Counted from the stretch's first letter, positions 1 to 18,436 are shown. The stretch: 18,436 nucleotides of DNA from Candidatus Eiseniibacteriota bacterium (GCA_031431875.1 JANPEF010000117.1:1-18436), one strand, 5' to 3'. Notes: generated by a model not told the origin, from the sequence alone. Translations and numbers: made by a program.

Positions 1-451
1 CCTGGTGCCCCTGGCCGTGGCTCTCCACGAACGGCTGAAGGCCGACGCGCCCGCATTGATGCAAGTCGCGACCTCCTTCGCCCTCATCTGGGCGGGTCTC
101 GTCATCGCCAGTGGAATGGTCGCGAGCGTGGGGCTGGAGGCCGTGGCGGCGCTTCATGCGAAGGATGTCGCGCAAGCCGCTTCCACCTGGGTGGTTCTCG
201 GGGCCGTGCAGAATGGGCTCGGAGGTGGACTCGAGATCGTCGGGGGCTTGTGGGTATTTCTGATCAGCCTCGCTTCACGAAAGTCCACCGCGCTTCCAAA
301 AGTACTGACCTACCTGGGCTTCATCGTCGGGCTGGCCGGCATCCTCACGGTCGTGCCGGCGCTTGGCGAGCTGGGCGCAGTGTTCGGTCTCGGCCAGATC
401 TTGTGGTTCGCATGGATCGGGCTGATCATGCTCCGCAAGGTCAACGGTTAA
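1..451 (+). CDS. Multi-pass membrane protein, DUF4386-like (5'-partial)
   Basis: Open frame from the window edge to TAA at 449-451; several hydrophobic helices and a GLGGGxEIVGGLW motif that I associate with DUF4386-like proteins. Confidence 0.6.
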   Translation, partial: LVPLAVALHERLKADAPALMQVATSFALIWAGLVIASGMVASVGLEAVAALHAKDVAQAASTWVVLGAVQNGLGGGLEIVGGLWVFLISLASRKSTALPKVLTYLGFIVGLAGILTVVPALGELGAVFGLGQILWFAWIGLIMLRKVNG

Positions 452-477
452 TCACGGACACGACAAGAGGAGTTCCC

Positions 478-879
478 ATGAGCAACGTTCAACTCGCGAA
501 AGACGTCTACGCCGCCTTCGGTCGCGGCGACATTCCGACCGTGCTGGCCGCCTTCCATCCCGAGATCGAGTGGCGAGAGGCCGAGGGCCATCCCTACAAG
601 CCGGACGGCGCAGCCTGGGTCGGGCCGCAGGCGGTGCTCGACGAGCTCTTCATGCGGCTCGGCTCGGAGTGGGAGGGTTTCACGGTCCACGTCGGGACGC
701 TTCACGACGCCGGCGATCACGTCGTGATGGAAGGCCGCTACACCGGCGTCTACAAGCCTTCCGGCAACAGCATCGATGCCCAGGTGTGTCACGTCCTGCG
801 CTTTCGGGATGGCAAGCTCTCGCGCTTCCAGCAGTATGTCGACGCCGGGCAGCTGCAGAAGGTCATGGCGAAGGGTTGA
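478..879 (+). CDS. SnoaL-like / NTF2-family protein
   Basis: ATG 478 after GAGGAG; YAAFGRGDI...HPEIEW...GDHVVMEGRY...HVLRFRDGK...FQQYVD is the SnoaL pattern. Confidence 0.85.
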   Translation: MSNVQLAKDVYAAFGRGDIPTVLAAFHPEIEWREAEGHPYKPDGAAWVGPQAVLDELFMRLGSEWEGFTVHVGTLHDAGDHVVMEGRYTGVYKPSGNSIDAQVCHVLRFRDGKLSRFQQYVDAGQLQKVMAKG

Positions 880-932
880 CCGCACGGTTGTAGGCACGCG
901 GGCGGCACCAGCCGCCGAGAAAGGAACGCCTC

Positions 933-1319
933 ATGCGCATCTCCAAGGATCAGATTCCCACGAAGATCGATGTCCCCGGCGCCGTCGCACGTGTCGCGAC
1001 CGAGTTCGGCGACGCTAGCGGCTTCGGCAAGATGGGAGGCGAGTACTTCTCCCTCGGCGCCGGAACGGACATTGCGCCGCTGCTCAAGGGCCTCGAAGGC
1101 GACGCCTGCCAGGCGCCGCACTGGGGGTACATGCTTTCCGGCGAGCTCGTGGTGACGTACACCGATGGCAAGGTGGACACCTGCAAGGAGAACGACCTGT
1201 TCTACTGGCCGCCGGGGCACAGCGTGCGGTCGGTCAAGGACTCCGAGGTCATCCTGTTCAGCCCACAGATCGAGCATGCCCACACCATGGACCACATGCT
1301 GAATGCAATGAAGGGCTGA
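933..1319 (+). CDS. Cupin-domain protein
   Basis: AAGGA RBS; CQAPHWGYMLSG and FYWPPGH cupin-like motifs. Confidence 0.75.
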   Translation: MRISKDQIPTKIDVPGAVARVATEFGDASGFGKMGGEYFSLGAGTDIAPLLKGLEGDACQAPHWGYMLSGELVVTYTDGKVDTCKENDLFYWPPGHSVRSVKDSEVILFSPQIEHAHTMDHMLNAMKG

Positions 1320-1377
1320 GCCTGAGCCTCAGGTTCTCGAGGAGTCCAGCCAGTTGGCAACAAGGAGAACAACGAGC

Positions 1378-1779
1378 ATGTCCGACGTCTCCACTTTTCG
1401 GCTTTACCTGCTCAGGGCGATGTATCTGCTCATGGCGGTCGGTCTCGGAATTACCGTCTGGCCCAACATAATCACACCAGGCAACGCCACACATATGGGC
1501 AGCGTCGTTCGCAGCATGCTCGGCGCCCTGGCACTCGTCGCGCTCTGGGGACTTCGCTACCCGGTGAAGATGCTTCCCATGCTCTTGTTCGAGTTCATGT
1601 GGAAAGTGATCTGGGTTGTGGCCTTCGCGCTTGCGCCGTGGCTCAACGGGCAGCTCGATGCGGCAAGACAAGAAACTCTGTTTGCATGCCTTATGGGCGT
1701 CGTCCTTGTCCCGATCGCGGTGCCCTGGGGTTACGTCTTCCGGCACTACGTGAAGGCGCCAGGAGACCGCTGGCGTTAG
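1378..1779 (+). CDS. Hypothetical membrane protein (about 4 TM helices)
   Basis: AAGGAG upstream of ATG 1378; hydrophobic segments, GLRYPxKMLPxLLFE motif, GDRWR C-terminus. Confidence 0.75.
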   Translation: MSDVSTFRLYLLRAMYLLMAVGLGITVWPNIITPGNATHMGSVVRSMLGALALVALWGLRYPVKMLPMLLFEFMWKVIWVVAFALAPWLNGQLDAARQETLFACLMGVVLVPIAVPWGYVFRHYVKAPGDRWR

Positions 1780-1858
1780 GCGGAATGGAGTATCGCCGCG
1801 CGTCGCCAACGCGGGTCCGACCCTGCCGGCATCTCTCGAGATCCATGGAGCAGCCACG

Positions 1859-2671
1859 ATGACCACGAGCAACACCCCACTCGCCTCGCGCTTGCACGAA
1901 CGCGTCCGCGGTTTCATTGAAAGTGGGCGGTTCGAGAGGTGGATTACAGCGCTGATCGTTCTGAACGCCATCGCGCTCGGAGTCGAGACTTCACCGTCGG
2001 CCATTGCACGATTCGGCGATTTGCTCCACGCGTTCGACCGACTCGTGCTGGCCGTCTTCGTGGTCGAACTGCTGATGCGCTTCTTCGTGTATCGGGGTCG
2101 CTTCTTCCAGGACCCGTGGCGCGTGTTCGACTTCGTGGTCGTCGGGATCGCGGCCGTTCCGGCGGGAAGTACGTTCGCCGTCCTGCGCGCCTTGCGCGTG
2201 TTGCGCGTACTCCGGCTGGTTTCGCTGGTGCCCTCGATGCGCCGGGTGATTGGCGCGCTGCTGCAAGCACTGCCCGGCATGGCGTCGATCGTGGGCCTCC
2301 TGGGACTCATCCTTTACGTCTTCGCGGTCATGGCCACGAAGCTGTACGGGGGGATCGCGCCGGAGTTCTTCGGCAGCCTCGGTGCGTCGATGTTCACGCT
2401 GTTCCAGGTCATGACCGTCGAAGGCTGGCCGGACGTCGCACGCAGTGTCATGACGCAATCGCCGCACGCCTGGATCTTCTTCGTCGTCTACCTGCTCGTC
2501 GCGACGTTCATGGTGCTGAACCTGTTCATTGCGGTGGTCGTCAACGCGATGCAGTCCCAGGTCACGGAGGACCTCAAGGACGAGGGAGAGGCGCACACCC
2601 GGTTGGTCCTCGACGAGGTGCGTGCCTTGCGGCGGGAGATCGAGGCGCTGCGTGGGAGGTCGCAATCGTGA
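1859..2671 (+). CDS. Voltage-gated cation channel, BacNav/6TM ion transporter family
   Basis: S4 LRALRVLRVLRLV with four periodic Arg, DPWRVFDF in S3, pore TLFQVMTVEGWPD, S6 LNLFIAVVV, C-terminal coiled coil (VRALRREIEALR). Confidence 0.93.
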   Translation: MTTSNTPLASRLHERVRGFIESGRFERWITALIVLNAIALGVETSPSAIARFGDLLHAFDRLVLAVFVVELLMRFFVYRGRFFQDPWRVFDFVVVGIAAVPAGSTFAVLRALRVLRVLRLVSLVPSMRRVIGALLQALPGMASIVGLLGLILYVFAVMATKLYGGIAPEFFGSLGASMFTLFQVMTVEGWPDVARSVMTQSPHAWIFFVVYLLVATFMVLNLFIAVVVNAMQSQVTEDLKDEGEAHTRLVLDEVRALRREIEALRGRSQS

Positions 2672-2722
2672 CCTTTCATTGCTCCTGTGCCCTGCCACCG
2701 CCTCGGCAGAGTATTCATGCCG

Positions 2723-2739
2723 TGAATGATTATCATTCA
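2723..2739. promoter_or_regulatory. Perfect 8-1-8 palindrome, Fur-box-like operator
   Basis: TGAATGAT-T-ATCATTCA; the - strand contains AATGATAATCATT, the core of the canonical Fur box. It is AT-rich in GC-rich DNA, with a candidate -10 TAGGAT at 2770-2775. Confidence 0.5.
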
Positions 2740-2851
2740 TGGTCTGGAGGGTTCTGCGCTGCATGGGTGTAGGATCGCGCCGCCGAGCGCAAGGCTCCGG
2801 CCCTTGCCCCACCGAAGTCGCACAGGCAACGTCGGAAGTTGTGGGCCCCCC

Positions 2852-3202
2852 ATGGACCTGAAACGCGTCTTCGCCATGAAGTTCGCGAACGTGTATCCGC
2901 TCTACGTCCAGAAGGCCGAGCGTAAGGGTCGCTCGAAGGACGAGGTGGACCAGGTCATCCGCTGGTTGACCGGCTATACCCAGGCGGGCCTCGAGAAGCA
3001 GATCCAGCAGCAGACCGACTTCACGGCCTTCTTCGCGCAGGCTCCCGCGATGAATCCGAACATCGCGCTGATCAAGGGTGTCGTGTGCGGCGTCCGCGTG
3101 GAAGAGGTGGAGGATCCGCTGATGCGGAACATCCGGTACCTCGACAAGCTGATCGACGAGCTGGCGAAGGGCAAGGCAATGGAGAAGATCCTGCGCCGAT
3201 GA
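2852..3202 (+). CDS. DUF2200 family protein
   Basis: [17 protein letters not shown]...VIRWLTGY...[35 protein letters not shown] matches DUF2200; start at ATG 2852 chosen by family length. Confidence 0.88.
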
Positions 3203-3287
3203 CCCGCGGCCCGGAGGTGCCCTTTTGGAGTGGCGTACGGGGCGTACAAAACGTACGAACCGTACGCACACCTCCGGGAACGCCCCG
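3203..3287 (+). repeat. ~85-bp dispersed direct repeat, copy A, with four 9-bp-period CGTAC(G/A) units
   Basis: Aligns with 4501-4584 with about 12 differences by manual count. Confidence 0.9.
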
Positions 3288-3347
3288 CTGAACGCTCGCT
3301 CTCCGTCGCGCATTACCATCCCCATCCAGGATCCATAACCCATCGCC

Positions 3348-4418
3348 ATGCACGCTCTCCCCCGCCGAACTCCTTCGCTGCTTCTGCGCCACTTCGTCGC
3401 CGACGAGGCCGCGGCTCTCCGCACGCTGAGCACCGAGGCGTCCACGAGCCGCTGGCTGCCGTCGCATGTCGATCCGACCATCGAGGACGCCGTGTCGAGG
3501 CTGGCCTACCTCGTCTCCTGCTACGTCGACCCCGGGGATCCGGTGAAGGGCCCGTACGTGCTTGCGGTCGAGCACCGGGACACGGGCCGGTTGCTCGGGC
3601 ACTTGGGCTTCAGCCCGGTCGACGACGAGGTCGAGGTGTCCTACTCCATTGCCGAGGCGGCACGCGGTCGCGGCTACGGCGTCGAGACCCTCGTGCACGG
3701 CTGCGCGTGGCTCGCCGAGACCTTTGCGGTGCCGCAGATCATCGCGATCACGGCGTCGGCAAACGCAGCGTCACGTCGGGTGCTCGAACGAGCAGCGTTC
3801 GTGCTCGAGCACGAGGGCGCAATGATCTTCCAGGGGCGGGAGGAGATCGTGAGCCGCTACCGATGGCGCGCGTCGGAGGCCCGTGGTCTCGACGCCGGGC
3901 ACGATATCGTCGTTCGTGACGCGACTCCCGCGGACCTGCCAGCGCTCTGCGCGGTTCGCGACGCGCGCGCGCAGCACGAGGGAAAGCTGGCCGAGGCGGG
4001 CACCGGATCCTCGCGCTTTCTCGTCGCCACGATCGGGGGCGAGATCATCGCATTCGCGAGCGTGTTCCTGCTGAACCCGGCGCTCGGACCGGCGAAGTCG
4101 CATATTCCCAAACTGAGCGACTGCTGGGTGGCGGCGGCCTTTCGCTCCCGCGGCGTGGGGCGGGCGCTCGTGTCGGCGGGCGAGCGCATCGCGCGCGAGT
4201 TTGGCTGCGAACGCCTCTACGTCGGGATCGACCCGGTGGCGAACCCGCGCTGGCTCGAGTTCTTTCGGCGGCGCGGGTACGAGCCGCTGCAGCCGGAGCC
4301 GTACCGCAAGCTCGAGCGGTGGGTGACGGCGGCGGGGGTGAGCGAGGAGGTCGTGGCGTGGCGGGTGGAGCTTGTCATTGAGCTCGGTCGGCGCGCCGAG
4401 GCTTCCGGTCCGGATTGA
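3348..4418 (+). CDS. Two-domain GNAT acetyltransferase (RimJ/RimL-like domain plus a second GNAT domain)
   Basis: Two acetyl-CoA motif A sites (ARGRGYG and FRSRGVG); NAASRRVLER in the first domain. Confidence 0.85.
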   Translation: MHALPRRTPSLLLRHFVADEAAALRTLSTEASTSRWLPSHVDPTIEDAVSRLAYLVSCYVDPGDPVKGPYVLAVEHRDTGRLLGHLGFSPVDDEVEVSYSIAEAARGRGYGVETLVHGCAWLAETFAVPQIIAITASANAASRRVLERAAFVLEHEGAMIFQGREEIVSRYRWRASEARGLDAGHDIVVRDATPADLPALCAVRDARAQHEGKLAEAGTGSSRFLVATIGGEIIAFASVFLLNPALGPAKSHIPKLSDCWVAAAFRSRGVGRALVSAGERIAREFGCERLYVGIDPVANPRWLEFFRRRGYEPLQPEPYRKLERWVTAAGVSEEVVAWRVELVIELGRRAEASGPD

Positions 4419-4500
4419 GGCCGGGCTCCGTCAGCGCCGGCGTCCTGTGGAATGCAGGCGAGCCGATGCGCAGACCCTGACGCCCTCGCCCGGCTCGCGC

Positions 4501-4584
4501 CCCGCGGCCCGGACGTGCCTTTTCGGGGGGCCGTACGAAGCGTACGAAACGTACGAACCGTACGCCCCCTCCCGGAACGCCCCG
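4501..4584 (+). repeat. ~85-bp dispersed direct repeat, copy B
   Basis: cccgcggcccggacgtgcc...cgtacgaagcgtacgaaacgtacgaaccgtacg...ggaacgccccg, matching 3203-3287. Confidence 0.9.
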
Positions 4585-4622
4585 GGCCCCGGGCGCTTGA
4601 TTGAGGTACCCTGACCCCCGCC

Positions 4623-5204
<582 letters not shown>

Positions 5205-5233
5205 CCCGAGAAAGCCGAAGAAAGGCTCCCCCG

Positions 5234-5737
5234 ATGAAACTCATCCCCTTGGCCGTTGCAGCCGCCCTGGCATTACTCTCGCCACAAGCAGCGGCGCAGC
5301 AGCTCCCGGCCGATTCGACCCTCGAGAAGCAGATCCGCGAGCTCGACCTGGCGCACGCCGATGCGATCTTCAAGGGCGATCGGGCCCGGCTGGACGAGTT
5401 GCTCCCGGACGACCACACCGTCAATCACCCGACCAATCGGATCGTCCGCGAGAAGGCCGAGCTCCTGAAGATGATCGACACCGGCACGGTGCGCTACACG
5501 CGCTTCGAGCGCCGGCCGGAGGCGTTCCTCTTCTACGAGGACATGGTCGTCGTCATGGGAGACGAGACGGTCGTGCCGGCAAAGGGCGCGCCCAATGCCG
5601 GCGTCACGCTGCGGCGGCGTTATACGAATGCGTGGATGCTGCAGGGCGGGAAGTGGCGCCTGGCATTCAGGCACGCCAACAACGTTCCGGTTCCGGCCGC
5701 GGCTCCGGCCCCGGCCCCGGCCCCGACCCCGAAGTAG
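5234..5737 (+). CDS. Secreted NTF2-fold (DUF4440-like) protein
   Basis: Signal peptide MKLIPLAVAAALALLSPQAAA; RRYTNAW..QGGKWRL end motif; Pro/Ala tail. Confidence 0.75.
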   Translation: MKLIPLAVAAALALLSPQAAAQQLPADSTLEKQIRELDLAHADAIFKGDRARLDELLPDDHTVNHPTNRIVREKAELLKMIDTGTVRYTRFERRPEAFLFYEDMVVVMGDETVVPAKGAPNAGVTLRRRYTNAWMLQGGKWRLAFRHANNVPVPAAAPAPAPAPTPK

Positions 5738-5775
5738 GGCCCGGGATCTCGAAGGATCGCGTCAACGGAGGGTCA

Positions 5776-6900
5776 GTGGCAATCGACGTCCTCGACGAAC
5801 TCGCACAACTCATCGAGCAAGAACGCAACACCTTGCTTGCGGAGTGGCGGACACAGGTCCGGGCGCTCCCGGCGGCGCGGGATCTCGACGTGCCGACGCT
5901 CAACGATCACATCCCAGATCTCCTGGCTGAGCTTGCCAAGCAACTGCGAGCCGGGACGGGCGTGACGATCGCGGAAGCCCTTCTCGAAGACAGTCCGCCC
6001 GCCCACGGATTGCAGCGGGTCAAGGACGCGTTCGACATCGAGGAGGTCGTTGCCGAGTACAACATCCTGCGCGGCTGCATCCACGACCTGGCCGAGCGGA
6101 ACGGCTTGAGCCTGCAGGGGGAGTCGTTCCACGTCCTCAATCGGGTCTTCGATGGAGCGATCGGGTCGGCCGTGCAGTCCTTCGCCGCGCAGAAGGCGCT
6201 CGAAGTCCAGCAACGCCGCGAAGAGTACCTGGCGTTCGTGGCCCACGACCTTCGCACGCCGCTGAACGCCATCTCCCTCACCGCGCGGGTGCTCGAGATG
6301 CTCCTCGAGCGGGCCGGTTCCGAGACGCCGGACACGACGCACAAGTTCAGGACCCTCAACCGGAACGTGCTCCACCTGCAGGCCTTGATCGAGAAGGTGC
6401 TGGAGGAGAACACGAACCTGGAGACCGAGCTCGGCGTCCGGCTGGAGCGCCGGAGCTTCGACCTGTGGCCGTTCGTCGAAGCCATCATCCATGATGTCCA
6501 CCCGGTCGCCGGAACGGACTCGACGCGCCTGGTCAACGAGATCCCCGAGGATCTCGTCGTCTACGCCGATGCCAGCCTGCTGCGACGCGTGCTCCAGAAC
6601 CTGATCGCCAACGCGATCTCCTACACGCCGCGCGGCGAGGTCGTCATCGGGGCGAGCGTGACGGACGAGGCCGGCGCCGCCGAGTGCTTCGTGCGCGACA
6701 ACGGCGCGGGCATCCCGGAGGACCGCCTCGACACCGTGTTCGAACAGCACGAGACCGACCCCGAGAAGGAGGGCGGCCTGGGACTCGGCCTCGCCATCGT
6801 CAAGGCCTTCGTCGAAGCCCACGACGGGGTGGTGATCGTGGAGAGCAAGATCGGCGTCGGGTCGACGTTCCGGTTCACGCTTCCCGGGCAGCGGACTTAG
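5776..6900 (+). CDS. Soluble sensor histidine kinase with RsbRD_N-like N-terminal domain
   Basis: GTG after GGAGGG; H-box AHDLRTPL, N-box NLIANA, G1 DNGAGIP, G2 GLGLGLAI; N-terminus has HGLQR...EYNILR. Confidence 0.9.
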   Translation: MAIDVLDELAQLIEQERNTLLAEWRTQVRALPAARDLDVPTLNDHIPDLLAELAKQLRAGTGVTIAEALLEDSPPAHGLQRVKDAFDIEEVVAEYNILRGCIHDLAERNGLSLQGESFHVLNRVFDGAIGSAVQSFAAQKALEVQQRREEYLAFVAHDLRTPLNAISLTARVLEMLLERAGSETPDTTHKFRTLNRNVLHLQALIEKVLEENTNLETELGVRLERRSFDLWPFVEAIIHDVHPVAGTDSTRLVNEIPEDLVVYADASLLRRVLQNLIANAISYTPRGEVVIGASVTDEAGAAECFVRDNGAGIPEDRLDTVFEQHETDPEKEGGLGLGLAIVKAFVEAHDGVVIVESKIGVGSTFRFTLPGQRT

Positions 6901-6917
6901 AGGCCGCGCCCGAGTCC

Positions 6918-7046
6918 GTGCGAGCCTTCGCGAACCTGCCGATCCGCACCGCGCGACTGGAGCTGCGGCCGTTGCGGGACGCGGACGTCGCTCCGCTCTT
7001 CGCGATCCACTCCGACGCAAGGGCCATGCTGATCAGCGACAATTAG
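6918..7046 (+). pseudogene. Truncated N-terminus of a RimJ/RimL-like GNAT
   Basis: IRTARLELRPLRDADVAPLFAIHSD is a typical GNAT N-terminus; the frame stops at TAG 7044-7046 inside an inverted repeat. Confidence 0.7.
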
Positions 7047-7082
7047 AACTCCCGCGCGGAAAGAGTAGTTGTCGCCGATCAG
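7029..7082. repeat. Imperfect inverted repeat, 17-bp arms, 20-nt spacer
   Basis: ctgatcagcgacaatta ... tagttgtcgccgatcag (15/17 Watson-Crick pairs); the spacer contains the palindrome ccgcgcgg. Confidence 0.85.
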
Positions 7083-7124
7083 AAATTGGACATCGCCGTG
7101 CTCCAGGAAGCCTATCGCGGCTGA
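7083..7124 (+). pseudogene. C-terminal remnant of a PhnB-like/VOC (3-demethylubiquinone methyltransferase-like) gene
   Basis: KLDIAVLQEAYRG* resembles the family's MKKLDIAxLxxAY ending; only 13 codons. Confidence 0.45.
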
Positions 7125-7127
7125 GAC

Positions 7128-7152
7128 CCGCGCTGCCCAGCGCGGACTTTTC
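7128..7152 (+). terminator. Possible intrinsic terminator
   Basis: ccgcgct-gccc-agcgcgg followed by acttttc; the U-tract is weak. Confidence 0.35.
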
Positions 7153-7166
7153 ACGGAGGAATCCAG

Positions 7167-7556
7167 ATGCCGCATCCCCAGCCGGTCACGGTCGCCACGC
7201 TCGAGGCCATCACCGCCGCCTTCAACGCGCACGACCTCGACGCCATCCTCGAGTTCTTCGCCGAGGATTGCTCGTTCGACATGCCGCGGGGGCCCGAGCC
7301 GTGGGGGCAGCGCTTCATCGGCAAGGCCGCGGTGCGCGAGGCGCTGGCCGGTCGCTTCCGGGGCCTGCCCGACGTGCACTACGGCGAGGATCGACACTGG
7401 GTGGCCGGCGACTTCGGGGTGTCGGAGTGGTTGCTGACCGGCACGACTCTCGACGGACGCCGCGTCGAAGTTCGCGGGTGCGACCACTGGGAGTTCCGGG
7501 ACGGGTTGGTGACGCGGAAGGACTCGTACTGGAAGATCGTGGAGAGATCCGGCTAG
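7167..7556 (+). CDS. SnoaL-like / NTF2-family protein
   Basis: GGAGG RBS; AFNAHDLDAI..FFAED, GVSEW.LTGT, GCD.WEFRDG.V.RKDSYWK. Confidence 0.88.
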   Translation: MPHPQPVTVATLEAITAAFNAHDLDAILEFFAEDCSFDMPRGPEPWGQRFIGKAAVREALAGRFRGLPDVHYGEDRHWVAGDFGVSEWLLTGTTLDGRRVEVRGCDHWEFRDGLVTRKDSYWKIVERSG

Positions 7557-7711
7557 TCCTGGCCTTGGGGCGCCTCGTCCGGAAGCTTGGGCAGCTCGAC
7601 AGTCTGCGGATCGACCTCGTCCATCTGCCCATCCCGTCACAGGACGAGCGGGATCCCGAGTGACGTGAACTTCTTCTAGAAATCCTCGCGCACCTGCGCC
7701 AGGTCCCGCAG
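7553..7711 (-). pseudogene. Collapsed remnant of the zeta-like ATPase + small-protein pair
   Basis: 7711-7679 gives LRDLAQVREDF (intact gene: LRDLAEAREDF); 7660-7553 gives LGIPLVL*RDGQMDEVDPQTVELPKLPDEAPQGQD* (intact: LGIPLVLWRDGQVVEVDAATVELPELPDEAPDSGD*). Confidence 0.85.
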
Positions 7712-7719
7712 TCCTCCTC

Positions 7720-8280
7720 CTACGCGATCGTGCAGCCGTCGTGTGGACCTTGAGCGCTCGCTGGAGGCTCGGTCGGCGGGTTCGTTGTCATGGCCTCGGC
7801 ACCTTGCTCCGCCGCTTCGACCAGCAACGTTCCGAGCTCCGCCCCAAGCAGCAGGTCGTCATGGACGCCGAATACCTGACGGCGGAGCCGGCCATGTGCG
7901 TCGATGATGACCGTGGTCGGCGTCCCCTGCATCGCGTAGGCCCGCATCGTACGGGGCATCGGGTCACCGTCGAGACCCGGCGCGTCGACGCCGACGGGAA
8001 ACCGAATGCGGTACTCGTGCAGGAAGGCGCGAAGCGACTGGAGCCCCATGGCTTCGTGGTGCTCGAAGACCGTGTGTAACCCGATGACCGTAACCGGCGC
8101 CCCATGGAAGAGCTCCGCGACGCGTTGGGCCTGCGGCAGGCCGCGCGCGACGCAGCCGGGACAGAGCATCTGAAACGCGTGCAGCAGCACCACCCGCCCC
8201 CGAAGACGTTCGAGACTGAGGGGCTCCGCCGTGTTGAGCCATGTCGTCGTATTCCACTCGGGGGCGGGCTTCAGCTCCAT
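7720..8280 (-). CDS. Thioredoxin-fold redoxin (TlpA/AhpC-TSA-like)
   Basis: LRGRVVLLHAFQMLCPGC (CxxC), IGLHTVFEHH, GTPTT; ATG overlaps the protoglobin stop (TGATG). Confidence 0.87.
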   Translation of the reverse strand: MELKPAPEWNTTTWLNTAEPLSLERLRGRVVLLHAFQMLCPGCVARGLPQAQRVAELFHGAPVTVIGLHTVFEHHEAMGLQSLRAFLHEYRIRFPVGVDAPGLDGDPMPRTMRAYAMQGTPTTVIIDAHGRLRRQVFGVHDDLLLGAELGTLLVEAAEQGAEAMTTNPPTEPPASAQGPHDGCTIA

Positions 8281-8876
8281 CAGAAGTCTCCGTCCTTGAC
8301 GTACGGATGGCTCCACAGCGTCACCTGCAGGAGGCACGACTTGACCCATGCGCCGTGCATCTTCTCCACGTCTTCGGCCGAGTGGCCCTTCCTGGCGAGG
8401 AACGGCTTCAGCGTGAGCGTGATCGGGAACACGAGGGCGAACAGGTCGCGGAACGGGATGTGGTCAGTCGAAGCCGCGCCATCCGTGCGGTTCTTCTTCG
8501 TGCGATGATGACGGAGGCCGATTTCGTGCTGGTAGTCGAGCCACTTCTGATCGTACTCGGCGCGGGCCGTGTCGAGGATCCACTGGCCGAAGCGCTTGCG
8601 GACTGCGCCGAGGTACTCACCGAGGGGCTTCCCGTCGCTCTTGCCGGTGAACGACGCGAGCAGATGCGGGTTCGAACCGACGAATCCGTACCAGACGTCG
8701 AGGATCGCCTCGATCTCGTCCTTTACGACGTCATGAGACAAGCGCAGGGACGTCACGTCCTCATCGCCGAACAGGACGCTCCTTTTCATCAGCTCGAAAT
8801 CGGCGGGCGTCACGGGGGACCGAGCGACCGCGGCGGTGCCGTGCGTGTAGCCGGGAATGGTTGTCGCATCGTTCAT
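8280..8876 (-). CDS. Protoglobin
   Basis: IPGYTHG N-terminal extension, ILDVWYGFVGSNPHLL, RFGQWILDT, YQHEIGLRHHRTKKN.TDG, AW.KS...QVTLW..PY, all characteristic of protoglobins. Confidence 0.93.
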   Translation of the reverse strand: MNDATTIPGYTHGTAAVARSPVTPADFELMKRSVLFGDEDVTSLRLSHDVVKDEIEAILDVWYGFVGSNPHLLASFTGKSDGKPLGEYLGAVRKRFGQWILDTARAEYDQKWLDYQHEIGLRHHRTKKNRTDGAASTDHIPFRDLFALVFPITLTLKPFLARKGHSAEDVEKMHGAWVKSCLLQVTLWSHPYVKDGDF

Positions 8877-8958
8877 GGCTCAACTCCTTTCGCATTGTCG
8901 GGTGCGGGGATTCGTTCCTGATCGGCCTGCGGGTACACTACGGGGCACGCGCACGGTT

Positions 8959-8988
8959 GGTAAGAAGGCACTTTTCGGTAAGGTAGGT
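8959..8988. promoter_or_regulatory. Putative operator/promoter of the HxlR divergon
   Basis: GGTAAG repeated 18 bp apart around GGCACTTTTC just upstream of the regulator ATG; TACACT at 8934-8939. Confidence 0.4.
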
Positions 8989-8993
8989 ATGCG

Positions 8994-9350
8994 ATGGCGA
9001 ATGGCGAACCGTCAGGCAGCGCGGCACCTGCGTCGATGGAGGGCATCCCTGTCGCCGCGATGGTCGAGAGCATCGTCGGATGCAAGTGGTCGATTCGCGT
9101 GCTCCAGCTCTGTGCCGATGGGCAGAATCAGCCCAGCGCCCTTCTCCGCGCGTGCCCTGGTCTGTCTGCGAAGGTGTTGAACGAGCGGCTGAGAAAATTG
9201 CTTCGGTTCGGCATCGTGCAGCGAACCGCGTACGGCGACAGGCCTCCCATCAAGGTCGAGTACCTGCTGACGCCTTTCGGCCGTCGCTTCCTGGTCATTC
9301 TCGACGAGATCCGTCGACTTCAAGAAGCCGTCGACGACGGCGCCGAATGA
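8994..9350 (+). CDS. HxlR-family winged-helix transcriptional regulator
   Basis: IVGCKWS, GLSAKVLNERLRKL..FGIVQR, PPIKVEY.LTPFG. Confidence 0.9.
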   Translation: MANGEPSGSAAPASMEGIPVAAMVESIVGCKWSIRVLQLCADGQNQPSALLRACPGLSAKVLNERLRKLLRFGIVQRTAYGDRPPIKVEYLLTPFGRRFLVILDEIRRLQEAVDDGAE

Positions 9351-9414
9351 GACCGACACGAGCCATCCGAGCAGGCGCAGGGATCCCGCAGTGTCCGACA
9401 ACCCCGGGAGGTCG

Positions 9415-9545
9415 ATGAACGTTCGAAAGAGCTACGACTCGGCGGCGGGCCTGGGGATGTTGCCCACGATCCGGGCCAGCAAGGGGTCGCGATCTTCGGG
9501 GTCGACTTCTCGGCGAAGATGGTCGCGGCGGCCAGGAGCCGAGGA
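9415..9545 (+). pseudogene. Internally deleted class I SAM methyltransferase remnant
   Basis: GGAGGT RBS and MNVRKSYDSAA, then in another frame GPGDVAH...GVAIFGVDFSAKMVAAAR (motif I/post-I like); the intervening region is missing. Confidence 0.6.
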
Positions 9546-9594
9546 TCCCGTGACCAGCGGATCGATGCCTGGACATCCTTGCAGGGAAGGGCGG

Positions 9595-10134
9595 GAGCGC
9601 GTCGAGAGCGCGGTTGAGGATCTCGGCGACCTCGCCGACCCGGATGCGATGCGCCAGGAGCACCTGCGCCCATTCGAGCTTGGCGTGCGGCCCTTCGCCA
9701 AGGGCGACCTTGAGCAGGAAATCAGGTCGGGCGTGGACCACTTTGTGACCAATTCACCTCGCCTGGGATAGGTGAATTGGTCACAAAGTGGTCCATGTCC
9801 GGGCCGGCTCCGGTGGAGTCGGCGGAGCGGGAGCCGCCGCCGGCGCGAGCAGCATTGGTGCGGGCCGCGGTGGGAGTGAGGGCAGGTGCGGGGCGAGCAT
9901 CGAGACCGCGGTCAGGTGGAGCCGGCCGCTCGCGATGGCGTCGAACAGCGCCGGGAACCGCCGCGCGGCGCGGGTAGACTGAACTCGCCGGAAGGCCGCG
10001 CCTTCCGAGAGCCCGAGGGCCCCCACGCAGAATAGGTCCATGGAGTTGTCGCCCGCCGGCAGGTCCAGGCGGCGGAGGTCGACCTCGGCGATGTGGGCGA
10101 GGATGACCGCGGTGGCAGCGCGCTCGCCGGCGAC
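9595..10134 (-). pseudogene. Decayed paralog of the DUF222-like HNH gene at 15171-16301
   Basis: AGERAATAVILAHIAEVDLRRL...RLHLTAVSMLAPHL and LKVALGE..HAKLE.AQVLLAH...RALDAL in different frames; start and HNH domain absent. Confidence 0.92.
9734..9795. repeat. Perfect inverted repeat, 26-bp arms, 10-nt loop
   Basis: tggaccactttgtgaccaattcacct-cgcctgggat-aggtgaattggtcacaaagtggtcca. Confidence 0.97.
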
Positions 10135-10311
10135 GAGGCTGTCGATTGCCGCCGCCGTCGTCATCGGGTCCTTGAAGATCGCCTCCCACTTCGAGAACGG
10201 CAGCGCTTGCGCCTGCGGGCTGACTCGCTGCGGCAGTCGCTTCTGGTCGAACGTGGGGAGGCTCTTCTCGAGCGGCAGGCGTGACTCGCGGAGCAGTCGC
10301 GCGATCCGGTT
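10132..10311 (-). mobile_element. istB: IS21-family istB remnant, internally deleted
   Basis: NRIARLLRESRLPLEKSLPTFDQKRLP joined to LPFSKWEAIFKDPMTTAAAIDSLV; both are IstB segments, and the Walker A/B core is missing. Confidence 0.8.
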
Positions 10312-10567
10312 CGGTGAAGCACTCGCGGATCGTCGAGATTCATCGCGCTGCTTGGCGCCATCAGGCACCTCGCAGCAGCGCGCTTGTGATGCCGGCTCGG
10401 GGGTCGAGCGACCCCGACCGGCGCCCGGGCTTGCCTCAAGCCGCCCGGCGGCCCCAAGCTGCGGCGCACCCTGGGCTCGGGGCCGAACCCGGCCGGGGTT
10501 CCTGGATGGCTTCGTCGTGTCACCCCAGTGGCATCTCGCTCTCGCGAGAGCCTGCGAGGAGGATTTC

Positions 10568-11590
10568 GTGAGCATTGAAGCGCAGGGCACTCCCCCCCAC
10601 GCCAACCTCATCCAGCTCGCGTCCGCGTACTGGGCGTCCCGGATCGTCTACGCGGCTGCGCGCCTTCGACTCGCGGATCACCTCGCGGCGGGCCCGCGCA
10701 GTGCGGCCGAGCTGGCGCCGTTGACCGGCACGCACGCGCCGTCCCTCCATCGCCTCATGCGCACGCTGGCGAGTCTCGGGATCCTGGTCTCGGTTGATGC
10801 GGAGCGGTTCGCCCTCACGCCGGTCGGTGAGGCGTTGCGCACCGGGGCGCCGGGGGCGGCGTTGCCCACCGTGCTGACCTTCGGGAGTCCGTGGTTCACG
10901 CGTGGGTTCGAGGAGATCCTGCATTCGCTCGAGACGGGTGGCACGGGTTTCGAGAAGGCGATGGGGATGCCGGCGTTTGATTACCTCGCGCAGAATCCCG
11001 AGGCGGCCGGTTGGTTCAACGAGACGATGGTCGGCTTCCATGGCGCGGAGCCGGCTGCCGTGGCGGCGGCGTACGACTTCTCCGGTTTCGAGACGGTGAT
11101 CGATGTCGGCGGCGGCACCGGAAATCTCATGGCGGCGATTCTCGCTCGCCACGCGGGGCCCAGGGGCGTGCTCTTCGACCGGCCGTACGTGATCGCGAAC
11201 GCGCCGGCGTTGCTGCGCGAGCGCGGCGTCGAATCGCGCGTGACGCTCGAGGGCGGCGACTTCTTCGCGGGAGTGCCCTCCGGCGGCGACTGCTACGTGC
11301 TCTCGCACGTGATCCACGACTGGACCGAGGAACAGTGCCTCACGATCCTCGCCCACTGCCGGGCGGCGATGCGGCCGGGCGCACGACTTCTCCTCGTCGA
11401 GATGGTGCTGCCCGAGGGCAACACGCCGCACCCGGGCAAGATGCTCGACATCGTGATGCTGGTGCTGCCCGGGGGGCAGGAGCGGACCGAGGCCGAGTAC
11501 GGGGCGCTGCTGGCTCGGGCGGGATTTCGGGTCGAGCGCGTGGTGCCGACGGAGTCGGCGGTGAGTGTCGTCGAGGCGGTGGTGGGGTGA
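10568..11590 (+). CDS. O-methyltransferase (Methyltransf_2 with dimerisation domain)
   Basis: GTG after GAGGAGGA; VIDVGGGTG, GDFF, LSHVIHDW, GGQERT..EY..LL..AGF. Confidence 0.92.
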   Translation: MSIEAQGTPPHANLIQLASAYWASRIVYAAARLRLADHLAAGPRSAAELAPLTGTHAPSLHRLMRTLASLGILVSVDAERFALTPVGEALRTGAPGAALPTVLTFGSPWFTRGFEEILHSLETGGTGFEKAMGMPAFDYLAQNPEAAGWFNETMVGFHGAEPAAVAAAYDFSGFETVIDVGGGTGNLMAAILARHAGPRGVLFDRPYVIANAPALLRERGVESRVTLEGGDFFAGVPSGGDCYVLSHVIHDWTEEQCLTILAHCRAAMRPGARLLLVEMVLPEGNTPHPGKMLDIVMLVLPGGQERTEAEYGALLARAGFRVERVVPTESAVSVVEAVVG

Positions 11591-11601
11591 CGACCGTTCG
11601 A

Positions 11602-11817
11602 TCAGTCGCCTGAGTCAGGCGCCTCGTCCGGCAGCTCGGGCAGCTCGACGGTTGCGGCATCGACCTCGACCACCTGGCCATCCCGCCACAACACGAGCGG
11701 GATGCCGAGCTGCCGATGGCGGAGGATGGTCCGGCGCTGGGCGGCGACCATGGCGCGGTCGATCGCGGTGCCTTCGCGAATGATCCGGCCGATGTCGCGT
11801 CGCGGGTGCTGGCTCAC
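11602..11817 (-). CDS. Small conserved protein coupled to the zeta-like ATPase
   Basis: GTG start overlaps the ATPase TGA (GTGA); HRQLGIPLVLWRDGQVV motif; a paralogous remnant at 7553-7660 supports coding status. Confidence 0.75.
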   Translation of the reverse strand: MSQHPRRDIGRIIREGTAIDRAMVAAQRRTILRHRQLGIPLVLWRDGQVVEVDAATVELPELPDEAPDSGD

Positions 11818-12425
11818 GAGATCTCCTCCAGGCGTTCGCGAATGGTCCGCCCCGCCGAGGCGTCGAGAACGGTCGGTTCCCCGGCTCCGGCCCCGCGGGC
11901 GATGAGAGGCCGCCGGTCGATGGCGCTTCCATCGTACACCCGCCAGGTCGTGGCATCCGGCCGGTACAGCCGATCGAAGTTCGCGAGGCTCTTCCAGAAG
12001 CGGCGCCGGATGACCGGTTCGGGGACGTCATGTCCACCGCTCGCGACCCGGGTCCGGACCCGGGCGATCGAGGTCTCCGGCGACGGCAGCCACAGATAGA
12101 AGACGTGGACCTCGTATCCGGTCTCGACCAGCCCCCGAAGGAACCGGTGCGCGGAGCGACCGGCCAGCGTGCTCTCGAACGCGAAGTCCTCGCGCGCCTC
12201 CGCCAGGTCCCGCAGCCGGCGCAGCATGATCCGGCCGGCCTCGACCGCGGCCGTCTCCGGGCTGAACCCCGCCAGTCCCTGGGCGATCACGTCGGCGTTG
12301 ACGAAGGCGTCGATGCCGACCGCGTCCTGCAGAAGGTCTGGAGCGGCGGACGTCTTCCCCGCGCCATTGGGCCCGGCGATGACGACGACTTGCGGGAAGA
12401 GGGAGGAGTCCGCGACGAAGCTCAT
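11814..12425 (-). CDS. Zeta-toxin-family / AAA-like P-loop protein
   Basis: IAGPNGAGKTS, FVNADVIA, FAFESTL, RV..RV.SGGHDVP..VIRRRF; ATG 12425. Confidence 0.87.
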   Translation of the reverse strand: MSFVADSSLFPQVVVIAGPNGAGKTSAAPDLLQDAVGIDAFVNADVIAQGLAGFSPETAAVEAGRIMLRRLRDLAEAREDFAFESTLAGRSAHRFLRGLVETGYEVHVFYLWLPSPETSIARVRTRVASGGHDVPEPVIRRRFWKSLANFDRLYRPDATTWRVYDGSAIDRRPLIARGAGAGEPTVLDASAGRTIRERLEEIS

Positions 12426-12432
12426 GGCACGC

Positions 12433-12438
12433 AGTGTA
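12433..12438 (-). promoter_or_regulatory. -10 element, probable leaderless promoter
   Basis: TACACT lies 7 nt upstream of ATG 12425, with no Shine-Dalgarno. Confidence 0.5.
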
Positions 12439-12503
12439 GGCGGGCCACGTGCGGGTGAACCACTCCGGAATTGGGAAGGCTCCATGGAAGTCGTGGAGGT
12501 ACG

Positions 12504-13754
12504 ATGCGAACGGAGAACGGTCGCACGCACACGCCCTTCGCCCGCAGGGCACGATCCCGGTCACGAGGAAGCCTTCCCTTGCCCCCTTCGCCCAGGCGCC
12601 TTCGTGTTCACACGCTCGCGCTCCTCCTCGTGCTCCTGGCCCCGCTCACGGCGAGCGCCGCCACCGGCGACGACGCCGAGACGCTCCGATCGGTCGTCGA
12701 CCGGACGATTCGTCCACTCATGACGCGGCACGACATCCCCGGCATGGCGGTGGGGCTGACCGTCGACGGTTGGTCCTATGTCTTCAACTACGGGGTGGCA
12801 TCGAAGCAGGGCGGGGCGTCGGTCACGGATTCGACGCTGTTCGAGGTCGGCTCGATCAGCAAGATGTTCACCACCACGCTGGCAGCCTACGCGCAGACGA
12901 CCGGCAGGCTGTCGCTGGATGAACATCCGGGCCGCTACATTCCACGTCTGAAGGACCGGCCCATCGATCGGGCGACGCTTCTTCATCTCGGGACCTACAC
13001 GGCGGGCGGCCTGCCGCTGCAGTTTCCCGACGACGTCGGGGACGACGCGGCGGCAATTGCCTACCTCCGCGCCTGGAACTCCGAAGCCGCACCGGGCACG
13101 GTGCGCGAGTACTCCAATCCGAGCCTCGGGCTCCTCGGCGCAGTCACCGCCGCGGCACTCGAGGACAGCTTCGCGACGCTGGTCGAAACCCGGCTCCTGC
13201 CGAAGTTCGGCATGCGCAACACCTGGCTCCACGTGCCGGCCCAGGCGATGGCCGACTATGCCTGGGGACACCGCGCGGGAAAGCCGGTCCGTGTCCGACC
13301 CGGCCCCATGGACGAGGCGACGTATGGCATCAAGTCGACCGCCGCCGACATGATTCGCTTCGTGCAGGCAAACATCGATCCCGGCGGACTCGATGCTCCG
13401 CTGCAACGGGCCGTCGCTGCGACCCAGGTCGGCTACTTCAGGGTCGGTCGTGTGGTGCAGGGCTTCGGATGGGAGCAGTTTCCGTATCCGCTCTCCCGCG
13501 AAGTGTTGCTGGCGGGCAACGCGGAGGGGGTGATCTATGAAAGGAATCCGGTGCAGCCCCTGGCGCCCCCGGCTGTCGCCGGGATGCGCCTATATGACAA
13601 GACCGGCTCGACGGGAGGTTTCGGCGCCTATGTCGTGTTCGTGCCGGCGAAACGGATCGGCCTGGTGATGCTGGCCAACCGGAACTACCCCATTTCCGCG
13701 CGGGTCGAGGCGGCGTACGCGATCCTGGAGGAGATGGGGCAGGATCCGCGCTGA
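12504..13754 (+). CDS. ampC: Class C beta-lactamase (AmpC-like)
   Basis: FEVGSISK (SxxK), YSN, KTGSTGGFGAY, LGTYTAGGLPLQFPD, VMLANRNYP; GGAGGT RBS; signal-like hydrophobic segment ending ASA. Confidence 0.9.
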   Translation: MRTENGRTHTPFARRARSRSRGSLPLPPSPRRLRVHTLALLLVLLAPLTASAATGDDAETLRSVVDRTIRPLMTRHDIPGMAVGLTVDGWSYVFNYGVASKQGGASVTDSTLFEVGSISKMFTTTLAAYAQTTGRLSLDEHPGRYIPRLKDRPIDRATLLHLGTYTAGGLPLQFPDDVGDDAAAIAYLRAWNSEAAPGTVREYSNPSLGLLGAVTAAALEDSFATLVETRLLPKFGMRNTWLHVPAQAMADYAWGHRAGKPVRVRPGPMDEATYGIKSTAADMIRFVQANIDPGGLDAPLQRAVAATQVGYFRVGRVVQGFGWEQFPYPLSREVLLAGNAEGVIYERNPVQPLAPPAVAGMRLYDKTGSTGGFGAYVVFVPAKRIGLVMLANRNYPISARVEAAYAILEEMGQDPR

Positions 13755-13777
13755 GGAGTCGAACGGAGGTAACGGCG

Positions 13778-14125
13778 ATGTCCTTCTCCGAAATCGAGTG
13801 GAAACGTTTTGAGCTCGACCTGGCGCGCTTCATGGCGAGGCGCCGGCCGCCGCCGCATGTCCGGCACGAGCTCGACCTGGCGCACCGCCTGCGCGGACAG
13901 AGCGTGGAGATCTACTCGATCCGGCCGCCGTGGGACGGCCGGGGTGCGCCGATCGAGCACCCCATCGCCCGCATGACCTTCGTGCGCGCCCGGAACATCT
14001 GGCGTCTCTTCTGGATGCGGCAGGACCTGAAGTGGCATTCCTACGAGCCGAAGGCCGAGGCGCGCTCCCTGCGGGAGTGCCTGGACGTCGTGGATCAGGA
14101 CGCCCACGCATGCTTCTTCGGCTAG
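13778..14125 (+). CDS. DUF3024 family protein
   Basis: RRPP.HVR.ELDL, W.LFWMRQDLKWH.YEP, DAHACFFG; GGAGGT RBS. Confidence 0.87.
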   Translation: MSFSEIEWKRFELDLARFMARRRPPPHVRHELDLAHRLRGQSVEIYSIRPPWDGRGAPIEHPIARMTFVRARNIWRLFWMRQDLKWHSYEPKAEARSLRECLDVVDQDAHACFFG

Positions 14126-14130
14126 AGCCA

Positions 14131-14143
14131 CCACGTCACTTCC
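14131..14143 (+). repeat. 13-bp direct repeat of the mnmE stop region (distal copy)
   Basis: ccacgtcacttcc, identical to 16797-16809. Confidence 0.7.
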
Positions 14144-14185
14144 GGGGCTTGCGTGCGGCGATCTCCCGGGGCAATCTCTCCGACC

Positions 14186-14734
14186 TTGCACGATCTCCCC
14201 CGTCGAACCCCATCGCTGCTGCTGCGCCACTTCGTCGCGGAAGACGCGGCGGAGATCATGGCGTTGAACGCCGAAGCGTCCACCGGGCGGTGGCTTCCGT
14301 CGCATGTGTACGCTTCGCTCGAGGAGACTTCGGCGCGACTGGGCGATCTGATTTCCTGCGATTCGTCGCCGGGGGATCCGCGGCTCGGGGCGTATGTGCT
14401 GGCTGTCGAAGACTTGGAGCTCGGTCGGTTGCTCGGGCATGTCGGCTTCAGTCCGCTCGATGTGGACGTTGAAGTGTCGTACGCCATCGCCGAGGCGTTT
14501 CGGGGTCGGGGTCTTGGCGCCGAGGCGCTTGCGTCTGCCTGCTCGTGGATCGCGGAGACGTGGGGCGTGCCTCGAGTCCTTGCGGTCACCGCGTCCGCGA
14601 ACGCGGCATCCCGCCGGGTGCTGGATCGGGCGGGCTTCGTTCTCGAGGGCGAGCGGGTCATGGTCTTCCAGGGGGGCGAGGCGGTCGTGAGTCGTTATTT
14701 CTGGCACGCGACTGGAGTTGGGAGGATCGCCTGA
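14186..14734 (+). CDS. RimJ/RimL-like GNAT acetyltransferase
   Basis: Ungapped paralog of domain 1 of 3348-4418; FRGRGLG, NAASRRVL; TTG start inferred from that alignment. Confidence 0.85.
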   Translation: MHDLPRRTPSLLLRHFVAEDAAEIMALNAEASTGRWLPSHVYASLEETSARLGDLISCDSSPGDPRLGAYVLAVEDLELGRLLGHVGFSPLDVDVEVSYAIAEAFRGRGLGAEALASACSWIAETWGVPRVLAVTASANAASRRVLDRAGFVLEGERVMVFQGGEAVVSRYFWHATGVGRIA

Positions 14735-15174
14735 TGGAACCCGTGATTGATCACATCGAGATCACCGTTCGGGACACTTCGGTCGCGGCCGCCTTCTACG
14801 ACCGATTCCTCCCGTTGGTCGGGTATGACCTCGCGCTTCGCGGCGAGGTATACCTCGAGCGGCATGAGAAGCGCGTCGTGTCGTACGAGCACGAGCGCCT
14901 CGGCTTCGCGATCACGTCGCCCCTCGGCGTCTTCGCCGCCGAGGACATGAACCGCCGAAAGCCGGGGGCGCTGCATCACCTCTCCTTTCGGGTTGGCTCC
15001 CGGGCGGAGGTGGACCGGTTGCACCGCGAGCTGGTGGCGATCAGGGCCACGATCGTGATTCCGCCGCGCGAGTTCCCCGAGTTCACTCCGGCGGGCTACT
15101 ACGCGGTGTTCTTCACGGATCCGGATGGGATCCGCTACGAGATCGTTTGCACGGCCGGACCGGCCGGGGGCTAA
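14734..15174 (+). CDS. VOC/glyoxalase family protein
   Basis: IDHIEITV, GALHHLSFRV.SRAEVD, GYYAVFFTDPDGIRYE; TGATG coupling with the GNAT; GGAGG RBS. Confidence 0.9.
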   Translation: MEPVIDHIEITVRDTSVAAAFYDRFLPLVGYDLALRGEVYLERHEKRVVSYEHERLGFAITSPLGVFAAEDMNRRKPGALHHLSFRVGSRAEVDRLHRELVAIRATIVIPPREFPEFTPAGYYAVFFTDPDGIRYEIVCTAGPAGG

Positions 15175-16301
15175 TGTTCCTGGTCGTTCCGACCGTTGCG
15201 CTTGCTCTCCATGAACTCCCGCCCGAACTGCCTCTCCGCTTCGAACTGGTTGTGCGCGCGACAACGCAGGCGCAAGTTCTCGGCCGTCGACTCACCCCCC
15301 TTTGCGACCGGCAGCGCGTGGTCGAACTCCAGCCCGCGCTCGGCGGCGCACTTGTGGCCCGACGGACTGGTGAACGTGCAGCGGCCTCCATCGCGGGCCC
15401 AGACTTCGCGACGGATGGAGGCGGGGATGCCGCGGCTGTCCGTGCGCTCGAGGCGCGGGGCTCGCTGCCAGGCTGGCGCGACGGCCCCCCGCCGCGTCTC
15501 GAGCTTCGAAAGCAATGCATCGAGCGCGCGGTCCAGAACTTCGGCAACCTCGCCGGCGCGCACGCTGTGCGCGAGCAGCACCTGCGCGCGCTCGAGCTTG
15601 GCGTGAGTTGTCTCCCCCAGCGCGACTTTGAGGACGAAATAGGGTTGGGCGGTGGGCATGACCCGCGGCTCCGTGGGAGCCTGCGCTCCGATTGCCCAAT
15701 TCACCTCGCCTGAGATAGGTGAATTGGGCAATCCGGCCGTCCCACTTGGCGCTGTGGCCGAGGCGGTCGCCGCACCAGCCGCAGGCAAGGCGGGCAACGC
15801 CGGCGGTGCGAGCGGAAGCGCCGCGGGGCTCGGTGGCGCCGCCACCGGTACCCCCACAACCCGCACCTGCGCCGCCGGTAGCGCCGCGCCCTCGGCCGGG
15901 AATCGCCTCGCGAGCCAGGCCTGGAGCTCGGAGCGCGTACGCTGTGAGGTGGCGGCGGCGATCAGCTCGTCGGCGTTCGATTCGCGCAGGTGCGGGGCGA
16001 GCATCGAGATCGCGGTCAGGTGAAGCCGGCCGGTCGCGATGGCATCGAACAGCACCGGAAAGCGGCGCGCTGCCCGGGCGGACTGGACTCGCCGGAACGC
16101 GGCGCCTTCGGAGAGCCCGAGAAATCCAACGCAGTAGGCGTACATGGAGTTGTAGGCCGCCGGCAGGTACAGCCGGCGCAGGTCGACCTCCGCGATGTGG
16201 GCCAGGATGACGGCGGTGGCGGCGCGTTCGCCGGCGATGAAGGCGCGGAGTTGCCGCATCAGCGTGTCGTCGTCGAGCTGCGAGAGGGAGTAGCCGTTCA
16301 T
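15171..16301 (-). CDS. HNH endonuclease with DUF222-like N-terminal domain
   Basis: C-terminal IPASIRREVWARDGGRC...LEFDH..P.AKGG.ST.ENLRLRCRAHN; helical N-domain; Pro/Ala linker containing a DNA hairpin; candidate -10 TAGACT at 16345-16350. Confidence 0.88.
   Translation of the reverse strand: MNGYSLSQLDDDTLMRQLRAFIAGERAATAVILAHIAEVDLRRLYLPAAYNSMYAYCVGFLGLSEGAAFRRVQSARAARRFPVLFDAIATGRLHLTAISMLAPHLRESNADELIAAATSQRTRSELQAWLARRFPAEGAALPAAQVRVVGVPVAAPPSPAALPLAPPALPALPAAGAATASATAPSGTAGLPNSPISGEVNWAIGAQAPTEPRVMPTAQPYFVLKVALGETTHAKLERAQVLLAHSVRAGEVAEVLDRALDALLSKLETRRGAVAPAWQRAPRLERTDSRGIPASIRREVWARDGGRCTFTSPSGHKCAAERGLEFDHALPVAKGGESTAENLRLRCRAHNQFEAERQFGREFMESKRNGRNDQEH
15690..15733. repeat. Perfect inverted repeat, 17-bp arms, 10-nt loop, inside the HNH gene
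   Basis: gattgcccaattcacct-cgcctgagat-aggtgaattgggcaatc. Confidence 0.95.
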
Positions 16302-16425
16302 GTTCGAACTCGCTGCGGGGGCGAGATCGGTGGGGACGCGACCAAGTCTACTCCCTGGGCGGGCCCGTCCGCTATGCTGGGCCGCCAGTGCACGAACCGA
16401 CCACGGAGATCCACGGAGGTTCCAC

Positions 16426-16764
16426 ATGATTGCACTCTTGATGGGGCTGAAGACGATCTCGCCCGCCGAGTTGTATCGGCTCGTGGAGCAGCGGGCCGTC
16501 GCAGTCTACGACGTCAACTCCCCGCAGAGCTGGGCCGGCGCGCACGTGCCGGGCGCGAAGCGCCTGGACCCCTCTGGATATCAGGCGGGCGAGCTGCCCG
16601 CGGACAGGGCTGGCCTGCTGGTGTTCTACTGCTCGAACCCATTGTGCCGGAAGGCGCCGAACGCGGCGAAGCGCGCCAAGGGGATGGGCTACACCGACGT
16701 GCGCGTGATGTCCGCGGGGATCACGGGATGGGTCGGGGCAAATCTGCCGACGGAGTCGGCATGA
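16426..16764 (+). CDS. Rhodanese-like domain protein
   Basis: GGAGGT RBS; YDVN, HVPGA, VFYCSNPLC, GY.DV.VM..GI.GW; TATGCT at 16373-16378. Confidence 0.88.
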   Translation: MIALLMGLKTISPAELYRLVEQRAVAVYDVNSPQSWAGAHVPGAKRLDPSGYQAGELPADRAGLLVFYCSNPLCRKAPNAAKRAKGMGYTDVRVMSAGITGWVGANLPTESA

Positions 16765-16796
16765 TCTCGTAGGTCGCGCCACCTGGCCCCACCCGG

Positions 16797-16809
16797 CCAC
16801 GTCACTTCC
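16797..16809 (+). repeat. 13-bp direct repeat spanning the mnmE stop codon
   Basis: Last 8 nt of mnmE plus 5 nt downstream; identical to 14131-14143. Confidence 0.7.
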
Positions 16810-18193
16810 CGATACAGAACCGCGCAAAAATCCGATCCAGCAAATCCGGTGCGGCGGCTTCGCCGGTGATCTCGCCGAGCGCGTCGAGCGCCAGGCGCAC
16901 TTCGCCGGCGACGATCTCGCCGGGCTCGCCGGCCGTTGCGGCCGCGCGGGCCGCGGCGATGGCGGTCTGGGCGCGACCGAGCGCGTCGATGTGGCGGCGG
17001 TTGGTAACCAGGGCTTCGGCGGTGTCGTCGGCCGCGCTGCCCCGGCCGCCCGCGCCGCCGCCCGCGCTGCCCACCGAGCCGCCGAGCCGGCGGATGATCT
17101 CTTCACGAAGCTCCGGCAACCCGGCTCCAGTGACGGCGGACACAGATCGGCGACTCTGCGGAGCCTCGTCGGGGAGCAGATCCAACTTCGTCCAGACCTG
17201 GACCGCCCTGCCCTGGTCAACGAGCTCCCGGAGCGCGTCCATCTCGCGCGAATCACTCTCCGTCCGATCGATCACCAGCAGCACCAGGTCGGCATCCGCC
17301 AGCTCACGCCGCGTGCGCTCGACGCCGAAGGCCTCGACCCCATCGGCATCGCGCACGCCGGCGGTGTCGACCAGCCGCACCGGGATGCCGCCGAGGTCGA
17401 TGCGCTCGGCCACCGCGTCGCGCGTGGTGCCGGGCGTGTCGGAGACGATCGCGCGGTCTTCGCCGAGCAGGGCGTTGAACAGCGACGACTTACCGGCGTT
17501 CGGTAGCCCGACGAGCACGACCCGGACGCCCTCGCGGGCGCGGCGGCCCAGGTCGGATCCAGCGAGCAGGGCCGCGAGGCGGGCGTCGCACTCGGCCAGG
17601 GCGACCGCCACCGCCGGTGGCACCGCGCCGCCATCGACGTCTTCGGCGAAGTCCACACGCGCCTCGATCTCGGCCAGCGCGTTGCGCAACGTCTCGGCCG
17701 TGGCGCGGAGTCCGCGCGAGAGCGCCCCCTCGATCTGACGGACGGCCAATCGCTGCGCGAGAGCGGTCTCGGCATGAATCACGTCGGCGACCGCTTCGGC
17801 CTGGGCAAGATCGATGCGGCCGCCGAGGAACGCCCGTTCGGTGAACTCGCCCGGGCGAGCCACGCGCGCGCCCGCCACAAGAAGCGCGTCCAGCAAGCGC
17901 GGCGCCGAATGCGCACCCCCGTGGCAGGTGATCTCGACCATGTCCTCGCCGGAGTAGGACGCTGGTGCGCGCAGGACGACGGCGGTCACTTCATCGATCG
18001 GATCGCCGTCCGGGCCGGGCGCGAAGGTCCAGCCATGGCGCAGCATCCGGGCCGGTCCCTCGGACAGCAAACGCCGCCCACGGAACACGCGATCCGCAAT
18101 GGCGACAGCGGACGGCCCCGAGAGCCGCACGACGGCGAGTGCGGAGGCGCCCGGTGCGGTGGCGATGGCGGCGATCGTGTCGGCGTGGGACAT
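16802..18193 (-). CDS. mnmE: tRNA modification GTPase MnmE (TrmE)
   Basis: DTIAAIATAPG, PGEFTERAF, GLPNAGKSS, GTTRD, DTAG, C-terminal FCIGK; AGGAG RBS. Confidence 0.98.
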   Translation of the reverse strand: MSHADTIAAIATAPGASALAVVRLSGPSAVAIADRVFRGRRLLSEGPARMLRHGWTFAPGPDGDPIDEVTAVVLRAPASYSGEDMVEITCHGGAHSAPRLLDALLVAGARVARPGEFTERAFLGGRIDLAQAEAVADVIHAETALAQRLAVRQIEGALSRGLRATAETLRNALAEIEARVDFAEDVDGGAVPPAVAVALAECDARLAALLAGSDLGRRAREGVRVVLVGLPNAGKSSLFNALLGEDRAIVSDTPGTTRDAVAERIDLGGIPVRLVDTAGVRDADGVEAFGVERTRRELADADLVLLVIDRTESDSREMDALRELVDQGRAVQVWTKLDLLPDEAPQSRRSVSAVTGAGLPELREEIIRRLGGSVGSAGGGAGGRGSAADDTAEALVTNRRHIDALGRAQTAIAAARAAATAGEPGEIVAGEVRLALDALGEITGEAAAPDLLDRIFARFCIGK

Positions 18194-18207
18194 GATGCAC
18201 TCCTGCA

Positions 18208-18242
18208 AAGAACAAAACCCCGGCTCGACGGCGAGCCGGGGT
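18208..18242 (-). terminator. Intrinsic terminator-like hairpin between jag and mnmE
   Basis: 11-bp stem accccggctcg/cgagccggggt with a 4-nt loop, followed on the - strand by tttgttcttt; a second GC hairpin lies at 18258-18281. Confidence 0.6.
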
Positions 18243-18283
18243 CGGGGAATCGAACAGGCCCGGCGCGCCAGCGCGCCGGGCGC

Positions 18284-18436
18284 TCAATCGTCCGAGAGCG
18301 CCCGGATCGACATGCGTTTGGTGGCGCCTTCGCCGAACGACTCGGTGGCGACGCGCGGATCGTCGGCCAGCATGCGGTGCACGAGGCGGCGCTCCTCGGC
18401 CGCGAGCGGCCCGGTGACCATTTCCTCGCCGCTGGT
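18284..18436 (-). CDS. jag: Jag/KhpB (EloR) R3H-domain protein, 3' end
   Basis: Manual translation TSGEEMVTGPLAAEERRLVHRMLADDPRVATESFGEGATKRMSIRALSDD*, with an R3H motif (RRLVH); the position upstream of mnmE is the usual synteny. Confidence 0.85.
   Translation of the reverse strand, partial: TSGEEMVTGPLAAEERRLVHRMLADDPRVATESFGEGATKRMSIRALSDD

Follow-up and report, generated by a model that had tools for sequence, protein, structure and literature searches.

Free-standing HNH homing endonucleases are selfish genes whose expected mode of spread is DNA cutting followed by recombinational repair. In mycobacteria, the 13E12 genes have been described, in the excerpts available, as repetitive elements and inversion breakpoints (PMC13157036, PMC10589994), and they are reported there to be damage- and LexA-induced (PMC13157036). 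RAYT-type palindromes reportedly co-evolve with their enzyme (PMC8266576), and in ParB/Noc a recognition-helix switch from R to Q is reported to change the readout from G to A (PMC7383237). The locus considered here, an 18,436-nucleotide stretch of DNA (the window) from a Candidatus Eiseniibacteriota bacterium (genome G000), holds two members of a multicopy HNH gene family, one intact and one decayed, each with a palindrome embedded in the gene itself.

Palindromes in the window and across the family

The intact gene encodes 376 amino acids on the minus strand (15171..16301), and the broken paralog lies on the same strand at 9595..10197; the neighbours are small unrelated genes, and an Rfam scan of the window gave no match. 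The paralog has lost its start and its HNH domain, carries internal deletions and a frameshift, and persists as three pieces matching amino acids 10-105, 193-210 and 218-263; its closer kin is gene L082 of the sister genome G001, which it matches at 81% of aligned bases, against 78% for the intact neighbour. As the preliminary description had claimed, both genes contain perfect hairpins, of 26 bp in the paralog (9734-9795) and 17 bp in the intact gene (15690-15733), whose cores differ by one base; both have 10-nt loops, and the longer stem has survived inside a decayed gene and is lengthened by G-T pairs on the plus strand, reaching 9728-9801. The 3.75-Mb genome has 18 perfect stems of at least 14 bp (loop 3-20), among which these two rank longest and fifth longest, with DNA folding z-scores of -9.5/-8.7 (26 bp) and -5.6/-5.9 (17 bp).

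Each stem is centred on an 18-bp core. That of the intact gene (15703..15720), which codes for SPISGEV (amino acids 194-200), is an asymmetric member of the family with 5/8 outer pairs; that of the paralog lies at 9756..9773. The left arm of the 17-bp stem (15690..15702; right arm, 15721..15733) carries module variant GCAA, and the left arm of the 26-bp stem (9734..9755) carries variant TCAC and a second 11-bp unit, with a compensatory change relative to L082 in the right arm (9774..9795). The outer arms had been called unrelated, but across the 27 loci with this core in four genomes or records they are versions of a single module, GAATTGG[G/T]C[A/T]N..., often with a second unit, AGTGG, placed 11 bp beyond it. 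Nor is the 26-bp version a peculiarity of the pseudogene, since L082 is intact and bears the same version in frame.

The position of the palindrome is conserved in homologs: when genes were filtered less strictly, 79 of 97 from relatives had an 18-bp AC...GT palindrome, in frame, in the disordered linker. We found 104 AC-led 18-mers, distributed over 63 of 75 genes and all in a single reading frame, against a mean of 2.3 and a maximum of 6 in a synonymous-shuffle control; other palindrome lengths from 16 to 22 gave 0-4 sites each. In an independent metagenome set (80 loci in all), 48 of 63 intact genes have the palindrome, and 64 of 65 18-mers share the same frame. Conservation is 88% in the site and 74% in the remaining linker for 15 hand-picked related gene pairs. 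The excess over the shuffle, together with the several pair types seen at each position, upholds the earlier claim that nucleotide symmetry rather than protein sequence is kept, and the gene does appear to bear its own cis-acting site. Of 160 genes, 127 have the site within the ORF and 33 have no strict site; flanking copies beside family genes are occasional, and some single genes (L085, L115-L118) mix site types.

The long hairpin, by contrast, is not the conserved unit that it had been taken for. The unit is an 18-20-bp dyad: of the 186 in-gene sites, 159 extend perfectly by 0-2 bp. The loop-containing hairpin core is one variant of the 18-bp palindrome, the long arms are additional units resembling half-sites that belong to this subfamily alone, and the two window hairpins elaborate, in one lineage, a feature common to the whole family. 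Family matches occur in 35 of 41 related genomes, with up to 19 matches each, and in 113 of 151 genomes of the phylum. We found no description of such a system in the literature searched.

Predicted protein and residue-to-base associations

The family protein is predicted to be a dimer that combines a ParB/KorB-like helix-turn-helix domain, a ribbon-helix-helix (RHH) and an HNH nuclease; in the window gene, the translation, an AlphaFold model (pLDDT 82) and fold searches place them in that order, with the disordered linker after the first. The N-terminal helical domain (amino acids 11-137; 15891..16271, minus strand; pLDDT 93) is predicted to consist of a long dimerisation helix and a ParB/KorB-like DNA-binding fold. 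In a fold search (VIA) of 48,161 chains, ranks 1, 2, 3 and 5 went to ParB DBD-parS (6s6h; Z 7.4, rmsd 3.9, 102 aligned), KorB (two entries; Z 6.7 and 6.6) and Spo0J (6.3), the next unrelated row standing at 5.3, whereas Foldseek returned nothing at E<=0.001 (E>=0.58). Values of Z below 8 are middling, and the ParB link is a likeness of fold, not proof. There is no CTPase (ParB/Sulfiredoxin) domain at the N-terminus, where the protein begins with the dimerisation helix, and no Pfam ParBc match. The strand-helix-helix module (amino acids 219-271; 15489..15647, minus strand) is RHH-like in secondary structure, has a weak profile match to PDB 3no7 (E=0.032) and forms part of the predicted dimer interface. 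The dimer model scored 0.80 against 0.00 for the best of three controls. Solved pairs attain this mark in 20 of 30 cases and single chains in 1 of 23. The contacts of the model agree to at least 63% and its pLDDT is at least 66, although it may be passing through likeness to solved RHH or ParB dimers.

The HNH domain (amino acids 291-359; 15225..15431, minus strand) is assigned from conserved residues, with H328, C347, H350 and N351 invariant and D327 nearly so in 116 sequences, from Pfam HNH (E=0.003 for the window protein, below cut-off) and from fold matches to IscB, McrA and phage HNH (Z 7.0-7.5). We saw no RuvC in the structure model and no Pfam Y1_Tnp match in the family protein, and NF040563 matches the HNH stretch only (18-25 bits vs a cut-off of 175). 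The earlier label "DUF222-like" is no more than loosely supported: 28 of 89 aligned N-domains match DUF222 (PF02720) at E<=0.05 (best 5.3e-6), and one Anaeromyxobacter member gives E=0.0014, below cut-off, but the window protein has no Pfam DUF222 match. A RuvA-C-like tail motif is present in 69 of 160 relatives' genes and missing from the window gene; 40 of 51 motif-selected tails match PF07499 at E<=0.05 (best 8.5e-8), and the tail is predicted to have a PF07499-like three-helix form whose best natural PDB matches are RuvA chains (E 0.003-0.9).

Residues 66, 69 and 73 lie in a putative recognition helix (residues 65-80; 16062..16109, minus strand) and, together with residue 123, are predictors of bases 5, 3, 4 and 8 in the site of the same gene; the pairs aa66~base5, aa123~base8, aa73~base4 and aa69~base3 were the top four among 810 association tests. 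In 36 new representatives we recovered R73-G4 (p=7e-5), Q73-T4 (p=4e-4), aromatic69-T3 (p=1e-4), D66-G5 (p=6e-4) and R/K123-C8 (p=1e-3), while two of nine pre-chosen associations (aa76, aa103) failed to replicate, as did A/G69-A3. Disjoint tree contrasts ran 17/1, 16/3, 14/1, 7/0 and 11/2 (same/opposite); those limited to well-supported branches are few (median p 0.016-0.18), and off-diagonal pairs covary too (aa69~base4 10/2, aa69~base6 0/8). In those acidobacterial relatives that have E73, base 4 is C, the site lying at the gene's 3' end. In one close contrast, the G002 ortholog has Y69/R73 with ACTGT... and the window gene F69/Q73 with ACCT..., the window core violating the code at base 3, where F69 meets C. 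These associations make it likely that each copy's protein binds its own gene's site. Helix and site diverging together would yield an orthogonal protein-site pair for each paralog, so that paralogs would not act on each other.

Copies, solo sites and explanations of the palindrome

This genome contains 12 family copies. The multicopy unit spans about -230 to the stop codon, an interval over which within-genome copy pairs are up to 97% identical, with unrelated flanks. A left-end motif is present in 72 of 105 representatives and 0 of 94 control windows; the window gene is without this AT-rich motif. Its 5' leader contains GCCCCCG (16316..16322, minus strand), which is conserved family-wide, and a -10-like hexamer of a putative promoter at about -45 to -50 (16345..16350, minus strand), similar to a box that clusters at -50 to -80 in relatives. 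Neither terminal inverted repeats nor clear target duplications were seen at the compared units and inserts.

Sites are not confined to these genes. Four of six genomic matches to the 32-nt core (at most 3 mismatches) lie outside HNH genes, and 58 of the 84 sites in G000 are intergenic and 68 outside HNH genes, as judged with a home-made gene caller. By the same caller, solo sites fall in 18 of 141 convergent, 20 of 783 tandem and 4 of 322 divergent gaps. Site-bearing inserts of 65-140 bp are absent at three orthologous loci, a polymorphism between sister species; a G002 gene occupies the spot of a two-site array in G000, and a second empty locus has no site. Some solo types in G000 (ACTCGCA x8, ACTCGTC x3) are orphans, none of the 12 copies being their cognate gene. 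Solo copies in intergenic gaps, mostly convergent, are a feature of this genus and not of every carrier: of the 28 pattern matches in G031, 17 lie within the five family genes and the remaining 11 are all incompletely paired. The same holds for all 27 pattern matches in five genomes that have no family match. Solo-rich genomes are close kin, so that the correlation drawn from them is not independent.

We lean towards a reading in which the 18-bp palindrome is a duplex site of the gene's own protein. The protein probably docks as a dimer on the palindrome in its own gene's linker; the docked nuclease would nick or cut nearby DNA, and the cut would start recombination-based copying of the gene unit. 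The RuvA-C-like tail would recruit RuvB, and the same cut-and-repair activity would seed solo sites and symmetrise arms. Binding, cutting and mobilisation are what we infer from sequences and models.

An unlikely alternative is self-repression only, with a dimer on a duplex operator blocking transcription through a toxic nuclease gene, and copies and solos spreading otherwise. The code, fold and dimer evidence fits it equally, KorB-type ParB proteins are reported to be repressors (PMC7022226, in part), fully paired sites in G031 lie only inside genes and classical element ends were not found; however, it leaves unexplained the solo inserts polymorphic between sister species, the solo preference for convergent gaps over promoters, the RuvA-C tail and the diversification of specificity among paralogs. 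The many sites outside HNH genes and the orphan solo types could instead reflect a generic REP- or RPE-like repeat that was spread by an unrelated enzyme and landed in frame in a tolerant linker, the HNH link being incidental, and a Y1-transposase-like gene is indeed present in 40 of 41 genomes. The core is dispersed here, as the preliminary description had envisaged for a generic REP, but it is not a REP unrelated to HNH genes: fully paired matches in G031 are confined to the family genes, family-less genomes have no paired sites despite the Y1-like gene, the single Y1-like gene of G000, part of a lexA-dinB cassette in which it stands between those two genes, has no HUH histidines and is itself unflanked by the sites, and residues covary with bases. 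We consider this reading, already largely refuted, very improbable.

A folded single strand (an ssDNA hairpin, an extruded cruciform or an RNA stem), recognised by the nuclease or processing the transcript, as the preliminary description proposed, would suit the very stable stems of this subfamily, the REP-like preference of solos for convergent gaps and possibly the RuvA-C tail, which would suit four-way junctions. It would also suit the concordance of left and right arms, which agree at 98 of 108 variable positions against 78.2 in a within-genome shuffle (p=2e-4), and the single compensatory change, C-G to T-A, that separates the pseudogene from L082; these two observations also fit active symmetrisation of arms, in keeping with that part of the earlier suggestion that arms are actively generated. 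Across the family, however, the unit is loopless, with CG at the centre of 135 of 186 in-gene sites; hairpin-loop positions pair and covary too (pair 8/11 in 61 of 68 vs a shuffle mean of 42), and mismatch wobble shows no bias to either strand (10 vs 12). Symmetry through the centre and the lack of G·T strand bias speak for a binding site in duplex form rather than for a hairpin, and the short arm extensions, the tracking of base identity by helix residues and the window's lack of an Rfam match likewise make a folded strand improbable. Lastly, a host regulator such as LexA might use the palindrome as its operator, a reading that we regard as extremely improbable. In support, 70 of 186 in-gene sites fit ACTG-N10-CAGT, which we take to resemble the E. 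coli SOS box, and solos lie upstream of lexA in G000 and G002. The reported LexA induction of mycobacterial 13E12 genes (PMC13157036, excerpts) points the same way. Nonetheless, 116 of the 186 sites do not fit, within one genome the sites of paralogs vary together with the residues of the paralogs themselves, solos avoid divergent promoter regions, and the lexA promoter has a different dyad, between -35 and -10, that is not enriched upstream of family genes (2/141 vs 2/141, one mismatch).

For the duplex site of the gene's own protein, use as a cis signal for copying is, judged from sequence, an evenly balanced proposition. More tentatively still, the family may constitute a type of transposase-free mobile element not described before. 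A dimer of the ParB-HTH/RHH/HNH protein would dock on an operator in its own codons, cut, and use a RuvA-C mimic to hijack host RuvB and copy a unit of 1.4-1.7 kb; helix and operator would diversify jointly into hundreds of orthogonal protein-DNA pairs whose amino-acid-to-base code is readable, and operators that escape would turn into the REP-like repeats of this lineage. If true, this would explain mechanistically the DUF222-HNH/13E12-type repeats, which have long gone unexplained, and nature would thereby offer a library of programmable nucleases that bind 18-bp DNA sites.

Comparison with known systems

With ParB-parS, Noc-NBS, KorB-OB and SopB-sopC, the family appears to share a DNA-binding fold (predicted) and recognition of a two-fold symmetric palindrome, and, as reported for the ParB family, a few residues would switch specificity, including R/Q in the recognition helix (PMC7383237, in part). 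Unlike the ParB family, it lacks the N-terminal CTPase domain, has RHH-like and HNH domains fused to the DNA-binding domain, and has many paralogs per genome, each with its site within its own codons; the window also has no ParA neighbour. The DUF222-HNH/REP13E12 genes of mycobacteria ("13E12 repeat") are likewise multicopy, with a helical N-terminus and a C-terminal HNH domain. The likeness to DUF222 is weak and limited to the minority of N-domains noted above, the window protein having none; the parts of the 13E12 literature available describe no cis site, specificity code or mechanism.

In TnpA-REP (RAYT) systems, too, the palindromes cognate to an enzyme gene are scattered over intergenic gaps, and the arrays and polymorphic inserts of the G000 genus recall REP/REPIN/BIME. 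The enzyme here is HNH rather than HUH/Y1, however, its genes are multicopy, the site is inside the gene rather than flanking it, and sites are dispersed in some lineages only; TnpA-REP uses a single-stranded hairpin with a tetranucleotide tag, whereas the evidence here favours duplex readout by an HTH. Like free-standing homing endonucleases, the family would be a selfish HNH gene that spreads through cuts and their repair. A homing endonuclease has its cognate site in the empty allele, which it cuts, and is protected through disruption of its own target; the family keeps the cognate site intact inside the gene, with copies at unrelated loci and an optional RuvA-C-like tail. Finally, the likeness to IscB/OMEGA and HEARO is limited to the HNH domain: the family has no RuvC or bridge helix, the window contains no Rfam RNA, and specificity appears to be encoded in the protein.

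Two hairpins and the palindrome within them

The window contains two hairpins, one at 9734-9795 with a perfect 26-bp stem and one at 15690-15733 with a perfect 17-bp stem; both have 10-nt loops, and their cores are one base apart, as the preliminary description had reported. They rank first and fifth among the 18 perfect stems of at least 14 bp in the 3.75-Mb genome (G000), and both fold far more strongly than shuffled sequences (z -5.6 to -9.5). The 17-bp stem lies in an intact gene of the HNH family (16301-15171, minus strand, 376 aa), and the 26-bp stem in a broken paralog (10197-9595) that is in pieces and has lost its HNH domain. G000 has 12 copies of the family gene, and the linker of each holds an 18-bp AC…GT palindrome whose sequence differs between copies; the window core is an asymmetric member of this set, with five of its eight outer pairs complementary. 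Over the whole genome there are 86 AC-led palindromes of length 18, compared with 23 in a single shuffle; lengths 14-17 and 19-26 yield 22-44. From 100 loci in related genomes and G000 we obtained 75 intact genes, 25 loci being dropped by a motif filter that was too strict; 63 of the 75 carry a total of 104 sites in a single reading frame, against a mean of 2.3 after synonymous codon shuffling. With the filter repaired (three of 100 loci dropped), 79 of 97 genes have a strict site, as do 48 of 63 intact genes in an independent metagenome set, from which 17 of 80 loci were left out as truncated or broken. Among 70 distinct sites, pair 3/16 is TA in 43, AT in 18, CG in eight and GC in one, and pair 4/15 is GC in 30, TA in 23 and CG in 16. 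Five genes of the relative G031 (L085, L115-L118) have four to six sites each, of mixed types and mostly 36 bp apart. Near the genes of Anaeromyxobacter and Elusimicrobia relatives, no AC-led 18-mer was found among the 32 loci scanned (the exceptions being acidobacterial loci and L012); these relatives may use other sites. One acidobacterial gene (L003) lies between two identical 18-bp sites (2756-2773 and 4134-4151), one just upstream of a left-end TTGAC motif and the other at the 3' end.

The preliminary description proposed that the HNH gene carries its own cis-acting structured DNA or RNA site. In 159 of 186 in-gene sites the perfect arms reach only 0-2 bp past the 18-mer, and 135 of the 186 have CG at their centre. 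When sites were defined by their outer six pairs alone, pair 7/12 was complementary in 54 of 68 cases (shuffle, 24). Pair 8/11, part of the loop if the site folded as a hairpin, was complementary in 61 of 68 (shuffle, 42; maximum, 52), and the central pair did not exceed shuffle (45 vs 41). Site mismatches are of the G·T type in 10 cases and the A·C type in 12, and therefore favour no strand. A hairpin or RNA role is contradicted by the short arms, the complementary would-be loop pair and the lack of strand bias; the conserved site thus appears to be a duplex dyad. An Rfam search gave no match.

The outer arms, described earlier as unrelated, proved to be variants of a single module at 27 loci with the window core; the module resembles a degenerate half-site beyond a 2-bp spacer and often recurs 11 bp further out. 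Of 108 variable positions, 98 match between the left and right arms, compared with 78.2 in within-genome shuffles (p = 2e-4), the loci not all being independent because some are orthologous between genomes; this count leaves out a doubtful hit in the relative G004, one contig-edge locus and one duplicate flank. The 26-bp stem is the usual in-frame form in an intact gene (L082) of the sister genome G001, relative to which the pseudogene has a single compensatory pair change and a one-base difference in the core, the remaining sequence being 81% identical. Given the arm agreement and this comparison, the earlier idea of active upkeep of arm symmetry holds for this subfamily, with template switching, conversion and selection as possible causes. 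None of the sequencing runs listed as containing the sequence was an RNA run. Contigs from sequencing runs over window positions 9000-17000 had no informative junction; the top-ranking runs may themselves be where this DNA came from.

A residue-to-base code and the protein that carries it

The top four of 810 column-to-base tests on 44 representatives linked residue 66 to base 5, 123 to 8, 73 to 4 and 69 to 3; residues 66, 69 and 73 share one face of helix 65-80. Associations were fixed beforehand and then tried on 36 new representatives, where R73-G4 (p = 7e-5), Q73-T4 (4e-4), aromatic 69-T3 (1e-4), D66-G5 (6e-4), R/K123-C8 (1e-3) and S/A96-C7 (6e-3) replicated, and A/G69-A3, R76-C8 and P103-G5 failed. 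On a tree of 127 genes, made with the code columns and linker left out, disjoint contrasts ran in the predicted and opposite directions 17/1, 16/3, 14/1, 7/0 and 11/2 times, those for residue 96 (12/5) not being significant; on well-supported branches only, median p was 0.016-0.18, and the tree test with the first set alone was underpowered. Acidobacterial relatives, which have the site at the 3' end of the gene, combine E73 with C at base 4. The window gene obeys the code at bases 4 and 5 and breaks it at base 3. In ParB/Noc, according to PMC7383237, the recognition helix inserts into the palindrome's major groove, and an R-to-Q change turns readout of G into readout of A. The covariation patterns suggest that the family protein binds the site in its own gene.

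In an AlphaFold model the N-domain is helical and is followed by a disordered linker (171-207), where the site is encoded, a strand-helix-helix module (220-270) and the HNH domain, in which H328, C347, H350 and N351 are invariant across 116 sequences. Modelled alone, the N-domain reaches pLDDT 93; its best fold match is the parS-bound DNA-binding domain of ParB (Z 7.4, rmsd 3.9, 102 residues), with KorB (Z 6.7 and 6.6), Raf1 (6.4) and Spo0J (6.3) following, all middling scores, and Foldseek with the same model found no significant match. We label the middle module ribbon-helix-helix because of a weak match to PDB 3no7 (E 0.032) and its secondary structure. A two-copy model, with contacts agreeing by at least 63% and pLDDT of at least 66, predicts a dimer through helix 11-42 and residues 219-271 with a score of 0.80 (best of three controls, 0.00), to which likeness to solved dimers may contribute; the dimer mark was attained by 20 of 30 solved pairs and one of 23 single chains. 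A short C-terminal tail is present in 69 of 160 genes, and 40 of the 51 tails tested match RuvA_C, RuvA chains being the top PDB hits once designed repeat proteins are set aside; the window gene has no RuvA_C-like tail. The nearest ESM Atlas clusters are unnamed or called 'HNH endonuclease family', PADLOC gave no match for the window protein, and 4,219 of 8,000 scored family candidates reach E<=1e-20.

The gene unit, its solo sites and its surroundings

Paralogs paired within one genome are 78-97% identical; the shared stretch starts at about -230 (or less) and ends close to the stop codon, and the flanks beyond it are unrelated. Paralog pairs and locus comparisons gave no clear terminal inverted repeats or target duplications, and no conserved motif was found past the stop codon of family genes. 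Of 105 representatives, 72 have an AT-rich motif of the TTGAC type, AAnATTTnncTTGACg, near -225 (e.g. L084 and L124), as against none of 94 control windows. It is about 160 bp from a -10-like box; this box is near -60, and GCCCCCG near -22. The TTGAC-type motif resembles the host -35 context at lexA but lacks a -10 at the usual spacing. The 18-bp site falls about mid-unit, a median of 747 bp from the left motif and 778 bp from the stop. Of 41 relatives, 35 have a match to the family, as do 113 of 151 genomes of the phylum. The queries used did not reveal carriage by phages or plasmids: 15 viral loci were matched by the HNH domain alone, and the N-domain had no match among PLSDB plasmids. One viral contig holds the acidobacterial 18-mer with no family gene adjoining.

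By a simple gene caller, 58 of the 84 sites of G000 are intergenic; of the others, 16 fall in family genes and 10 in further predicted genes. Sites are present in 18 of 141 gaps between convergent genes, 20 of 783 tandem gaps and four of 322 divergent ones. Some solo types (copies outside family genes) have no cognate gene in the G000 assembly. Solo arrays, such as those at G000:C88:32842-32930, C140:15760-15840 and C149:21135-21215, string together unlike 18-bp palindromes with a 20-bp period and 2-bp spacers. The window core occurs 12 times in G001, 10 times in the related genome G002, once (doubtfully) in G004, and not in the relatives G003 and G007. Among nine aligned locus pairs, three have site-bearing inserts of 65-140 bp missing in G000, one has a longer insert, and four have a different core in the same place; one G002 family gene occupies a locus where G000 has a two-site array. 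In G031, 17 of 28 pattern hits fall within its five genes and the other 11 are never fully paired, as is true of all 27 hits in five genomes without a family match. Dispersal of solos is lineage-specific. Solos do not look like decayed gene remnants, as flank identity to same-core genes is at background within about 5 bp. Nor was a role as signals of gene capture or synteny breaks supported when 1.03 Mb of G002 (100 regions, about 30% of the genome) was compared with G000: solos were at gene-scale breakpoints in four of 12 cases vs 31 of 247 gaps (p = 0.06), and the corresponding figures for the G000 side were four of 14 and 42 of 246 (p = 0.22).

A second repeat family, with a CGTACG-rich palindromic centre, is present at window 3203-3277 and 4501-4575 and has 14 hits in G000, two of which are both strands of one copy; several copies have outer inverted ends resembling a ~105-bp MITE, and one, on G000:C124, adjoins an 18-bp site. 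An mnmE (trmE) GTPase gene (16802-18208, minus strand) is followed directly downstream by the HNH gene and a cluster of accessory genes, and gene content in this region varies among G000, G001 and G002. A class C beta-lactamase gene (12471-13754, plus strand; over the NCBIfam bla_class_C cut-off) sits among many small accessory genes, and two GNAT-like paralogs (3346-3830 and 14184-14668) share 71-73% DNA identity. The two units of a 92-nt direct repeat (7569-7660 and 11618-11709; 84% identical), each directly past a gene end, resemble pieces of a single coding sequence.

Proposed mechanism and comparison with known systems

We consider it probable, from the covariation and the dimer model, that a family protein dimer docks on the cognate duplex site inside its own gene. 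Beyond this step we favour, at about even odds, a fuller scheme in which the bound site would act in cis to direct nicking by the HNH domain and copying by recombination, assisted by RuvB in members that carry the tail. In this genus, that activity would also give rise to the solos and make the arms symmetrical. The main rival is that self-repression alone explains the site. Dispersal by a RAYT in this genome, or generic REP spread by another enzyme, is contradicted by the Y1-like gene of G000, a single-copy gene with a Y1-transposase fold that lacks the HUH histidines and forms one cassette with lexA and dinB (G000:C120:6835-8167, minus strand); it is matched in 40 of 41 related genomes. That the site is a host LexA box is likewise unsupported: the candidate LexA box of the lineage is a TGCAC-N4-GTGCA dyad (G000:C120:8241-8254) between the -35 and -10 of lexA, with five exact genomic matches.

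Since each gene contains a candidate binding site, each sequenced copy is a matched protein-site pair, and together these pairs amount to a very large natural data set on DNA readout by ParB-type helices. The code offers cheap, direct predictions for four residues and four bases. Under the proposed scheme, multicopy HNH genes of DUF222/13E12 type would have a testable way to spread with no transposase, and REP-like repeats could arise by a second path, independent of any HUH enzyme. For a selfish nuclease, recruiting the host branch-migration motor through a RuvA-C tail would be an undescribed strategy.

In full-text searches of open-access articles, neither an in-frame cognate site nor a RuvA-C tail was found described for this family. 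Accounts of ParB regulation in PMC13371061 and PMC7022226 do not, in their accessible portions, present this arrangement. DUF222-HNH/13E12 genes resemble it, and for these the accessible parts of PMC13157036 and PMC10589994 report repeats, recombination and damage induction, and nothing more. Recognition is similar to that in ParB-parS, but the family proteins lack the CTPase domain of ParB. Like TnpA-REP/REP, as described in PMC8266576, the family has cognate dispersed palindromes; the TnpA-REP enzyme is an HUH enzyme, whereas the family has none and keeps its site within the gene itself. The family fails defining features of both systems, ParB-parS and TnpA-REP/REP.
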